The notes under the pieces are model-generated. The model was not told where the DNA came from and ran no database searches. It was given only the letters and a program-made list of their open reading frames with translations. A stretch of 64,000 nt of DNA from Capsulimonadales bacterium (lineage in GTDB: Bacteria; Armatimonadota; Armatimonadia; Armatimonadales; Armatimonadaceae), in assembly GCA_033762295.1 (NCBI GenBank), contig JANRLW010000085.1, forward strand, positions 1 to 64,000, written 5' to 3'. Of this stretch, positions 1 through 64,000 are shown in pieces (position 1 is the first letter of the stretch; the number at the start of each line of letters is the position of its first letter). The position numbers and the translations under genes are program-made.

Positions 1-72
1 GGCCCTGACGGGATACTCCCGGGTAATAAAAAAATGCGCGGTCTGCCGGACCGACGCCGTTAAGGAAAGCCC

Positions 73-933
73 TTGGAACCGACACCATTACAAGATCAAC
101 TGGCCAACATCAGCCCCGTCTGGGTCGTCGCCATCGTCGCCTTTTTTACCATGATCCGCGTCGCGCTGGCGAAGAGCAACAGCTCCTGGGCGCGAACCAT
201 CTCCGAGACCTGCGACACCATCAATTTCGTGCTTGTGCTCGCCTTTCTCCTGATCCGTCCGTTCGTCGCGCAGGCGTTCTATATTCCGTCCGAGTCGATG
301 GAAAGCACGTTGCTGGTCAAGGACCGCCTGATCGTCAACAAGTTTCAATACCGCTTCGCGAATCCGCAACGTCAGGATGTCGTCGTCTTCGAGGCGCCAC
401 CGCAAGCCACCGGCGATAAGGCGGGCGTCGATTTTATCAAACGTCTGATCGCCCTGCCCGGTGACACCATCCAGGTCAAGGCTCCGGAACTGCGCATTAA
501 CGGAGAGCCGATCGATCCGCAAGGTGAAGCGGGAAACCTGCATGATTACCTGCGAAACCGGCTCGGATTGACCGGCGACGACGCCATCAAGATCTTCCCG
601 GATCATGTTCTGGTCAACGGCAAAGTTCGATACTCCCGGGAAAAGATCGCGGAAGCGATGAATCAGCCGGGAGCGAAGATTACCCTGACACCGGGGCGGA
701 CCTATGTGAACGGCAAGGTCCAGGAGGAACCGTATACGCGGGAAGACCCGGATTACGATTTCCCCAGCGACGGCTCGGTTCTCAAACTCGCGCCCGACGA
801 GTTTTTCATGATGGGCGATAATCGGAATCGCTCGGCGGACTCTCATTACTGGGGTCCGCTCAAACGGCAGCGGGTCGTCGGGAAAGCGGTGTTCGTATTC
901 TGGCCACCCAACCGTATCGGCGCGATCAAGTAG
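73..933 (+). CDS. lepB: Signal peptidase I
   Basis: N-terminal TM segments; catalytic Ser box 'FYIPSESMESTL', Lys box 'DFIKRLIALPGD', C-terminal 'MMGDNRNRSADSHYWG'. Confidence 0.95.
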   Translation: MEPTPLQDQLANISPVWVVAIVAFFTMIRVALAKSNSSWARTISETCDTINFVLVLAFLLIRPFVAQAFYIPSESMESTLLVKDRLIVNKFQYRFANPQRQDVVVFEAPPQATGDKAGVDFIKRLIALPGDTIQVKAPELRINGEPIDPQGEAGNLHDYLRNRLGLTGDDAIKIFPDHVLVNGKVRYSREKIAEAMNQPGAKITLTPGRTYVNGKVQEEPYTREDPDYDFPSDGSVLKLAPDEFFMMGDNRNRSADSHYWGPLKRQRVVGKAVFVFWPPNRIGAIK

Positions 934-957
934 CCCGGCGAACCCCGAACGATCATT

Positions 958-994
958 CGCGACCCCGTGAGGCAATCACGGGGTCGCGTTTTTT
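958..994 (+). terminator. Rho-independent terminator after lepB
   Basis: 13-bp stem CGCGACCCCGTGA-ggcaa-TCACGGGGTCGCG followed by TTTTTT. Confidence 0.9.
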
Positions 995-1047
995 CGGAAA
1001 TATGCTATACAAATAGATACTTTATCTTCCAAATAAAGGAGAAGACC

Positions 1048-1800
1048 ATGCGTGGAATTATCCTTCCGGCGGCGACCCTGTGGCTGATGTCCTGTGCGAG
1101 CGTGGCGGCGGGCCAGGGGAAAGCGACGAACCAACCGCCGATCAAGGTTCCCCCGCTGACCACCACCGAGTTGGAGGACGGTACCGGCACTATCGGTCTG
1201 CCCACCGGGTGGCGAATTGACGGCTCGTATCGCGGCACGGTCAGTTGCAAGGGTCCGGGAGGGGCGGCGGTGGTGATGGGAATGCCCTGGGTCATTCAGC
1301 GTCCGGATCATCCGGTGACCAATATGCCGGAGGCTCCTAAAGGCCCGCGTGCGCCGGTCGGCGATCTGGCGGGCGCGCTGCGCGAGGTGCTGGCCCATAA
1401 CCAGGGTCGCCTGACCCGTCTCCGCTCGAAACCCGCTTCCTCCAACCTGCCGGGCGCGGTTCACTTCCTCTACGAATTCGAGCGTGCCGGAAAAACCATT
1501 GTCGGCATGGGTTTTTTCTCGTGTATCGGCGACCCGAACGACACCACGCTGCCCTACTGGCAGTTGTACTCCTCGGCGGTTCTGGCTCCGAGGGAGCGGT
1601 TCATGAAGGACCTGCCGACGATGATGGCGATTTGGAACTCCTGGCGTCCGAACGGAAAAAAGCCGCGCGAGGGCAGTAATGGGGCGATGATCGACGCGGT
1701 CAACGAAGCCAATCGGAAAATGCGAACGCAGAGTCTGAAGGATCAACAGGAAGCATTCGACCGCATGGCCGCCCGATGGAAAGCGGAGGTTCTGCAGTAG
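1048..1800 (+). CDS. Hypothetical exported protein
   Basis: AAGGAG RBS before ATG 1048; signal-peptide-like 'MRGIILPAATLWLMSCASVAAG'; no family recognised. Confidence 0.75.
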   Translation: MRGIILPAATLWLMSCASVAAGQGKATNQPPIKVPPLTTTELEDGTGTIGLPTGWRIDGSYRGTVSCKGPGGAAVVMGMPWVIQRPDHPVTNMPEAPKGPRAPVGDLAGALREVLAHNQGRLTRLRSKPASSNLPGAVHFLYEFERAGKTIVGMGFFSCIGDPNDTTLPYWQLYSSAVLAPRERFMKDLPTMMAIWNSWRPNGKKPREGSNGAMIDAVNEANRKMRTQSLKDQQEAFDRMAARWKAEVLQ

Positions 1801-1832
1801 CGCGGGAACCGGGGTCGGTATCGATCAGGGGA

Positions 1833-3068
1833 TCACTCTTCGTCGTTCGCGGAGGACAAAATTTCCATTGCGTTCATCCACTCGCGGAGCCGTTTCCAAT
1901 TTCTGTCGCAAATTTCCCGGTCGGGGTGTCCGTCGGGCAGGCTTTCCTTCGCGATCCGCACCGCTTCGGCGGAGAGTTTTTCCGCCTCGGCAAGCCGGTT
2001 CTGCCGTACGTACACCCCTGCCAGATTGTTGAGGCTGGTTGCGATGTTGGGATGGTTCGGTGGCAACGCCGCACGAAGTATCTCCAGTGCCTCAGTGAAG
2101 AACAGTTCCGCCTGGGCAAGTCGGTTCTGCCGTGCGTACACCCCTGCCAGATTGCTGAGGCTTTGTGCGATGTCGGGATGGTTCAGAGGCAACGCCGCAC
2201 GACGTATGCGCAGTGCCTCGTTATGATGTTGCTCCGCCTCGGCGAGTCGGTTCTGCGGTTCGTACACCGCTCCCAGATTGCTGAGGCTGGTTGCGATGTC
2301 GGGATGGTTCGGAGGCAACGCCGCACGACGTATGCGCAGTGCTTCGGTGAAATATTGCTCCGCCTCGGCATCATTTCCTGTGGCGTGGTAGGCCATTCCT
2401 AACTGATTCAGGACAAAGGTCTCGTCCGAGCGGTTGCGTTGCCCCCCCGTATCGGAACGAATCCGCGACAGGAGATTATGGAGTTCGCCAATCCGGGCAT
2501 CCCGTTCCGGTGTGGGGAATCCCTGTAAAGCGGAATAGTCCAGGTTTGCCAGTTCCCCCTGCCAGTTCCGGTGGTCGTCGGGGTCTGCCGGGAGGTTGAA
2601 GAGACCGCTCCGCACGGAAAAGAAGTCCGGCGCGGCATCGGCAATGGCTTGCAGGACAAAGAGGGGAACAAAGAAGACGACGGGGCAATCGGTCACCAGA
2701 GGGAAGGCATCCCGCGCCGCGTTCAGGTTGCGCAGCAGGGGGATGGAGCGGGGACGCACGGAACCGGAAAGCCAGTTCTCCAACCCGTAGACAAAGACCA
2801 CGTCCGGGGCGGGTTCGGGCACCTTCTCCTCGAAGACGTGGAACAGGTTGGGAACCTCCTGCGTCACCGGACAGTGCCAGATCCGCTTTGTGGGAACGCA
2901 TTGCGCCACCTCGTCGAGAAGTTGCTCCCGCTGTCCGGTAAACCCGTAAATCACAAATAATAGTGTGAAGCCCTGCGCCATCTCCAGCGAGCGACACAGG
3001 GCTTCTTTTGTCTCTTCTCCATCGGGTTCCGGGTTGAAGGGGTCGAACTCCACACCATTATCTGCCAT
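1833..3068 (-). CDS. TPR protein with N-terminal degenerate P-loop-like domain
   Basis: C-terminal 42-aa TPR repeats ('LPPNHPDIATSLSNLG..Y..QNRLAEAE'); N-terminal 'LLRNLNAARDAF..PVVFFVP..APDFFSVRSGLF' domain without an intact Walker A. Confidence 0.85.
   Translation of the reverse strand: MADNGVEFDPFNPEPDGEETKEALCRSLEMAQGFTLLFVIYGFTGQREQLLDEVAQCVPTKRIWHCPVTQEVPNLFHVFEEKVPEPAPDVVFVYGLENWLSGSVRPRSIPLLRNLNAARDAFPLVTDCPVVFFVPLFVLQAIADAAPDFFSVRSGLFNLPADPDDHRNWQGELANLDYSALQGFPTPERDARIGELHNLLSRIRSDTGGQRNRSDETFVLNQLGMAYHATGNDAEAEQYFTEALRIRRAALPPNHPDIATSLSNLGAVYEPQNRLAEAEQHHNEALRIRRAALPLNHPDIAQSLSNLAGVYARQNRLAQAELFFTEALEILRAALPPNHPNIATSLNNLAGVYVRQNRLAEAEKLSAEAVRIAKESLPDGHPDREICDRNWKRLREWMNAMEILSSANDEE
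1981..2370. repeat. 126-bp tandem repeat (about 3 units) encoding the TPR array
   Basis: TCCGCC unit starts at 1981, 2107, 2233 and 2359 (126-bp period) with high nucleotide similarity between units. Confidence 0.9.
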
Positions 3069-4484
3069 TTAATTCTCCGCAGGTGTGTTTTTCTTTGCTT
3101 CGACGGCACGCAAGAAAGGACGAAGTTTACGAACGATCGGATGAACGGCATACCACGGGAACGTATCGTTGAAAATATCTTCTTCGCCGCCGTTTATGTA
3201 CTCCATCACGTAAAGTTGTTCGAGTAAACGGCGTTCATCGGGCTTTTGCGTTTGCCACTCCTGTGTTTCACTCAGTTCGAGTTCCGCCAGTCGCTTCCAA
3301 TCTTCCTCTCCCTCCTTTGGATTGTGGAACGAGATGTTTTCGCTAACAGCCTTCTGTACGGATCTCAGGGTGATCGGGAGTTTGCGTTCCCCGTATAAGG
3401 TGGATTCACGAGCGAAACGGAGCAAATCACGAATGTGACCGCCCGAATATTCAATCATAAAGTCCAGTGCAGACGTTTCAAACGCTTTTTCGAGGGTAAG
3501 ATTGGGCGTAAGACGCTGTTCAATCAACGTTTTAAGCCGTTCGCGTCCTGCTACATAGGGAGAATGCTCGCGTCCACGCTGTTCCGTCTTCACCATAGCC
3601 AGCAAAAAGGGTTTATTCCCGTAGAGGTTGGTCAATTCCTGCTCTGCCGCCCGCATGGCGGAAAGCGCGATGGTGAAAACGCAGTGCGCCTTCAGACCGA
3701 GAAGGATGGGCGAATCGTCCACAAAGAGGGCACGTTGCGATTCATCGGTGGTTTTCCTGTCGCCATAGCCGTAAAGCCGGTCGAGACCGTCTACAATAAG
3801 AACAAAATCGGCATATTTCGCGCCGTTCTGTCTCGGCCTGCAATTACGAAGGGCCGTCCTTGCTTCGATAAAGGCGAGATTGATTTCACTGAGGAGGGTG
3901 GACGTCTTTCCCTTCAAGGCTTCGCGAACTTTTTTCCGGGCTTCCGGCGAAGTTTTCAGACGGGTGATTTTTGCTTTCGCCCCCGGTAATTCCAGTTCCG
4001 CTTCGTTGACTTCCACCTCGCTCAGCAGGTAGCCACGAAGCTCGTTCACGCGTTGAGTCAGGTATCCCTCTTTGAGGATAATACCTTCGCGTTGCTCGAA
4101 AGAGTAAGCGAGTTCGGCGACAATGGCAAGCAGAAGTTCTTCGTGGCTTGCGTCGAAATCGTCAAGGTACTCCCGCATGTCCACAAAGACAGGGAAGAAA
4201 CGTTTGTAGCCTGTGTCGGGCGTTCTTTTCTCCAGAATCCGTTGCAGTGCCTTCAACTCGGAGGATTTACCGCCGCCCACGTGCCCGGAAAAAAGATAAT
4301 GGCGGCAGTTCGGCTTTTCGGGGTCGGCTTCATCGGCCTCCGAGAGCGCAAGATGAAGTTTCCGGGCAAAGGCAACGCCACCCCGGACATCGGTGCAGTC
4401 CACATAGAAGTCTTCACCCGCCGCCTGCATCGGGTCAAAGTTTTTATGGAGAAGGGTAAGGATTTCGGACTCGGTCATAGCCAT
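3069..4484 (-). CDS. P-loop NTPase (AAA/KAP/STAND-like ATPase)
   Basis: Walker A 'SGHVGGGKS', Walker B 'LIVDGLDR', 'SGGHIRDLL' motif, C-terminal 'WYAVHPIV'; stop codon abuts the TPR gene start. Confidence 0.85.
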   Translation of the reverse strand: MAMTESEILTLLHKNFDPMQAAGEDFYVDCTDVRGGVAFARKLHLALSEADEADPEKPNCRHYLFSGHVGGGKSSELKALQRILEKRTPDTGYKRFFPVFVDMREYLDDFDASHEELLLAIVAELAYSFEQREGIILKEGYLTQRVNELRGYLLSEVEVNEAELELPGAKAKITRLKTSPEARKKVREALKGKTSTLLSEINLAFIEARTALRNCRPRQNGAKYADFVLIVDGLDRLYGYGDRKTTDESQRALFVDDSPILLGLKAHCVFTIALSAMRAAEQELTNLYGNKPFLLAMVKTEQRGREHSPYVAGRERLKTLIEQRLTPNLTLEKAFETSALDFMIEYSGGHIRDLLRFARESTLYGERKLPITLRSVQKAVSENISFHNPKEGEEDWKRLAELELSETQEWQTQKPDERRLLEQLYVMEYINGGEEDIFNDTFPWYAVHPIVRKLRPFLRAVEAKKNTPAEN

Positions 4485-4539
4485 ATCGAAACCTCTCGCA
4501 ATTCCGGGTTCCGGCTGTGCGGATTATACCATTCGGGTC

Positions 4540-6279
4540 TTACGGCAGAATCTCCCGCCAGTGCGGCGTGATTCCGCCCCCCTTCACATTCGTCTGAAAC
4601 GCGGCGAGCCGCTCCGGGTTTTCACGGACCTCCGCGGGATCGGCCAGATCGTGGCGCACGCAGTAGGCCGCCAGCGCGCCCGCCACCTCGCCGATCAGCC
4701 ATTCCGTCGGATGCATACGCGCCGAAGCCATCGCGAGACGGGTCGCGCCGATATTCTTGGCCGCCGGAAGGACATTGACCGGACCGCTTTCGGTCAGAAA
4801 CGCTCCCAGCGGAATATGGTACGGCAACGCGGGAAACAGCAGCGGCGGTTCGCCTTTCGCCGGATGGATATCGACCGCATAAAGGGCGCACCCCACCGAG
4901 TCCGGGAACTCCGCCCCCCACTTCGCTCCCGGACGCTCCGGCGACGCCACCAGATGGTTCTCGTTCAGAACAAAACGCGCCTTAAGACGGCGGGATTCCC
5001 GCACGTACGGATGAATCGCCATCCCGTCCGCGTCGACTCCGGGCACGGTCTCTCCGGTCACCGGCTGCATCTCCGGGTAACCGACCCCCTTCCCGTCGTC
5101 GCGCGGACACTCCGTCTGTAACCAGTGCAAAAAGCCCTGTGCGAACGCCCGCCCCCGCTCCAGCACGCGTACCTGCTCCTCCGGCGTTCGACCCAGGTAC
5201 GCCTCCTCATGGAAATCGTTGCCGCGCCAGTTGATCAGCGCGATATCGCCTGCGGGGGACGACGGACGCCCCCGAAAGTTGGACGAGGCGACCAGCCGTC
5301 GATAGGTCCAGAAAGGTCCGGCGGCGTTCGGCGCTTTGGTCAATACCTTGTACGGAACCGTGCCGCGCGCGTCGGAGTAGACGTAATCCAGGGTGTAGTC
5401 GCCAAAGGATCGGAAGTACGCATACTCCGCGGGCGGCGGGACGCGATCCGCGGGCGGCGCGGCCTCCCAGCGGGTCAGGAAGCAGTAGGTAAAACTCTGG
5501 ATTCGCTGAGGATGCGGTTCCGGCGGCGCGTGCGGTTCGGAGTACGCTCCCTGCGGTTCCTGTCCGTAAACGGTCGGCAATCCCGCCACCTCGAGCAGTT
5601 GTCCGTCCTCGGTCGCGTCCAGAAAAAACCGCGCGCCGATGCGGGTGACCGCGCCGGAGTCGAGATCGACGATATCGGCATAGTTCACCCGGCCGTTCGC
5701 CAGGGGCGTCACTCCGAGCAGGGCATGCCGCCGATAGATCCGCCGGATTCTGCCGGCGGAGACCAGCGGGAAAAGCCGCTCCTCGATCGCGCGTTCCCAG
5801 ACGTCCGGCGTCCCGGACACCCGGCTGACCCAGCAGGAGCCGATACAGTTTTCCCGCCCCGGAATCACCTCCGACTGATTCCGATAATGAGCGCGCACCT
5901 GGGCGCGCAGGGCGCGGTAGTTCTCGGTAGACGGCCCGAAATGTTTTTCGATATGCGAGTTTTCATCGGGAACGGGAACCAGTTGCGCCGTGAACTGTCC
6001 GCCGAGCATACGGGTGGGTTCGACCAGGATGACGGAAACGCCGCGCAGGGCGGCCGCTTCCGCCGCCGCCACTCCTCCGGTTCCCCCACCGATGATCAGC
6101 ACATCGCAGGTCGGTCCCGTATCGGTCGGACGGGGAGCGGCAGCGACGACACGCCGCTTCTCAATATCGAGAACCCGGCGGGCCGGAGTCGGCGGACCGG
6201 CGTCCGCAGGAGGAACAGGGGTTTGGACCATGGAAAGCGTACCGGCGACCAGTAGGGCGCAAAGACAGGCAGGGATCAT
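4540..6279 (-). CDS. Exported FAD-dependent oxidoreductase (FAD_oxidored-like)
   Basis: Signal-like N-terminus; 'DVLIIGGGTGGVAAA' Rossmann motif, 'FLDATEDG', 'PYVRESRRL', 'SARMHPTEW'. Confidence 0.85.
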   Translation of the reverse strand: MIPACLCALLVAGTLSMVQTPVPPADAGPPTPARRVLDIEKRRVVAAAPRPTDTGPTCDVLIIGGGTGGVAAAEAAALRGVSVILVEPTRMLGGQFTAQLVPVPDENSHIEKHFGPSTENYRALRAQVRAHYRNQSEVIPGRENCIGSCWVSRVSGTPDVWERAIEERLFPLVSAGRIRRIYRRHALLGVTPLANGRVNYADIVDLDSGAVTRIGARFFLDATEDGQLLEVAGLPTVYGQEPQGAYSEPHAPPEPHPQRIQSFTYCFLTRWEAAPPADRVPPPAEYAYFRSFGDYTLDYVYSDARGTVPYKVLTKAPNAAGPFWTYRRLVASSNFRGRPSSPAGDIALINWRGNDFHEEAYLGRTPEEQVRVLERGRAFAQGFLHWLQTECPRDDGKGVGYPEMQPVTGETVPGVDADGMAIHPYVRESRRLKARFVLNENHLVASPERPGAKWGAEFPDSVGCALYAVDIHPAKGEPPLLFPALPYHIPLGAFLTESGPVNVLPAAKNIGATRLAMASARMHPTEWLIGEVAGALAAYCVRHDLADPAEVRENPERLAAFQTNVKGGGITPHWREILP

Positions 6280-6355
6280 TCCTGCCTATTGTACCTCCGT
6301 ACCCGCCTTCTCGTTACCGGAGAAGGCGGGACGGTCCGGCGGGAAGTCGAGATTT

Positions 6356-7009
6356 CTAACCCGGACCGGCGGTCAAACTGGACAGAATTTGACCGAATCC
6401 GGGTGAAAGACTCGCCCAATCCGTTTCCGCGCAGCGCAACACCCCGACCAGACGACGTTCGCCGGACAGCACGGTCGCCCGGTATCCGTGCACCTTGTAT
6501 TTGAAGATGCCGTCCGCCTTCTCGGCGGTAAATTCGGAAACGCGGCCTTCACCCATTCCGCACCGCAGCATCTGGCTCGGTTTCTCTTCATAGTTCTGAT
6601 ACTTTTTCGCCAGGGAGTTTTTGGCGGCCAGGTGCAGTTTATCGATGACGGGAATGGTCTTCGGCAGGCTGGCCTGCATTCCTTCCGGCAGCATCCCGGC
6701 GACGTTCTCGACCTGGGCGTTATTAGCGCGCCCGATATCGGCCATCAAGGACCCCTGAAGATCGGCGGTCAGGCTGACCTGCGCCGTTCCCTGTTCGAAG
6801 ACCACACTGCTCTGCATTCCGCCCTGGACGCCTGCCTCCGATTTCTTCCATCCGTCGGGGCCTTTGCCGGCAAAGGTTCGATCGGGCGAAACGAAATCCT
6901 GGAACGCTTTCGGCGCCGGGATGGGTTCGGGTCCGCCGCAACCCGCCAGCCACATCAAAACGGGAATGGCGACGGCTGGTGAAATAAAACGTTTTACTTT
7001 GTCGATCAT
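6356..7009 (-). CDS. Hypothetical lipoprotein (paralog of the 17107-18099 C-terminal domain)
   Basis: Lipobox 'WLAGC' after a hydrophobic stretch; AAGGA RBS; motifs shared with 17107-18099. Confidence 0.75.
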   Translation of the reverse strand: MIDKVKRFISPAVAIPVLMWLAGCGGPEPIPAPKAFQDFVSPDRTFAGKGPDGWKKSEAGVQGGMQSSVVFEQGTAQVSLTADLQGSLMADIGRANNAQVENVAGMLPEGMQASLPKTIPVIDKLHLAAKNSLAKKYQNYEEKPSQMLRCGMGEGRVSEFTAEKADGIFKYKVHGYRATVLSGERRLVGVLRCAETDWASLSPGFGQILSSLTAGPG

Positions 7010-7349
7010 ATGGCTTCCTTTTCGATTGAAATGAGCCTTAAAAAGAATAAATTTGTCGCTTTTACTGAATCCCCTGAAGCACCCTCGGCATATTTCTTGC
7101 CTTTCCCCGGGATAGGACGAAACGCAAACGTTCGGTTCCGGAATTTCAGACACCGGCCCCCTGCAAAGGTCGCCGTCCGTGGTCCGTTTTTGCGAACAGG
7201 TATTTTCACCAGTTTCTTTTCGGACCTCTCCATACCCGTCAGGATTCTGACCATAAATCTATTGGTATGGTCCCTTTTTACCTACATAATTGGGGGCAAA
7301 GCGTTTCTCGACACTGACAAATGTAGCGAAAATAGACGGACAAAGTTAA

Positions 7350-8828
7350 ATGGTATATGCACAAGATCGGGCCGCCGCCACAGATTCCGTACCTTTGCCG
7401 GTGAAACGGACGAGACCAAAAGGGCAGCTATCCCCCCCTGCGTCGCCGAGGACGAACTCTTCGAACACGAGCGGAGCGCCACCGACGGCGCCGTCCGCTC
7501 TACCCGTACACGTTTCCGAAATCCCCGCGTCGCTGCGAAACCTCGCCCAGTGGATCGTCTGGGAGGCCGACTGGTATGAGGAGGGCAGTTTCGGCGGAGG
7601 ACGCCGCCTGCGCATGGTGCCGTGCCATCCGAAAACCGGTCTGCCCGTTTCCACCGTCAGCGTTTCCGAACGGTTCGACTTCGATACCGTTCTGACCGCC
7701 TACACCGAAGGCAGATTCGACGGCATCGGCTTCCTCCTGACCGAGAAGGATCCGGTGGTCGCCATCCGTATCGGGGACGCACTGAGCGGCGACGGTCTTC
7801 CCCGGCTGGACGACGCGCGCGCGCTGCGGCTCCTGGACGGCTACTCGGAAAGATCGCCGGACGGACTCGGGCTGACCATTCTGGTTCACGGTCACCTGCC
7901 GCCGGGAGGCTGCCGCCGCGAACTGATCGAGTTAGCCGAAACGGAAACCTTTATCCCGATCACCGGATGGCGTCTGCCCGACTCCCGAAAGGAGATCGGC
8001 GAACAGCAGGCAGCGCTCGAACAGTACCATACCGAACTCTTTCCCGCCCCGCCCAAACGGTTCGTCCCGGAGTCCGTGCCGCTGCCTCTGAGCGACGAGG
8101 ACGTGCTGCGCACGGCGTTCGACGCCTCCAACGGGGCGCGGATTCGGCAACTGTACCGCGGCGATACCAGCATCATCCCCGGAGGACGGAACGCCGCCGA
8201 CCTCGCCCTCTGTTCGATGCTCGGTTTCTTCACCGGGAACGATGCCGCCCGTCTCGACCGGCTCTTCCGTGGCTCGACCCTGTTCCGTCCGAAATGGGAC
8301 ACCATCGTTTACAGCAACGGAAAGACGTACGGTGAATTGACGGTCGCCAAGGCGCTCGAAGGGTGCCTGGTCTTCCACAGTTATCCCGTGCATCCGCCCT
8401 TTGCGGTCGCCGCGCCCAGTCCCGAACCGCTTTCCGATCGTCCGCAGAAATCCCGCCGGAAACCGGAGGAGCGGTCCGCCGAACCGGAATGTGCGCCGGA
8501 AACGTTTCCCTACTCGGCCTCCGTCTCCGGTCCGCTCCCCGGTATCTCGCCTGGCATCCCCACCGTTTCCACCGCTTCCCCGATGATGCTTCCGGTCGGA
8601 ATCAGTGAAAACGTCAACCCGATCGTCTTCGCCGAACAGATGGGGCGTGCCGAAGGATTGGCCCAGCGTGAGGCGGTGCTGAACGCCCGCGAGGCGGCTC
8701 ACCTGCTGAAAATCTCCCCGAAACTGCTACGCCGTACGGTCAAGCCGTGGCGACGGTTCGGCGGTTCGCCGGCCGGAGATCGGTGGCTTCTGTCCGATCT
8801 GCTTTCAAAGATCAACTCCGCGGCCTGA
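7350..8828 (+). CDS. NrS-1-like AEP primase-polymerase homolog (catalytically degenerate) with helical bundle domain and C-terminal HTH
   Basis: 'IPASLRNLAQWIVW', 'FDGIGFLLTEKDP', 'YSERSPDGLGL' scaffold; HBD 'ADLALCSMLGFFTGNDAARLDRLFRGSTLFRPKWD..TYGELTVAKA'; HTH 'VLNAREAAHLLKISPKLLRR'. Confidence 0.8.
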   Translation: MVYAQDRAAATDSVPLPVKRTRPKGQLSPPASPRTNSSNTSGAPPTAPSALPVHVSEIPASLRNLAQWIVWEADWYEEGSFGGGRRLRMVPCHPKTGLPVSTVSVSERFDFDTVLTAYTEGRFDGIGFLLTEKDPVVAIRIGDALSGDGLPRLDDARALRLLDGYSERSPDGLGLTILVHGHLPPGGCRRELIELAETETFIPITGWRLPDSRKEIGEQQAALEQYHTELFPAPPKRFVPESVPLPLSDEDVLRTAFDASNGARIRQLYRGDTSIIPGGRNAADLALCSMLGFFTGNDAARLDRLFRGSTLFRPKWDTIVYSNGKTYGELTVAKALEGCLVFHSYPVHPPFAVAAPSPEPLSDRPQKSRRKPEERSAEPECAPETFPYSASVSGPLPGISPGIPTVSTASPMMLPVGISENVNPIVFAEQMGRAEGLAQREAVLNAREAAHLLKISPKLLRRTVKPWRRFGGSPAGDRWLLSDLLSKINSAA

Positions 8829-8860
8829 TGTCTGAGATATCGTCCGAAAAAAGGTTCATG

Positions 8861-8897
8861 AAAAAGGTCCGGAAGCCAGCGGCTTCCGGACCTTTTT
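8861..8897. terminator. Bidirectional intrinsic terminator between convergent genes
   Basis: AAAAAGGTCCGGAAGCC-agc-GGCTTCCGGACCTTTTT. Confidence 0.9.
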
Positions 8898-8959
8898 AAC
8901 ACCTCGTTTTTCGACCCCGCGATCGGTTCGCTCGCCGTGGAGCGCGCGGCGAAGCGGGA

Positions 8960-9823
8960 TCAGGGACAGGGCGAGTCCTCGGAGTCGCCGATGCCGGTGC
9001 CCGGAACGCCATGGAAGTCATTGTAGGGGTTGGTGGGCGTGCTGACCGATGCCTGCAGTTCGCCGTCCGACCGACGCAGGGGTTCGTCCGTGCGCCACGA
9101 GTAATAGGGAATCCCCGGCCGGTTCGTTCCCGCCGGTGTCACCCCTCCCGGGAACGTTCCGTTCCATCGGTACCATTTGCTGTGGCCGTCGGCGAAGTTC
9201 AAAACGAGCCCGTCCGAATGCCGCGCCATTCCCAGGAAGTTGAAGTAGTCCAGCAACGGGCTCTGTTTCATATACCCGTCGAAGAACAGGATGGTGTCCG
9301 CCGGAACCGGGACGCCGCCCAGGGTATTGGGAGCCGTTTTTTTGTTGAACGGGGTCCCGCACAGGTTTTCGCCGAACAGCCCCAGGTTCGGGACGTAGCC
9401 GACATACTGAAAGGTGATGTTTTGCAATCCGAGGGCGGCGAGCCTTGCCTTCCAATCGTTGCCCGTATATGAGGGGCATTGCAGAATCCCGATGTTCTTC
9501 AGGTACGGAGCCACCGTATCATAGACGGAGTAGGCGAGGTTCGGCGGCTGGATGTAGATGCTCATCGGAAACGTCTCGTCATAATCCTGAACGTACATCA
9601 AGACGCCGAGGGCGAGTTGTTTCTGATTGGAGAGACAGGTCGCCTGCCGGGCTTTCTCTCGCGCCTGGGCGAAAACCGGGAAGAGGATCGCGGCCAGAAT
9701 GGCGATGATGGCGATGACGACGAGCAGTTCGATCAGCGTAAAGGCGGTCCGCTGCGCGATGCCGCCCGGCCCGGCCGACGTACGATCGTTCCGCTTCCCT
9801 GCGGAACGGCGGTTAATATTCAC
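8960..9823 (-). CDS. Prepilin-type N-terminal cleavage/methylation protein (DUF1559/H-X9-DG)
   Basis: '[43 protein letters not shown]' and '[14 protein letters not shown]'; AAGGAGG RBS before GTG. Confidence 0.92.
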
Positions 9824-9878
9824 TCTTTGCCTCCTTACGGAACCTCCGGCAGGCAGAAGGACTGCCTGCCGGAGAATT

Positions 9879-10763
9879 TCAGTATATTACCTTGTTCAAC
9901 GGATACTCGACAATGCCCTCCGCGCCCGCGCGTTTCAGGCGGGGAATCAGATCGCGAGCCCGCTTTTCCTCGATCACGATCTCGACCGCGGCCCAGCCCT
10001 CCTCGGAGAGCGGAGAGACCGTCGGCTTTTTCAGGGCCGGCAGTTGTGCGATCACCTCCGCCAGATGCGCCCGCTCGACGTTCATCTTCAAACCGACCAG
10101 TTCCTCGGCGTGCAACGCCCCGGTCAGCAGCAGGGCGATGTTTTCCATCTGCGCGCGCTTTTCCGGGTCGGCCCAGGAACGATGGTTCGCCACCAGACGG
10201 GTCGTGGAGGTCAGGAGAACATCGACGATCCGCAACTGGTGCGCCCGAAGACTCGAACCGGTCTCGGTGTTGACCACGATGGCATCCGCCAGAACGGGCA
10301 CCTTCACTTCATCCGCTCCCCAGGAGAATTCGACCCGGGCGTCGGTGATTCCGTGGTTCGCCAGATACCGTTCGGTGAGGCGGACATATTCCGTGGCAAT
10401 GCGCTTTCCGGCCAGATCGCGGACGGATTCGATCCGGGCAACGCCCTCCGGCGGATGTTCGGGGGCGGCGAGTACGACGCGGATCGGGTTGCGTGTCACC
10501 TTGGAATAGGTCAGTTCGCAGACCTCCTGAACATCGGCTCCGCAGTCCTCGATCCAGTCCTTGCCGGTCAGACCCAGGTCCAGAATACCGTCCTCCAGAT
10601 ACCGCGGTATCTCCTGCGGACGGATCAGGATCGCCGACAGTTCGGGATCGTCGATCGCCGGATGATAGGAACGTGACTCCACACGAATCGTCCAGCCCGC
10701 TTTATCGAAAAGGCGAATGGTCGCCTCCTGAAGACTTCCCTTCGGAAGACCGATTTTCAACAT
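9879..10763 (-). CDS. hisG: ATP phosphoribosyltransferase (long form)
   Basis: '[11 protein letters not shown]', 'RPQEIPRY', 'DLGLTGKDW', 'RIATEY', C-terminal regulatory domain '[22 protein letters not shown]'. Confidence 0.95.
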
Positions 10764-10980
10764 AAGAACGTTTCCCGGATTGCGGTCGGAACCGGAGGAA
10801 AGCCGGAAGCCCGCCGTTTTCTGCAGTATACCACCGGGCGAACCGGAACGGACCGTCCCGAGGTCGCACGCCTCGCGCACGAACAGGGAGCGAATCGCCG
10901 TCGTTTCGCGTCGTATAGGGGAGGAGGGTTCGCGCCTCACGGAATGTTTCGTGGGCGGGCCGGAACTTCCGATAAGTTTA

Positions 10981-11009
10981 TGCTATATTATGAGTGTGAC
11001 ACACTAAAA
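10981..11009 (+). promoter_or_regulatory. Extended -10 promoter overlapped by a HAIR-like (HspR-type) operator
   Basis: TGcTATATT at 10981-10989; TATGAGT-N7-ACTAAAA at 10989-11009 (HAIR consensus CTTGAGT-N7-ACTCAAG); core palindrome AGTGTG-a-CACACT. Confidence 0.6.
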
Positions 11010-11057
11010 CAATTTCATAAACCATTCCACTTTGTGCGATCACGGGGACGAAACGTT

Positions 11058-11528
11058 ATGGCCTGGCGAGATTATCGGGATCTGCTTCGACAGATGGACT
11101 TCGACATGGAACGCTTTACCGAAGAGGCGCTGATGAGCTTCCTCGATCATCCGATGGCGATGAGCCGCTTCTGGCAGCCGCCGGCGGATGTCCATGAAAC
11201 GTCGGCCGGAATCGTCATCAAGCTGGAAATCGCCGGGGTCACCGTTCAGGATGTCCAGGTGGCGCTCTCCGGTGACGGGCGGATGCTGACGGTTTCGGGG
11301 GTTCGCTCCGAACAGAGGGATGAACGCGGGGAGCGCACCGGCTGCCATCAACTGGAAATCTATTTCGGACCGTTCGAGCGCAGTTTTGCGATCCCGCCGG
11401 ATATGGAACCGGACCGGGACGCGATTCAGGCGACCTTGAAGGACGGTTTTCTGACGATCGTTCTGCCACGGCGCGAGCCCGCTCCGGCCGCGACACGGCA
11501 GATCCCGATCGAGGTGATTACGGACTGA
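11058..11528 (+). CDS. Hsp20/alpha-crystallin small heat shock protein
   Basis: 'WQPPADVHET..IKLEIAGV..LTVSGVR..EIYFGPFERSF..ATLKDGFLTIVLP'. Confidence 0.92.
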   Translation: MAWRDYRDLLRQMDFDMERFTEEALMSFLDHPMAMSRFWQPPADVHETSAGIVIKLEIAGVTVQDVQVALSGDGRMLTVSGVRSEQRDERGERTGCHQLEIYFGPFERSFAIPPDMEPDRDAIQATLKDGFLTIVLPRREPAPAATRQIPIEVITD

Positions 11529-11628
11529 CGCCACCCGATACCGGTCGACACCGGTCGACACCGGGCGGGCAGCCGACGGTCACGGAGACTCACACAACCG
11601 GGGTTATTGAGGAGAATCGCTGAAAACT

Positions 11629-14217
11629 ATGGAAAAAGATGAAAAAATCGCGGCCGTCGCCGCAACGGACGGAAACGTCCTTTCGCCCGACGGTAACAAT
11701 ATTATCGAGCAGATCCAGCAGCGAGACGGCACGCCGGAGGTGCCGGACGAGCTGAGCCTGCTGCCCCTGCGCGATGCCGTGGTGTTCCCGATGCTGGTCG
11801 TCCCGATCGGGGTGGGCCGGGATCAGTTCGTCAAACTGGTCGACGATACGGTCGTGGATGGCAACCGGATCATCGGGATCGTCACCCAGCGCGCGCCGGA
11901 TACCGAAAACCCCGGACCGACGGATATCTATCCGACCGGCGTCGTGGTGGCCATCCGAATGATGGGCAAGGGCAACGACGCCACACGTCTGATCATTCAG
12001 GGCATCCAGCGGTTCAAGATCCTGCAAATCACCCAGACGGAACCGTATATCCGTGCCCGGGTGCGCCTGATCGACGAGTCCGCGCAGATGGCGGAGGGCG
12101 ATGCGATCGAGATCGAAGCCCTGAAGCGGCAGTTGGCCGGGCTGTTCGTCCGGGCGATCGAACTGTCGCCGAATATGGCCGACGAATTGAAGCAGATCGC
12201 GACCATCGACGCCCCGCACATCATGACCGACCTGATGACGGCGCATCTGGGACGGCTCTCCACCGCGGACAAGATGACGATTCTGGAAACGCTGCCGGTC
12301 AAGGAGCGGATGAACCGTTTGCTCGGCCTGTTGACGCGCGAGGTGCAGGTGCTGGAACTCGGCGCGTCCCTGCACTCGCAGGTCGCCGGGGAGATGGGTA
12401 AAGCGCAACGGGACTACTACCTGCGCGAACAGCTGAAAGCGATCCAGAAGGAACTCGGGGAAAGCGATGACCGAACGGAGGATATCGCCGAACTCAAGAA
12501 GCGGCTGGACGAGGCGGGGCTTCCGGAGGAGGCGAAAAAGGAGGCCGACCGGGAACTCGACCGACTGCAGCGCATGTCGCCGGGCGCGCCGGAGTACTCC
12601 GTCGCCCGAACCTATATCGACCTGATGGCCTCGCTTCCCTGGAATCGAAGCACCGAGGACAACCTGGACATTCGGGAGGTCAAACGGGTGCTGGACGAGG
12701 ATCATTACGGTCTGGAAAAAGTGAAGGACCGGATTCTCGAGTACCTGTCGGTGCGGAAATTCAAGAAGGAGGGGCAGACACGACAGCCGATCCTCTGTCT
12801 GGTCGGCCCGCCGGGCGTCGGTAAGACGTCCCTGGGCCGCTCGATCGCGCGCGCCCTGGGGAAAAAGTTCTACCGGCTTTCGCTCGGTGGCGTCCGGGAC
12901 GAAGCGGAGATTCGCGGACACCGCCGCACCTATATCGGCGCGATGCCCGGCCAGATCGTTCAGGGGCTGAAGCGGGCCGAGACGAATAACCCGCTGTTCG
13001 TTCTGGATGAGATCGATAAGGTGAGCAGCGACTTCCGCGGAGACCCGTCCTCGGCGCTACTCGAAGTGCTCGACCCGGAGCAGAACGGTTCCTTCCGCGA
13101 TAACTATCTGGACGTTCCGTTCGACCTGTCGCGGGTGCTGTTCATGTGTACGGCCAACCAGCTGGACACCATTCAGGGGCCGCTGCGCGACCGTATGGAG
13201 ATCATCGAGATCGCCGGTTACACGGAGGAGGAGAAGGTCGCGATCGCCCGACAGCACCTCGTGCCGAAGCAGATCGGCGAACACGGCCTGGACCCGGAAC
13301 AGGTGATCTTCACCGACGACGGGTTGCGGAGTCTGGTCCGCGGGTACACGCGTGAAGCGGGCGTTCGTAGCCTGGAACGGGAGATCGCGGCGGTCTGCCG
13401 CAAGGTCACGCGCGGCTTCGCCGAGGGGACGATCGAGACCGTGACCGTCGATGCCGGGAAGGTTGCGGAGTACCTGGGTGCGCCCCGCTTCGAGTTCGAG
13501 GAGATCGAGGAGCGTACCGGCGAGCCGGGGGTCGTCAACGGACTCGTCTGGACCCCGGTCGGCGGCGATGTCATCTTCATCGAGGCACAGAAGATGGAGG
13601 GGTCGAAGAACCTTCAACTGACCGGGCAGCTGGGCAACGTCATGCAGGAATCGGCAAGAACCGCGCTCTCGTTTGTCCGCGCCCATGCCAGCGACTTCGG
13701 CATCGATCCGAAATTCTGGAACGATACGGAGATCCATGTCCACGTTCCGGCGGGAGCGATTCCGAAGGATGGGCCATCGGCGGGGGTGACCATGACGACG
13801 GCGATGACCTCCTTGCTGTCGGGACGACCGGTGAAGCCGGCGCTGGCCATGACCGGCGAGGTGACGTTGACCGGAAAGGTGCTGCCGGTCGGCGGCATCA
13901 AGGAGAAGGTGCTGGCCGCCAAACGCGCCGGAATCCGGACAGTGATTCTGCCGGAGAGGAATCGGAAGGATCTCGAGGAGGATATTCCCACCTCGCTCCG
14001 GGAGGGGATGACGTTCGTTTTTGCCCGGACGGTGAACGAAGTGCTGGAATATGCCCTGGAACCGACGCAAAAACCGAAACGGATCAAGGTCACGGATCGA
14101 AACAGCGGGGCGGAAAAGGCCGAGGTTCGCTCCTCGACGGCCGGTCTGCCGATTCCCGCCGATCGACCGCAGCCGACCGCACCCCCGGCTTCGGCCCGTG
14201 GACGGAAGCGTCCCTGA
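11629..14217 (+). CDS. lon: Lon protease (endopeptidase La)
   Basis: LON N-domain 'LPLRDAVVFP', Walker A 'GPPGVGKTS', 'RGHRRTYIGAMPG', catalytic 'PKDGPSAG' and 'VGGIKEKVLAA'. Confidence 0.98.
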   Translation: MEKDEKIAAVAATDGNVLSPDGNNIIEQIQQRDGTPEVPDELSLLPLRDAVVFPMLVVPIGVGRDQFVKLVDDTVVDGNRIIGIVTQRAPDTENPGPTDIYPTGVVVAIRMMGKGNDATRLIIQGIQRFKILQITQTEPYIRARVRLIDESAQMAEGDAIEIEALKRQLAGLFVRAIELSPNMADELKQIATIDAPHIMTDLMTAHLGRLSTADKMTILETLPVKERMNRLLGLLTREVQVLELGASLHSQVAGEMGKAQRDYYLREQLKAIQKELGESDDRTEDIAELKKRLDEAGLPEEAKKEADRELDRLQRMSPGAPEYSVARTYIDLMASLPWNRSTEDNLDIREVKRVLDEDHYGLEKVKDRILEYLSVRKFKKEGQTRQPILCLVGPPGVGKTSLGRSIARALGKKFYRLSLGGVRDEAEIRGHRRTYIGAMPGQIVQGLKRAETNNPLFVLDEIDKVSSDFRGDPSSALLEVLDPEQNGSFRDNYLDVPFDLSRVLFMCTANQLDTIQGPLRDRMEIIEIAGYTEEEKVAIARQHLVPKQIGEHGLDPEQVIFTDDGLRSLVRGYTREAGVRSLEREIAAVCRKVTRGFAEGTIETVTVDAGKVAEYLGAPRFEFEEIEERTGEPGVVNGLVWTPVGGDVIFIEAQKMEGSKNLQLTGQLGNVMQESARTALSFVRAHASDFGIDPKFWNDTEIHVHVPAGAIPKDGPSAGVTMTTAMTSLLSGRPVKPALAMTGEVTLTGKVLPVGGIKEKVLAAKRAGIRTVILPERNRKDLEEDIPTSLREGMTFVFARTVNEVLEYALEPTQKPKRIKVTDRNSGAEKAEVRSSTAGLPIPADRPQPTAPPASARGRKRP

Positions 14218-14240
14218 GCCGACCTGAGCGGGAACACCTG

Positions 14241-14280
14241 GGCGGTGCGGGCGATGTAACATCGCCCGCACCGCCGTTTC
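14241..14280 (+). terminator. Hairpin/terminator after lon
   Basis: 16-bp stem GGCGGTGCGGGCGATG-taa-CATCGCCCGCACCGCC then GTTTC. Confidence 0.75.
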
Positions 14281-14333
14281 ATTGTTTCAGCCAAATTTTC
14301 AGAAAATCATTCCGTTTACTGAGACAACAATCC

Positions 14334-14362
14334 TTGACACCGAAAAAGGCCGGTGCTATAAT
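14334..14362 (+). promoter_or_regulatory. Consensus sigma70 promoter
   Basis: TTGACA (14334-14339), 17-bp spacer, TATAAT (14357-14362). Confidence 0.85.
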
Positions 14363-14625
14363 CCGCGATAAGGAGTAAGACCAACGGCGGCTTTTTTCTC
14401 TCCGTTCCTCGCTTTTGTTCGCTCCAGGGTCGCTTTCGGCAGGTCGGATGCATCGATTCGCATTCGGCATTCACGGCATGGCGCCGTTCGACAGGGCTGT
14501 CCTTTGATTGAAGCGGGCTGGAACCGTTTCATCCCCTTCCGAACCCGCCTCCCCGTTCGCCGAACGCTACCCGACTTCGGGCGGTTTTCGCCGCCCTCGA
14601 TGCCATCATTTCGGAAAGGTGCACT

Positions 14626-15480
14626 ATGTCGTCACAAAATCGTCGCTCGCCGCAAGGCGCCTTCACCCTGATCGAACTGCTCGTCGTCATCGCTATCATC
14701 GCCATCCTGGCCGCGATCCTTTTCCCCGTCTTCGCCCAGGCGCGGGAAAAAGCCCGCCAGACCTCCTGTCTCTCCAACCTGAAGCAGCTGACTCTCGGCT
14801 GGATCATGTACGCCCAGGACTATGATGAGAACTTCCCGCAGTGGAAGTGGGGCGAGAACTTCAAGTCCTCCTGGGGCGATCAGGGCAGCGTCAGCCCCAA
14901 TAACGCCACCACCCTCTGGACCAACGCGATCTTCCCGTACGTTAAGAACGCTCAGGTTTATTACTGCCCGTCCGATGCTCGTGGCCTCTCCGGTCGCGAT
15001 ACCTTCGGCGGCTGGTTTGTCTGGGATGACACGCTGATCGGCTTCCCGCTGGTGCTTCAGGAGGCCAAGATGAGCTATGGCGCCAATGAACCCATCACCG
15101 ACGGTCGCACCGGACTCGCCGCCATGGATCGCCCGGCGGAATCCTTCCTGATCGCCGACATGAACACCCCGCTCTCCGGTTGGGCAGGCTTCGATAACTG
15201 GGTCGCCGCCGAAAATGCGAACGCCCCCGCCGATGATCCCCGCCGCACCAATGTCATCATGCGCATCGCCTTCCCGAAGGGTCCGGCCTGCCTCGGAACT
15301 CCGTTCAGCGATAATGGTGGCGATCTCTACTATAACCAGAGCCCGACCCTGGCCCAGTTGACCCCGAACGCCGATACCTGCGCCCGCCATAGCAATGGCA
15401 ACAATATCGGTTTCGCCGACGGCCACGTCAAATTCACCCAGGCGAAGGCGACCCTGAACCGCCTCTATGGCGTGAAGTAA
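14626..15480 (+). CDS. Prepilin-type DUF1559/H-X9-DG protein
   Basis: '[43 protein letters not shown]'; '[16 protein letters not shown]'. Confidence 0.93.
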
Positions 15481-15506
15481 CCCGCGCAACGACGCGTTAG
15501 GCATCC

Positions 15507-15537
15507 GAATGCCCGTTCCGGGAGGGAACGGGCATTC
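15507..15537 (+). other. Intergenic stem-loop (mRNA stability or attenuation element)
   Basis: GAATGCCCGTTCC-gggag-GGAACGGGCATTC, no U-tract. Confidence 0.6.
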
Positions 15538-15559
15538 ATACGACCTTCAAGGAAAGATC

Positions 15560-15754
15560 ATGAAATCGGACCACTTCCGCCCGTTCATCGGCGGTCTGCT
15601 GATGGCTGCCCTCTGCTTCCTGCCGGTTGCCGGTTGCCAGGATCCGGGGAACGAACCGGTCAAGGATGGCAAGACGGTTACCAGCGACCGGGAAGCGATG
15701 CAAAAGATGTATCGAAACACACGCTCCGGTCAGGGGACGGTCACCCCCCAATAA
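15560..15754 (+). CDS. Small lipoprotein
   Basis: AAGGA RBS; 'MKSDHFRPFIGGLLMAALCFLPVAGC' lipobox. Confidence 0.7.
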   Translation: MKSDHFRPFIGGLLMAALCFLPVAGCQDPGNEPVKDGKTVTSDREAMQKMYRNTRSGQGTVTPQ

Positions 15755-15769
15755 TCCGTTTGCGACACC

Positions 15770-17089
15770 ATGAACGACCTGATGCGATCCTCCCCGTCCT
15801 CTCCCGCTTCTCCCTCCGGTCGACGGCCGCTCCTCTGGGCACTGCTCGGCGTCGCCGCCCTTGCCTATCTTCTCTCGCTTCCCTGGCAACGTCAGCAGTG
15901 GGAGAATACGCGCAAGATCCGGGAGGAGAACGCCCTACAGGAGGCGCGTATTCGGGAGATCCGGAGTCAGCAGGAGAGTGTACGGACCGCGGAAACGCAG
16001 ATGGCGACCGGCGGGGGCGATATCAATACGCAACTCTCCGGGATTCGTGCCGTTCTCTCCCGTGGAGATACCGTTCGCGCCGGAAAACTCCTGACCGAGA
16101 TCGAGCGGACAGCCTTCGGAACGCCCGGTGCTGCGCCCAACGGTCCGCTTGCGGCGGCGCTGGCCGGCCTGTTTCAGGATGCGGGATGGATCGACCGCGC
16201 CCTGGTCAACGCTCAACGCGCCCATGACACCGACCCGAACAACATCGAGTTTCTTCTGCGACTGGGCGTGATCGAAGCGCAGATCGCCTGGCAGAAGGAG
16301 TGCCGCGCCCATATCGAAACCGCGCGCCGGGCCGCTCCGACCGCCGCCGAACCCCGTATCGCCCTGGCGCTTCTCTGTGACCAGGTAGGCGCGCTGAAAG
16401 AAGGGGAGCAGGAGCTCCTGGCCGCCGATCGTCTTCGCCCGGACGACGAAAATATTCTGCGCCTCCTGTTCCGTAACCGGATGAGCCAGCGGGAGTACGC
16501 GGCGGCGCTGGAAACGGCGGAAAAGGGTCTCCGACGGTTCCCGACCTCGACCGGCTTCCTCGCCGGACGCGCGGAGGCACTGATCGAACAGGCGCTCAGC
16601 ATCCCCGGAAAACCCGATACGGCGCGTCTGCGAACGGCCCTCGAAGCGGCGCAAAAATACCGCAGGCTCGCTCCGGACAGTATGGAGGCGCGCTTCTTTC
16701 TGGGCCGTATCCATCAGGGACTGGGAGACGACGAAAACGCCCGGCGCGAATGGGAGATCGTTTTCGCCTCGCGTGAAAAGAACGCCGCCCTGGCGATCAA
16801 TCTGGGACGGCTACTGGTACGCAACGGTGAGCGGGAACGCGGTCGACAGTTGATCGAGGCCGGGGAGAAGCAACGCGCCGAGGGTACGGACTATAACCGC
16901 CTCCTGATTACCGCCGGCATGATGCGAAACGACGCGGAAAAACAGCGGGAGTTCGCTCGCTGGTGTCAGACGCGCCGCCGTTACTCCCATGCCATCTTCG
17001 GCTGGGATCAGGTATTGAAAGTCCGGCCGGACGACGTCGAAGCCCGTCGCGAACGCGAAACCTGCGTCCGCCGACGGGTCGACGGATAA
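15770..17089 (+). CDS. Membrane-anchored TPR protein
   Basis: N-terminal TM 'LLWALLGVAALAYLLSLPW'; multiple TPR-like helical pairs. Confidence 0.8.
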   Translation: MNDLMRSSPSSPASPSGRRPLLWALLGVAALAYLLSLPWQRQQWENTRKIREENALQEARIREIRSQQESVRTAETQMATGGGDINTQLSGIRAVLSRGDTVRAGKLLTEIERTAFGTPGAAPNGPLAAALAGLFQDAGWIDRALVNAQRAHDTDPNNIEFLLRLGVIEAQIAWQKECRAHIETARRAAPTAAEPRIALALLCDQVGALKEGEQELLAADRLRPDDENILRLLFRNRMSQREYAAALETAEKGLRRFPTSTGFLAGRAEALIEQALSIPGKPDTARLRTALEAAQKYRRLAPDSMEARFFLGRIHQGLGDDENARREWEIVFASREKNAALAINLGRLLVRNGERERGRQLIEAGEKQRAEGTDYNRLLITAGMMRNDAEKQREFARWCQTRRRYSHAIFGWDQVLKVRPDDVEARRERETCVRRRVDG

Positions 17090-17106
17090 CCTGGCGAACG
17101 GGGACG

Positions 17107-18099
17107 TTATCCGCCCGGCGCGGGCGTAAACTCCGTCGTCGGCACCTGCGGGACCTCCTCCGCCTCGCCTTCGGCGGGTGGCTCTTCCCGTATGCTCTTC
17201 ATGACGCGCAGAAAGACCGGCTTCACCTTACTCCATTCGGCTTCCGGGCAGTGACAGACGACGGAGGCGATATACGCGCCCCCACCGAACACTCCCCGGA
17301 AGCCGTGCACCTTTCCGCCCAGCCGGTACCAGGGTTCGCTGGCGGTGAACTCGTACAGCCGGACATCCGGTTCCATATCCACCCGGATATTCGCCGCCGC
17401 TCCCATCGCCGCCAGTTCCTTCAATCCTTCCGTGGAGGCCATTTCGCTGTCGACGTCCTTTTGCTGTGTCTCCCGGTAGTGGATGTACCGGCCGGCAATC
17501 CCCTTCCTCTGCAGGCGGGCGACCGTTCCGGCGTTGCCCTTGCCGGTCATCGCGCCGGGGGTGATCTCGCCGCCGAAGAGCAGTTGTCCGTGTGCCAATC
17601 CGGCCACGGTGCTCATCGTGATCTCCATGCGGGCGCTGCCCGAACGCAATATCAGCCCGTTTTCCTGCGACGACAGAGGCACCCCGGCGGCTTCCCCGGT
17701 CGCCTTCGCCTCCCACCCCTTCGGCGTCTCGCAGGTGAAGGAGTGATCGGCAGCCGAAAATGGTTGGTATTCCCGAACGTCGCTCGCCGGCCGGGGCAGT
17801 TGCGAGACGACGTACGCGGCGAGGACGATCACTGCCAGCAGGGCGCCGCCACCGAACAGCATTGCCCGGACACGCGGTCCGTTATCCTGCGCCTCCTCCT
17901 CTTCGATCACCCGCCGCAGATTCCGGGCGGGGTCCGGCGGGGTGTTGTCCGTGGACGGCGCGGCCGTTCGCAGGTAGGCATCCGCCGGGGGCGTCGGGGC
18001 GGGTGGCGTCTCCTCTTTTTCGATCTTCCCGCCTTTTTCGGTCTTCCCGCCGATCGGCTGCAATCCGACCGGTTTCAACAGGTCCCGGGGGTCGCTCAT
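17107..18099 (-). CDS. Hypothetical single-pass membrane protein (paralog of 6356-7009)
   Basis: GGAGGAG RBS; TM 'MLFGGGALLAVIVLAAYVV'; shared 'EFTA..KVHG(F/Y)R..C.E.(E/D)W' motifs. Confidence 0.75.
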   Translation of the reverse strand: MSDPRDLLKPVGLQPIGGKTEKGGKIEKEETPPAPTPPADAYLRTAAPSTDNTPPDPARNLRRVIEEEEAQDNGPRVRAMLFGGGALLAVIVLAAYVVSQLPRPASDVREYQPFSAADHSFTCETPKGWEAKATGEAAGVPLSSQENGLILRSGSARMEITMSTVAGLAHGQLLFGGEITPGAMTGKGNAGTVARLQRKGIAGRYIHYRETQQKDVDSEMASTEGLKELAAMGAAANIRVDMEPDVRLYEFTASEPWYRLGGKVHGFRGVFGGGAYIASVVCHCPEAEWSKVKPVFLRVMKSIREEPPAEGEAEEVPQVPTTEFTPAPGG

Positions 18100-18353
18100 G
18101 TCTCTCCTCCGAAAGTGAGGCATTCCTCGTTGGTACGGTCGGTACGGTCGATGCGAGCGGCCATTCCGCTCCCTGTCCGCCGACCAAACGACAGACACGC
18201 ACTCCGCCCCGTCGGTTACATCGACGATGCTCCGGCAGGATTTATGGTCTCGATGTTCGAAAAGGATTTCGGCGTCCGTTTTGCTGAGTTTCCGTAATGC
18301 CGTTCGACGGTAAGTGACGGTAAGGAACCTGATCGTTCCGAAAGGAAGGGACT

Positions 18354-18839
18354 ATGGAAAAGCCAGCAAAGAACACGATTTGTCTGTGGTACGACGGAGA
18401 CGCCGAGAACGCCGCGCGATTTTATGCCGAGACATTTCCGGACTCAGCGGTCCGCGCGGTACACCGCGCCCCGGGAGATTTTCCGTCCGGGAAGCAAGGG
18501 GATGTCATGACGGTCGAGTTTACGGTGATGGGGATCCCCTGCCTCGGCCTTAACGGCGGACCGGCGTTCAAGCACAACGAAGCCTTTTCGTTTCAGGTCG
18601 CCACCGCGGACCAGGCGGAAACGGATCGTTACTGGAACGCTATCGTCGGGAATGGCGGCGAGGAGAGCGCGTGCGGTTGGTGCAAGGACAAGTGGGGATT
18701 ATCCTGGCAGATCACGCCGGTCGCTCTGACGGAAGCCATCACCGATCCGGACCCCGCTGTCGCCGGACGGGCATTTGAAGCGATGATGCGGATGAAAAAG
18801 ATCGACATCGCGACCATCGAGGACGCTCGTCGCGGTTGA
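18354..18839 (+). CDS. VOC family protein (PhnB-like / 3-demethylubiquinone-9 3-methyltransferase-like)
   Basis: 'ICLWYDGDAENAARFY', 'LNGGPAFKHNEAFSFQV', 'CGWCKDKWGLSWQI'. Confidence 0.92.
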   Translation: MEKPAKNTICLWYDGDAENAARFYAETFPDSAVRAVHRAPGDFPSGKQGDVMTVEFTVMGIPCLGLNGGPAFKHNEAFSFQVATADQAETDRYWNAIVGNGGEESACGWCKDKWGLSWQITPVALTEAITDPDPAVAGRAFEAMMRMKKIDIATIEDARRG

Positions 18840-18917
18840 AGGGGCATCGGGCGATCGCTCGGGTGCTGACGACCGCACTACCCGCACCGTTTTTCCGCTC
18901 CCGGAAGGAGAACAGGG

Positions 18918-19760
18918 ATGTCAGAAATGTCGGAGTCAGCACCGCTACCGGATCTATCGTCGGAGTATCCGCTCACGGACGAGCAGGTCGCCTATTTCCG
19001 GGAGAACGGTCACGTTTTTCTGCCCGGCGTCTGCACGCCGGAGGAGGTCGTGGCTTTCGCTCCGATCATCACGGACGCGGCGCAGCGATTTGCCTACCCG
19101 CAAAAGCCGATGGAGGAGCGGGATGTCTTCGGCAAAGCGTTCACCCTGATCGGCGGCATCTGGAATCGGGACGAGAACGTCGCCCGGTTCACCCGCGCCC
19201 GCCGGTTCGCCCGGATCGCCGCCCGTCTGATGGGAGTTCCCGGCGTCCGTCTGTACCATGATGTCGCCATCAACAAGGAGCCGGGCGGCGGACCGACTCC
19301 CTATCACCAGGACGCCTACTACTGGCCGATGGACACGCCGAACACGGTGACGATGTGGATGCCGCTGGTCGATATCACCTACGAGATGGGCGGTCTGGAC
19401 TTCGCGAGCGGATCGCATCAAGCCGGCTACCTTGGCGACGGCATTTCGGAGACCTCGCAGGAGTATTATGAGCGGATCATCGACCGGCGGGGCTATGAAG
19501 TCGTCAGTCATGCGCGCGACCATGGCGGAATGCGCGCGGGCGATGCCACGTTCCATGCCGGCTGGACGCTGCACGCCGCCCCGGGCAACCCGTCCGGAAC
19601 CGCGCGTCAGGTGATGACGGTTGTTCTCTACGAGGACGGCGTCCCTACCTACCGGGACATGGGCAACCCCCACCGTGAGTGGGACTTTAAAACCTATATG
19701 CCGGGAGTGACCCCCGGAGAGTTGGCCGCCAGCCCGCTGAACCCGGTCGTCTATCCTTGA
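18918..19760 (+). CDS. Phytanoyl-CoA dioxygenase (PhyH) family Fe(II)/2OG enzyme
   Basis: 'TPYHQDAYYWP' HxD motif, 'FASGSH', 'GDATFHAGWTLHAA.GN..R'. Confidence 0.9.
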   Translation: MSEMSESAPLPDLSSEYPLTDEQVAYFRENGHVFLPGVCTPEEVVAFAPIITDAAQRFAYPQKPMEERDVFGKAFTLIGGIWNRDENVARFTRARRFARIAARLMGVPGVRLYHDVAINKEPGGGPTPYHQDAYYWPMDTPNTVTMWMPLVDITYEMGGLDFASGSHQAGYLGDGISETSQEYYERIIDRRGYEVVSHARDHGGMRAGDATFHAGWTLHAAPGNPSGTARQVMTVVLYEDGVPTYRDMGNPHREWDFKTYMPGVTPGELAASPLNPVVYP

Positions 19761-19855
19761 TTTGGCCCACATCTACCGTGTTCACCACTACGGACAGGCA
19801 GAACCGGAACCGAATCGGGCGTCACCCCGGAACACAATTCCTCATCTAACGAAAC

Positions 19856-20476
19856 CTATTCCGCCTCGGGCGGGGGCAGAAGGTCCGTGACAGCGATTCG
19901 GGAATCGGGTTGGGTCAGCGGCGTCACTGTTTCCCCTTCCCGGAAAACCTGCACGTTGCCGTATGCGAAACCGGGCGACAGGTCCGGCACGGCGACCGGG
20001 TTACGCCGCACCTCGACCTGTCGGTCGATCAGGTTGATGATCCAATAATCGGCGATTCCCGCCTCCGCATAAATTGACGACTTGCGGTTCCGGTCAAAGG
20101 AAAGCGTCGTATCCGAAACCTCAACGATCAGTAAAACATCGTCCGGTGTCGGCTGTCGTCGGATAAAGTCCTGCGGTCTTCCGCGAACGACGCAGATATC
20201 CGGTTCCGGTTCGCCGTTCTCCGACAACGCAATCGGAAGTTGCGCACGAACGGAAACCTCCTCGCCGAACGCGTGCCGGATAATATCAGGACTGATCATC
20301 AGGCAAAAGGAATGCAATGGGTTCTGTCCCATTCTCGTTATGATTTCTCCCGCGATCAGTTCGGTGCGCTCTTCAGGGCCGATAAAACCCATCTCGTGGA
20401 GACGATGGTATGCCTCCCGGGTCCAGCGAAACGGTTGCCCCCCTTGCCCGGGAGTTGTTATGGATTTCACCGCCAT
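19856..20476 (-). CDS. Uma2 (DUF820) family endonuclease-fold protein
   Basis: 'RWTREAYHRL', 'ELIAGEI', 'EPEPDI', 'LIVEVSDTTLSFDR..K..IYAEAGIADYWIINL'. Confidence 0.92.
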   Translation of the reverse strand: MAVKSITTPGQGGQPFRWTREAYHRLHEMGFIGPEERTELIAGEIITRMGQNPLHSFCLMISPDIIRHAFGEEVSVRAQLPIALSENGEPEPDICVVRGRPQDFIRRQPTPDDVLLIVEVSDTTLSFDRNRKSSIYAEAGIADYWIINLIDRQVEVRRNPVAVPDLSPGFAYGNVQVFREGETVTPLTQPDSRIAVTDLLPPPEAE

Positions 20477-20589
20477 ATAGTTCCCTTTCGAAACCACGGG
20501 ACAACCGGTTGCTCCGTCGGTGATGGTCACGGCATTAGAGCATGCTCCTGATGATCCGGCGCTTCGTCATTGTCCCAAGAGGGCATTCC

Positions 20590-24375
<3,786 letters not shown>

Positions 24376-24553
24376 GTCTACCTACCATCCTGTTCCGGAA
24401 GTGAAGTGTGGGTTAGGGGCAAAAGAGGCCCGGACAGTCCCGGCATCGGGGCAAACGCGGCGGTGCGTCTCGATTATTCCCACTTCTACCTATTGTAACA
24501 CATACCCCTGTATCGGCGGACACGGATACTTTGTCAAACCCGAGGAGCGATTC

Positions 24554-25135
24554 TCAGGGTAGTAAATCAGCAACGGAGGTACTTGCCCCGGAACGAGACA
24601 GCGGCGAAACAGCGTCCTGTTCCGTAAGTTCCTGAACGTTCGCGTAGCCAAGTGCGGTAGGGTTCCGATGGACTATCAGTCGTCGTCCGTTCAGGTCAAC
24701 GATCCAGTATTCGGCAATCCCGGCGCGAGCATAGAGCGCCGCTTTGGTATGTCGGTCATACCGGAGGGTGGCATCGGAAATCTCGACTATCAGAAGGACA
24801 TCGGCGTCCGTCGGCGTTCCGCGCAACAGGTATTCGGGACGGGGCAACACCGTTACGGCAACATCGGGTTCGGGATTGTCGTTTGGTCCGAACGAAAGCG
24901 GCGAGGAGTGACGGACATGTTCCTGACCGAAGATCAGCGACAGAGCAAAAAGCGCCTTCATATTGGCGACAACATGCGGTTCGTTTTGCCCCACCTTGAG
25001 AACGATCTCTCCTTCGACTAACTCATACTTGCCGGGGACAAGAAATTCGAGGGATTCCAGTTTTGTACAGTCAGCCCGGGTCCAGCGAATTCGATGGGGA
25101 AACGGATCGTCGTTGTACGGAATCGTTGCGATCAT
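24554..25135 (-). CDS. Uma2 (DUF820) family endonuclease-fold protein
   Basis: 'RWTRAD', 'ELVEGEI', 'PEPDVAV', 'LIVEISDATLRYDRHTKAALYARAGIAEYWIVDL'. Confidence 0.92.
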   Translation of the reverse strand: MIATIPYNDDPFPHRIRWTRADCTKLESLEFLVPGKYELVEGEIVLKVGQNEPHVVANMKALFALSLIFGQEHVRHSSPLSFGPNDNPEPDVAVTVLPRPEYLLRGTPTDADVLLIVEISDATLRYDRHTKAALYARAGIAEYWIVDLNGRRLIVHRNPTALGYANVQELTEQDAVSPLSRSGASTSVADLLP

Positions 25136-25338
25136 GATTTTGTCGGTCCCCTGTTGGAGATTGTATCATTTCCGAAATGGCGATCACGACATGGCTTCCG
25201 TATCAACAGGCAGTCCCGGTTCCGCAACACGGAAAAGGAGTTTCCCAACGGCGATACCGCAATCCTCCTGGCGCATAGTCTTGTTTATTCCCCCGACCGC
25301 CGGGATTCTACCGTGGAGGTCCGTCGCAGGGACAAACG

Positions 25339-26754
25339 TTAGCGGGCAGGAAGCAGAGCGAGGGCAAGCCCGAGGCGATGGCGGACCGTCGGCGGGGTGG
25401 CGGGATCGGCCAGACGGGAGCGAATCAGGCGTTCGGCGGCACGCCCCCGGTGAGCAAGTCCGAAAACGGCCAGCTTTCCCGCGAAGCCGGATGCGTCCAG
25501 CGCGGCGTCATAGATCGGCAGCGCGTCGTCGCCGAAGCGACCGGCATACCCGAGGACGACCTCCCGCACCAGACCGTCATTGCGCGGGTCGGACCGAACC
25601 AGTTCGATCAGCAGGGGCAAATCCGCGCGATCCGCGAACGCCGCCAGAGCGAAGGCGGCCGACGCGCGGTCGTATCGGGCTTTCGAGGCGATCAGCCGGC
25701 GCAGCGCGGCACGTGATTCCGCGCCTCCGATCCGCGTCAACGCGCAGGCGGCCCCGATCTTCAGGAAAAACTTCTCATAGTGCTCGGGACCGTCCTTCTC
25801 CGGATACGGCCGCGCGGCCAGGGTTTCCAGGCGGCCGACGGTCGACCGGTCACGCCGACGCCCCAGTTCCCAGAGAGCCGCCAGACGCGCCGCGCCGGTT
25901 TCCCCGGTCTCCGCCAGCGTCAACAGACGATCGGTCGGTTCGGCTCGACGGAGGGGCGACGGGACGGTCGGGCGGACGGGCGAGGGCGATGCGGAGAACC
26001 GGACGAACGGTCGCTTCTCCGGTCGGCGTCCCAGCGCCTTCGCCCAGGTCCGCGCGTCATCCGCCATGATCCCGCACCCCGCGGACGGGATGTTCGCTTT
26101 CGCCGCGAGAATGCGTTCCGGGTCCTCCTCGCCGCCGTCGGTATAGTTCCAGCCCCGGAGGAAAGGGCGAGCATCGGGCGAACGGAACACGTCTTTCGGA
26201 ACCTGTCCCCCGACATTCCGCACCAGCGGCAGACACCCGGCGTCCGTCACCGCTTTCAGAACGGCTTCATAGGTTCCCGCCGTCTTGATATCGAGGAACA
26301 GGAGCAGTTCGTTCGCCTTCGCGAACCGCAGCACATCCCCGAGCAAGGGCGTGCGGAGTCCCTTCCATTGCGGCCCGAACCGCTTGCCGACATCGAGCGT
26401 CAGCACCTCCGACAGCGGCATATCCTCGATCTTTCCGCCCGGACCCCGGTCCTCCAGCACCCAGTCGTCGTGGTAAAGGACGAAATATCCGTCCTTTGTC
26501 CGACGTATGTCGATCTCGACGCCGTCCGCACCCTGTCGGACCGCCGCTTCCAGCGCCGGGACCGTGTTCTCCGGAGCGGCCATCGACGCCGATCGATGCA
26601 GGAAGAGCAGGACGTTATCGGATTTCCATTGCGCCGGTCGGTCGGCGGGAGCCGACTGAGCCGACGCTTTGCCCCATGCCGGACACAAAGCGAGAAGGAA
26701 AACGCTTCCTCGAAGGCACGATCGTAGAACGCTACGCCGGTCGACGGAGATCAT
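25339..26754 (-). CDS. Exported glycerophosphodiester phosphodiesterase-like protein with C-terminal HEAT repeats
   Basis: RR-containing signal 'DRRSVLR'; GDPD motifs 'HRSASMAAPENT', 'GVEIDIRRTKDG..VLYHD', 'FLDIK'; HEAT-like helices; alternative start at 26784 overlaps the upstream stop (TGATG). Confidence 0.85.
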   Translation of the reverse strand: MISVDRRSVLRSCLRGSVFLLALCPAWGKASAQSAPADRPAQWKSDNVLLFLHRSASMAAPENTVPALEAAVRQGADGVEIDIRRTKDGYFVLYHDDWVLEDRGPGGKIEDMPLSEVLTLDVGKRFGPQWKGLRTPLLGDVLRFAKANELLLFLDIKTAGTYEAVLKAVTDAGCLPLVRNVGGQVPKDVFRSPDARPFLRGWNYTDGGEEDPERILAAKANIPSAGCGIMADDARTWAKALGRRPEKRPFVRFSASPSPVRPTVPSPLRRAEPTDRLLTLAETGETGAARLAALWELGRRRDRSTVGRLETLAARPYPEKDGPEHYEKFFLKIGAACALTRIGGAESRAALRRLIASKARYDRASAAFALAAFADRADLPLLIELVRSDPRNDGLVREVVLGYAGRFGDDALPIYDAALDASGFAGKLAVFGLAHRGRAAERLIRSRLADPATPPTVRHRLGLALALLPAR

Positions 26755-26783
26755 GGCTTTCCTTCCCGCCCGGTCTTTCCTCA

Positions 26784-27719
26784 TCAGTTCAGCGGTTCGC
26801 CGGGAATGGGCGCGGGTCGGCAGTTGGTTCCCGGGGTGCAGCCCAGCGGCCAGAACCCGGCATCGAACGCCGCCACTCCCGGACAACCGGTCGCATAGAA
26901 CCCGACGCCGGAGTTATTGATATCCAGGTAGCCCGGCAGCACCAGACCGTCGCAGAAGGTCGGCAGTCGGGTCGCGCCGTTATCGAAGGAGAAGGTGCCT
27001 GCGCGACGTTCGCCCGATCCGCTCAATCGGTACCATTTGACATGGCCGTCGGTAAAGCCGACAACGACCCCTCCCTGATGCCGGGAGACGATTTCCGGCG
27101 CGGCCGATCGTGAGGTATTGCCGATCATCGCGCCACGCGCCCAGCCCAGGTAGACACCGCTCGAATGCTGCGTCAACTCGCCGTAGGAGGCCGACTCGAC
27201 CATCAGCATGGTATCGGCCGGTTGAGGGATCGCGGCCATCGGACGACCGAAGAAGATATTGGTGCTGCCCTGCCGGACCACGCGATATCCGCCGATATTA
27301 CCCAGCATTCCGTACGAGCGTCGGCTCGGTTGTCCCGAGGGGTTGGCGACTCCCGGAAACAGATTTCCGGCCGAATCGGCGGGCGATTGAAGAATGCCCC
27401 AGTTTTTGACATAGGGCTGCAACAGCCAGTCGTAGCTGAGGCGGAATCCGGTCGGCGTCGCCAGAACACCGCCGATCTCCTGAGAACCCGCGCAGAACGT
27501 TTCATCGTAATCCTGCGCGTACATCAGGTGCGCGAGCGTCCACTGTTTCATGTTGGAAAGGGAGGACGCCTTGCGCGCGGTGTCGCGGGCCTGGGCGAAA
27601 ACCGGAAAGAGAATGGCGGCCAGAATGGCAATAATGGCGATCACAACGAGCAGTTCGATCAGCGTAAACGCCGCTTCCGCACGGGAAACGCGGCCTGTCG
27701 CAGAAATTCGGTTTTGCAT
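26784..27719 (-). CDS. Prepilin-type DUF1559/H-X9-DG protein
   Basis: '[43 protein letters not shown]'; '[16 protein letters not shown]'. Confidence 0.92.
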
Positions 27720-27811
27720 GACGGAACCTTTCTCAGCGAAGCGAGACGCCGCCCGCGCGGCGTCTCCGTCGATTCCTACGGATTTCAATATACAGGAACT
27801 GAGAGGTTTTA

Positions 27812-27834
27812 AGGTTAAATCCATGTTAAATCCA
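27812..27834 (-). promoter_or_regulatory. Pho-box-like direct repeat (11-bp period)
   Basis: GTTAAATCCA twice (27814-27823, 27825-27834); minus strand reads TTTAACAT-gga-TTTAACCT; -10-like TATATT at 27787-27792 (minus). Confidence 0.55.
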
Positions 27835-27922
27835 ACCTGATCGGCCATCATCGGTCGTGTCCGCTAACCAGGTTTTCGCGTATAATGCGGAATAATCCCT
27901 GCCGATAAGGCGTCGAACACCG

Positions 27923-29449
27923 ATGAGGCATCGAAAGATGATCCATCTGACACTGCCGGTCTCGCCGATGCGTCCGTTAATCGCCCTCTGTATTCCGGCG
28001 TGCGTTCCCGGAGCGACGGCGGCGCAACGCCCCGTTCCCGCACCGCCCGTCGTTACCATCCGGCGCATCGTCCCGAATACCGACAGCGTCAAGGTAGCGT
28101 TCGCTCCGGTTCGTGGGGCGCGCGACTACCGGATCTTTGACCTGTCCCGCCCGGAGAAGGTCAAATACGCGGGTCTTATCCATCGTCCGGACCCGAAAGA
28201 TCCGGAACGCTTTTTGACCTTTCCGGCGACCGAGATCGAATGGAACGGTATCGCGCCGGGAACCCCGGTACGCTTGATCGTGGAAGCCATCGATCGGGTC
28301 GGACCGGTCCCGCCCGCCAACCGATCGGTCGATCCCGTGGCTTCCCGTCCGGTCGAAACGCTCTCCCTGCCGGCGACCGACCCGATGATCTGCGACGAGA
28401 CGACCGCCCTGATCGGGTCGAATGCCGGTCCGACCCCGGACGGCAGAATCTCGATCAACGGACAGGGCGATTCCGGAAAGAGCGGACGGGTTCTGGCGCG
28501 GTCCCGCCCGTTTACCGTCCGTGCCACCGGGAAACCGCCGATTCCGAGCGGCAGGGACGCCGCCCAGATTCTCTTCGATACGTTCGCTTCCGGCGATATT
28601 ACGGCGTCGGGGTCGGCGGATGCGGCCAAGGGAACCCGCGTTTTTCGCCTGCGGACCCCCGCCGCGGATTGGGATATCCGGTTTCAGGGCAGCGACCTTG
28701 CCCGCAGTCAGCCGTTCGTCATGGACCGGCACTATATGGACCTTCTGTTCGATGGGCCGATGGGCCGGGAGAAGCACCGGGGACGAAGCGCGACCGCGCT
28801 GTCTCCCGTGCGAACCGCCGATTTCTCCGGCGGACGCATTCTTCATCTGACCATGGAGATCGACGCCCACCTCAACGGAACACGGTGGGTCGGCTTCAAC
28901 CTTTCGCCCGACGACGATCCGCTGACCGACCTCTACTGGTCCAAACGGGACGGCGCGGTCAACCGGACCAACCGCGCCTTCTTCGTCGAGATCGCCGAAA
29001 CGCGGGCGCTGCTTGGCGTGATCGATGACGCGACCCGGAACGATCCCCTTCTGGCGGCGACCGGCCCTATCCAGGTGGAACGCGACACCCGGAACGCGAT
29101 CCTTGCCCATCGACCGTCGGGCAACGGGCATGGTCTGGACAACCGCAGCCGCTTCGACCTGTTCGTCTCCCGGGATCGGGTCGCCCTGTTCGAGGATGGG
29201 AAACGGCTCTGCGACGAAAAAATCGTGCCCGGACTGCCGTTCGAACGCGCGAAGGTCTACTTCTCCCACTTCCTCTACCATACGGCCCTGGAGAAGTTCG
29301 TCCTGCCGGTCCACGCCCCCCACGAGCGGTACTGGCGGGACCATTTCCCCTACTCGGATGAACGGCACTGGGACAACCTGGGTTTCGAGGTCCTTCCCGC
29401 CTCCGTCCGCTGGCAAACGCTCGGACAGCGGCTGAAAATCGGTCAATAA
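27923..29449 (+). CDS. Hypothetical exported protein
   Basis: Long ORF with host-like codon bias and signal-like N-terminus (start uncertain: 27923, 27938 or 27968); no family recognised. Confidence 0.7.
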   Translation: MRHRKMIHLTLPVSPMRPLIALCIPACVPGATAAQRPVPAPPVVTIRRIVPNTDSVKVAFAPVRGARDYRIFDLSRPEKVKYAGLIHRPDPKDPERFLTFPATEIEWNGIAPGTPVRLIVEAIDRVGPVPPANRSVDPVASRPVETLSLPATDPMICDETTALIGSNAGPTPDGRISINGQGDSGKSGRVLARSRPFTVRATGKPPIPSGRDAAQILFDTFASGDITASGSADAAKGTRVFRLRTPAADWDIRFQGSDLARSQPFVMDRHYMDLLFDGPMGREKHRGRSATALSPVRTADFSGGRILHLTMEIDAHLNGTRWVGFNLSPDDDPLTDLYWSKRDGAVNRTNRAFFVEIAETRALLGVIDDATRNDPLLAATGPIQVERDTRNAILAHRPSGNGHGLDNRSRFDLFVSRDRVALFEDGKRLCDEKIVPGLPFERAKVYFSHFLYHTALEKFVLPVHAPHERYWRDHFPYSDERHWDNLGFEVLPASVRWQTLGQRLKIGQ

Positions 29450-29515
29450 CCGATACGGATACCCTTCATGATTCGGGCAGGGTTGTAGTATAATGGTGCG
29501 GAAGCGACCACCGGC

Positions 29516-29560
29516 TCTTTCGTCATTTTTCGTCGTTTTTCGTTGTTTTTCGTCGTTTCC
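29516..29560. repeat. 10-bp tandem repeat CGTCGTTTTT (about 4 copies)
   Basis: CGTCATTTTT CGTCGTTTTT CGTTGTTTTT CGTCGTTTCC at 29521-29560. Confidence 0.85.
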
Positions 29561-29616
29561 GACAATTTCGTTTTTTCCGACTCGATCTTTCGCCCACCGG
29601 CAAGGAGTATCCATCC

Positions 29617-30558
29617 GTGAAATCCATCTATCTGCTTTATGGCTCGGTTGTCGCCATGGCTGCCGTCAGCCTTTCCGTCGTGGCGTTCCCCCGCACCGCC
29701 CGCAGTAGCGCGCCGATCCGGCGCTGCGGCACCTATGAACCGACCGCCCTGGAAGCCAGCCGGATCGAGTCGCAAGTGAAACGGGATATGGCGAAGAGGT
29801 TTTCGACCGCCCGGATCGGAGCCGCCCCGGCGACGCAGACGATCGATGTCTACTTCCATGTCATCACCGCCGCGAACGGAACGACCGGTGCGCTGACGGA
29901 TGCACAGATCGCCTCCCAGATCGCGGTCCTGAACCGGGGGTTCGACGGAACCGATACCCTTCCGAACGGCGTCACTCCCCTCGGCCCCAATGCGGTCACC
30001 CGGTTCCGCTTCGTGCTTCGGGAGATCGACCGAACCGCCAACGACACCTGGTTCGCCGGGAACGATGAATTCGGCATGAAATCCCGCCTTCGGAAAGGCG
30101 GCGCGGGCGCGCTGAACGTCTACACCTCGAACCTCGGAGCGGTCGGCCTTCTCGGCTTTGCCACCTTCCCGTGGTGGTACCAGGGTTCCCCGATCTATGA
30201 CGGCGTCGTTATCGCCTTCGATTCGCTCCCCGGCTTCCCCGGCCCGTTCGGACTGGGCAAGACCCTGACCCATGAGGTGGGACACTGGGTCGGACTCTAC
30301 CATACGTTCCAGGGGGGATGCTCCAAGTACAGCGACTTTGTCGCCGATACGGCCGCGCAACGACAGTCGTTCTCCGGCGACTGGTTCCCCGGAGGCTTTC
30401 CCGGCGTCCAACCCGATACCTGCACCGGGCGGAACTATCCCGGCAAGGACCCGACCGACAACTATATGGACTATAGCAACGACGCCTCGTACACCCGGTT
30501 CTCCGAGGGTCAGGCCGCCCGCATGAGCGCGTTGTGCCGAACATATCGCGGACTGTAG
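29617..30558 (+). CDS. Secreted zinc metalloprotease, M43 (ulilysin/pappalysin-like)
   Basis: Signal peptide, Cys-switch 'RRCGT', 'THEVGHWVGLYHTFQGGC', Met-turn 'NYMDYS'. Confidence 0.92.
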   Translation: MKSIYLLYGSVVAMAAVSLSVVAFPRTARSSAPIRRCGTYEPTALEASRIESQVKRDMAKRFSTARIGAAPATQTIDVYFHVITAANGTTGALTDAQIASQIAVLNRGFDGTDTLPNGVTPLGPNAVTRFRFVLREIDRTANDTWFAGNDEFGMKSRLRKGGAGALNVYTSNLGAVGLLGFATFPWWYQGSPIYDGVVIAFDSLPGFPGPFGLGKTLTHEVGHWVGLYHTFQGGCSKYSDFVADTAAQRQSFSGDWFPGGFPGVQPDTCTGRNYPGKDPTDNYMDYSNDASYTRFSEGQAARMSALCRTYRGL

Positions 30559-30640
30559 ATTGCTCTCGACTTATCGAAGGGCGCGTGTCCGCCGGACCGC
30601 GCCCTTTCCTGTTGCATAAAATCCCGGAGGTTCTTTTCGA

Positions 30641-31588
30641 ATGCGCTCCCTTTTTTCCGTTTACTCGATCCTCGGAGGGCTGATGCTTTCCGGTGTCGCT
30701 CTGTCCCTGGCAACGTCGCCCGCACGCAGCCAGAAACGATCGGTCGTTCTCTGCGGCACCTACAACCCGACCCCGGCCGAAGCGCAGCAGATCGAATCAC
30801 GCACGAAAACCCTGCTGACCAAACTCAAGCTTTCCAAAGGCGTCGCCGCCGCTCCCGCGCTCGCCAACATCGATGTTTACGTTCATGTCATCACCAGAGC
30901 GGACGGCACGACCGGAAACGTCACCGATGAAAACATTCAGAAACTGGTGGACGTTCTGAACGATGGGTTCGCGGGGAACTATAAACTTCCCGACGGCGTC
31001 ACCCCGCTCGGTCCGAACGCGAACACCCGGTTTCGCTTCACTCTCAAAGGCATCGACCGCACCGCCAATGACACCTGGTACGGGGATGGCAACACCTACG
31101 CAATGAAGTCGGCTCTCCGAAAAGGGGACGCGCGAACGCTGAATATCTATCTCTGCAGTATCATTCCGAACGGTCTCGTCGGCTACGCCGTTTTCCCCTG
31201 GTGGTATAAGAATGACCCGATCGGCGATGGGGTCGTCTACGACAACACTGCGATGCCCGGTTCGGGAGGTTTTTATCAGAGCGGTCGCGTTCTGACGCAC
31301 GAAGTCGGCCACTGGGCGGGGCTTTACCATACGTTCCAGGGAGGCTGCTCCAAGTACAACGACTACGTCGGCGACACCAACGCCGAATCGTCTCCGTTCC
31401 GGGGCGACTGGTTCTCCGGCGGCCGGTCCCCCGCCAGCCAGCCCGATACCTGCACCGGGCGGAACTATCCCGGCAAGGACCCGACCGACAACCAGATGGA
31501 CTATAGCGACGACACTTCCCGCGTCCGCTTTACCGCCGCCCAGGCGAATCGAATGAGCGAACTCTGCCGCATCTATCGCGGACTTTGA
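30641..31588 (+). CDS. Secreted zinc metalloprotease, M43 (tandem paralog)
   Basis: 'LCGT', 'THEVGHWAGLYHTFQGGC', 'NQMDYS'; colinear with the upstream paralog. Confidence 0.92.
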   Translation: MRSLFSVYSILGGLMLSGVALSLATSPARSQKRSVVLCGTYNPTPAEAQQIESRTKTLLTKLKLSKGVAAAPALANIDVYVHVITRADGTTGNVTDENIQKLVDVLNDGFAGNYKLPDGVTPLGPNANTRFRFTLKGIDRTANDTWYGDGNTYAMKSALRKGDARTLNIYLCSIIPNGLVGYAVFPWWYKNDPIGDGVVYDNTAMPGSGGFYQSGRVLTHEVGHWAGLYHTFQGGCSKYNDYVGDTNAESSPFRGDWFSGGRSPASQPDTCTGRNYPGKDPTDNQMDYSDDTSRVRFTAAQANRMSELCRIYRGL

Positions 31589-31589
31589 A

Positions 31590-31635
31590 ACGAACGGCGG
31601 CCCCGGAAGAGTCCTCTTCCGGGGCCGCCGTTCGT
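31590..31635. terminator. Long hairpin between convergent genes
   Basis: ACGAACGGCGGCCCCGGAAGAG-tc-CTCTTCCGGGGCCGCCGTTCGT, 22-bp inverted repeat. Confidence 0.8.
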
Positions 31636-31648
31636 CCGGTTCGTCCGG

Positions 31649-32311
31649 TTATTTTTTCCGGCAGAGCGTCAGGCCGTCGCCGACCGGTAGCAGACACATA
31701 TCCACACGCGCGTCGGCGTAGATCTTGGCATTCAGGGCGCGGAAAGCGTTCGTGTCCTCGTCCTGATGTTCCGGTTCGGAGACTCGTCCGCCCCAGAGCG
31801 TGTTATCGATCCCGAACACCCCGCCCTGACGCAGCAACACCAGCACGGCCTCGTAATAACGGTCGTAGTTGGGCTTGTCCGCGTCGATAAAGGCGAAGTC
31901 GAACGTACCGGCATGCCCCTCGGCGATCAGGCGGTCCAGGGTTTCCGTCGCCGGAGCGATCCGCAGATCGATTTTGTGGTCGACCCCCGCATCGATCCAG
32001 TATCGGCGGGCGACCGCCGTAAACTCCTCGCTGACATCGCAGGCGATGATCCGCCCGTCCTCCGGCAGCGCCTGAGCGACCACCAGCGACGAGTATCCGG
32101 TGAAAACGCCGATCTCCAGACACTTTTTGACGTTCAGCGCGCGGATCAGAAAGGCCATGATCTGCCCCTGCTCGGCGGAAATCTGCATGCCGCCGTTGGG
32201 CATCCCCTCGGTTTCGTCGCGCAAACGACGCATGGCATCGTTCAAATGAGCGGCGACCGACACATAGTACTGATGCAGGCGGTCGGTCATCGCAATCGTG
32301 GCACGTGACAT
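31649..32311 (-). CDS. Class I SAM-dependent O-methyltransferase (CCoAOMT-like)
   Basis: 'MQISAEQGQ', 'LEIGVFTGYS', 'FDFAFIDADK', 'IDNTLWGG', 'LPVGDGLTL'. Confidence 0.93.
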   Translation of the reverse strand: MSRATIAMTDRLHQYYVSVAAHLNDAMRRLRDETEGMPNGGMQISAEQGQIMAFLIRALNVKKCLEIGVFTGYSSLVVAQALPEDGRIIACDVSEEFTAVARRYWIDAGVDHKIDLRIAPATETLDRLIAEGHAGTFDFAFIDADKPNYDRYYEAVLVLLRQGGVFGIDNTLWGGRVSEPEHQDEDTNAFRALNAKIYADARVDMCLLPVGDGLTLCRKK

Positions 32312-32328
32312 CGTGTTCGTTCCTTGGT

Positions 32329-33408
32329 TTATGCCGGGCGGCGCAGCATCTGTTTGAGTTCGGTAATGTTTCCGGCGGCGCGGAGGGCATCCTCCTCGCT
32401 GATGATTCCGGCGCGGTAGTACTTGGTCAGGCACTGGTTCATCGTCTGCATGCCCCAGAAGCTGCCTTCCTGAATCGCGGAATAGATGTTTCCGGCCCGT
32501 CCGTCCTCGATCAGTTTGGCGATCGTCGGTGTCACGATCATGACCTCGATCGCGGCGACCCGTCCCTCGGCATCGACCCGCGGCAGAAGTTTCTGCGACA
32601 GAACGCCCCGCAGGGAGTTGGACATACGCAGACAGAGCGTCGCGCGTTCGTGCGGCGGGAAAAGGTTGATGATACGGTCGAGGGTTTCGGCCGCGCTTGC
32701 GGTATGCACCGTCGAGAAGACCAGGTGTCCGGTTTCCGAGGCCTGCAACGCGACGTTCATGGTCTCGATATCGCGCATCTCACCGATCAGAATGATATCG
32801 GGGTTCTGGCGGACGACGTATTTCAGCGCGTCGGTGAAGGAGTCGGTATCGATCCCGATCTCCCGCTGAGAGACGATACACAACTTGTCGGGATGCACGA
32901 ACTCGATCGGGTCCTCGACGGTGACGATGTTGGCGCGACGCTCGTTGTTGATCTTGTCGATCATCGCCGCCAGGGTCGTGGACTTACCGGAACCGGTCGG
33001 TCCGGTGATCAGGATCAATCCCTGTCGGTGCGTGGTCAGGTCGCCGATGACGGGCGGAAGTCCGAGTTGTTCGAGCGACAGGATCTTCAGCGGCACCAGT
33101 CGGCACACCGTTCCCATCGACCCGCGCTGCTGATAGATATTGGCGCGAACGCGGCAGAGTCCGTCCACGACGAAGGCAAGGTCCATTTCATGCCGATGCT
33201 CGAACCGTCCGATCTGCTCATGCGTCATGACCGAATAGGCAAGCCGTCGGGTGTCATCCGGGGTCAGACGGGGATAATCCTCCCGGGCCGTGATCCGCCC
33301 GTGAACGCGAAAACTCGGGGGACTATCGGCCTTAATAAACAGGTCGGAGGCCTTCATTTCGGCAGCCAACTTAATCAGTTCGCGCAAATCGCGGTATTCC
33401 ACAGGCAT
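32329..33408 (-). CDS. pilT: PilT/PilU family type IV pilus retraction ATPase
   Basis: 'ASDLFI', Walker A 'TGPTGSGKSTTLA', 'TVEDPIEF', 'PDIILIGEMRD', His box 'ETGHLVFSTVH', 'GMQTMNQ'; PilT versus PilU not resolved. Confidence 0.88.
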   Translation of the reverse strand: MPVEYRDLRELIKLAAEMKASDLFIKADSPPSFRVHGRITAREDYPRLTPDDTRRLAYSVMTHEQIGRFEHRHEMDLAFVVDGLCRVRANIYQQRGSMGTVCRLVPLKILSLEQLGLPPVIGDLTTHRQGLILITGPTGSGKSTTLAAMIDKINNERRANIVTVEDPIEFVHPDKLCIVSQREIGIDTDSFTDALKYVVRQNPDIILIGEMRDIETMNVALQASETGHLVFSTVHTASAAETLDRIINLFPPHERATLCLRMSNSLRGVLSQKLLPRVDAEGRVAAIEVMIVTPTIAKLIEDGRAGNIYSAIQEGSFWGMQTMNQCLTKYYRAGIISEEDALRAAGNITELKQMLRRPA

Positions 33409-33479
33409 AGCAGCCAATCGATCCTTTCCGGGAGAGCCGTCCGCCGCTGTGTCCCACCGGTCGGGCGCTCCGTCTCTGA

Positions 33480-34220
33480 TTATCGGGCGGTCATTCGGGT
33501 AAACAACAGATAGGCCACCGTCCCCGCGCCGAGCGCCACCGCCACCGCCAGTCCGGTCCCGATCCACCCCTTCGGCAAGCCGGGCGGGTCGGTCCTTCCG
33601 GCCGCCGTTTCGGAGCCCTGGTCGCTTTTGATTGTTTCGTAGGTCGGCAGGCGCAACGATTCCAGGTTATGATTTTTTATATTCAACATATAGGTGAAGG
33701 CTCCCTGCCCCTGCGACAGCGAAACCTCCAAATTGTTGTCGGAGTACTCGCGAATGCCCCGAAACGCGAATTTGTCTCCCGGAATGAGATAGGTGATATG
33801 GACACGGTCCAGATCGCGGAACGCGCGGGCGAACGGTTCGAGCGGCATCGTTCCATCCGACAGGTTGACGACGTTCCCGGTCGTTCGGAACGTGACCGAG
33901 GACATAACGGGCGTTTTCGGGGCGTCCGGCGCACTCGGTTCCAGCGCCCGGTCCTTGAACTCCGGTTCGCTCGCCCGCCATCCGGTCAGGCGTAACAGAG
34001 TCCGGACACGGCTCTCCGCCCGCGTCCGTGGCACGGTCTTCGGATAGACCGTCGTCACCGCCCATTCGCGGGTCGGCAGCGGGAAGGCGACCACCTGCAC
34101 ATCCGGAACCCGCCGGGTCGGGATCGGCGCATTGACCATCTGCGCCTGCGCCGCGGCCGTCCCCCCGATCACCGCCGTCATCGACGCCATACAGGCCGCC
34201 GTCGCCAAAAATCGATTCAT
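33480..34220 (-). CDS. Hypothetical exported protein with C-terminal membrane anchor
   Basis: Signal 'MNRFLATAACMASMTAVIGGTAAAQA'; C-terminal TM 'GLAVAVALGAGTVAYLLF'. Confidence 0.75.
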   Translation of the reverse strand: MNRFLATAACMASMTAVIGGTAAAQAQMVNAPIPTRRVPDVQVVAFPLPTREWAVTTVYPKTVPRTRAESRVRTLLRLTGWRASEPEFKDRALEPSAPDAPKTPVMSSVTFRTTGNVVNLSDGTMPLEPFARAFRDLDRVHITYLIPGDKFAFRGIREYSDNNLEVSLSQGQGAFTYMLNIKNHNLESLRLPTYETIKSDQGSETAAGRTDPPGLPKGWIGTGLAVAVALGAGTVAYLLFTRMTAR

Positions 34221-34227
34221 TACGGTT

Positions 34228-35688
34228 TTACTGTCCTTTACCGGCTGCCGGATCCGCAGCCCGACGGTACAACGCCAGCGCCTTTTCACGCTGCGTCTTA
34301 TGATCTACGATAGGATACGGGTAGTCCCGCCCCAGAACGCACCCGACAGCCTCCTGTTCCGACGGAGACAGTTCCCACGGACGATGAAGAAAGCGATTCG
34401 GAACGCGCCGTAACTCCGGAACGTAACGTCGGACATAGACCCCGTCCGCATCGAACCGCTCGCCCTGAGCGACCGGATTGAAGATCCGGAAGAACGGCTG
34501 CGCGTCCGTGCCGGTCGAGGCCGCCCACTGCCACCCGCCGTTATTGGCCGCCAGGTCGCCATCGATCAGCATCCGCATAAAATACGCCTCGCCCAGACGC
34601 CAGTCGCACAACAGGTCCTTCGTCAGGAATGAAGCCGTGATCATTCGCGCCCGGTTGTGCATCCACGCTTCCGACTTCAACTGCCGCTGGGCCGCATCGA
34701 TGATCGGATATCCGGTCCGACCGTCCCGCCAGGCGTCGAAATACTCCTCCCGGTTCTCCCAGGCGATCCCCTCGTAGGCCGGACGAAACGAACGCTCCGC
34801 CACAGACGGAAAATGCCAGAGAATCTGGTAGTAAAAATCCCGCCAGGCAAGTTCCGCCAGAAACGTGTCCGGTCCTCCGGCCAGTCGTCTCGCGGCCAAA
34901 GCCTCCTTACGAACCTGCCGTACCGCCGCCAGAAGGCGACGGGCGGACAGCACCCCCATCTTCAGATACGCCGACAGGCGGGATGTCCCCTCGCTGCCGG
35001 GCGGTTCGCGCCCGGTATCGTAGGATACGACCTTGTCGCGGAGGAAGGCTTCAAGCCGTGACCGGGCTTCACGCTCCGATCCGTGGACGAGCGGGCGCGG
35101 CTCCGTCGTCCCGGAGGAGCCGGTCCGTTCCGGCAGGGGGTCCGAGAAGATTTCGCTCGGCGGAAACGGAACCCGGGCGGGAGCCTCCTGCGGTTCGGGG
35201 ATCGGTCGCTCCCACCACACCTTCTTGTACGGGGTGAAAACGGTGTAGGGTTTGCCGGCGCCGGTGAAAATCTCGTCCGGTTCGATTGTGAGCAGATCCG
35301 AACCCGTCTCGACCGTCACGCCCAGTTCGCGCAGGGATTCGGTCACCGCCGCGTCCCGCGACCGCGCATACGGCTCATAGTCCCGGCTGAAAAAGAGCGC
35401 GGTCGCCCCGGTCTCCCGTACCAGCCGCGCCAGTTCCTCGACCGGCTGCCCCGATCGGACGATCAGACGGCTTCCCCGCTCGCGCAGTGACGCGTCGATG
35501 TCCGCCAGCGCCTCGAACAGAAAATCGACCCGGGCCGGCGCGGTGTTCGGATGCGCCAGCAACGCCGGGTCGGGCACGAAGACCGGAACGACGTACTCGG
35601 CGGCGGCCGTCGCGGCCAGCAACGCCTGATTATCGTCGAGCCGGATTATCCGGCGAAACCAGTAGACAGCGATACGGTGCCGTTTCAC
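34228..35688 (-). CDS. phr: Deoxyribodipyrimidine (CPD) photolyase, class I
   Basis: 'YWFRR..RLDDNQAL', 'TSRLSAYL', 'ELAWRDFY', 'GRTGYPIIDA', 'WMHNRARMITASFL', 'DGDLAANNGGWQW'. Confidence 0.95.
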   Translation of the reverse strand: MKRHRIAVYWFRRIIRLDDNQALLAATAAAEYVVPVFVPDPALLAHPNTAPARVDFLFEALADIDASLRERGSRLIVRSGQPVEELARLVRETGATALFFSRDYEPYARSRDAAVTESLRELGVTVETGSDLLTIEPDEIFTGAGKPYTVFTPYKKVWWERPIPEPQEAPARVPFPPSEIFSDPLPERTGSSGTTEPRPLVHGSEREARSRLEAFLRDKVVSYDTGREPPGSEGTSRLSAYLKMGVLSARRLLAAVRQVRKEALAARRLAGGPDTFLAELAWRDFYYQILWHFPSVAERSFRPAYEGIAWENREEYFDAWRDGRTGYPIIDAAQRQLKSEAWMHNRARMITASFLTKDLLCDWRLGEAYFMRMLIDGDLAANNGGWQWAASTGTDAQPFFRIFNPVAQGERFDADGVYVRRYVPELRRVPNRFLHRPWELSPSEQEAVGCVLGRDYPYPIVDHKTQREKALALYRRAADPAAGKGQ

Positions 35689-35750
35689 GGCCTATCATAA
35701 CCGATCCGCCCGCTTTTTTCCCGTTCCGCTCCGGCCTGCCGAGCGCCGCT

Positions 35751-36260
35751 CTATCGGAGCGTCTGCCGCGCCGCCCGCCAGAGGTCGCGCGCCCCGTGGT
35801 ACCAGCCGCGGACATATTCCTTCCATTCGACATCGACCGATCCGCCGGCGGCCTGACGCTCCTCCCGAATCCACCGGTTCAGTGTCTCCTTGAGATCGAC
35901 GGTCGGAAAGTCATCATCATCGATGTCGAAATCGTCGAGTTCGTCGGCCTCGCGAATCTCGTCCTCGTCCCAGTCGTCGTGCACCCGCTCCAGTTCCTCC
36001 AGGGAGGCGCGTTCGATCGCCCACTCCTCGCCGTCGTGTCGTCCGCGCTGATACCAGCGTTCGCGGGACTCTCGTTCGCGCAGAAACCGCTGCACCAGTC
36101 GCTGTACCTTCGCATCTCCGGCAATCACCGTCGAACCTTCCAGCATATCAAGCTCCTTCGTCAGCGCGGCGGCGCAGATTTTGGACACATTTACCCGATC
36201 GCGCAGCCGTTCCAGTCGTTCGTACAGCGCATCCGGTATCGTGAGGTTCAATCGTGCCAC
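35751..36260 (-). CDS. Putative ribbon-helix-helix DNA-binding protein with acidic C-terminal domain
   Basis: 'MARLNLTIPDALYERLERLRDRVNVSKICAAAL' RHH pattern; GGGAGG RBS. Confidence 0.7.
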   Translation of the reverse strand: MARLNLTIPDALYERLERLRDRVNVSKICAAALTKELDMLEGSTVIAGDAKVQRLVQRFLRERESRERWYQRGRHDGEEWAIERASLEELERVHDDWDEDEIREADELDDFDIDDDDFPTVDLKETLNRWIREERQAAGGSVDVEWKEYVRGWYHGARDLWRAARQTLR

Positions 36261-36275
36261 AGCGCCCTCCCATAA

Positions 36276-36316
36276 GCATTACACGCATTATACGCATAAT
36301 ACGTATCCTTCGTCAA
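36276..36316 (-). promoter_or_regulatory. sigma70 promoter overlapped by three 9-bp direct repeats
   Basis: Minus-strand TTGACG (36311-36316), 18 bp, TATAAT (36287-36292); repeats GCATTACAC/GCATTATAC/GCATAATAC at 36276-36302. Confidence 0.7.
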
Positions 36317-36378
36317 GATCATTTCCCGTTCGGCTCCTACCGTACCCGAAAAGACGGTATAATCCAACGGAGGTTATC

Positions 36379-37545
36379 ATGCTGAAGTTAGACCGGGACA
36401 GCGAGTCCACGCTTCCGCATCCGAGGGAGCGCACCCCCTCATCGGTCGCGCCCCCCGAGACGGTCGTCGAGGACTCTCGTCGTGTTACGCCGCAGGAACT
36501 CGCCGAAGCGATCGCCGCTTTGGAAAAGAGGAAAAACACCATCTATCCCGGTTCGATCGCCCTCGACTCCGCCCTGCGGGAGATGGAGCAGGAAGCGAAC
36601 ACCCCCCGAATACGAAAAGCGATCGAAACCCGTCGCGAGCGGAGACAGCGAGGGGTCAGCGGTCAATCGCCCGGTCTTCGGGCCGGTTACCTCGGTCTCG
36701 GTCTCTTCGCTCTCTTTCTGGGCGTCGTCGCCTTCGCGTACATCGGAACTCTGGCCGACCCCATGCGCGCGGAACCCGTATGGAAGTCGATCGGTCGCTC
36801 CCTCGGACTCAGGCCCGACCTCAAACCCGCACCGGCACCGGGTTCCCTGTCATGGCGGTACATCCGACTTCTGGAGCGGACGCCGACGATGGTGCAACTG
36901 GGCGACCTGAAAGACGGTCAACCGGTCACCCTCGACCGCGAGCAGGCCCGGAATCTTCAGGAAGCGACCACCGGGAAAAGCCTGATGGACGCTTCCGGTT
37001 ACCACCCGGTGATCCTTCCTCTCCCCCCGGACATTCTCCTCGAAACCGCTCCGCCCGCCCAACTCTCCCCCGAAAAGGGAGTTTACGTTCGTTACGGAAA
37101 AACCTGGTACCGACGGGGATGGACCACGGAAACGCTGGTGAAAGGTGAGGAACCCGTCGTGGAATCCCCCGTCCGGTCGCGTAAAGATGGTCCGCAAGCG
37201 GGCACGGTACGGCATAACTTCCGGTTTTTTTCCGACCGTCCGACCGAAAATATCGTCATCCGGCGTTCGAGCCCCATCCCGACTCCGCCCGGTTTGACCC
37301 CCGGTCAGATTTCCAAACTGGGAAATCGCATCCGCACGGAAACCATTTCTCTCGGCCCGGCGAAACGGCGCATTCTGATACCCGTCGCCGCTATTGAAAC
37401 CACGGTCGATCGTCAACTTCACGCCACCGAACCCAATCGATCGTCGGCGCCGGGTACGCCGACGATCGATTGGGTCGACAACGGGCGGGAGTTTTTATTG
37501 ATCGGCGAGGGGTTACTGGACTCCAATGCGTGGAAGGAACGATGA
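36379..37545 (+). CDS. Hypothetical single-pass membrane protein (paralog A)
   Basis: TATAAT at 36358-36363 and GGAGG RBS; central TM; 'YGKTWYRRGWTTE' motif. Confidence 0.75.
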   Translation: MLKLDRDSESTLPHPRERTPSSVAPPETVVEDSRRVTPQELAEAIAALEKRKNTIYPGSIALDSALREMEQEANTPRIRKAIETRRERRQRGVSGQSPGLRAGYLGLGLFALFLGVVAFAYIGTLADPMRAEPVWKSIGRSLGLRPDLKPAPAPGSLSWRYIRLLERTPTMVQLGDLKDGQPVTLDREQARNLQEATTGKSLMDASGYHPVILPLPPDILLETAPPAQLSPEKGVYVRYGKTWYRRGWTTETLVKGEEPVVESPVRSRKDGPQAGTVRHNFRFFSDRPTENIVIRRSSPIPTPPGLTPGQISKLGNRIRTETISLGPAKRRILIPVAAIETTVDRQLHATEPNRSSAPGTPTIDWVDNGREFLLIGEGLLDSNAWKER

Positions 37546-37555
37546 GGCGCGATTC

Positions 37556-38665
37556 ATGTTAAAACAGCGCACCGCCGACGAAAACCCCTCCGTTACCCCG
37601 GTCCGACCGATGGCGAGCGTGCCAGGGTCCGTACCGCGGTCGGAGTCGGACATCCCACAGATGCGTCCCGAGGAATTCCGGGTCCGCCCCGACGAACTCG
37701 CCGATGCCCTGACCGTGCTGGCGGAAACGACCGGAAAAACGGTCGGCGGGACGTTGCCACTCGACCGAACGCTCAAGGAGATGGACCGGGCGGCGCTTGC
37801 CGATGAGGTCTGGGCGGAAGTGCAGGCCAGGCGTCGTACCCCACAGGCCCGCGCGACCGCTTCCGTCCGACCCCGCTCGAAAAACGCCCGCCGGCAACTG
37901 GCTTTCGGCTTTCTGGCGACCTTCGCGCTCTTCGCCGTCACCATTTTTTTCGGCATCCTTTTGAACCAACCGGCCAGTCTGGGGTTCAAGGACGCGTTGC
38001 CAGGCGCCGTTTACACACTGACCGCGATCGGTGAATGGACAGGCATCTCCGGAGAAGGGTCCGAACCGATCCCTTTCTCCTCCAATGAGGACTTTCGGTC
38101 GTTTCCCCGGCAGTCACCGACGATGAAACCCCTTTCGGAAGTCGGCGAGGGAGAGGTCGTGTCGGTCGACGAGTCACAGGCAAAACGATTGCAGGAACTG
38201 GAAAACCGGACGATCGGCAAGTCGGCGACGGATCGCAAGGCGCTGCTCGCCCGAACGTTCGTGGAAATGAAACCCGGTCCGGCCGACCTGCAGACGGTTC
38301 GCTTCGGGCATCAGTGGTATCGGCGGGGGTGGACCACCGAGAAACCGGTGACCATCGGCGGACGGACGTGGGTTCCCTTTACCGCGCAGCCGACCGATCG
38401 CCTGATCTTCCACTGGCCCCGTACCGACGGAAAGTTCCCGCAGGGGGACCATGCTCTGGGCAATGCCCGAAAACCAATTCAGGTTCCGATCTCCTTAGCC
38501 GGGGATTCCGAGTACCTCAACGTCCGCCACGTCTCCGGGTCGACACGGACGTTTTCGGTATGGACAGGGGTCGTCGATCCGTCCCGTCTTGACGGACGCG
38601 CCTGGGACCCGTGGACTCCCGCGACGGGCGCGTCCGGGCCGGAGCGACCGAGCGCCGGCCCGTAA
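37556..38665 (+). CDS. Hypothetical single-pass membrane protein (paralog B)
   Basis: Central TM; 'FGHQWYRRGWTTE' motif; colinear with paralog A. Confidence 0.75.
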   Translation: MLKQRTADENPSVTPVRPMASVPGSVPRSESDIPQMRPEEFRVRPDELADALTVLAETTGKTVGGTLPLDRTLKEMDRAALADEVWAEVQARRRTPQARATASVRPRSKNARRQLAFGFLATFALFAVTIFFGILLNQPASLGFKDALPGAVYTLTAIGEWTGISGEGSEPIPFSSNEDFRSFPRQSPTMKPLSEVGEGEVVSVDESQAKRLQELENRTIGKSATDRKALLARTFVEMKPGPADLQTVRFGHQWYRRGWTTEKPVTIGGRTWVPFTAQPTDRLIFHWPRTDGKFPQGDHALGNARKPIQVPISLAGDSEYLNVRHVSGSTRTFSVWTGVVDPSRLDGRAWDPWTPATGASGPERPSAGP

Positions 38666-38678
38666 CCGATCCAACCGA

Positions 38679-39155
38679 TTAATCGGGCAGGTGCCACCGG
38701 CCTTTTTCGGCGAACCCGCGACGGCGGATACGGCGCGCGCAACGTTCGACCAGGTCGCGTGCCAGGCGGGCGCGCGGGGTCAGGTCCGGCGGATCGCCCC
38801 CGATCTCGTCCCGCGCTTCGAGCAGGCCGACGCGTCGACCGGTCGGTTCCGCATGGCCCAGCAATAGCAGAATCAGACAGGAGTTTTCGTCAGGCTGGCC
38901 GGTCGGCGGAGGGTCGAGCGAGGTCATCACGCCCCAGAGGGTCGGTCGAGCGTCCGCGGACAGACGGCGTAGCAGCGGACGGGCGGTTCGGCGCGGACGG
39001 CGGTCTTTGGGATGAGGAGGCGCAAACCGGGGATCGGGAATCGGCGGCATCAATGGCATCAGCGATATCTGGGCGTGCGGCGCGCGTTTGCGGATAAACT
39101 TGACCAGGCCGGCGATTTCCGTATCTCCCGCCGAAAAACGAATCATTATTCCCAC
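38679..39155 (-). CDS. Hypothetical protein
   Basis: Fills the gap between flanking genes; TATAAT 8 nt upstream of the GTG; no family recognised. Confidence 0.45.
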   Translation of the reverse strand: MGIMIRFSAGDTEIAGLVKFIRKRAPHAQISLMPLMPPIPDPRFAPPHPKDRRPRRTARPLLRRLSADARPTLWGVMTSLDPPPTGQPDENSCLILLLLGHAEPTGRRVGLLEARDEIGGDPPDLTPRARLARDLVERCARRIRRRGFAEKGRWHLPD

Positions 39156-39253
39156 AGCACGTCATTATACCCACATATACGGAGTTCCGCCGAACAGGCC
39201 CATAATCCGCAGGAACGGCGCGGATCGACGATGAATCATCGGAAGGAAGGCTT

Positions 39254-39934
39254 ATGTCCGAAGAAACACTTCCCGAACCGGAGACCCGAAAGGTCCGCCT
39301 CGTCATTGCCGAGGACGAGACGATGACACGCGAACTTCTGGCCCGACTCATCGGTCTTGAGGACGATATCACCGTGGTCGGGACGGCATCGGACGGCGCG
39401 AAGGCGCTCTCCGTCGTCCTGGCGCAGAAGCCGGATGTTCTGCTCACCGATATCGGTATGCCCCAGATGAACGGCATTCAGCTGACCGAAACGCTGCGCC
39501 GGGAGATGCCGCAGGTCGGGGTCGTTATTCTCACCATCTACAACGATGACGAGCGGGTCTTCGCCGCAATCAAGGCCGGCGCGCGCGGATATGTCCTCAA
39601 GGATTCCCCGCCGCAGGAAACGATCGCCGCCGTTCGCGCCGCAGGACGCGGCGAAGCCCTCCTCCATCCCTCGCTCGTCGGACGACTTCTGGCCGAGTTC
39701 GGACGACTCTCCGTCCAGCGTGCCGCCGATAACTCCGTTTTCGCCGAACTCACCGACCGGGAACGCGAGGTGCTGACCGAAATCGGACGCGGCAAACGCA
39801 ATAAAGAGATCGCCGATACGCTGTTTATCAGTGAAAAGACCGTCAAGAACCATATTTCCAATATCTTCGCCAAACTCGAGGTCAACACGCGCGCCGAGGC
39901 CGCGCTTCTCGCCGCCCGTCAGGGACTGGTGTGA
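39254..39934 (+). CDS. NarL/LuxR-family response regulator
   Basis: Receiver 'IAEDE..PDVLLTDIGMP..GARGYVLK'; LuxR HTH 'LTDREREVL..NKEIA..ISEKTVKNHISNIFAKL'. Confidence 0.95.
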   Translation: MSEETLPEPETRKVRLVIAEDETMTRELLARLIGLEDDITVVGTASDGAKALSVVLAQKPDVLLTDIGMPQMNGIQLTETLRREMPQVGVVILTIYNDDERVFAAIKAGARGYVLKDSPPQETIAAVRAAGRGEALLHPSLVGRLLAEFGRLSVQRAADNSVFAELTDREREVLTEIGRGKRNKEIADTLFISEKTVKNHISNIFAKLEVNTRAEAALLAARQGLV

Positions 39935-40054
39935 CGAATCACCGTTCCGGAACCGGTAACCGGCAAAACGCTGTCGGGTATAGTAGAGCGGGTTCCCGAC
40001 CGATACAGGGATAGACCCCCATCGGGCGGGCGGAAACAGGAAGGCGAAAGCGTT

Positions 40055-40654
40055 TTGGAATGGTATGAGGGTGAGGTTCAGGCACTGGAGCGGCAACGCG
40101 AGGAGAATCCGCCGCCCCCGGAGGTCGTGGCGTTCTACGGAAGTTCCTCCATACGGTTGTGGAGCACCCTGGCCGACGATTTTCCGGAAGTGCCGGTGCT
40201 CAATCTCGGGTTCGGCGGGTCGACCCTCACCGCCTGCGTTCACTACTTCGAACGGCTCGTTCCGCCCTGTCATCCGAAAGTTCTCCTCTGTTATGCCGGC
40301 GAGAACGATATCGGCGACGGTCGGTCGGTCGACGCAATCGTCGGGTCCTTTCGGGAACTGCATCAGAAGGTCGACCGCGACCTGGGTCCGATTTCGTTCG
40401 CCTACCTCTCCATCAAACCGAGTCCCCTGCGCTGGAGCGCCATCGACAAAATCCGGGAGGTCAACGCGCGCATCCGACAGGAGATCCGAACCCGACCGGA
40501 AAGCCTGTTCATCGATATCCATACGCCGATGCTGGATGACCATGGCCAGCCCCGACGAGAATTATGGACCGAAGACGGCATCCATATGTCGCGAGAAGGG
40601 TATCATGTCTGGTGGCAGGTCGTTTCGGCGCATCGTCGCCGACTGGGATTCTGA
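40055..40654 (+). CDS. SGNH/GDSL hydrolase family protein
   Basis: 'FYGSSSIRLW', 'NLGFGGS', 'YAGEND', 'DGIHM'. Confidence 0.88.
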   Translation: MEWYEGEVQALERQREENPPPPEVVAFYGSSSIRLWSTLADDFPEVPVLNLGFGGSTLTACVHYFERLVPPCHPKVLLCYAGENDIGDGRSVDAIVGSFRELHQKVDRDLGPISFAYLSIKPSPLRWSAIDKIREVNARIRQEIRTRPESLFIDIHTPMLDDHGQPRRELWTEDGIHMSREGYHVWWQVVSAHRRRLGF

Positions 40655-40742
40655 GCCGATCCCAATCATGTCCTGACCCTATCGGAAACGATCGAAGCGA
40701 CGGAGAAAGTCGATATTCGCGCGCGCCGGCGCAATTTCTCTT

Positions 40743-41471
40743 ATGAACCGTGAATACCACAAGTGGCACAGCCCGCATCTCGAGCGCGACATGGAATTGC
40801 TGGTCTTCGGACACACCGGAGCCCGTGTCATTGTCTTCCCCACCAGAGACGGTCGTTTCTTCGATTACGAAAACTGGAAGATGGTGGAAGCCCTCCGCGA
40901 AAAGATTGTGAAGGGATATATCCAGCTCTATTGCGTGGACAGCCACGACCGTTTCAGTCTTTATGCCAACTGGATGCGGCCCGAGGACCGGATGAAACGC
41001 CATCTGGATTTCGAGCGTTATATCCTCGATGAGGTCATCCCCTTTACCCGCGACAGGAATCCGCATCCCTCCCTGATCGCCCATGGCTGCAGTCTCGGCG
41101 GATACCATGCGATGAATATCGGGCTGAGACATCCGGAACGGTTCGATAAAATCGTCGCCCTCTCCGGTCGTTTCGACCTGACCCAGCCAATCGGCACCTT
41201 CCGCGGGCTGTTCGACGGCTACTACGACGACCTGATCTATTTCAATAATCCGAGCCACTTCGTCCCCCTGATCGAGGACGAAAGCCTGCTACAACGGCTG
41301 AGGAAACTCACCATCGTCTTCGTCACCGGCGATAGCGATGTCTTCCTGGCCAATAATCGGGCGTTCTCCCGCGCCCTGTGGCAAAAAAAGATTCCGCACA
41401 CGTTCGCGGTCTGGGAGGGCGAAGCGCACCGCCCGCGCCAGTGGCGGCAAATGGTTCGGCTTTACCTCTGA
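40743..41471 (+). CDS. Esterase family alpha/beta hydrolase
   Basis: 'MELLVFGHTG..VFPT', nucleophile elbow 'GCSLGGYHA', C-terminal His 'GEAH..W'. Confidence 0.88.
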   Translation: MNREYHKWHSPHLERDMELLVFGHTGARVIVFPTRDGRFFDYENWKMVEALREKIVKGYIQLYCVDSHDRFSLYANWMRPEDRMKRHLDFERYILDEVIPFTRDRNPHPSLIAHGCSLGGYHAMNIGLRHPERFDKIVALSGRFDLTQPIGTFRGLFDGYYDDLIYFNNPSHFVPLIEDESLLQRLRKLTIVFVTGDSDVFLANNRAFSRALWQKKIPHTFAVWEGEAHRPRQWRQMVRLYL

Positions 41472-41484
41472 TACAATATCCACC

Positions 41485-43197
41485 GTGTCGCGTCGCTGTC
41501 CTTCTCCTCGCTTTCGAACGATCGTTTCGCGTCTCCTGCTCGTGGTCGTCGCCGCGCTCGTCGCCTCTCGCCCCGTCGGCTCACGGGATATCGATCTGGA
41601 AATTGAGCGGTTTCTGGGAGCGCAGGTCGCCAGCGCCTTCAAAGACTCAGCGGGAGTCGATAACGACCCGCTGCTGGCCGACTGGGTGAACGAGATCGGA
41701 CGACAGGTGTCGGCCCAGTCCCCCCGCCGGAATGTCCCGTACTCCTTCACGATCCTCGGCACCGATGTCGCCAACGCGTTCGCCGGACCGGCCGGCTACA
41801 TCTTCGTGACACGCGGCATGCTCGACACGATCGACTCCGACGACGAACTGGCGGCCATTCTCGCGCACGAGACGGCGCATGTCACCAAACGTCACGCCAT
41901 CCAGCAGGTCGGCGGCAACCTGCTCGTGTTCGCCCTCCTCGCTTCGCTACGCGGAGAGAGGTATCGCGGCGTTCGGACCTTCGCCTCGCTGGCGAACGTC
42001 GTCCGGACGCTGGCCAAATCACGGGAGATGGAACATCAGGCCGACGACCTGGGACTGGTCTACTGCTGGAAGGCCGGATACGATCCCGGCGGGCTGGCGC
42101 GCTTCTTCGAAGGATACGACCTGCGCGGGCGTTCGCTGCTGGCGGAGTATTTCGATACCCATCCCGCGCCGGCCCGACGTCTGGCCTTCGTTCGAGAGAG
42201 CAAGTATGTGCGACGGGAGGATCTTGCTCTGCGGGAGACGACCGCGCAGGGACTGGAGGCGCGTTCGCTGCCCAATGCCGCCCGGAAAGCCCGCGCGGCA
42301 CGAGATCCCCTGGCACTCCCGGCGACGCCTTCTCCGGCGATCCCTTCCTACCTCGAGAACGAGCGACGCGAGATCGGAGCGCAGGCGGCGGAACTGCGCC
42401 GTCGCCTGATGAAAGGGTACCGGGCGCAGGACCTCGGCGCGACCCTCAAACAGGTTCTGCTGATCAACAACCAGGGCGATTTTCGCTGGCTCTACGTCTC
42501 CGCACGCGCCTATGCGATTCAGGCGCGGGTCGAGGATATCTTTGCCCGTTCCCTTCGGGTCGCCGACACCGTGCCGGGCATCTACGATGCTCTGGCGGTC
42601 TATGCGGACGGTCCCGCCGCCGCGCCCGCCACGATCGACAGTTCGCTGGGACGGACCAATCTGCGCAGCGCCCTTCGGCGAACCGAGGGCGCGGTCGCTC
42701 CGATCGAACGCGCCTCACGCGCCGTGACGACGGTTCTTGCCGACCTGAATAACCGTTTTCTCCGGCTCGATAACGAGCAGACCTGGCTCCGGTACGCCGC
42801 TCTGGAGGGGTTGTTGCGGTACGCCGAAAGTGAACTGTCACGGGCCGATCGGGCGGCGGGCATCGGATGGCGGCAGGTGTCTCTGGCGCGGATCCGGCGT
42901 TACCAGCACTGGCTCAACGAGAACCTGCCGGAGGACCGCCCGGAACGGCGAGAACTCTGGACCCGCCTGACGATCCGGCGGTTCGGCGCCTGGTTTCCCA
43001 ACGCCGGTCCGGCCGGAGACGCGACCGTCCGGGCCGCGCTGGCGATCGAGAAGCGAAAAAGTGCCTCAGAAGCCGAAGAGGGGCGGGGCGAGACTCTCTG
43101 GGCCGACTGGGTTCTGCAACAAAAGGGCATCCCCGAAAACATTGCCACCGCTCTGCGCCTCCTGATTCTGGACCTTCAACGGGAGGACAGCCGCTGA
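41485..43197 (+). CDS. Exported M48 family metallopeptidase (BepA/YfgC-like N-domain) with helical C-terminal extension
   Basis: 'NAFAGPAGYIFVTRG', 'ELAAILAHETAHV', 'SREMEHQAD', 'THP'; GTG start follows an extended -10 TGaTACAAT. Confidence 0.85.
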   Translation: MSRRCPSPRFRTIVSRLLLVVVAALVASRPVGSRDIDLEIERFLGAQVASAFKDSAGVDNDPLLADWVNEIGRQVSAQSPRRNVPYSFTILGTDVANAFAGPAGYIFVTRGMLDTIDSDDELAAILAHETAHVTKRHAIQQVGGNLLVFALLASLRGERYRGVRTFASLANVVRTLAKSREMEHQADDLGLVYCWKAGYDPGGLARFFEGYDLRGRSLLAEYFDTHPAPARRLAFVRESKYVRREDLALRETTAQGLEARSLPNAARKARAARDPLALPATPSPAIPSYLENERREIGAQAAELRRRLMKGYRAQDLGATLKQVLLINNQGDFRWLYVSARAYAIQARVEDIFARSLRVADTVPGIYDALAVYADGPAAAPATIDSSLGRTNLRSALRRTEGAVAPIERASRAVTTVLADLNNRFLRLDNEQTWLRYAALEGLLRYAESELSRADRAAGIGWRQVSLARIRRYQHWLNENLPEDRPERRELWTRLTIRRFGAWFPNAGPAGDATVRAALAIEKRKSASEAEEGRGETLWADWVLQQKGIPENIATALRLLILDLQREDSR

Positions 43198-43329
43198 CGT
43201 TCGCGACGTTCGTCAAATCCCGTGCGACGCCGCCGGAATGCGATAGAATCAACCGATACCTTTTCCCGATAACCGTCCCGGCGCGATCGCGCCCCGAACC
43301 TCCGCATCGCTCCGGACCCGAACTCCCGT

Positions 43330-45297
43330 ATGAACGACTCTTCCTGGCATTCCGGCAGACAGCGTCAGGCGCGCCTCCTTCTCTGGTGCCTGGTTCTGAT
43401 CGGCGTCCTCGCGGCCCTGGTCGGGACGGCGCGTCGCTGGCAGGCGGAAAGCCGCAATCGCAAGGTCGAGATCACCCTCGATTTCGCCGAGGTCGAAAAG
43501 CTCGCCGAGGCGGCGCATCAGCCGCTCGACGAGGTTTTGCAACGTCTGCGCCGGGCGGGCGTTACCTCGGTCGCACTGCAGGAAGACACGCTGGCCCAGC
43601 TGGAGGAACAACGCTCCCTCGCCATCCTGCCCGCGCGAACGGGCCGGGCCGGCTTCCGGGTCGACCTGAGCGACGACCCCGCCGACCCGCTCCGCCGACG
43701 TCTGGCCACCATGGCGGAAGCGATACGGATCAAGTCCGGCGTGACGGTCGATCTGTCCCTCCGGAAATCCGGCGACCCGGAGATCGACGTCCCCTATGCG
43801 CAGGTTCGCAGCATCGGCCTGGGACTCGACCCGGCGCAGGTCGAGCAGATTCGACGGGCAGGACTCGACGTGGTGGGCCGGATCGCCAACTACAACGGCG
43901 TACTGCCGGAGGGGATCGCCTGGTCCCTGGGGCAATTGAAGTCGCTGAACCTCCGGACGGTGATCTTCTCGGGCGACGAAATGCTCGGGTACAAGGGTTA
44001 CCTGACCGAGGTTCCGCCCTATCCGACCGGAGATTCCACCGCCGCACTCCTCGTCAAGAACGATCTGAACCTCGGGATCGTCGAGTTCGGCAAGCAGAAG
44101 GGGGAAGCGGCTCTGGCGAAAGTCGCTCAGGAACGGGTGATCCGGGTTCATACCGTAACCGGCGCGGAGATGGCGCAGGCCGATATCCCGACCAATCTGC
44201 AGCGATTCCTGCTGGGCGCGCGGGAACGAAACATCCGCCTGCTCTATGTCCGGCTCTTTCCCGATGAAAAATCGCTCGTGGAAGCGAACGCGACCTATAT
44301 CGAACAGATCGTGGCCGGACTTGATCGCGGCGGTCTGGCGGTCGGACCGGCGCATGGCTACGCCCCGCTGACAACGCCGTCCTATCTTCGCGCTCTGATC
44401 GGTCTGGGGTTGGCCGCCGGGTTTCTTCTCCTGATCGACAGTCTCACCGGAGTTTTTGCCGGGACCGCTCCGCGCGGTCTCCTCGCCGCCTCCGTCGTCG
44501 GCGCGATCGTCCTCTGTCCGTTGCCGGTCGCCGGGGAAACCGGAGCGAAACTCGCCGCGCTTGTCGCCGGCTGCCTCTTTCCGACGCTCGCCGTGCTCAA
44601 CGTCGACCCTCTGCGTCCGAGTCCGGAACGCAACCGGGTCGCCGTGGCCCTGGCACGGTTCGCCGCCATGTGCGCGATCACCGGTGCCGGGATTCTGGCG
44701 GTCGTGGGGTTGCTGGCCGACCGGCTCTACCTGATCAAGGCGGAGACGTTCCTCGGGGTCAAAGCGACGTTGATCGTTCCGCTTCTGGTGGTGACGGTGG
44801 TCTGCGCTCTGGGCCTGCGGGCGCGCGCCAACCGAACGTTCGCCGAATGCCTCAGCGACGCCCGGGGATATCTGACGGATCTGGCGATGAAGCCGGTCTT
44901 CGTCTGGCAGGTCCTGCTGACGGGCGTCTCTCTGGCCGCGGTCGCGCTGATTCTGTTGCGATCGGGCAACGATCCCGGCATCGGTATCTCTCCGATGGAG
45001 TTGAAACTGCGCTCGCTCCTGGACTCTCTTCTGTACGCACGTCCGCGATTCAAGGAGATGTTCGGGCATGGCGTCCTTCTGCTCGGGTTGCTGAACGCCG
45101 CCGAGGGACGTCGTCACTGGGCGCTGCCGCTGGTAATCATCGGCACGGTCGGACAGGCCTCCCTGTTGAACACGTTCTGTCATCTGCACACACCGCTGGT
45201 CGTCGGTCTCTGGCGTGCCGTTCTCGGCATCGCGATCGGCGTGGTCGGCGGTCTGTTCGTCCATTTCGCGCTTCGGCTGGCGCGCCTTCGATCGTAA
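43330..45297 (+). CDS. DUF5693-like polytopic membrane protein
   Basis: N-terminal TM, large soluble domain ('RERNIRLLY'), multi-TM C-terminus with 'RSGN', 'RPRFKE..GH', 'NTFCHLHTP'; adjacent to csaB. Confidence 0.75.
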   Translation: MNDSSWHSGRQRQARLLLWCLVLIGVLAALVGTARRWQAESRNRKVEITLDFAEVEKLAEAAHQPLDEVLQRLRRAGVTSVALQEDTLAQLEEQRSLAILPARTGRAGFRVDLSDDPADPLRRRLATMAEAIRIKSGVTVDLSLRKSGDPEIDVPYAQVRSIGLGLDPAQVEQIRRAGLDVVGRIANYNGVLPEGIAWSLGQLKSLNLRTVIFSGDEMLGYKGYLTEVPPYPTGDSTAALLVKNDLNLGIVEFGKQKGEAALAKVAQERVIRVHTVTGAEMAQADIPTNLQRFLLGARERNIRLLYVRLFPDEKSLVEANATYIEQIVAGLDRGGLAVGPAHGYAPLTTPSYLRALIGLGLAAGFLLLIDSLTGVFAGTAPRGLLAASVVGAIVLCPLPVAGETGAKLAALVAGCLFPTLAVLNVDPLRPSPERNRVAVALARFAAMCAITGAGILAVVGLLADRLYLIKAETFLGVKATLIVPLLVVTVVCALGLRARANRTFAECLSDARGYLTDLAMKPVFVWQVLLTGVSLAAVALILLRSGNDPGIGISPMELKLRSLLDSLLYARPRFKEMFGHGVLLLGLLNAAEGRRHWALPLVIIGTVGQASLLNTFCHLHTPLVVGLWRAVLGIAIGVVGGLFVHFALRLARLRS

Positions 45298-45301
45298 CTT
45301 T

Positions 45302-46366
45302 ATGTCCCGAACGTCTCGACCCGCACTTCGCGCCGCGATTCTCGGCTACTATGGCTTCGGCAACCTGGGAGATGAGGCCGTGCTGGCCGGAATCCGCCGC
45401 GCCCTCGGCCACCACTTCGACCTCGATCTGCTGGTGCTGACGAACGACCCGGAAGGCACGCCCCTCCTGCATCCGGGCGTCCGCGCCGTCAGCCGCTGGC
45501 AGTGGCGCGCGGTCGCCGATTCGCTTCGTGATACGGAACTGTTCGTGCTGGGAGGCGGCAGCCTTTTGCAGGATGCCACCAGCGTGAAATCGGTGCTCTG
45601 GTATGTCCTGATGGCGCTGATCGCCCGCCGACGCGCGCGCCGGGTGCTCTGGTGGGGTCAGGGCGTCGGCCCCCTGAACCACCCGCTCTCCCGGCAGGCC
45701 GTCCGTCTGATCGGCAATCAGGCCGACGCGATCACGGTGCGGGACGAAAACTCCGCGCGGTTATTGAAGGAGATCGGCGTGAATCGGTCTATATATGCGG
45801 TCGCCGACCCCGCCTTCGCCCTGGAACCGGATTCCGGGGCCGATAACCCTTCCCCTGCCGTCTGGTTCGCCCTGCGCCACTGGAAAGAGGATATCGTCGG
45901 CCGGGTTCTGGCCGGAGATGCTTTAAAACTGACGTCGGCACGACCGGAAGAGGCGCTCGCTCTGCCGATGCATCTTCCGGAAGATGCCGAATATATGGAA
46001 CGGGTCCTGCCCGGAACGCCGCAGGAACGCTGGCAGAACGGGAACGGAAGGATCGAACGGACGCTCTCCCGCGTGGCCGGGGCGCGACTGATGGTGGCGA
46101 TGCGCCTCCATGCCCTGATTTTCGCCGCCCGGTGCGGCGTCCCGTTCGTCGCGATCTCCTACGATCCGAAGGTGGACGCTCTGGCACGGGACGCCGGACA
46201 GGAGGATTGTTTGCTGTCGTTGAACAATCTCACCGCAGAGGAGATCGTTGAGACCATGCGGCGAACGCTGGAAACGGCGGAGGGACGGCGAACGCGCTTG
46301 CGGGAGTTCGCGGCCGACCGCCGGGAAAAGGCAAACGAACCGGCGCGCATCGCGGCGGGTCTTTGA
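45302..46366 (+). CDS. csaB: Polysaccharide pyruvyl transferase CsaB
   Basis: 'GYYGFGNLGDEA', 'GGGSLLQDATS', 'GQGVGPL', 'VRDENS', 'ADPAF', 'MRLHALIFA', 'SYDPKV'. Confidence 0.92.
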   Translation: MSRTSRPALRAAILGYYGFGNLGDEAVLAGIRRALGHHFDLDLLVLTNDPEGTPLLHPGVRAVSRWQWRAVADSLRDTELFVLGGGSLLQDATSVKSVLWYVLMALIARRRARRVLWWGQGVGPLNHPLSRQAVRLIGNQADAITVRDENSARLLKEIGVNRSIYAVADPAFALEPDSGADNPSPAVWFALRHWKEDIVGRVLAGDALKLTSARPEEALALPMHLPEDAEYMERVLPGTPQERWQNGNGRIERTLSRVAGARLMVAMRLHALIFAARCGVPFVAISYDPKVDALARDAGQEDCLLSLNNLTAEEIVETMRRTLETAEGRRTRLREFAADRREKANEPARIAAGL

Positions 46367-49300
46367 CCGGAAGGCACAACGGCAACACGTCGATGACAGG
46401 CAACATGACTACGAGGACCATGCGACCGCGCATCGCACCGACCGCGCCCACGCTCACCGTCACGGGGGCCCTGGCCCTGATGGGGGGCAAAGGGACCGTT
46501 CCCGCTCGGGCGCAGGACTCCCCTCCGCCCGTCCCCGCGCCGACACCGTCCCCGGTTCCGACACCCTCCCCGACCCCCACGCCCTCCCCGACCCCCGCGG
46601 AGCCGTCACGGAACGACAAACCGTCCTCGGGGTCCAAGAAATCGAACCGGAAAAACGGGAATGAACGTAACCCATCGGATTCCGGGAACGACGAATCCCA
46701 GTATGTTCCGGAGCGGATGAAAGGCACCGCCGAACGGTTGTTCGGCCCGCTCTTCCGTGAGATCACGCTTACCGGTAACTTTTCCACCCGGTTTCAGCAG
46801 AACTCGGTCAACGGGACGCGCGATGGCAGCGAGCGGTTCGCCGATCAGAACCTGAACAATCCGGACTACCGGAATGTCGGTCCGTTCCAGAACAACGTCG
46901 ATATGACGGTTCAGGGGCGTATCTTCAACGCGTTCTCGGTCAACGCGCATCTCTCCAACTCACGATTCGGGAACTACGTCAACCAGGCGTTCTCCTTCGA
47001 CTACAAGAACCGTGATAACACGACCCGGGTCAATCTGGGGAATGTCAACGCGACCCTTCCGGGGAACGAGTTCGTCCAGTTTTCCCGCTCGGTGCAGGGA
47101 GTTCGCTTCGAGCGTGTCGGAAAGATCCGGTCGCGTTCTCTCGTCACGGAATCCCCGATTCTCTTCGCCTTTCCGGCGTATACCGGACCGATGACCCGCG
47201 CCTGGTGGGACTGGTCGCCGGACGTCCTGCAGCCCGGGCGGCGCGTCTCGGCGGAGACGGCCGAACCGCCCGCAGTCACCGCCTTTGCGACCGATCCGAA
47301 CGCCGCCGGTCCCTCCTCGCTCGAAAGTAGCGCCGCCGATTTCGGCGTCCTGCCCGACGAGAACGCGTCCTTCGGCAACGGTGCCGTTCCAACGCAGGAT
47401 AATCGGCTCCGGAACGACGGATTCGGCAATAACGGATTTTCGAACAACGGATTCCGCGGAAACCGTCCGCCGATAAACGCGAACGGTCGCCGCTCCTCCC
47501 AGGTCAACGGTCTCCCGCCCGGTAGCGGCAACGGCGGTCCGTCGGATATCTCCGGCCTCGCTGCGGCCGCCCCGTTCGTCGGGGGTAAGGGGGACTGGTC
47601 GATTCGGACACAGGGAATCGCCTCGCTGACACGCGCCCTGACCCGACGCGGTTCGTTCCGGGGCACCGGCACCTCCGGGCCCTACTTCCTGAACGCCGGT
47701 TCGCTGATCGAGGGTTCGGAGCGAGTCCAGCTCAACGGGAACGATCTGGAATCCGGCGTCGACTACCGGATCGATTACCTTCTCGGTCAGATCACGTTTC
47801 TGAACGGTCGCCTGATCAATCAGGAAGATACCGTTAACTTCACCTACGAATCCCAGAACTTCAACACCACTCCGGGCCTGCTGACCGGAACCCGTGTCGA
47901 TGTCAGCGACCCGCGCGGCAACCTGTACGGAATCACCTACCTGCAGCAGAAGGCGACGGGACAGCGAATCCGGAACGGTCTCCTGATCGAACGGATGCCG
48001 GTTCTGGCCGATACCGCCTACCGGTACACTTTGTCCTCCCTGATCGATCCGGCGCACCCGGTCGAGATCAAATGGTTCAATCGCGTTCTGGTCGAGGGGG
48101 TCGACTATATTCTGAACCGGGACCTGCGGTATTTCCAGTTGATCACCACCGCCCTCCCGCCCGATAACGCCGCCACCTACAACGGCATCCCCTCGCTGAC
48201 CATCACCTACCGTCCGCAACGGCAGAACTCCCTTTCCGGAGATCGTTCGGTCATGGGGTTCGATTCGACCTACCGGTTGACGAAAAACGGGACGATGTCG
48301 CTGAATATCGGGCGCAGCCAGGGGGAAACCGCCCAGCAGAGCGGACAGGCGGTCTCGATGCGCACCAGCTGGACCGGAGGCGGGCGGAACAACCGCAACA
48401 CATGGCGTCTCACCTTCGGCGGGCGTCAGGTCGGCGAGACGTTCTCCTCCATCGATTCGACCGCGAACGCCTTCCTGCAACCGGAGCGCAGTTTCAATAC
48501 CGGGATTCAGTTCTCTCCGACGCCGGAATACACGCTGAGTACGTCGCTGACCCGGGGAAGCGTCGGCACCCGGAACTTCACCGGCACGACGACCGCCGCG
48601 GGAAACGCTCTGCAATGGGCGACGAATCAGAGCTGGGATCTGCGCGCTTCGATTCGCAAGCCCGGCCTGCCGATGGTAACGTTCGCCCATCAGCAGACGA
48701 CCCAGGCCGGCAACGGCAGCACCAATGCGCTGGCGACGACCAATATCGAAGCCGGATGGCAGGCCAGCTCGCAGATTCGTCTGGATGCCGGTCTGTCGCG
48801 AACAGGCTCGCGCGGCCGCAGCATCTACGCCGTCGCCTACAACAACAGCGTCACTCCGGCCGGTAACACGGGCAGCACGATCATCGATCAGCTTCAGGAC
48901 GGGTCCGGCAGCCGCACTATCACCAACTCGACGGCGGACAACATGCGGTTCGCCCTCACCTATACGCCGAAATCCTGGCTCAGTTTCGGAAGCAACGTCG
49001 GTCTTTCTCGCTCCCGCTCCGGCACCGGTTCCTATAACTCGCGCTCGACCGGCATGAGCGTGACCGCCTCGCCGACGCAGACCTTTTCGCTGAACGCCTC
49101 CCTGACCGATGCCGCCAACGGCCAGAGCACCGCCGGCTTCTACAATCCCGGATCGACCGGCAGCAGTTCGATCATTCCGACCAACTCCGCCGGACAGCGC
49201 ACGCGCAACACCAGTTTCGGATTCACCTACTCGCCGTCGAATCGACTTTCCGGCCAGTTCAACCTGCTTCGAAGCCTGTCCCTGGTCCCCGGATACGACA

Positions 49301-49914
49301 ATACGGAAACGAGCGGCTACGACTGGAACATCAGCGCCGCGCCGCATGAACGATGGCAGATGGGTTTGACCGGTTCCCAGCAGGGATCGACCTACGTCGG
49401 CGGGCAGGGCAACTCCACCAACCGCTCACTGACGCTGAACGTCGGCGCGGGCCCCTTCGGGCGCATGCGGTTCGATACCGCGTTGGCGCACATGAACTTC
49501 GGTTCGGCCTCCTATTTCGGGACCGGGACCAACGGCGGAACCCCCGGTACGCGGGCGAACGCGGCCGTCAGCCGTAACACGACACTCCCGGTCGGAACCA
49601 CCGGGTTCCTTCAGGCCGGAAGCAACCTCTCCTGGAGCTTCAATACGAGCTACGCCCTGGGCAGCCGGTATAATCTCGTCGGGAACTGGCAATCCCTCAA
49701 TCAATCGTCGCCGACGGCGGCCGATGCGTCCGCCGCCAGCCGAGCGGGCACCAACTTCTTCCAGGGACAGGGAAGCATCGGTTTCGATGTCAGCCTGACG
49801 GAAATTCTCGGTTTCACGGTCCGGTTCAACTACATCAGCCTGCGCGACCGGGATGACTCGCGCTACTCGTATCGGGCACGGATGCTCACGGCGGACCTGA
49901 CCGGCCATTTTTAA
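46363..49914 (+). CDS. Large putative outer-membrane beta-barrel protein
   Basis: Signal-like segment ending 'ARAQ', PT linker, long alternating S/T/G/aromatic beta-strand pattern, C-terminal Phe; start codon uncertain. Confidence 0.75.
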   Translation: MTGRHNGNTSMTGNMTTRTMRPRIAPTAPTLTVTGALALMGGKGTVPARAQDSPPPVPAPTPSPVPTPSPTPTPSPTPAEPSRNDKPSSGSKKSNRKNGNERNPSDSGNDESQYVPERMKGTAERLFGPLFREITLTGNFSTRFQQNSVNGTRDGSERFADQNLNNPDYRNVGPFQNNVDMTVQGRIFNAFSVNAHLSNSRFGNYVNQAFSFDYKNRDNTTRVNLGNVNATLPGNEFVQFSRSVQGVRFERVGKIRSRSLVTESPILFAFPAYTGPMTRAWWDWSPDVLQPGRRVSAETAEPPAVTAFATDPNAAGPSSLESSAADFGVLPDENASFGNGAVPTQDNRLRNDGFGNNGFSNNGFRGNRPPINANGRRSSQVNGLPPGSGNGGPSDISGLAAAAPFVGGKGDWSIRTQGIASLTRALTRRGSFRGTGTSGPYFLNAGSLIEGSERVQLNGNDLESGVDYRIDYLLGQITFLNGRLINQEDTVNFTYESQNFNTTPGLLTGTRVDVSDPRGNLYGITYLQQKATGQRIRNGLLIERMPVLADTAYRYTLSSLIDPAHPVEIKWFNRVLVEGVDYILNRDLRYFQLITTALPPDNAATYNGIPSLTITYRPQRQNSLSGDRSVMGFDSTYRLTKNGTMSLNIGRSQGETAQQSGQAVSMRTSWTGGGRNNRNTWRLTFGGRQVGETFSSIDSTANAFLQPERSFNTGIQFSPTPEYTLSTSLTRGSVGTRNFTGTTTAAGNALQWATNQSWDLRASIRKPGLPMVTFAHQQTTQAGNGSTNALATTNIEAGWQASSQIRLDAGLSRTGSRGRSIYAVAYNNSVTPAGNTGSTIIDQLQDGSGSRTITNSTADNMRFALTYTPKSWLSFGSNVGLSRSRSGTGSYNSRSTGMSVTASPTQTFSLNASLTDAANGQSTAGFYNPGSTGSSSIIPTNSAGQRTRNTSFGFTYSPSNRLSGQFNLLRSLSLVPGYDNTETSGYDWNISAAPHERWQMGLTGSQQGSTYVGGQGNSTNRSLTLNVGAGPFGRMRFDTALAHMNFGSASYFGTGTNGGTPGTRANAAVSRNTTLPVGTTGFLQAGSNLSWSFNTSYALGSRYNLVGNWQSLNQSSPTAADASAASRAGTNFFQGQGSIGFDVSLTEILGFTVRFNYISLRDRDDSRYSYRARMLTADLTGHF

Positions 49915-49968
49915 TCGTTATCGCCACTCACCCTGTGTGCCCCCGCGCCAACCGCCGTACAATGGAAC

Positions 49969-50358
49969 ATGGACCCGGTCGAGACGCTGCGCTCATTGAA
50001 CTCCCCGATCCTGCCCTGCCGAAGGCAGCTGCAGGAGATCGGTATCCCGAACGATGACCTTTCCGAAGAGGAGGTCAAATCGGTGTACATTCACGCCGTC
50101 GCCGAGGGTCTGATTCCGATCTATCGTCTGAACGACCTGCCACGGGAGCTGCGGCTCGAACTTGTCGGTCTCCACTGTCAGAAGAACGGCCTCCGGTTTG
50201 TCTCCGTCCGTCGCTGGGCAAGGGAGATCATCCGCATCCTGCCCGCCTCCTCTTCCTCCTCGCCGATTCTGGAGCATTCGGACCACCCGTCCGAAACGCC
50301 GGGGAACTGTCCCCCCGCCTCACCGGCCGCACGCCAGGATACCGGCAATACCGTCTGA
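49969..50358 (+). CDS. Hypothetical protein
   Basis: ATG 5 nt after TACAAT; no family recognised. Confidence 0.55.
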   Translation: MDPVETLRSLNSPILPCRRQLQEIGIPNDDLSEEEVKSVYIHAVAEGLIPIYRLNDLPRELRLELVGLHCQKNGLRFVSVRRWAREIIRILPASSSSSPILEHSDHPSETPGNCPPASPAARQDTGNTV

Positions 50359-50402
50359 CAACGGTTCCCCTAACGTCGGCATCCGAAAAAACCACAATGT
50401 AG

Positions 50403-52730
50403 GTGAACGGATCGATTCGAGTGCGGCGTACCACCCTTCTTGGCTTCTGCTTCGGCCTGTTGTTTCCGATCCTCGGAACGTTCCTGGAATGTCTCCGACG
50501 CGGAATGCTCTCCGTAAACGGCTTTCTGACCGTGCAGGCGGACACTCCGCTACTCTGGATCATCGATACCGCTCCTTTCATCCTCGCGGGAGCCGGTTAC
50601 CTGATCGTCTATGCCGCACCGGAAAACCGGGGAGATATCCGGCAGACCGGACGCGGTCTTCCCTCTCTGTTCGTCGGTATCGGTCTCCTGCCCGCCCTCC
50701 TTCTTTCGCTGGCGCTGGTCCGAAATCAGGATGCGGCGACCGCGATCACGGATTCCAATCGCTGCACCGCGCTTTCCATCACCGCCATGGAAGCCTACTT
50801 TTTCGCGCTGTCCGACGAATCCGGCAAGGTTCGTCTGGCGATCGGGGCGATGACGCAGGAACGCGAGGACCTGCGACGACGATACGCTCCGCTTCTTGCT
50901 CGATCGGACGCTATCTGGGCCTCTTATGTTCGCCTGCTGGCACGTCCCGACGTCGACGCGGCCCTCCTGCGATCCGAACAAAACTGGCAGACGGTCGAAG
51001 CGCTGGTCGTCGCCTACCGCCATCTCGCCGGAGAGATCGAGACCCGCCAGCGGCGCATCCTCTCGGAAGCGAGCGCGGTCTTCGTCGCGGGACTGTTGAT
51101 CTCCTTTGCCCTTCTTCCTTTCGGGATGGGGCTGATTCGGCGCGTCCGCCTGACGGAGAAGCAGTTGCGCGAGGAGCACGATCTGGTGGCCGCGATTCTC
51201 AAAACGGCCGGCGCAATCATCGTCACGCTGGACGCCGAAGGCAGGGTACGCTCTTTGAACGAGGCTGGGGAACGGTTGACCGGCTTCGCCGCCGCAGATC
51301 GGATCGGCCACCCGTTCGGTGAGTTGATGCGGACCCCGGAGGAGCGGGAGGCGACGGAACAGCGTTTTCTGCGCCTGAAAGCCGGAGACCCGATCGGGCA
51401 AAATGAGGAGGACTGGACCGACCACCGGGGACAACGTCGACGGATCGCCTGGTCCGATACGGCGCTCAAAAACCCCGACGGCACGCTGCGACTTCTCATC
51501 TGCGCCGGAATCGATGTCACCGAACAACGGCAGGCCGAGGAGACGTTGCGACGAAGCGACGCCCGGTTGAACGAAGCGCAGAGGATCGCCCGAATCGGTT
51601 CCTGGGAGTACGATATCGTCGCCGATCGTATCACCTGGTCGGCGGAGATGTTCCGTCTGCTGGAATTCGCCCCTGCCGACGGCGAACCCGACCGCCACCG
51701 GCTCCTCGATCGTTACCACCCCGAGGATCGGGAAATGTTTCGATCCGTCTTCCGGCAGGCGATGCTGGACGGCGCTCCCTACGAAATCGAACTCCGCACG
51801 GTGAGCGAGGACGGAGACAACCGATGGTTTCGCGCCCGTGGCTACGGCGTTCGGGACGGGGCCGGCAAGGTCATCCGCCTGATCGGAACCGTGCAGGACG
51901 TGACCGAGTATCGCCGGATTCAGGATGAACTTCGGCAGACCGCAAGCGATCTGGCCGATACCGCCGACCGCCTGCGGCGCAGCAACACCGCCCTTCAGGA
52001 GTTCACGGCGGTCGCCTCGCACGATCTTCGCAGTCCGCTACGGCAGATCCGCCATCAGGTGAAACAACTGAGTTCGGCGAAGAATGCCGACCCGACCGTC
52101 CGACCCGAGCAGGCGGACCGACTCCGGAGGATCGATCGCGCCTGCGAGCGGATGCAGCACCTGATCGACAATCTTCTGGAACTGGCGCGTGTTACCGCCC
52201 GGGGTGAAACCGTGGTCCGTCGCCCGGTCGACCTGGCGCAGATTCTGGACGATGTCCGGATCGATCTGGGCGTCCGTTTACGCGAAACGGGCGGAACGAT
52301 CGAAACCGGTCCTTTGCCCGTGTTTTACGGCGACCCCGCCCAGATTTACCGGTTGATGCTGAATCTGGTCGGTAACGGCTTGAAGTTTCATCGGGAGGGC
52401 ATTCCGCCCCTGGTTCGGGTCGAACGCACGGCGAATTCCGACGGCGGTTGCGTCGGTTTCGTCGTCCGTGATAACGGCATCGGTTTTTCCGCGGAGGATG
52501 CCGGGCGCATCTTCAAGGCATTCGAGCGACTCGACAACCACGACCGGGAGGGTTCCGGTATCGGACTGTCGATCTGCCAACGGATCGTGGAAAACCATGG
52601 CGGCCGTATCAGCGTCCGCAGCGTCCCCGGTGAGGGCAGCGCGTTTACCATCGTCCTCCCGGGCGGCGACGGCTCGGAACGATTGCCGGACAACCTTCGG
52701 AGCGTTACGAACGCGGAAAACGAACGATAA
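50403..52730 (+). CDS. Membrane-bound PAS-domain sensor histidine kinase
   Basis: N-terminal TMs, two PAS/PAC domains, H-box 'ASHDLRSPL', N-box 'NLVGNGLKF', G-boxes 'DNGIG', 'GSGIGL'. Confidence 0.93.
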   Translation: MNGSIRVRRTTLLGFCFGLLFPILGTFLECLRRGMLSVNGFLTVQADTPLLWIIDTAPFILAGAGYLIVYAAPENRGDIRQTGRGLPSLFVGIGLLPALLLSLALVRNQDAATAITDSNRCTALSITAMEAYFFALSDESGKVRLAIGAMTQEREDLRRRYAPLLARSDAIWASYVRLLARPDVDAALLRSEQNWQTVEALVVAYRHLAGEIETRQRRILSEASAVFVAGLLISFALLPFGMGLIRRVRLTEKQLREEHDLVAAILKTAGAIIVTLDAEGRVRSLNEAGERLTGFAAADRIGHPFGELMRTPEEREATEQRFLRLKAGDPIGQNEEDWTDHRGQRRRIAWSDTALKNPDGTLRLLICAGIDVTEQRQAEETLRRSDARLNEAQRIARIGSWEYDIVADRITWSAEMFRLLEFAPADGEPDRHRLLDRYHPEDREMFRSVFRQAMLDGAPYEIELRTVSEDGDNRWFRARGYGVRDGAGKVIRLIGTVQDVTEYRRIQDELRQTASDLADTADRLRRSNTALQEFTAVASHDLRSPLRQIRHQVKQLSSAKNADPTVRPEQADRLRRIDRACERMQHLIDNLLELARVTARGETVVRRPVDLAQILDDVRIDLGVRLRETGGTIETGPLPVFYGDPAQIYRLMLNLVGNGLKFHREGIPPLVRVERTANSDGGCVGFVVRDNGIGFSAEDAGRIFKAFERLDNHDREGSGIGLSICQRIVENHGGRISVRSVPGEGSAFTIVLPGGDGSERLPDNLRSVTNAENER

Positions 52731-54996
52731 TCCGCGCGCCACCCTCCGGTCGATTGCCGTACGAAACGCTTCCCCGAAGATCCCAGCGGACGACGCTCTC
52801 GATCAGTTCCAGGCCGGTCTGCGCCGCCGTCGACACATCGAAACCGGGAGGAAAGCCCGGACCATCGTCGTCCACCGTCAGGACCGCGTCCCGGTCCTTC
52901 GTGCGGAAATCGATATCGATCGGCCCCGCCCCGTGCTTGATCGCGTTGGAGATCAGTTCGTTGGTGACCAGAGCGAGGGTCGTGGTCTGCTTTCCGGTCA
53001 GGCGTACGTCCTCGATATCCGCCCGGACCGGGCGTCCCGCGACCGTCCGTTCCGTCGCCTCCAGGAGACGTTCCAGAACGGCCTTCGCCGAGACCGTCTC
53101 CGGGTCATTTCCGGCTTTGGTCTCCTGGGTGAGAATATCGTGAATCACCGCCAGAGCGCTCACATTATGGCTCAGGTTCGCCAGTTCCGAGGCTCGCTCC
53201 CGGTTCGGTCCGGCCAGTTGCTGCAGATCGATTAAGGCGGAGATCAACTGCAGGTTGTTTTTTACACGGTGGTGGGTCTCCGTCATCGCCCGTCGCAGTT
53301 GGTGATTGAGGGCTTCCACCTCCCGATTCCGCTCTTCCAGCGCTTCCTCGATCCGTTTTCGCTCATCGATATCGAGATGGGTGCCTACCCACTTTGTCAC
53401 CCTTCCCTGAGCGTCCCAAATCGGGATCGTTCGACAGGCGAACCAGCGAAACACGCCATCCCGACGCCGCAGACGGAGTTCGACCTCGATCGGCTTTCCG
53501 AGGCGTATGGCCTCTTCCCACGTTCGTCGGAGGGCGCTCATTTCGTCGGGGTGGTGCAGTCCCTCCCATCCGGACATGACAAACTCCTCGGTCGTCATTC
53601 CGGTATATTCATGCCACGCCGGGTTCTGGTAGAGGGGTGTGCCACCGGCATCGGCCATCCAGAGGTGGAGCGGAATCGCCTCGCCCAGCGTACGAAACAG
53701 CCGTTCCGACTCCTCCAGCGCCCGCCGCGCCCGAACCTGTTGCGTGATATCCCGGGCGTAGCACACCAGTCCGAATCGTCCGTCGTCGGGCAGGGTAATC
53801 CGATCGACACGCCACTCAAAGAATCCGGTCGGCTGCCCATCGTGTCCGAACCCCTCCTCCTCGGCGCAGGCAAAGGGTTCTCCGGTATTCAGGGTGCGGC
53901 GAAAGATTTCCACGATGCGATCCGCGAAAGTCCCTTCCCAGAGCTGATGGGCGACCTCCTCGAATCCGCGGCCGATCAGGCCGCCGGAAATCTCTCCGAC
54001 CGACGCCCGGACAATCGGGTTGGCTTCGCGAACACGAAAATCCGAATCCAGCAGGTAGACGCCCAGCGGCGCCTGATTCAGCAGGGTCTCGAACTGCTGA
54101 CTGCGGTTTCGGAACGCCTCCTCGGCCCGCTTCCGTTCGGTGATATCGGTCGTCACGCCGGTGACCCGCTCGGGACGCCCTTCCGGGTCCGTCCCGATAT
54201 GCGACCGGTTGGCAAGCCAGCGGACGGAGCCGTCCGGGCGGATGATTCGGTATTCGTGGGTGAAGACCTCTTTCAGGTCGAGCGACTCCCGGGTTTTTCG
54301 CCAGAGTTCCTCACGGTCCTCGGGATGGACCATCGCATCGAATGCTTGCACGGTGGGCACGAACGTTTCCGGATCGACGCCGAAGACCGGGTAGGTTTCC
54401 GGCGACCAGCGGATCGTCTCCTCGCCTACCCTCCATTCATACATACCGAGGTTTGCCGCCCGCAGGGCGACGGTGAGTCGTTCGCGTTCGTACGCCAGCG
54501 ACCGTGCGGTCTCCGCCAGCGCCTCCTCGGTTCGGTGGTGTTCGGTGATGTCGCGGGTATGGACGGCGACATTTTCGCCCTGCGGATAGAAGGTCATCGC
54601 GAACCGTCGTCCGAGGGTCGGCGAGATCGTTTCCAGACGAACGGGGATTCGCTCGGAGCGGGTTTGGAGAAACGCGTCCCGAATCGGCCCGTTGGCGGAT
54701 TTCGGAAACAACTCCCAGGCGTTGCGTCCGATCAGGTCCTGCGGAGCGCATCCGGCCAGTCGTGCCGCCTGAGGATTGACATAGAGGTAGTTGCCCTCCG
54801 GATCGAGCAGGACGAACGCTTCCTCCAGAGCATCGACCGTCTCGGCGATGGATCGGAGAACGTCCCCGGCGCTATCGGTGGGGCCGGACGGGTATCGGAA
54901 GGCGTTCGGAGTCGGTTCGACTTTCGTCTCGTGCGATTCGGAATTCCCCGTGGCGAAGTGAGACATCGCGGCAAATTGTGTCGAAAACCGACACAC
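52705..54996 (-). CDS. Cytoplasmic multi-PAS histidine kinase (HisKA_2 type)
   Basis: About four PAS domains; 'ETHHRVKNNLQ', 'NELISNAIKHG', 'DDGPG'; start may be 54966; 3' end overlaps the convergent kinase by 26 bp. Confidence 0.92.
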   Translation of the reverse strand: MCRFSTQFAAMSHFATGNSESHETKVEPTPNAFRYPSGPTDSAGDVLRSIAETVDALEEAFVLLDPEGNYLYVNPQAARLAGCAPQDLIGRNAWELFPKSANGPIRDAFLQTRSERIPVRLETISPTLGRRFAMTFYPQGENVAVHTRDITEHHRTEEALAETARSLAYERERLTVALRAANLGMYEWRVGEETIRWSPETYPVFGVDPETFVPTVQAFDAMVHPEDREELWRKTRESLDLKEVFTHEYRIIRPDGSVRWLANRSHIGTDPEGRPERVTGVTTDITERKRAEEAFRNRSQQFETLLNQAPLGVYLLDSDFRVREANPIVRASVGEISGGLIGRGFEEVAHQLWEGTFADRIVEIFRRTLNTGEPFACAEEEGFGHDGQPTGFFEWRVDRITLPDDGRFGLVCYARDITQQVRARRALEESERLFRTLGEAIPLHLWMADAGGTPLYQNPAWHEYTGMTTEEFVMSGWEGLHHPDEMSALRRTWEEAIRLGKPIEVELRLRRRDGVFRWFACRTIPIWDAQGRVTKWVGTHLDIDERKRIEEALEERNREVEALNHQLRRAMTETHHRVKNNLQLISALIDLQQLAGPNRERASELANLSHNVSALAVIHDILTQETKAGNDPETVSAKAVLERLLEATERTVAGRPVRADIEDVRLTGKQTTTLALVTNELISNAIKHGAGPIDIDFRTKDRDAVLTVDDDGPGFPPGFDVSTAAQTGLELIESVVRWDLRGSVSYGNRPEGGARIIVRFPRS

Positions 54997-55149
54997 CCCT
55001 CCCTCTTTGACGCTTACCCAGTATTCTAGCGTCTATAAATATACCCGACAATTGAATATATCTTTCTTTTGCTCCGACGGGCCATTTCGCTCGTCCCCGG
55101 TCTGAGCAGGACCAACAGGGGGTGTCCGGAGGGTATATTGGAGATCGAC

Positions 55150-55470
55150 ATGGTCGTACATTTTTTCGTCTGTATCAACCGCCGCCCGGATGGGTCACCG
55201 CTCCCCTGCTGCGCGGCACGGGGCGGGGAGGATCTGCTGGCAGCGTTCCGACAGGAGTTCGCCCGGCGCGGTTACCCGCATGGCGTCAAGGTGAGCGGCG
55301 CCACCTGTCTGACCTCCTGCCAGTGTGGTCCGACGGTCGTGGCCTACCCGGAAGGCATCTGGTACGGCGGCGTTACGCCGGAGGATATCGGTGACCTGTT
55401 CGACGCGCACCTTAACGGAAAGGGGCCGGTCGAACGGCTTCGACTTCCGCCGGAGGTTCAGGTCTGGTAG
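55150..55470 (+). CDS. Thioredoxin-like [2Fe-2S] ferredoxin
   Basis: 'HFFVCINRR..CCAARG..CLTSCQCGPTVVAYPEGIWYGGV'. Confidence 0.9.
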   Translation: MVVHFFVCINRRPDGSPLPCCAARGGEDLLAAFRQEFARRGYPHGVKVSGATCLTSCQCGPTVVAYPEGIWYGGVTPEDIGDLFDAHLNGKGPVERLRLPPEVQVW

Positions 55471-55512
55471 CCTCCTCCGGTTCCTTTGGCGTTCGCGACG
55501 GGGCGCGTTCTC

Positions 55513-57654
55513 CTAATACGGACGGAGCAACTTCACTGTCACCTGGCTGCGCGTTCCGGCACGGTTCGGGTCCCCGAGCAGGATAAAGATATCGTTGCCG
55601 CTGCGGACTCGCTGCGAATAGGCCAGGTACAGGTTCGTTCCCTTGAGGACGCCGATCGTCTGCGCCGGATTGGTGTTTTTTCCGTCCTGACGCAGCAGCC
55701 GTCCGCTGATCGTTCGAGCGGAATCGAGACGGTACGTTCCGGTTACGATCGTCTGGGAGGTCGTTTCGCTGCCCAGAATCTGTTGACTGGCTTCCAGTCG
55801 CACGGTCAACGGCCGTCGCAGCAGGAAATCCTGTTGCACCTGCAGAAACCGGCTCGGCTCGCCCGCCGCTTTCCCGCGACCGATACTGAAGCCGCCTCCC
55901 TGAAACTGCGTCCGCTGGTTCCACCAGAAACCCGTCTGCATATCGTAGTCCTGATAGTAGCTTTCGAGATCCTGTTGACGGTGATCGCGCGACCCTCCCA
56001 GTTCGATACCGTATCCCCGACGGGTTTGCAGGTAGGAGCCGACGTAGAAGGAACGCCGGAAAAAGCCGCCGTCCCGCCGACGATACAGTTCGATCGCCGT
56101 ATTGGCCTCGTAAAACTCGATCGGCCCACGGTCGAAGTTATTGAACTGAAAGGCGCTCGCCGACCACCCGCGCCGATTTCGCTCCGGAACGAATCCCAGG
56201 TCGCTGATAAAATCCGAGGCGATCGTGTTATAGCTCACACGGAATCCGGGGATTCCCGGCATTCCGTGGAGACGGAAGTGGACGTTTTCGGAACGGCCGC
56301 GCGCCGCGCCCGCCACCCAGGATTGCGCGGCATTGCCCTCCACACTGAACCGGTTCCTCCCCTGCCGCCAGCCGTAGGTTCCATAGATCCTGCCGACCCG
56401 GTTGGAGGAAGCCGTTTCCCGATTGTCCCCCGCCGCCGAAAAACCGAACCGCGAGAGCGGGCCGACATCCCGGCCCAGATTCAGAGCGTAGGATGTCCGT
56501 TCCTTCCCCGCCTGCTGCCGCGCCGACATCACCAACCCGACCGTGTTGACCCCGTTCTTCCCGGCGATCTTGATTCCCTCGTCCAGCGTGTCGATCCGCC
56601 GAGAATAGAAGAGTTCCGGCGCGGGGAGAAACTCGGCCCCCTCGGCGAAGAACGGTCGCCGATCCTCGACGAATCGCTCGTTGTACGAAAAGTTAATCCC
56701 GGTCACCTCCTGCTCGATCGTCCGGAAGTCCGGATTCACGGTCAGCAGTCCGGTCAGCGTCGTGGACAGCGGGTACTTGACGTCCAGTCCCTGTCGGGCC
56801 AGGGAACCGTCGCCGGCGGTCGCCAGCAGATAGGGCAGAATGGTCGGTCGGGGCGCGAAAAACGGCGGATTCAGACCGTGGAAATCGTTCAGATACTGAA
56901 TCCGGTTTTCCCACGACTGTCCCTCCGGCGGAAGGTAGGGCCAGCACTCCGGGTTCGTTTCCCGCGCCAGTCGGCGAAGCAGCAGGATACCGAAGGCCGT
57001 CGCGCCGCGCGGGTAGCGCAGCAGTCGGAACGGAATCGCCACTTCGCAGGTCCAGCCATCCGCCGTTCGGACCGCTGCCGCCTTCCAGTCACCCGCCCAG
57101 GTGATGTTCCCGGCCGTTCCGCCTTCCAGTTCCTCCGTCTGCGTGCCGTTGGCGGACACTGCGAAGATCGATGCCTGACGCCGAGTGTTCTGACTGTCCA
57201 GCAGAATCGTGATATGGTCGTCATTGTCCAGGTCGCCCCCTCGCTGCGTTTCGTTCGTACGAATCAGTTCGGGTTTACTGTCGAGGCAGTGGAACGCGAT
57301 ATAGAGGTAACGCTGGTCCGTACCGATCCAGGCTTCGGTCTGCTCGGTGACCGGCGCGCTGCTGCCGAACCGGTAAAATCCGCTCGCACGCGTTGCGTTG
57401 CGCCAGCACTCCTCCTCGATCCGGCCGTCGAGAACCGGAGCCTCGGAAAAGGTGGCGACGGCGATCCGCTGACGGGTCCAGGTTCCGGTCGGTACGGAAG
57501 GCGCGGGGATTTGCTTTGCCAGCAGGGAGCCGGGGGACTTTCCCGCAGCGGAGTCCTCCGCCCGAACGGGCATCGCTCCGAGCAGGATCAGGATTAGCGG
57601 CGGCAGATATGCCGACCACGGACGCAGGGACAGGAAACCATGAATTCTCTTCAT
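55513..57654 (-). CDS. Exported CBM9-like domain plus DUF5916-like beta-barrel protein
   Basis: 'PVLDGRIEEECW', 'YLYIAFHC', 'WTCEVAIPFRLLRY', 'TVNPDF..E', 'EDRRPFFAEG', 'LFYSRRI'. Confidence 0.8.
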   Translation of the reverse strand: MKRIHGFLSLRPWSAYLPPLILILLGAMPVRAEDSAAGKSPGSLLAKQIPAPSVPTGTWTRQRIAVATFSEAPVLDGRIEEECWRNATRASGFYRFGSSAPVTEQTEAWIGTDQRYLYIAFHCLDSKPELIRTNETQRGGDLDNDDHITILLDSQNTRRQASIFAVSANGTQTEELEGGTAGNITWAGDWKAAAVRTADGWTCEVAIPFRLLRYPRGATAFGILLLRRLARETNPECWPYLPPEGQSWENRIQYLNDFHGLNPPFFAPRPTILPYLLATAGDGSLARQGLDVKYPLSTTLTGLLTVNPDFRTIEQEVTGINFSYNERFVEDRRPFFAEGAEFLPAPELFYSRRIDTLDEGIKIAGKNGVNTVGLVMSARQQAGKERTSYALNLGRDVGPLSRFGFSAAGDNRETASSNRVGRIYGTYGWRQGRNRFSVEGNAAQSWVAGAARGRSENVHFRLHGMPGIPGFRVSYNTIASDFISDLGFVPERNRRGWSASAFQFNNFDRGPIEFYEANTAIELYRRRDGGFFRRSFYVGSYLQTRRGYGIELGGSRDHRQQDLESYYQDYDMQTGFWWNQRTQFQGGGFSIGRGKAAGEPSRFLQVQQDFLLRRPLTVRLEASQQILGSETTSQTIVTGTYRLDSARTISGRLLRQDGKNTNPAQTIGVLKGTNLYLAYSQRVRSGNDIFILLGDPNRAGTRSQVTVKLLRPY

Positions 57655-57813
57655 AACCCACTCTCAGGACCACACCGACCCCGACCGAATCATCCTTTAC
57701 ACTGTCGCGGCGGCCTGTTGAAATGGTAAATACCGCCCGGATACTATATCCGTCTCCCGCCGTTCCGGCACCTTGTTTTGTTGAAAATTGTCTGCTTATT
57801 CCCAGGGTTTCTC

Positions 57814-58362
57814 ATGCCACTCTCCTCTCCCCGCCTGATCGTTATCACCGGTATCATGGCCTCCGGAAAATCGACGGTCGCCCAGGGAATCGCGGAACGC
57901 CTGCCGCGAAGCGTCCATCTGCGCGGCGACCTGTTTCGCCGCCTGATCGTCAACGGTCGCGCCGAGATGTGTGCCGAGTTGACACCGGAAGCCCTGTCCC
58001 AGTTGCGGTTCCGCTACCGCATCGCCGCCACGGTGGCGGAGGAATACCTGGCAGCGGGTTTCGATGTCGTCTATCAGGATATCCTGATCGGCGCCGGGCT
58101 ATCGGACGCCATCGCCCGCCTACGGCATCCGTTGCTGTATGTCGTGGTCCTCTGTCCGCAAATCCATGCCGTCACCGCCCGTGAGGCCGGACGCGCCAAA
58201 ACCGGATATCGATCCGAAACGGAAATAGCCGCGTTCGACCGTATCCTGCGTCGGGAAACACCCACCGTCGGATACTGGATCGACTCGACCGACCTGACAC
58301 CCTCCGAGACCGTGGAGGATGTGCTGGCGAATCTTGATCGTGCGCGCATCGATCGTACTTGA
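57814..58362 (+). CDS. P-loop kinase / AAA_33-like phosphotransferase
   Basis: 'VITGIMASGKSTVA', 'HLRGDLFRR'. Confidence 0.8.
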   Translation: MPLSSPRLIVITGIMASGKSTVAQGIAERLPRSVHLRGDLFRRLIVNGRAEMCAELTPEALSQLRFRYRIAATVAEEYLAAGFDVVYQDILIGAGLSDAIARLRHPLLYVVVLCPQIHAVTAREAGRAKTGYRSETEIAAFDRILRRETPTVGYWIDSTDLTPSETVEDVLANLDRARIDRT

Positions 58363-58403
58363 CAGCCGCTCCGAAACGCGGTAATAATTAGACAATTGGC
58401 TAA
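58359..58403 (+). promoter_or_regulatory. Promoter and ArsR-type palindromic operator
   Basis: TTGACA 58359-58364, AATAAT 58383-58388; imperfect palindrome TTAGaCAATTGgCTAA 58388-58403. Confidence 0.65.
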
Positions 58404-58418
58404 ATATCTTATCGAACC

Positions 58419-58715
58419 ATGAAGACCGGTATCGCGTTCAAAGCCCTCGCCGACCCGACCCGGCGCGAGATTCTCCGCCTGCTGGATGGCGGTGAGAAGA
58501 CCGCCGGGCAACTGGCCGCCCACTTCCCGATCGCCGCCGCCTCGATGTCCCATCATTTCAGCCTGCTCAAACAGGCCGATCTGGTGACGACCCGTCGGGA
58601 CGGTCAGCAGATCGTCTACTCCCTGAACACGACCGTTTTTCAGGATGTGGTTCGTCTTCTGCTCGATATCGCCCCGCGCGCGGCGCGTTCGGCTGACGAG
58701 GAAGCAAAACCATGA
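58419..58715 (+). CDS. sdpR: ArsR/SmtB family repressor (SdpR-like)
   Basis: 'FKALADPTRREILRLL..TAGQLA..SMSHHFSLLKQADLV..IVYSLNTTVFQD'; ATGA overlap with the downstream gene. Confidence 0.8.
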   Translation: MKTGIAFKALADPTRREILRLLDGGEKTAGQLAAHFPIAAASMSHHFSLLKQADLVTTRRDGQQIVYSLNTTVFQDVVRLLLDIAPRAARSADEEAKP

Positions 58716-59350
58716 GCGCACGCCTTGCCACCTATCTTCTGGCCCTGTCGATTCTGCTGACGGCGGGAATCTCCTTCGTCCTGTATCCGATCCTTCCGGA
58801 TCGACTGCCGGTCCACTGGGACTGGCTCGGTCGGCCCGACGGATGGGCGGACAAGGGGGTCGCCGCCTTTCTGATCCCTAATCTGACCGCCGCCCTGTTG
58901 CTGCTGATGCATCTTCTGCCCCGTTTCTCCCCGAAACGGCTTTCCATCGAAGCGTTTGCGGAGACGTACTATTATGTCTTTGCGCTGATCGGCGGACTGA
59001 TGATGCATCTGCATGCGATGACGCTGCTCGGGGGACTGATGCCGGACCGGGACTGGTCGCGCTGCCTGTTGACCGGCCTGTTTCTCTTCTTCGGGCTTCT
59101 CGGAAACCTTCTCGGAAAGGTCCGCCGCAACCTCTGGGTCGGAATCCGGACTCCCTGGTCGCTGGCGAGCGATTCGATCTGGAACGCCACGCATCGTCTG
59201 GCCGCACGCCTGATGACCGGGCTGTGTTTTCTCGCCATCCTTCTTCTCTGGCTGGGCGCCTCCCCGGCGGTCGGACTGGTTCTACTTGGCGTCGCCGTGA
59301 TCGCTCCGGTCGTTTATTCCTATCTTCTCTTCCGACGGGAGCGGGGATAA
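58712..59350 (+). CDS. sdpI: SdpI family membrane immunity protein (DUF1648 + SdpI)
   Basis: 'LPDRLPVHW..G.PDGW', 'NLWVGIRTPWSL.SD.IW.ATHR'. Confidence 0.85.
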   Translation: MSARLATYLLALSILLTAGISFVLYPILPDRLPVHWDWLGRPDGWADKGVAAFLIPNLTAALLLLMHLLPRFSPKRLSIEAFAETYYYVFALIGGLMMHLHAMTLLGGLMPDRDWSRCLLTGLFLFFGLLGNLLGKVRRNLWVGIRTPWSLASDSIWNATHRLAARLMTGLCFLAILLLWLGASPAVGLVLLGVAVIAPVVYSYLLFRRERG

Positions 59351-59381
59351 CCGATCTCCGTCGGTCCGGTTATAATAGGGC

Positions 59382-60362
59382 ATGGAACCGCTCCGTCTCG
59401 TCTGTCTTTCCCGTCCCGATGCCGGCCTGACCGAGGCTCTGACCGAGGCGCTCGCCGCCCTCGGAGACTCGGTCCGCCTGTCGTTCGTCGCGCCCGAGGA
59501 CGCGGTCGACGATCCGGAGATCCGCCGTGCCGACGGCATTCTCTGCGGCACGCTTCCCCCCGAAGTTCGGGCGGTGGCCTCCCGTCTGCGCTGGGTCCAG
59601 TTCTGGTCCGCCGGGTTGGATGGCAAACTGTTTCCCGAACTGTTCGAGGGAGGTGTCCTGGTCACCAGCGGGGCCGGTATTCATGAGGCGTCCGCCAGCG
59701 AGCATGTTCTGGCGATGATGCTGGCGTTCGCCCGCGGGCTTCCGCAGGCGTTCGCGGCGCAACAGCGGAAGGATTGGTCGGCCCGCCGGACGATCTACGA
59801 CCAGGTCTTCGAACTGCAGGGAAAGACGGTCGGTATCGTCGGCGCGGGGAAGATCGGTCAGGCGATCGGCGTCCGCTGTCAGGCGTTCGGTATGAAAACG
59901 GTGGGAACGCGCCGTGATCCGTCCGTGCCGACGCCCGGAATCGATGTCCTTCTCTCCCACATTCAGTACCACGACCTGATTCTGTCGTCGGATTTTATCG
60001 TCCTCGCGCTTCCGTTGACCCCGCAGACGCGAATGATCTTCGGCGAGGACGAGATCGAGATTCTCCGAAAAGGCACCTATCTGTTCAATATCGGGCGGGG
60101 CGGGTTGATCGACGAACGGTGGGTGTATCGCGCGCTGAAAAACGGATGGCTGGCCGGGGCGGGTCTCGACGTCTTTGCCGAGGAGCCGTTGCCGCCCGAT
60201 TCGCCGTTCTGGGAACTGCCGAACTGCCTGATCACACCGCATGTCGGCGGACATACGCCGCTCTACTGGCCACGGTTCGCCCGACTGGTCGTCGCGCAGA
60301 TCGCGCGTCTGCGGAACGGAGAACCTCCGGAAAATCAGGTTCGTCCGACCCTGGGTTACTGA
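59382..60362 (+). CDS. D-2-hydroxyacid dehydrogenase family protein
   Basis: 'LRWVQFWSAGLD', 'GIVGAGKIG', 'LPLTPQT', 'NIGRG', 'LDVFAEEPLP', 'ITPHVGG'. Confidence 0.93.
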   Translation: MEPLRLVCLSRPDAGLTEALTEALAALGDSVRLSFVAPEDAVDDPEIRRADGILCGTLPPEVRAVASRLRWVQFWSAGLDGKLFPELFEGGVLVTSGAGIHEASASEHVLAMMLAFARGLPQAFAAQQRKDWSARRTIYDQVFELQGKTVGIVGAGKIGQAIGVRCQAFGMKTVGTRRDPSVPTPGIDVLLSHIQYHDLILSSDFIVLALPLTPQTRMIFGEDEIEILRKGTYLFNIGRGGLIDERWVYRALKNGWLAGAGLDVFAEEPLPPDSPFWELPNCLITPHVGGHTPLYWPRFARLVVAQIARLRNGEPPENQVRPTLGY

Positions 60363-60874
60363 ACCGGGGATGCGGCGCCGGACTGCGACGGTTCCCCGCT
60401 TCCGACCGATCGGTACTGATCATCGAGCGCCTGGCATGTCTCGAAGAGGGCGATCGCCCGACGAATCGCCGGAATCAGATCGGCATGCGCGATCGGTTTC
60501 ACCAGGTAGGCGCATGCGCCCGCTTCGATGGCCTCATCGACATGCTCGACATCCCCGTAGGCGGTCAGCATGATAATCGGCAACGGATGCTCCGCCGTCA
60601 GACGCCGTGTCGCCTCGATGCCGCTCATTCCCGGCATATTGATATCCATCAGGACGAAGTCCGGCCGCGTCGCCCGGGCCAGTTCGATCCCGGCCTGCCC
60701 CTCCTTCGCCTTTCCGACGACCTGAATGCCGGCATTCCGCAGAGTGCGCTCGAGCAGCAGAACCGTCAATGGTTCGTCCTCGCAAATTAATGCCCGTAAC
60801 CCGGTCTCGATTGAGTCCGTTGTCGCGGGGGCCCCTTCGCTACCGCGTTCTTCCGTTTCCGTCATTCGCCTCAT
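60356..60874 (-). CDS. Single-domain response regulator (AmiR/PdtaR-like receiver, no ANTAR domain)
   Basis: 'ICEDE', 'PDFVLMDINMP', 'IMLTAY', 'AYLVKP..DLIPAI..A..LF'; AAGGAG RBS. Confidence 0.85.
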   Translation of the reverse strand: MRRMTETEERGSEGAPATTDSIETGLRALICEDEPLTVLLLERTLRNAGIQVVGKAKEGQAGIELARATRPDFVLMDINMPGMSGIEATRRLTAEHPLPIIMLTAYGDVEHVDEAIEAGACAYLVKPIAHADLIPAIRRAIALFETCQALDDQYRSVGSGEPSQSGAASPVQ

Positions 60875-61151
60875 CTCCTTTTGCCTCAGCCGTTGTGATC
60901 CCCTTCCACACATAAATATTACGTAATAAATTCGACAAAGGTTGCCTTCTTCACGCGATGCAACACCCCCGGAATCTCAGGCGATCCCTTCCCGGATTCG
61001 CGGAAGTGCCGGGACTTCCGCCCTTATCTGCTAAAATAGGCAGGTTCGTCCGGGGAGAACGTTTTTTCTGACGGCCCGTGATCGCAAATCCTTCGACAAT
61101 TACCGATCCGCATCGATACTCGGGCTTCGATCCGACAAGAGGGAGGGCCGT

Positions 61152-61922
61152 ATGCCAGCCTTTCGCGCAATGACCTTTAATGTCCGACAGATGGATGGGG
61201 ACGACGGCGCCCATTCCTGGCCGTTTCGACGGCAGGCGCTCGTCCATACCCTCCGTCAGTGCCGACCCACCGTTCTCGGAACGCAGGAAACCTGGGCGGA
61301 GCAGGCCGCCTACATCCGCGAGCATCTGCCCGACCTGGGCAGTTTCGGGCGTGGACGGTACGGCGACGACCGCGACAAACACAACACCGTCTTCTTCGAT
61401 CGGCATCGTCTGACCTTGCGGGCATCCGGGGAACGCTGGTTTTCCGCCACCCCGGAGGTTCCCGGTTCGCGAGCCTGGGGCATTCCCAGTCCCCGCATGG
61501 TCACCTGGGGGCTTCTGGAATGGCGCGAGGGCGGCCTTCTCCTCGTGCTGAACACCCATTTTCCGTACCATAGCGGCGGTGAGGAGGCACGTCGCCAGTC
61601 GGCCCGCCTGGTCAGAGAAACTCTGGCCGATCATCCGTCCGATGTCCCGGCCCTCCTGCTGGGCGACTTCAATGCCCTTCCGAACGGGGAGGTGTACGAC
61701 CTTCTGACACAGGACCTGACCGATACCTGGGTGGAAGCGGAGCATCGGACCGGACCGGAAGGCACGGTCCACGGGTTTGGCCGGTGGGACGGTCCGCGTA
61801 TCGACTGGATTCTGCATCGGAACTGCGGACGGGTGACACGGACGGAAATCGTCACGGCAACGTTCGACGGGTTGTATCCGTCCGACCACTATCCGGTTTA
61901 CGCCGACTTCAACGACGAATAA
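61152..61922 (+). CDS. Endonuclease/exonuclease/phosphatase family protein
   Basis: 'MTFNVR', 'GTQE', 'NTHF', 'GDFNA', 'RIDWI', 'PSDHYPV'. Confidence 0.92.
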   Translation: MPAFRAMTFNVRQMDGDDGAHSWPFRRQALVHTLRQCRPTVLGTQETWAEQAAYIREHLPDLGSFGRGRYGDDRDKHNTVFFDRHRLTLRASGERWFSATPEVPGSRAWGIPSPRMVTWGLLEWREGGLLLVLNTHFPYHSGGEEARRQSARLVRETLADHPSDVPALLLGDFNALPNGEVYDLLTQDLTDTWVEAEHRTGPEGTVHGFGRWDGPRIDWILHRNCGRVTRTEIVTATFDGLYPSDHYPVYADFNDE

Positions 61923-61934
61923 GCGTCGACGGTC

Positions 61935-62579
61935 TTACGCGCCGTCGGCGATCAGCCGGGTGAGAATCGCATGCAGAACCCGTGCGGGCGTGCCGATCGC
62001 ATCTACCTGAACGATCCTCTCAGGCGCATAAAAGTCAAGAACGGGGCGAGACTCCTCCTCGTAGACACGCCATCGGCGACGAATCACCTCGTCGCTGGCG
62101 TCGTCGAGGCGGTTTTCCTTCAACGCTCGTCGACGCAGACGCTCCATCATCAGTTCCTCGTCGGAGCAGATCAGGTAGAAAATACGGCTGACGTCTATAT
62201 ACTTTTCGAGCATGCTCGCCTGTTCGACGTTGCGAGGGATTCCATCCAGCACGAGAAAGTCACGGGAGGGAACGAAGACATGGGTGGTGACCAGACCGTC
62301 GATGAACGCTTCCCAGAGCGCAATCGTCGTGTCGTCCGGCACCAGCAAGCCCTTGGACGAGTACCGGATGAACTCCTGACCGATCGGGGAGGTATAATCC
62401 AGGTTCCGAAAGACATCGCCGCAGGCGACATGGACGAACCCCGGCACCGAACCGAGCGCCTTGCCCACGGTCCCTTTTCCCGCGCCGGGTGCGCCGAACA
62501 ACAGGATCGACCGATAGCGCGGATGCCTCGGAGGATAGATATCGGGAACGTTCTCCGTTCCGGTCAGGGTTCCTGGCAT
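61935..62579 (-). CDS. Adenylate/nucleoside-monophosphate kinase family protein
   Basis: 'LFGAPGAGKGT', 'GDVFR', 'GLLVPD', 'LDGIPRN..QA', 'RLDD'. Confidence 0.88.
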   Translation of the reverse strand: MPGTLTGTENVPDIYPPRHPRYRSILLFGAPGAGKGTVGKALGSVPGFVHVACGDVFRNLDYTSPIGQEFIRYSSKGLLVPDDTTIALWEAFIDGLVTTHVFVPSRDFLVLDGIPRNVEQASMLEKYIDVSRIFYLICSDEELMMERLRRRALKENRLDDASDEVIRRRWRVYEEESRPVLDFYAPERIVQVDAIGTPARVLHAILTRLIADGA

Positions 62580-63994
62580 TACGGGGTCCTCGACGACACC
62601 GAGGTCGCCATGTCTCGTCCGATGACGACGGTAATATCCGCCGGGTCTTCTTCCACCTCCGGGCCGGATTTCTCCGACCAGGCTTCCTTCACCGGAGTTC
62701 CGCCGCCCAGAAGGACCGCCACCTTTTCCGCCCGCCGCGCCACCGAGGCCGTGTGGAAGACGATCCGGGTTCTTTCGACCTCGTGTCCGCCCTCACCGCG
62801 ATCGGCGTTCCCGACGCTCCGGACATCATAGCCCTCGGACCGGAGCCGTTCGGCGAAGCGATTGCCCACGCCGACCGTGTCGGTTCCGTTCCGCACCTCC
62901 ACGACGGTCAGACGCCGGGACGCCGGTTCATCGCCGCGCAGGAGCCAGTCGACCATCGCCTGCTTCTTTTCCTCGTCCACATGGAAAAAGAACCCCCGAC
63001 CGCCGAGGGCGGAGGAGGACATCTTACCGTATCCCTTCAGCGTTCCGCTCTCCATTCGATCCGACTTGATATCGTGAAACAGGGAAACCAGGGCAAAGAT
63101 CTGCATCCGATCCAGGTCCGTATCCACCTGATCGAGTCCGACATTGATCAGTTCGTCCATCCTCAGCAGGTTTTGCGGTTGCTGCGCCTTCGCGGCCATC
63201 GCACGGATCAGTTGCTGCTGACGTGCCATTCGCCGGGGTTCGCCCTCCTCGCGAGAATGGATGATCTCCCGGCGGGGTTTGCGGAGGAATTCGGTGCGGG
63301 AACCGGGTACGGGGATCGGGGAGTGATCGGGATTCCTCTTGTAGATATCCGCTTCCCGGAATCGTGCGAAGCCGATCGCCTGCTCACCGTTGATGGTCTG
63401 CCGGCCCTTCGGCAGGTCGACGAACAGTCGAGCCGCCCAGTCGTTGTAAACCAGTCGGTCGACCGTTTCGACCTCCACACCGCCCAGCGCATCGACGATC
63501 TTTTTCAGAGCGTCGGGTTTGACCGCCACATAGTAGTCCGGTTTGACGCCGAGCAGATCGCCGACCGTCGCCGCAAGTAACGGATACCCGCCGCGCTTGT
63601 AGGTGCCGTTGATCTTTCCCTCGATCATGACATCGCTTCCGAGGGTCTCCGGGGCGCGAACCAGGGTATCGCGCGGAACGGACAGCATGGACACTTTCTT
63701 GTTCGCAAGGTCCAGCGAAACCATGGCGATGGTGTCGCTCCGCGTGTTCTTCGAGGTTCGGAAGCCACGCAGTTTGGGATTTTTTGCCGTCCAGTCGTAG
63801 TCGTAATCCTTGCCGATCAGCAGAATGTTCACCCGGTTTCTCTCCGGAAAGAGCGAACGCGGGTTGGCGAGCGGCTTCCAGAGAGCCGCAGCCCCCTTTC
63901 CGTTACTGACCTTTTCCGCGCTCCGGTAGAGCACGCCGGCAGCGACCCCGGCAATCATCAGCAGGAAAAGAACGATGTAACCAAGAACCCCCAT
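62579..63994 (-). CDS. LCP (LytR-CpsA-Psr) family protein with LytR_C-like domain
   Basis: N-terminal TM, 'NILLIG.D', 'RSDTI', 'SVPRDT', 'KIN', 'VDALGGV', 'FARFR', 'RQQQLI'; C-terminal 'VEVRNGT..VVIGRD'; true start may lie beyond the window edge. Confidence 0.9.
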   Translation of the reverse strand: MGVLGYIVLFLLMIAGVAAGVLYRSAEKVSNGKGAAALWKPLANPRSLFPERNRVNILLIGKDYDYDWTAKNPKLRGFRTSKNTRSDTIAMVSLDLANKKVSMLSVPRDTLVRAPETLGSDVMIEGKINGTYKRGGYPLLAATVGDLLGVKPDYYVAVKPDALKKIVDALGGVEVETVDRLVYNDWAARLFVDLPKGRQTINGEQAIGFARFREADIYKRNPDHSPIPVPGSRTEFLRKPRREIIHSREEGEPRRMARQQQLIRAMAAKAQQPQNLLRMDELINVGLDQVDTDLDRMQIFALVSLFHDIKSDRMESGTLKGYGKMSSSALGGRGFFFHVDEEKKQAMVDWLLRGDEPASRRLTVVEVRNGTDTVGVGNRFAERLRSEGYDVRSVGNADRGEGGHEVERTRIVFHTASVARRAEKVAVLLGGGTPVKEAWSEKSGPEVEEDPADITVVIGRDMATSVSSRTP

Positions 63995-64000
63995 CCGCGC

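Follow-up and report, generated by a model that had tools for sequence, protein, structure and literature searches.

A predicted inactive NrS-1-like PrimPol protein with a winged helix-turn-helix tail: a probable pseudo-enzyme derived from a mobile-element primase-polymerase

The locus and its genomic context

The window analyzed in this study is a 64-kb stretch of DNA, in which one open reading frame begins with ATG and is uninterrupted across its 492 codons. The encoded protein, P0001, consists of an N-terminal tail, an AEP (Prim-Pol) fold domain, a helical-bundle domain (HBD), a linker, and a C-terminal module with a winged helix-turn-helix (wHTH). Their positions and those of the surrounding features are listed in Table 1.

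Table 1. Features identified at the locus, with positions given in the window.
Feature	Position	Strand	Remarks
Divergent neighbor operon	4540-7153	-	Putative lipoprotein and FAD-dependent oxidoreductase
FAD-dependent oxidoreductase	4540-6279	-	PF12831; in the divergent neighbor operon
Putative lipoprotein	6356-7153	-	265 aa; in the divergent neighbor operon
Inverted repeats GACCATA/TATGGTC	7249-7255 / 7266-7272		Overlap the promoter-like site; weak
Promoter-like site TTGGTA, 17 nt, CATAAT	7262-7290	+	Upstream of the ORF; consensus scan, weak
P0001, whole ORF	7350-8828	+	492 aa; PrimPol (predicted inactive), HBD, linker, and wHTH
N-terminal tail, residues 1-45	7350-7484	+	Predicted disordered, pLDDT 35-48; mean family identity 17%
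AEP (Prim-Pol) fold domain, residues ~55-215	7512-7994	+	pLDDT >90; eroded active site
Motif I (hhhDhD) remnant, residues 136-143, VVAIRIGD	7755-7778	+	R140 and G142 at the positions of two metal-binding Asp
SPS loop and motif II remnant, residues 169-176, SPDGLGLT	7854-7877	+	S171 replaced by D; basic H/R/K replaced by T176
Motif III region, residues 193-200, IELAETET	7926-7949	+	E194 kept; Y196 replaced by A, R200 by T
HBD, residues ~245-345, intact	8082-8384	+	PF22763; mean family identity 61%
Pro/Ser-rich linker, residues 346-420	8385-8609	+	Predicted disordered, pLDDT 37-55; family identity 16%
C-terminal module, residues 421-492	8610-8825	+	Conserved helix, then MerR/excisionase-type wHTH
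Bidirectional intrinsic terminator (A5, 17-bp stem, U5)	8861-8897	.	Between convergent genes 7350-8828 (+) and 8960-9823 (-)

The terminator downstream of the gene folds at -33 kcal/mol (z -5.7), and none of 200 shuffled sequences folded equally well. These results agree with the first-pass annotation, which had described an uninterrupted frame with its own terminator. A common operator was sought in the promoter regions of the window and of two other loci carrying family members, L110 and L111, and none was shared; the 7-bp inverted repeats were found in the window only, and no equivalent was detected ahead of the family gene at either L110 or L111.

Homologs of the lipoprotein and the FAD-dependent oxidoreductase also adjoin the family members in L110 and in a third locus, L112. 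The oxidoreductase next to the family member in L112 is 60% identical to that of the window, and an FAD-dependent oxidoreductase lies beside the gene in L110, too. The gene and the operon are divergent in the window, whereas they are convergent in L110 and L112. No linkage was found in L111, and one genome, G226, has the operon without the gene; the contexts of P0002-P0007, P0010, and P0013 lay outside the synteny comparison. The genomes nearest to that of the window are distant, with neighbor proteins about 40% identical, and among them only G226 keeps the lipoprotein/oxidoreductase pair. The lack of a gene copy beside this pair says little for or against a linkage.

A Pfam scan of the remaining 51 ORFs in the window detected no family of integrases, helicases, transposases, or phages; 24 of these ORFs had no Pfam match at the cut-offs used. 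No tRNA was found in the window. The features of an integrated element or prophage, which are an integrase, tRNA att repeats, and structural or replication partners, were likewise not found in the 64-kb window. The GC3 of the gene is 0.742 and the window median is 0.728; the composition of the gene fits the host. The absence of integrase, phage neighbors, and helicase reported in the first-pass annotation was thereby reproduced by Pfam.

A search of its own genome, which is 94.5% complete, returned a single match, the gene itself. The gene is single copy and has no canonical paralog there. Dead paralogs that activate live enzymes are described for other families in the parts consulted of PMC5201418 and bioRxiv 10.1101/776112, and P0001 might by analogy be a prozyme, the non-catalytic partner of a functional primase or polymerase whose gene lies at another place in the genome. 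However, no second AEP of the NrS-1 type was found in the genome, and no conserved polymerase gene was found among the neighbors at the loci examined. We consider such a partnership highly improbable.

Domain organization and homology of P0001

P0001 matches the Pfam profile of the NrS-1 polymerase HBD (PF22763) over residues 282-340 with an E-value of 4.4e-21 and a score of 74.9 bits, the gathering cut-off being 27.9. It also matches PHROG DNA primase families (3e-45 and 5e-44), the PDB entries 7ola (3.4e-22) and 6a9w of NrS-1 (7.9e-18) by phmmer, and, with its AF2 model in Foldseek, NrS-1 N300 (E ~1e-18, TMt 0.53). The homology to NrS-1-type primases is far above chance level, which bears out the NrS-1-like PrimPol scaffold recognized in the first-pass annotation. 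By fold and by sequence homology, P0001 is a member of the AEP/Prim-Pol superfamily, in the NrS-1-like group of PrimPol proper.

The Prim/Pol fold and the HBD are shared with NrS-1 N300 (PDB 6a9w, 6jop, and 7rr3) and with SaPI5 PriRep (7ola), with E-values of 1e-17 to 1e-22 by sequence and ~1e-18 by structure. Different from these two proteins, P0001 has neither the helicase domain nor the C-terminal oligomerization part. It carries instead a wHTH of the Xis/MerR type after a disordered linker, and its gene is chromosomal and not part of a phage or island. Canonical PrimPol-helicases, such as P0015 and the members of PHROG 1829 and 13901, are 32-40% identical to P0001 over residues 45-345; unlike P0001, they possess D-x-D, the motif III Glu, a basic motif II residue, and the helicase, and they lack the C-terminal module. 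In the AF2 model, residues 351-420 of the linker have pLDDT values below 50.

In the PDB phmmer alignment, the HBD residues R313, K315, and Y327 align with R249, K251, and Y261 of NrS-1, and they are kept throughout the family. Mutagenesis has shown that NrS-1 needs these three residues to handle the template and the initiating nucleotide.

Substitutions at the catalytic center

The motifs of AEPs are defined as hhhDhD/E (motif I), sxH (motif II), and hD/E (motif III) in the consulted parts of the review PMC10345425, according to which Prim-Pol activity is abolished when motif I or III is mutated. Similarly, excerpts of PMC5862659 describe a PolpTN2 mutant with DID changed to LIL as inactive, and those of PMC8718748 report that S108 and S110 of NrS-1 touch the nucleotide and that S108A almost abolishes activity. 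In the PDB phmmer alignments, IRIG of P0001 lies under IDLD/LDID and T176 under the His of GLH. R140 and G142 (encoded at nt 7767-7775) correspond to D78 and D80 of NrS-1, T176 (nt 7875-7877) to H115, and D171 to S110; the numbers of D78, D80, and H115 were counted on the PDB alignment, anchored at S108, P109, and S110 of PMC8718748.

The active-site residues were then compared between 144 canonical representatives and 12 members of the P0001 family, the fragment P0014 being left out. The first Asp of motif I is present in 144/144 canonical representatives vs. 2/12 family members, and the second in 144/144 vs. 1/12. The motif II position is basic in all 144 canonical relatives (R in 82, H in 40, and K in 22), and it is R in 8, T in 3, and Q in 1 of the family members. 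The Glu of motif III is invariant among the canonical relatives and is found in 7/12 family members, including P0001, in which this residue (E194) is the only catalytic residue that remains. Four further near-invariant residues are altered in P0001, which are K89M, S171D, Y196A, and R200T; the position of Y196 is Y in 143/144 canonical representatives and that of R200 is R at a frequency of 0.97. The full catalytic triad is found in none of the 12 family members and in all of the 144 canonical relatives.

The strings quoted in the first-pass annotation were all recovered, including R140/G142, T176, MVP (89-91), and IELAETETF (193-201). Its reading of motif II as a His replaced by Thr stands for the substitution itself, but the canonical position is basic and not strictly His. 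Its loss of the active site stands for motifs I and II but not for the Glu of motif III.

The pattern of loss differs among the family members. Acidic motif I pairs persist in P0007 and P0016 (E.E) and in P0008 (D.D), and the motif II Arg that is used by most canonical enzymes is kept in 8/12. P0007, P0016, and P0008 are predicted to be inactive solely because their motif III Glu is lost. Judged from these alignments, residues for metal and nucleotide binding are shown to be lost in P0001 and, in differing combinations, in every member of the clade, and P0001 is predicted to have no primase/polymerase activity. The selective loss of the active site, with the fold, the HBD, and the C-terminal wHTH kept, which the first-pass annotation had proposed for P0001, is supported, and the loss is common to the closest homologs, P0002 and P0003, and to the whole clade.

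It is conceivable that acids have migrated and that D143, D171, E194, and E197 rebuild a metal site for priming, polymerizing, or another nucleotidyl transfer. Position 143 is D or E in 11/12 family members vs. D in 40/144 canonical relatives, position 197 is D or E in all 12, and other acids (E191 and E199) lie near the site in P0001, along with D171. E194 is kept in P0001, whose AEP fold is confidently predicted, and some pseudoenzymes may have migrated catalytic residues, as stated in the consulted part of PMC10211241. However, the acids conserved across the family occupy two positions only, with E194 lost in 5/12, and the Asp of the SPS loop would adjoin the triphosphate. Moreover, P0001-P0003 have lost the Ser that contacts the nucleotide (S171D) as well as the basic residue of motif II, and with them K89, Y196, and R200. 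We regard a surviving enzymatic activity as quite unlikely.

The C-terminal module

The C-terminal module, which includes the sequence VLNAREAAHLLKISPKLLRR at residues 443-462 noted in the first-pass annotation, folds as a strand, helix, turn, helix, wing, and C-terminal helix, typical of the excisionase/MerR-type winged HTH. In a structural search against 48,161 chains, the top rows were all excisionases, BldC, or DNA-binding domains of MerR proteins or small terminases. Together with the low pLDDT of the linker, this agrees with the earlier description of a Pro/Ser linker leading to an excisionase-like HTH. Among sequence profiles, only HTH_29 was found for the C-terminus of P0001, at an E-value of 0.051, and nothing from NCBIfam or PHROGs; a phage homolog of the module matched HTH_17 (1.5e-3), TIGR01764 (5.4e-3), and phrog_66 (2.5e-4), each under the curated cut-offs. 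The excisionase/MerR-like proteins (RdfS 8dgl, BldC 6ama/6amk, and Pukovnik Xis 4j2n; HTH_17 and TIGR01764) have no significant profile match with P0001. They are free proteins of 50-70 aa, whereas in P0001 the domain is the tail of a protein of 492 aa.

The module is absent from all of the 144 canonical representatives. None of the phage and plasmid matches has it, and records covering at least 80% of the query numbered 0/253 for phages and 0/139 for plasmids. A word-based search with the C-terminal region returned fragments of family members and nothing else. Outside the family, the module was found only in phage proteins of a single family, which are about 190 aa long; one of them is encoded in a tailed-phage region that also contains a tape measure protein, a major head protein, and an endolysin.

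Replication proteins of mobile elements in which an AEP domain is fused to a DNA-binding HTH domain are already known (Kazlauskas et al., 2018, PMC5862659, in the parts consulted). The plasmid and virus fusions are described there as active replicases in mobile elements, different from the P0001 family, which has neither the triad nor an element. The Prim-Pol superfamily review PMC4538821 contains none of the wording sought for inactive members, and full-text literature searches turned up no description of a PrimPol family that is inactive.

Phylogeny, constraint, and distribution of the family

In a tree of 156 rows, the 12 representatives of the P0001 family form one clade (SH-aLRT 99), the sister of which is the canonical P0015 of 909 aa. 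The family arises inside the canonical group of mobile-element PrimPol-helicases. Its representatives are divergent (about 40-63% identical) and have a common architecture. Within the family, the C-terminal module (mean identity 64%) and the HBD (61%) are the best-conserved parts; the mean identity falls to 39% in the AEP domain, 17% at the N-terminus, and 16% in the linker. The canonical relatives reach 44% in the AEP domain and 49% in the HBD. For the sister pair in L110 and L112, dN/dS is 0.089 at a dS of 0.76 over 234 codons; this pair represents a P0009-like lineage, not that of P0001 itself, and the codons span the HBD, the linker, and the HTH, with the AEP domain left out. Purifying selection operates in this sister lineage.

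These results bear on whether the gene is a decaying relic, in which a truncated mobile-element replicase drifts toward a pseudogene without any selected function. The catalytic residues and the helicase are gone, the gene is isolated and rare, and conservation of the AEP domain is lower within the family than among the canonical relatives. However, the frame is intact with its own terminator, the 12 divergent representatives keep one architecture in a single clade, and the HBD and the C-terminal module are 61-64% identical vs. 16% for the linkers. The low dN/dS of the sister pair and a GC3 equal to that of the host also speak against decay. The first-pass annotation had set an intact DxD/H in close homologs, with a dN/dS near 1 in this copy, against its own proposal; instead, the motif I/II states are Q.G/T in P0002 and Q.E/T in P0003, and dN/dS is far below 1 in the sister pair. 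A decaying relic is disfavored and, in our judgment, very unlikely.

Among 401 genomes sampled from the phylum, the gene turned up in one, that of the window. Canonical NrS-1-type primase-helicases gave matches with E <= 1e-5 in 63 of the 401 genomes, and almost all of these were open frames 650-1200 aa long. A metagenome scan yielded only three short family loci (L110, L111, and L112), and a scan of viral contigs yielded none. An apparent long match, L117, proved to be a canonical primase with IDLDH and GLH beside an ATPase and an SSB. With PADLOC-DB 2.0 (2023 library), no family was assigned to P0001 and 6 of the 7 neighbors tested; the seventh is a TPR protein that matched TPR models only.

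The first-pass annotation had suggested testing whether the architecture is conserved, syntenic, and under purifying selection. It is conserved in the 12-member clade, and selection is seen in the sister pair; synteny extends to two lineages only and with a different orientation. This limited synteny and the presence in a single sampled genome of the phylum qualify the term domesticated, which is supported only in part.

Functional interpretation

We propose, with a probability of roughly 0.65, that P0001 is a pseudo-enzyme that originated from a mobile-element NrS-1-type primase-polymerase, is devoid of helicase and catalytic center, and persists under selection as a DNA-binding protein without catalytic function. 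The protein would have two DNA-binding surfaces joined by the flexible linker: the wHTH would contact duplex DNA, and the HBD together with the AEP cleft would contact single-stranded or melted DNA. It would act without forming phosphodiester bonds. Most likely, it would serve its own locus as a site-specific regulator or an architectural factor. The gene is divergent from the lipoprotein/FAD-oxidoreductase operon, with which it is associated in two lineages. The observation made in the first-pass annotation is confirmed, and its interpretation is partly supported.

The main alternative role would be interference with related mobile-element replicons. The dead primase would recognize the priming or origin sequences of invading NrS-1-type elements via its HBD and phage-derived wHTH and block or hijack their replication; it would serve host immunity or else be the last gene of a satellite-like element. 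The abundance of canonical primase-helicases in the phylum is consistent with this role, as are the retained template- and nucleotide-handling residues of the HBD, the restriction of the module outside the family to the ~190-aa proteins, one of them in a tailed-phage region, and the patchy distribution that is typical of accessory and defense genes. However, there is no PADLOC model match, no recognized defense-island neighbor, and no cognate element in the genome, and the family conserves its HBD better than the canonical relatives do (61% vs. 49%), contrary to what an arms race predicts. A dominant-negative route is also not obvious, because canonical oligomerization uses the helicase domain that is missing in P0001. 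Interference is doubtful on balance. Still somewhat more doubtful is the specific proposal of an undescribed class of bacterial DNA-binding factors, in which a dead PrimPol keeps the template-recognizing HBD, adds a phage Xis-type winged helix, and occupies the priming or origin sites of NrS-1-type elements as a replication decoy, an immunity that mimics the initiator of the invader.

Prim-Pol enzymes are usually regarded as catalysts, and the family described here has the signature of a pseudo-enzyme. It has a single origin and differing catalytic losses, and its HBD and newly gained HTH are more strongly constrained than the formerly catalytic domain. The family is tractable for studying the function of the HBD apart from catalysis and the recruitment of mobile-element replicases by their hosts. 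If interference with related replicons were true, the family would represent a new logic for anti-mobile-element systems.

Relationship of P0001 to NrS-1-Type Primases

The sole Pfam match of P0001 was the helix-bundle domain (HBD) of NrS-1 polymerase (PF22763; residues 282–340, 4.4e-21). In PHROGs, residues 53–339 matched DNA primase and primase/helicase families (3.4e-45 and 5.1e-44), and a PDB sequence search recovered 7ola, the primase-helicase of SaPI5 (3.4e-22), along with structures of NrS-1 N300 (7.9e-18 and similar). In the PDB alignments, AIRIGDAL of P0001 lay opposite FIDLDHVL and CLDIDNAI, and SPDGLGLT opposite SPSGDGLH and SPSGTGLH. Foldseek searches with the P0001 model ranked NrS-1 N300 first (E ~1e-18, TMt 0.52–0.54), followed by the pRN1 primase. 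By descent, P0001 is a member of the NrS-1-like PrimPol group, from which it differs, however, in two of the three catalytic motifs tested. Fusions of the Prim-Pol catalytic-fold domain (AEP) with HTH domains are already known in active mobile-element replicases (PMC5862659).

An exhaustive HMMER search with P0001 identified 14,009 representatives at E ≤ 1e-3, whose scores dropped sharply from a few proteins of ~440–550 amino acid residues (611–321 bits) to canonical primase-helicases of 600–1100 residues (≤216 bits). In a maximum-likelihood tree of the AEP and HBD region (156 rows; IQ-TREE LG+G4, quick search), 12 P0001-like proteins (P0001–P0010, P0013, and P0016) were separated from the rest by a branch with an SH-aLRT of 99, and their stem was 0.24 long vs. 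0.09 for the median inner branch. Their sister was the canonical P0015 (909 residues). This family of predicted inactive PrimPols has one origin. Full-text literature searches returned no paper describing an inactive PrimPol family, and a word search of the superfamily review PMC4538821 for inactive-member terms found none.

Active Site of P0001 and Its Family

To compare active sites, 157 proteins were aligned; after the fragment P0014 was dropped, the 12 family members were compared with 144 canonical relatives, which are primase-helicases with an intact triad.

Residues at the active site in canonical relatives, the family, and P0001
Position	Canonical (144)	Family (12)	P0001
Motif I, first Asp	D 144/144	D 2/12 (5 E, 2 Q, R, S, V)	R140
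Motif I, second Asp	D 144/144	D 1/12 (5 E, 2 G, 2 A, P, S)	G142
Motif II	R 82, H 40, K 22	R 8, T 3, Q 1	T176
Motif III Glu	E 144/144	E 7/12	E194, kept
K89	K 0.99		M
S171 (third residue of SPS loop)	S 142/144		D
Y196	Y 143/144		A
R200	R 0.97		T

None of the 12 family members kept all three triad carboxylates together. P0008 kept D-L-D at motif I, but its motif III residue was Gly; in P0007 and P0016, E-x-E at motif I was accompanied by Ala or Cys in place of the motif III Glu; and the remaining members lacked one or both motif I acids. In addition, four further near-invariant residues were altered in P0001, including one in the SPS loop, which touches the nucleotide in NrS-1 (PMC8718748). The metal-binding triad of Prim-Pols is formed by motifs I and III, and its mutation abolishes activity (PMC10345425); likewise, changing DID of PolpTN2 to LIL led to loss of activity (PMC5862659). 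Judged by its residues, P0001 is predicted to be incapable of building the site at which Prim-Pols hold metal and nucleotide. That it is still an enzyme with a re-formed active site, for example one in which D143 compensates, is less likely.

All motif strings and coordinates quoted in the first-pass annotation, which proposed a dead NrS-1-type primase fused to an HTH, were correct when checked against the ORF. Its claimed loss of the motif II His holds insofar as T176 replaces a basic residue; the position, however, is not His-specific. As canonical relatives most often carry Arg there, "loss of His" is meaningful only for the family members with Thr or Gln. For the NrS-1-like subfamily, sxH should properly be written sx[RHK], and Arg outnumbered His or Lys among the 144 proteins, all with an intact DxD.

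Domain Layout and C-Terminal Module

In an AlphaFold2 model of P0001 (97-sequence alignment), residues 45–350 were confident (pLDDT mostly >90), residues 1–36 and 351–420 were disordered, and residues 421–492, the C-terminal module, were moderately confident. The family consensus of this module is AExQGRAxGLAxRExVLTAxEAAxLLKISPRLLRRTxxPWRRFGxSPxGDRWLLSDLL. Its sole match among sequence profiles was HTH_29 (E 0.051); PHROGs and NCBIfam yielded nothing. Modeled alone (16-row alignment, pLDDT 77), it consisted of a long helix, strand, helix, turn, helix, wing, and last helix. The best Foldseek match was BldC (prob 0.99, E 0.07), together with RacA, the RdfS excisionase, and MerR N-domains, none at E ≤ 1e-3.

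An HMM of the module matched none of the 144 canonical relatives, and at least 80% of the query was covered in none of the 253 phage and none of the 139 plasmid records with a match. Outside the family, the module was found only in proteins of 170–203 residues (12 clusters, P0160–P0171, none named). For instance, a 189-residue protein of another genome in the phylum sample (G346:C3:3281–3850, minus strand) was 60% identical to P0001 over residues 421–487. It has an N-terminal HTH-like part, and the protein gave sub-threshold matches to HTH_17, TIGR01764, and phrog_66. Its gene, viewed together with G346:C3:5500–25400, lies at the end of a tailed-phage late region with genes for a tape measure (1.6e-43), a major head protein, and tail proteins, as well as for a GH25 endolysin. 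Given the primase homology and the occurrence of the module in a phage protein family, both halves of P0001 trace to mobile elements.

Retained Parts and Constraint

The HBD of P0001 was intact: R313, K315, and Y327 lay opposite R249, K251, and Y261 of NrS-1, counted on the PDB-search alignment. When these residues of NrS-1 are mutated, the HBD loses its function and DNA is bound less strongly (PMC8718748). Across the family, the three positions were R in 12/12, K or R in 12/12, and Y in 12/12. The mean pairwise identities within the family were 17% for the N-terminal tail, 39% for the AEP domain, 61% for the HBD, 16% for the linker, and 64% for the C-terminal module, whereas those within the canonical relatives were 44% for the AEP domain and 49% for the HBD. 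Thus, constraint has moved away from the catalytic domain and now lies mainly on the HBD and C-terminal module, although the AEP fold was much better conserved than the linkers.

For the single close pair with DNA, P0009 and the member at locus L112, from a sister lineage to P0001, Nei-Gojobori dS was 0.764, dN 0.068, and dN/dS 0.089 over 234 aligned codons spanning the HBD, linker, and C-terminal module. P0001 itself was 61–63% identical to P0002, with the same architecture, and its gene had a GC of 0.642 and GC3 of 0.742 vs. 0.62 for the window and a median ORF GC3 of 0.728. The dN/dS of the sister lineage indicates that the HBD and winged helix are preserved under purifying selection; for the P0001 gene, the identity with P0002 and the host-like GC and GC3 are indirect evidence. 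A decaying relic is less likely.

Gene Structure and Genomic Setting

Features of the P0001 gene and adjacent genes in the window
Feature	Position	Strand	Remark
PF12831 FAD-dependent oxidoreductase	4540–6279	-	
Putative lipoprotein	6356–7153	-	265 aa; divergent from P0001 gene
Promoter-like site of P0001 gene	7262–7290	+	Consensus scan
P0001 ORF	7350–8828	+	492 aa, uninterrupted
17-bp hairpin with flanking A5 and U5	8861–8897		-33 kcal/mol, z -5.7
DUF1559/prepilin-type protein	8960–9823	-	Convergent with P0001 gene

No shuffled sequence (0/200) folded as well as the hairpin, a predicted bidirectional terminator common to the P0001 gene and the convergent gene. Overlapping short inverted repeats at 7230–7272 (CCATACC/GGTATGG and GACCATA-N10-TATGGTC) straddle the -35 of the promoter-like site and could be an operator, though they are short; such repeats were not seen upstream of the genes for P0009 and P0008.

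The P0001 gene was single-copy in the host genome (5.16 Mb, 94.5% complete), in which no canonical paralog was found. A role as prozyme-type partner of an active enzyme is less likely. Other neighbors encode HisG, Hsp20, and Lon. A Pfam scan of the other 51 window ORFs identified no integrase, transposase, helicase, or phage family, and the window had no tRNA. Because 24 of the 51 had no Pfam match, the window could still contain a cryptic element. Two small overlapping ORFs at 31585–32390, with a GC3 of 0.42–0.43 vs. the median of 0.73 and no Pfam match, may mark an insert that is either foreign or non-coding. At 1833–4484, where GC is lower (0.51–0.55), a TPR_10/TPR_12 protein (411 residues) with a weak match to TPR models of PADLOC adjoins a 471-residue protein without a family match. 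Moreover, Uma2-family (putative restriction-endonuclease-like) genes at 19856–20530 and 24554–25135 flank a 1318-residue ORF (20542–24498) without a Pfam match.

At L112, the family gene is followed by a convergent oxidoreductase gene 4 bp away, 60% identical to that of the window, and then by a lipoprotein homolog; the same oxidoreductase adjoins the P0009 gene. Linkage to the lipoprotein/oxidoreductase operon is therefore retained in two lineages, although their predicted inactive primases share only ~40% identity and the orientation differs. It is not strict, however: the P0008 gene has other neighbors, and genome G226 has the operon without the gene.

In the phylum sample, 63 of 401 genomes matched the P0001 query. 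Among the matches listed, window aside, only the AEP/HBD part was covered, mostly in open frames of 650–1200 residues, and the C-terminal part was matched by the G346 phage protein only; the family is thus rare and patchy. A 2018-bp contig of G226 (C179), a genome of the same taxonomic family as that of the window, carries a canonical NrS-1-type primase (VDLDH) whose frame is open for at least 500 residues and runs off the contig; it exemplifies the mobile forms that circulate in this lineage.

Proposed Role

P0001 would bind DNA without catalysis, through two contacting parts joined by a flexible tether of ~70 residues. By analogy with Xis, BldC, and MerR proteins, its winged HTH would bind duplex DNA, and the HBD and remnant AEP cleft would bind single-stranded or melted DNA, as those of active PrimPols do. 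The main alternative to a regulatory role is that P0001 would interfere with replicons of the NrS-1 type, which are common in the phylum. As the P0001 gene is divergent from the linked operon, local regulation is suggested as the first guess for the role of P0001.
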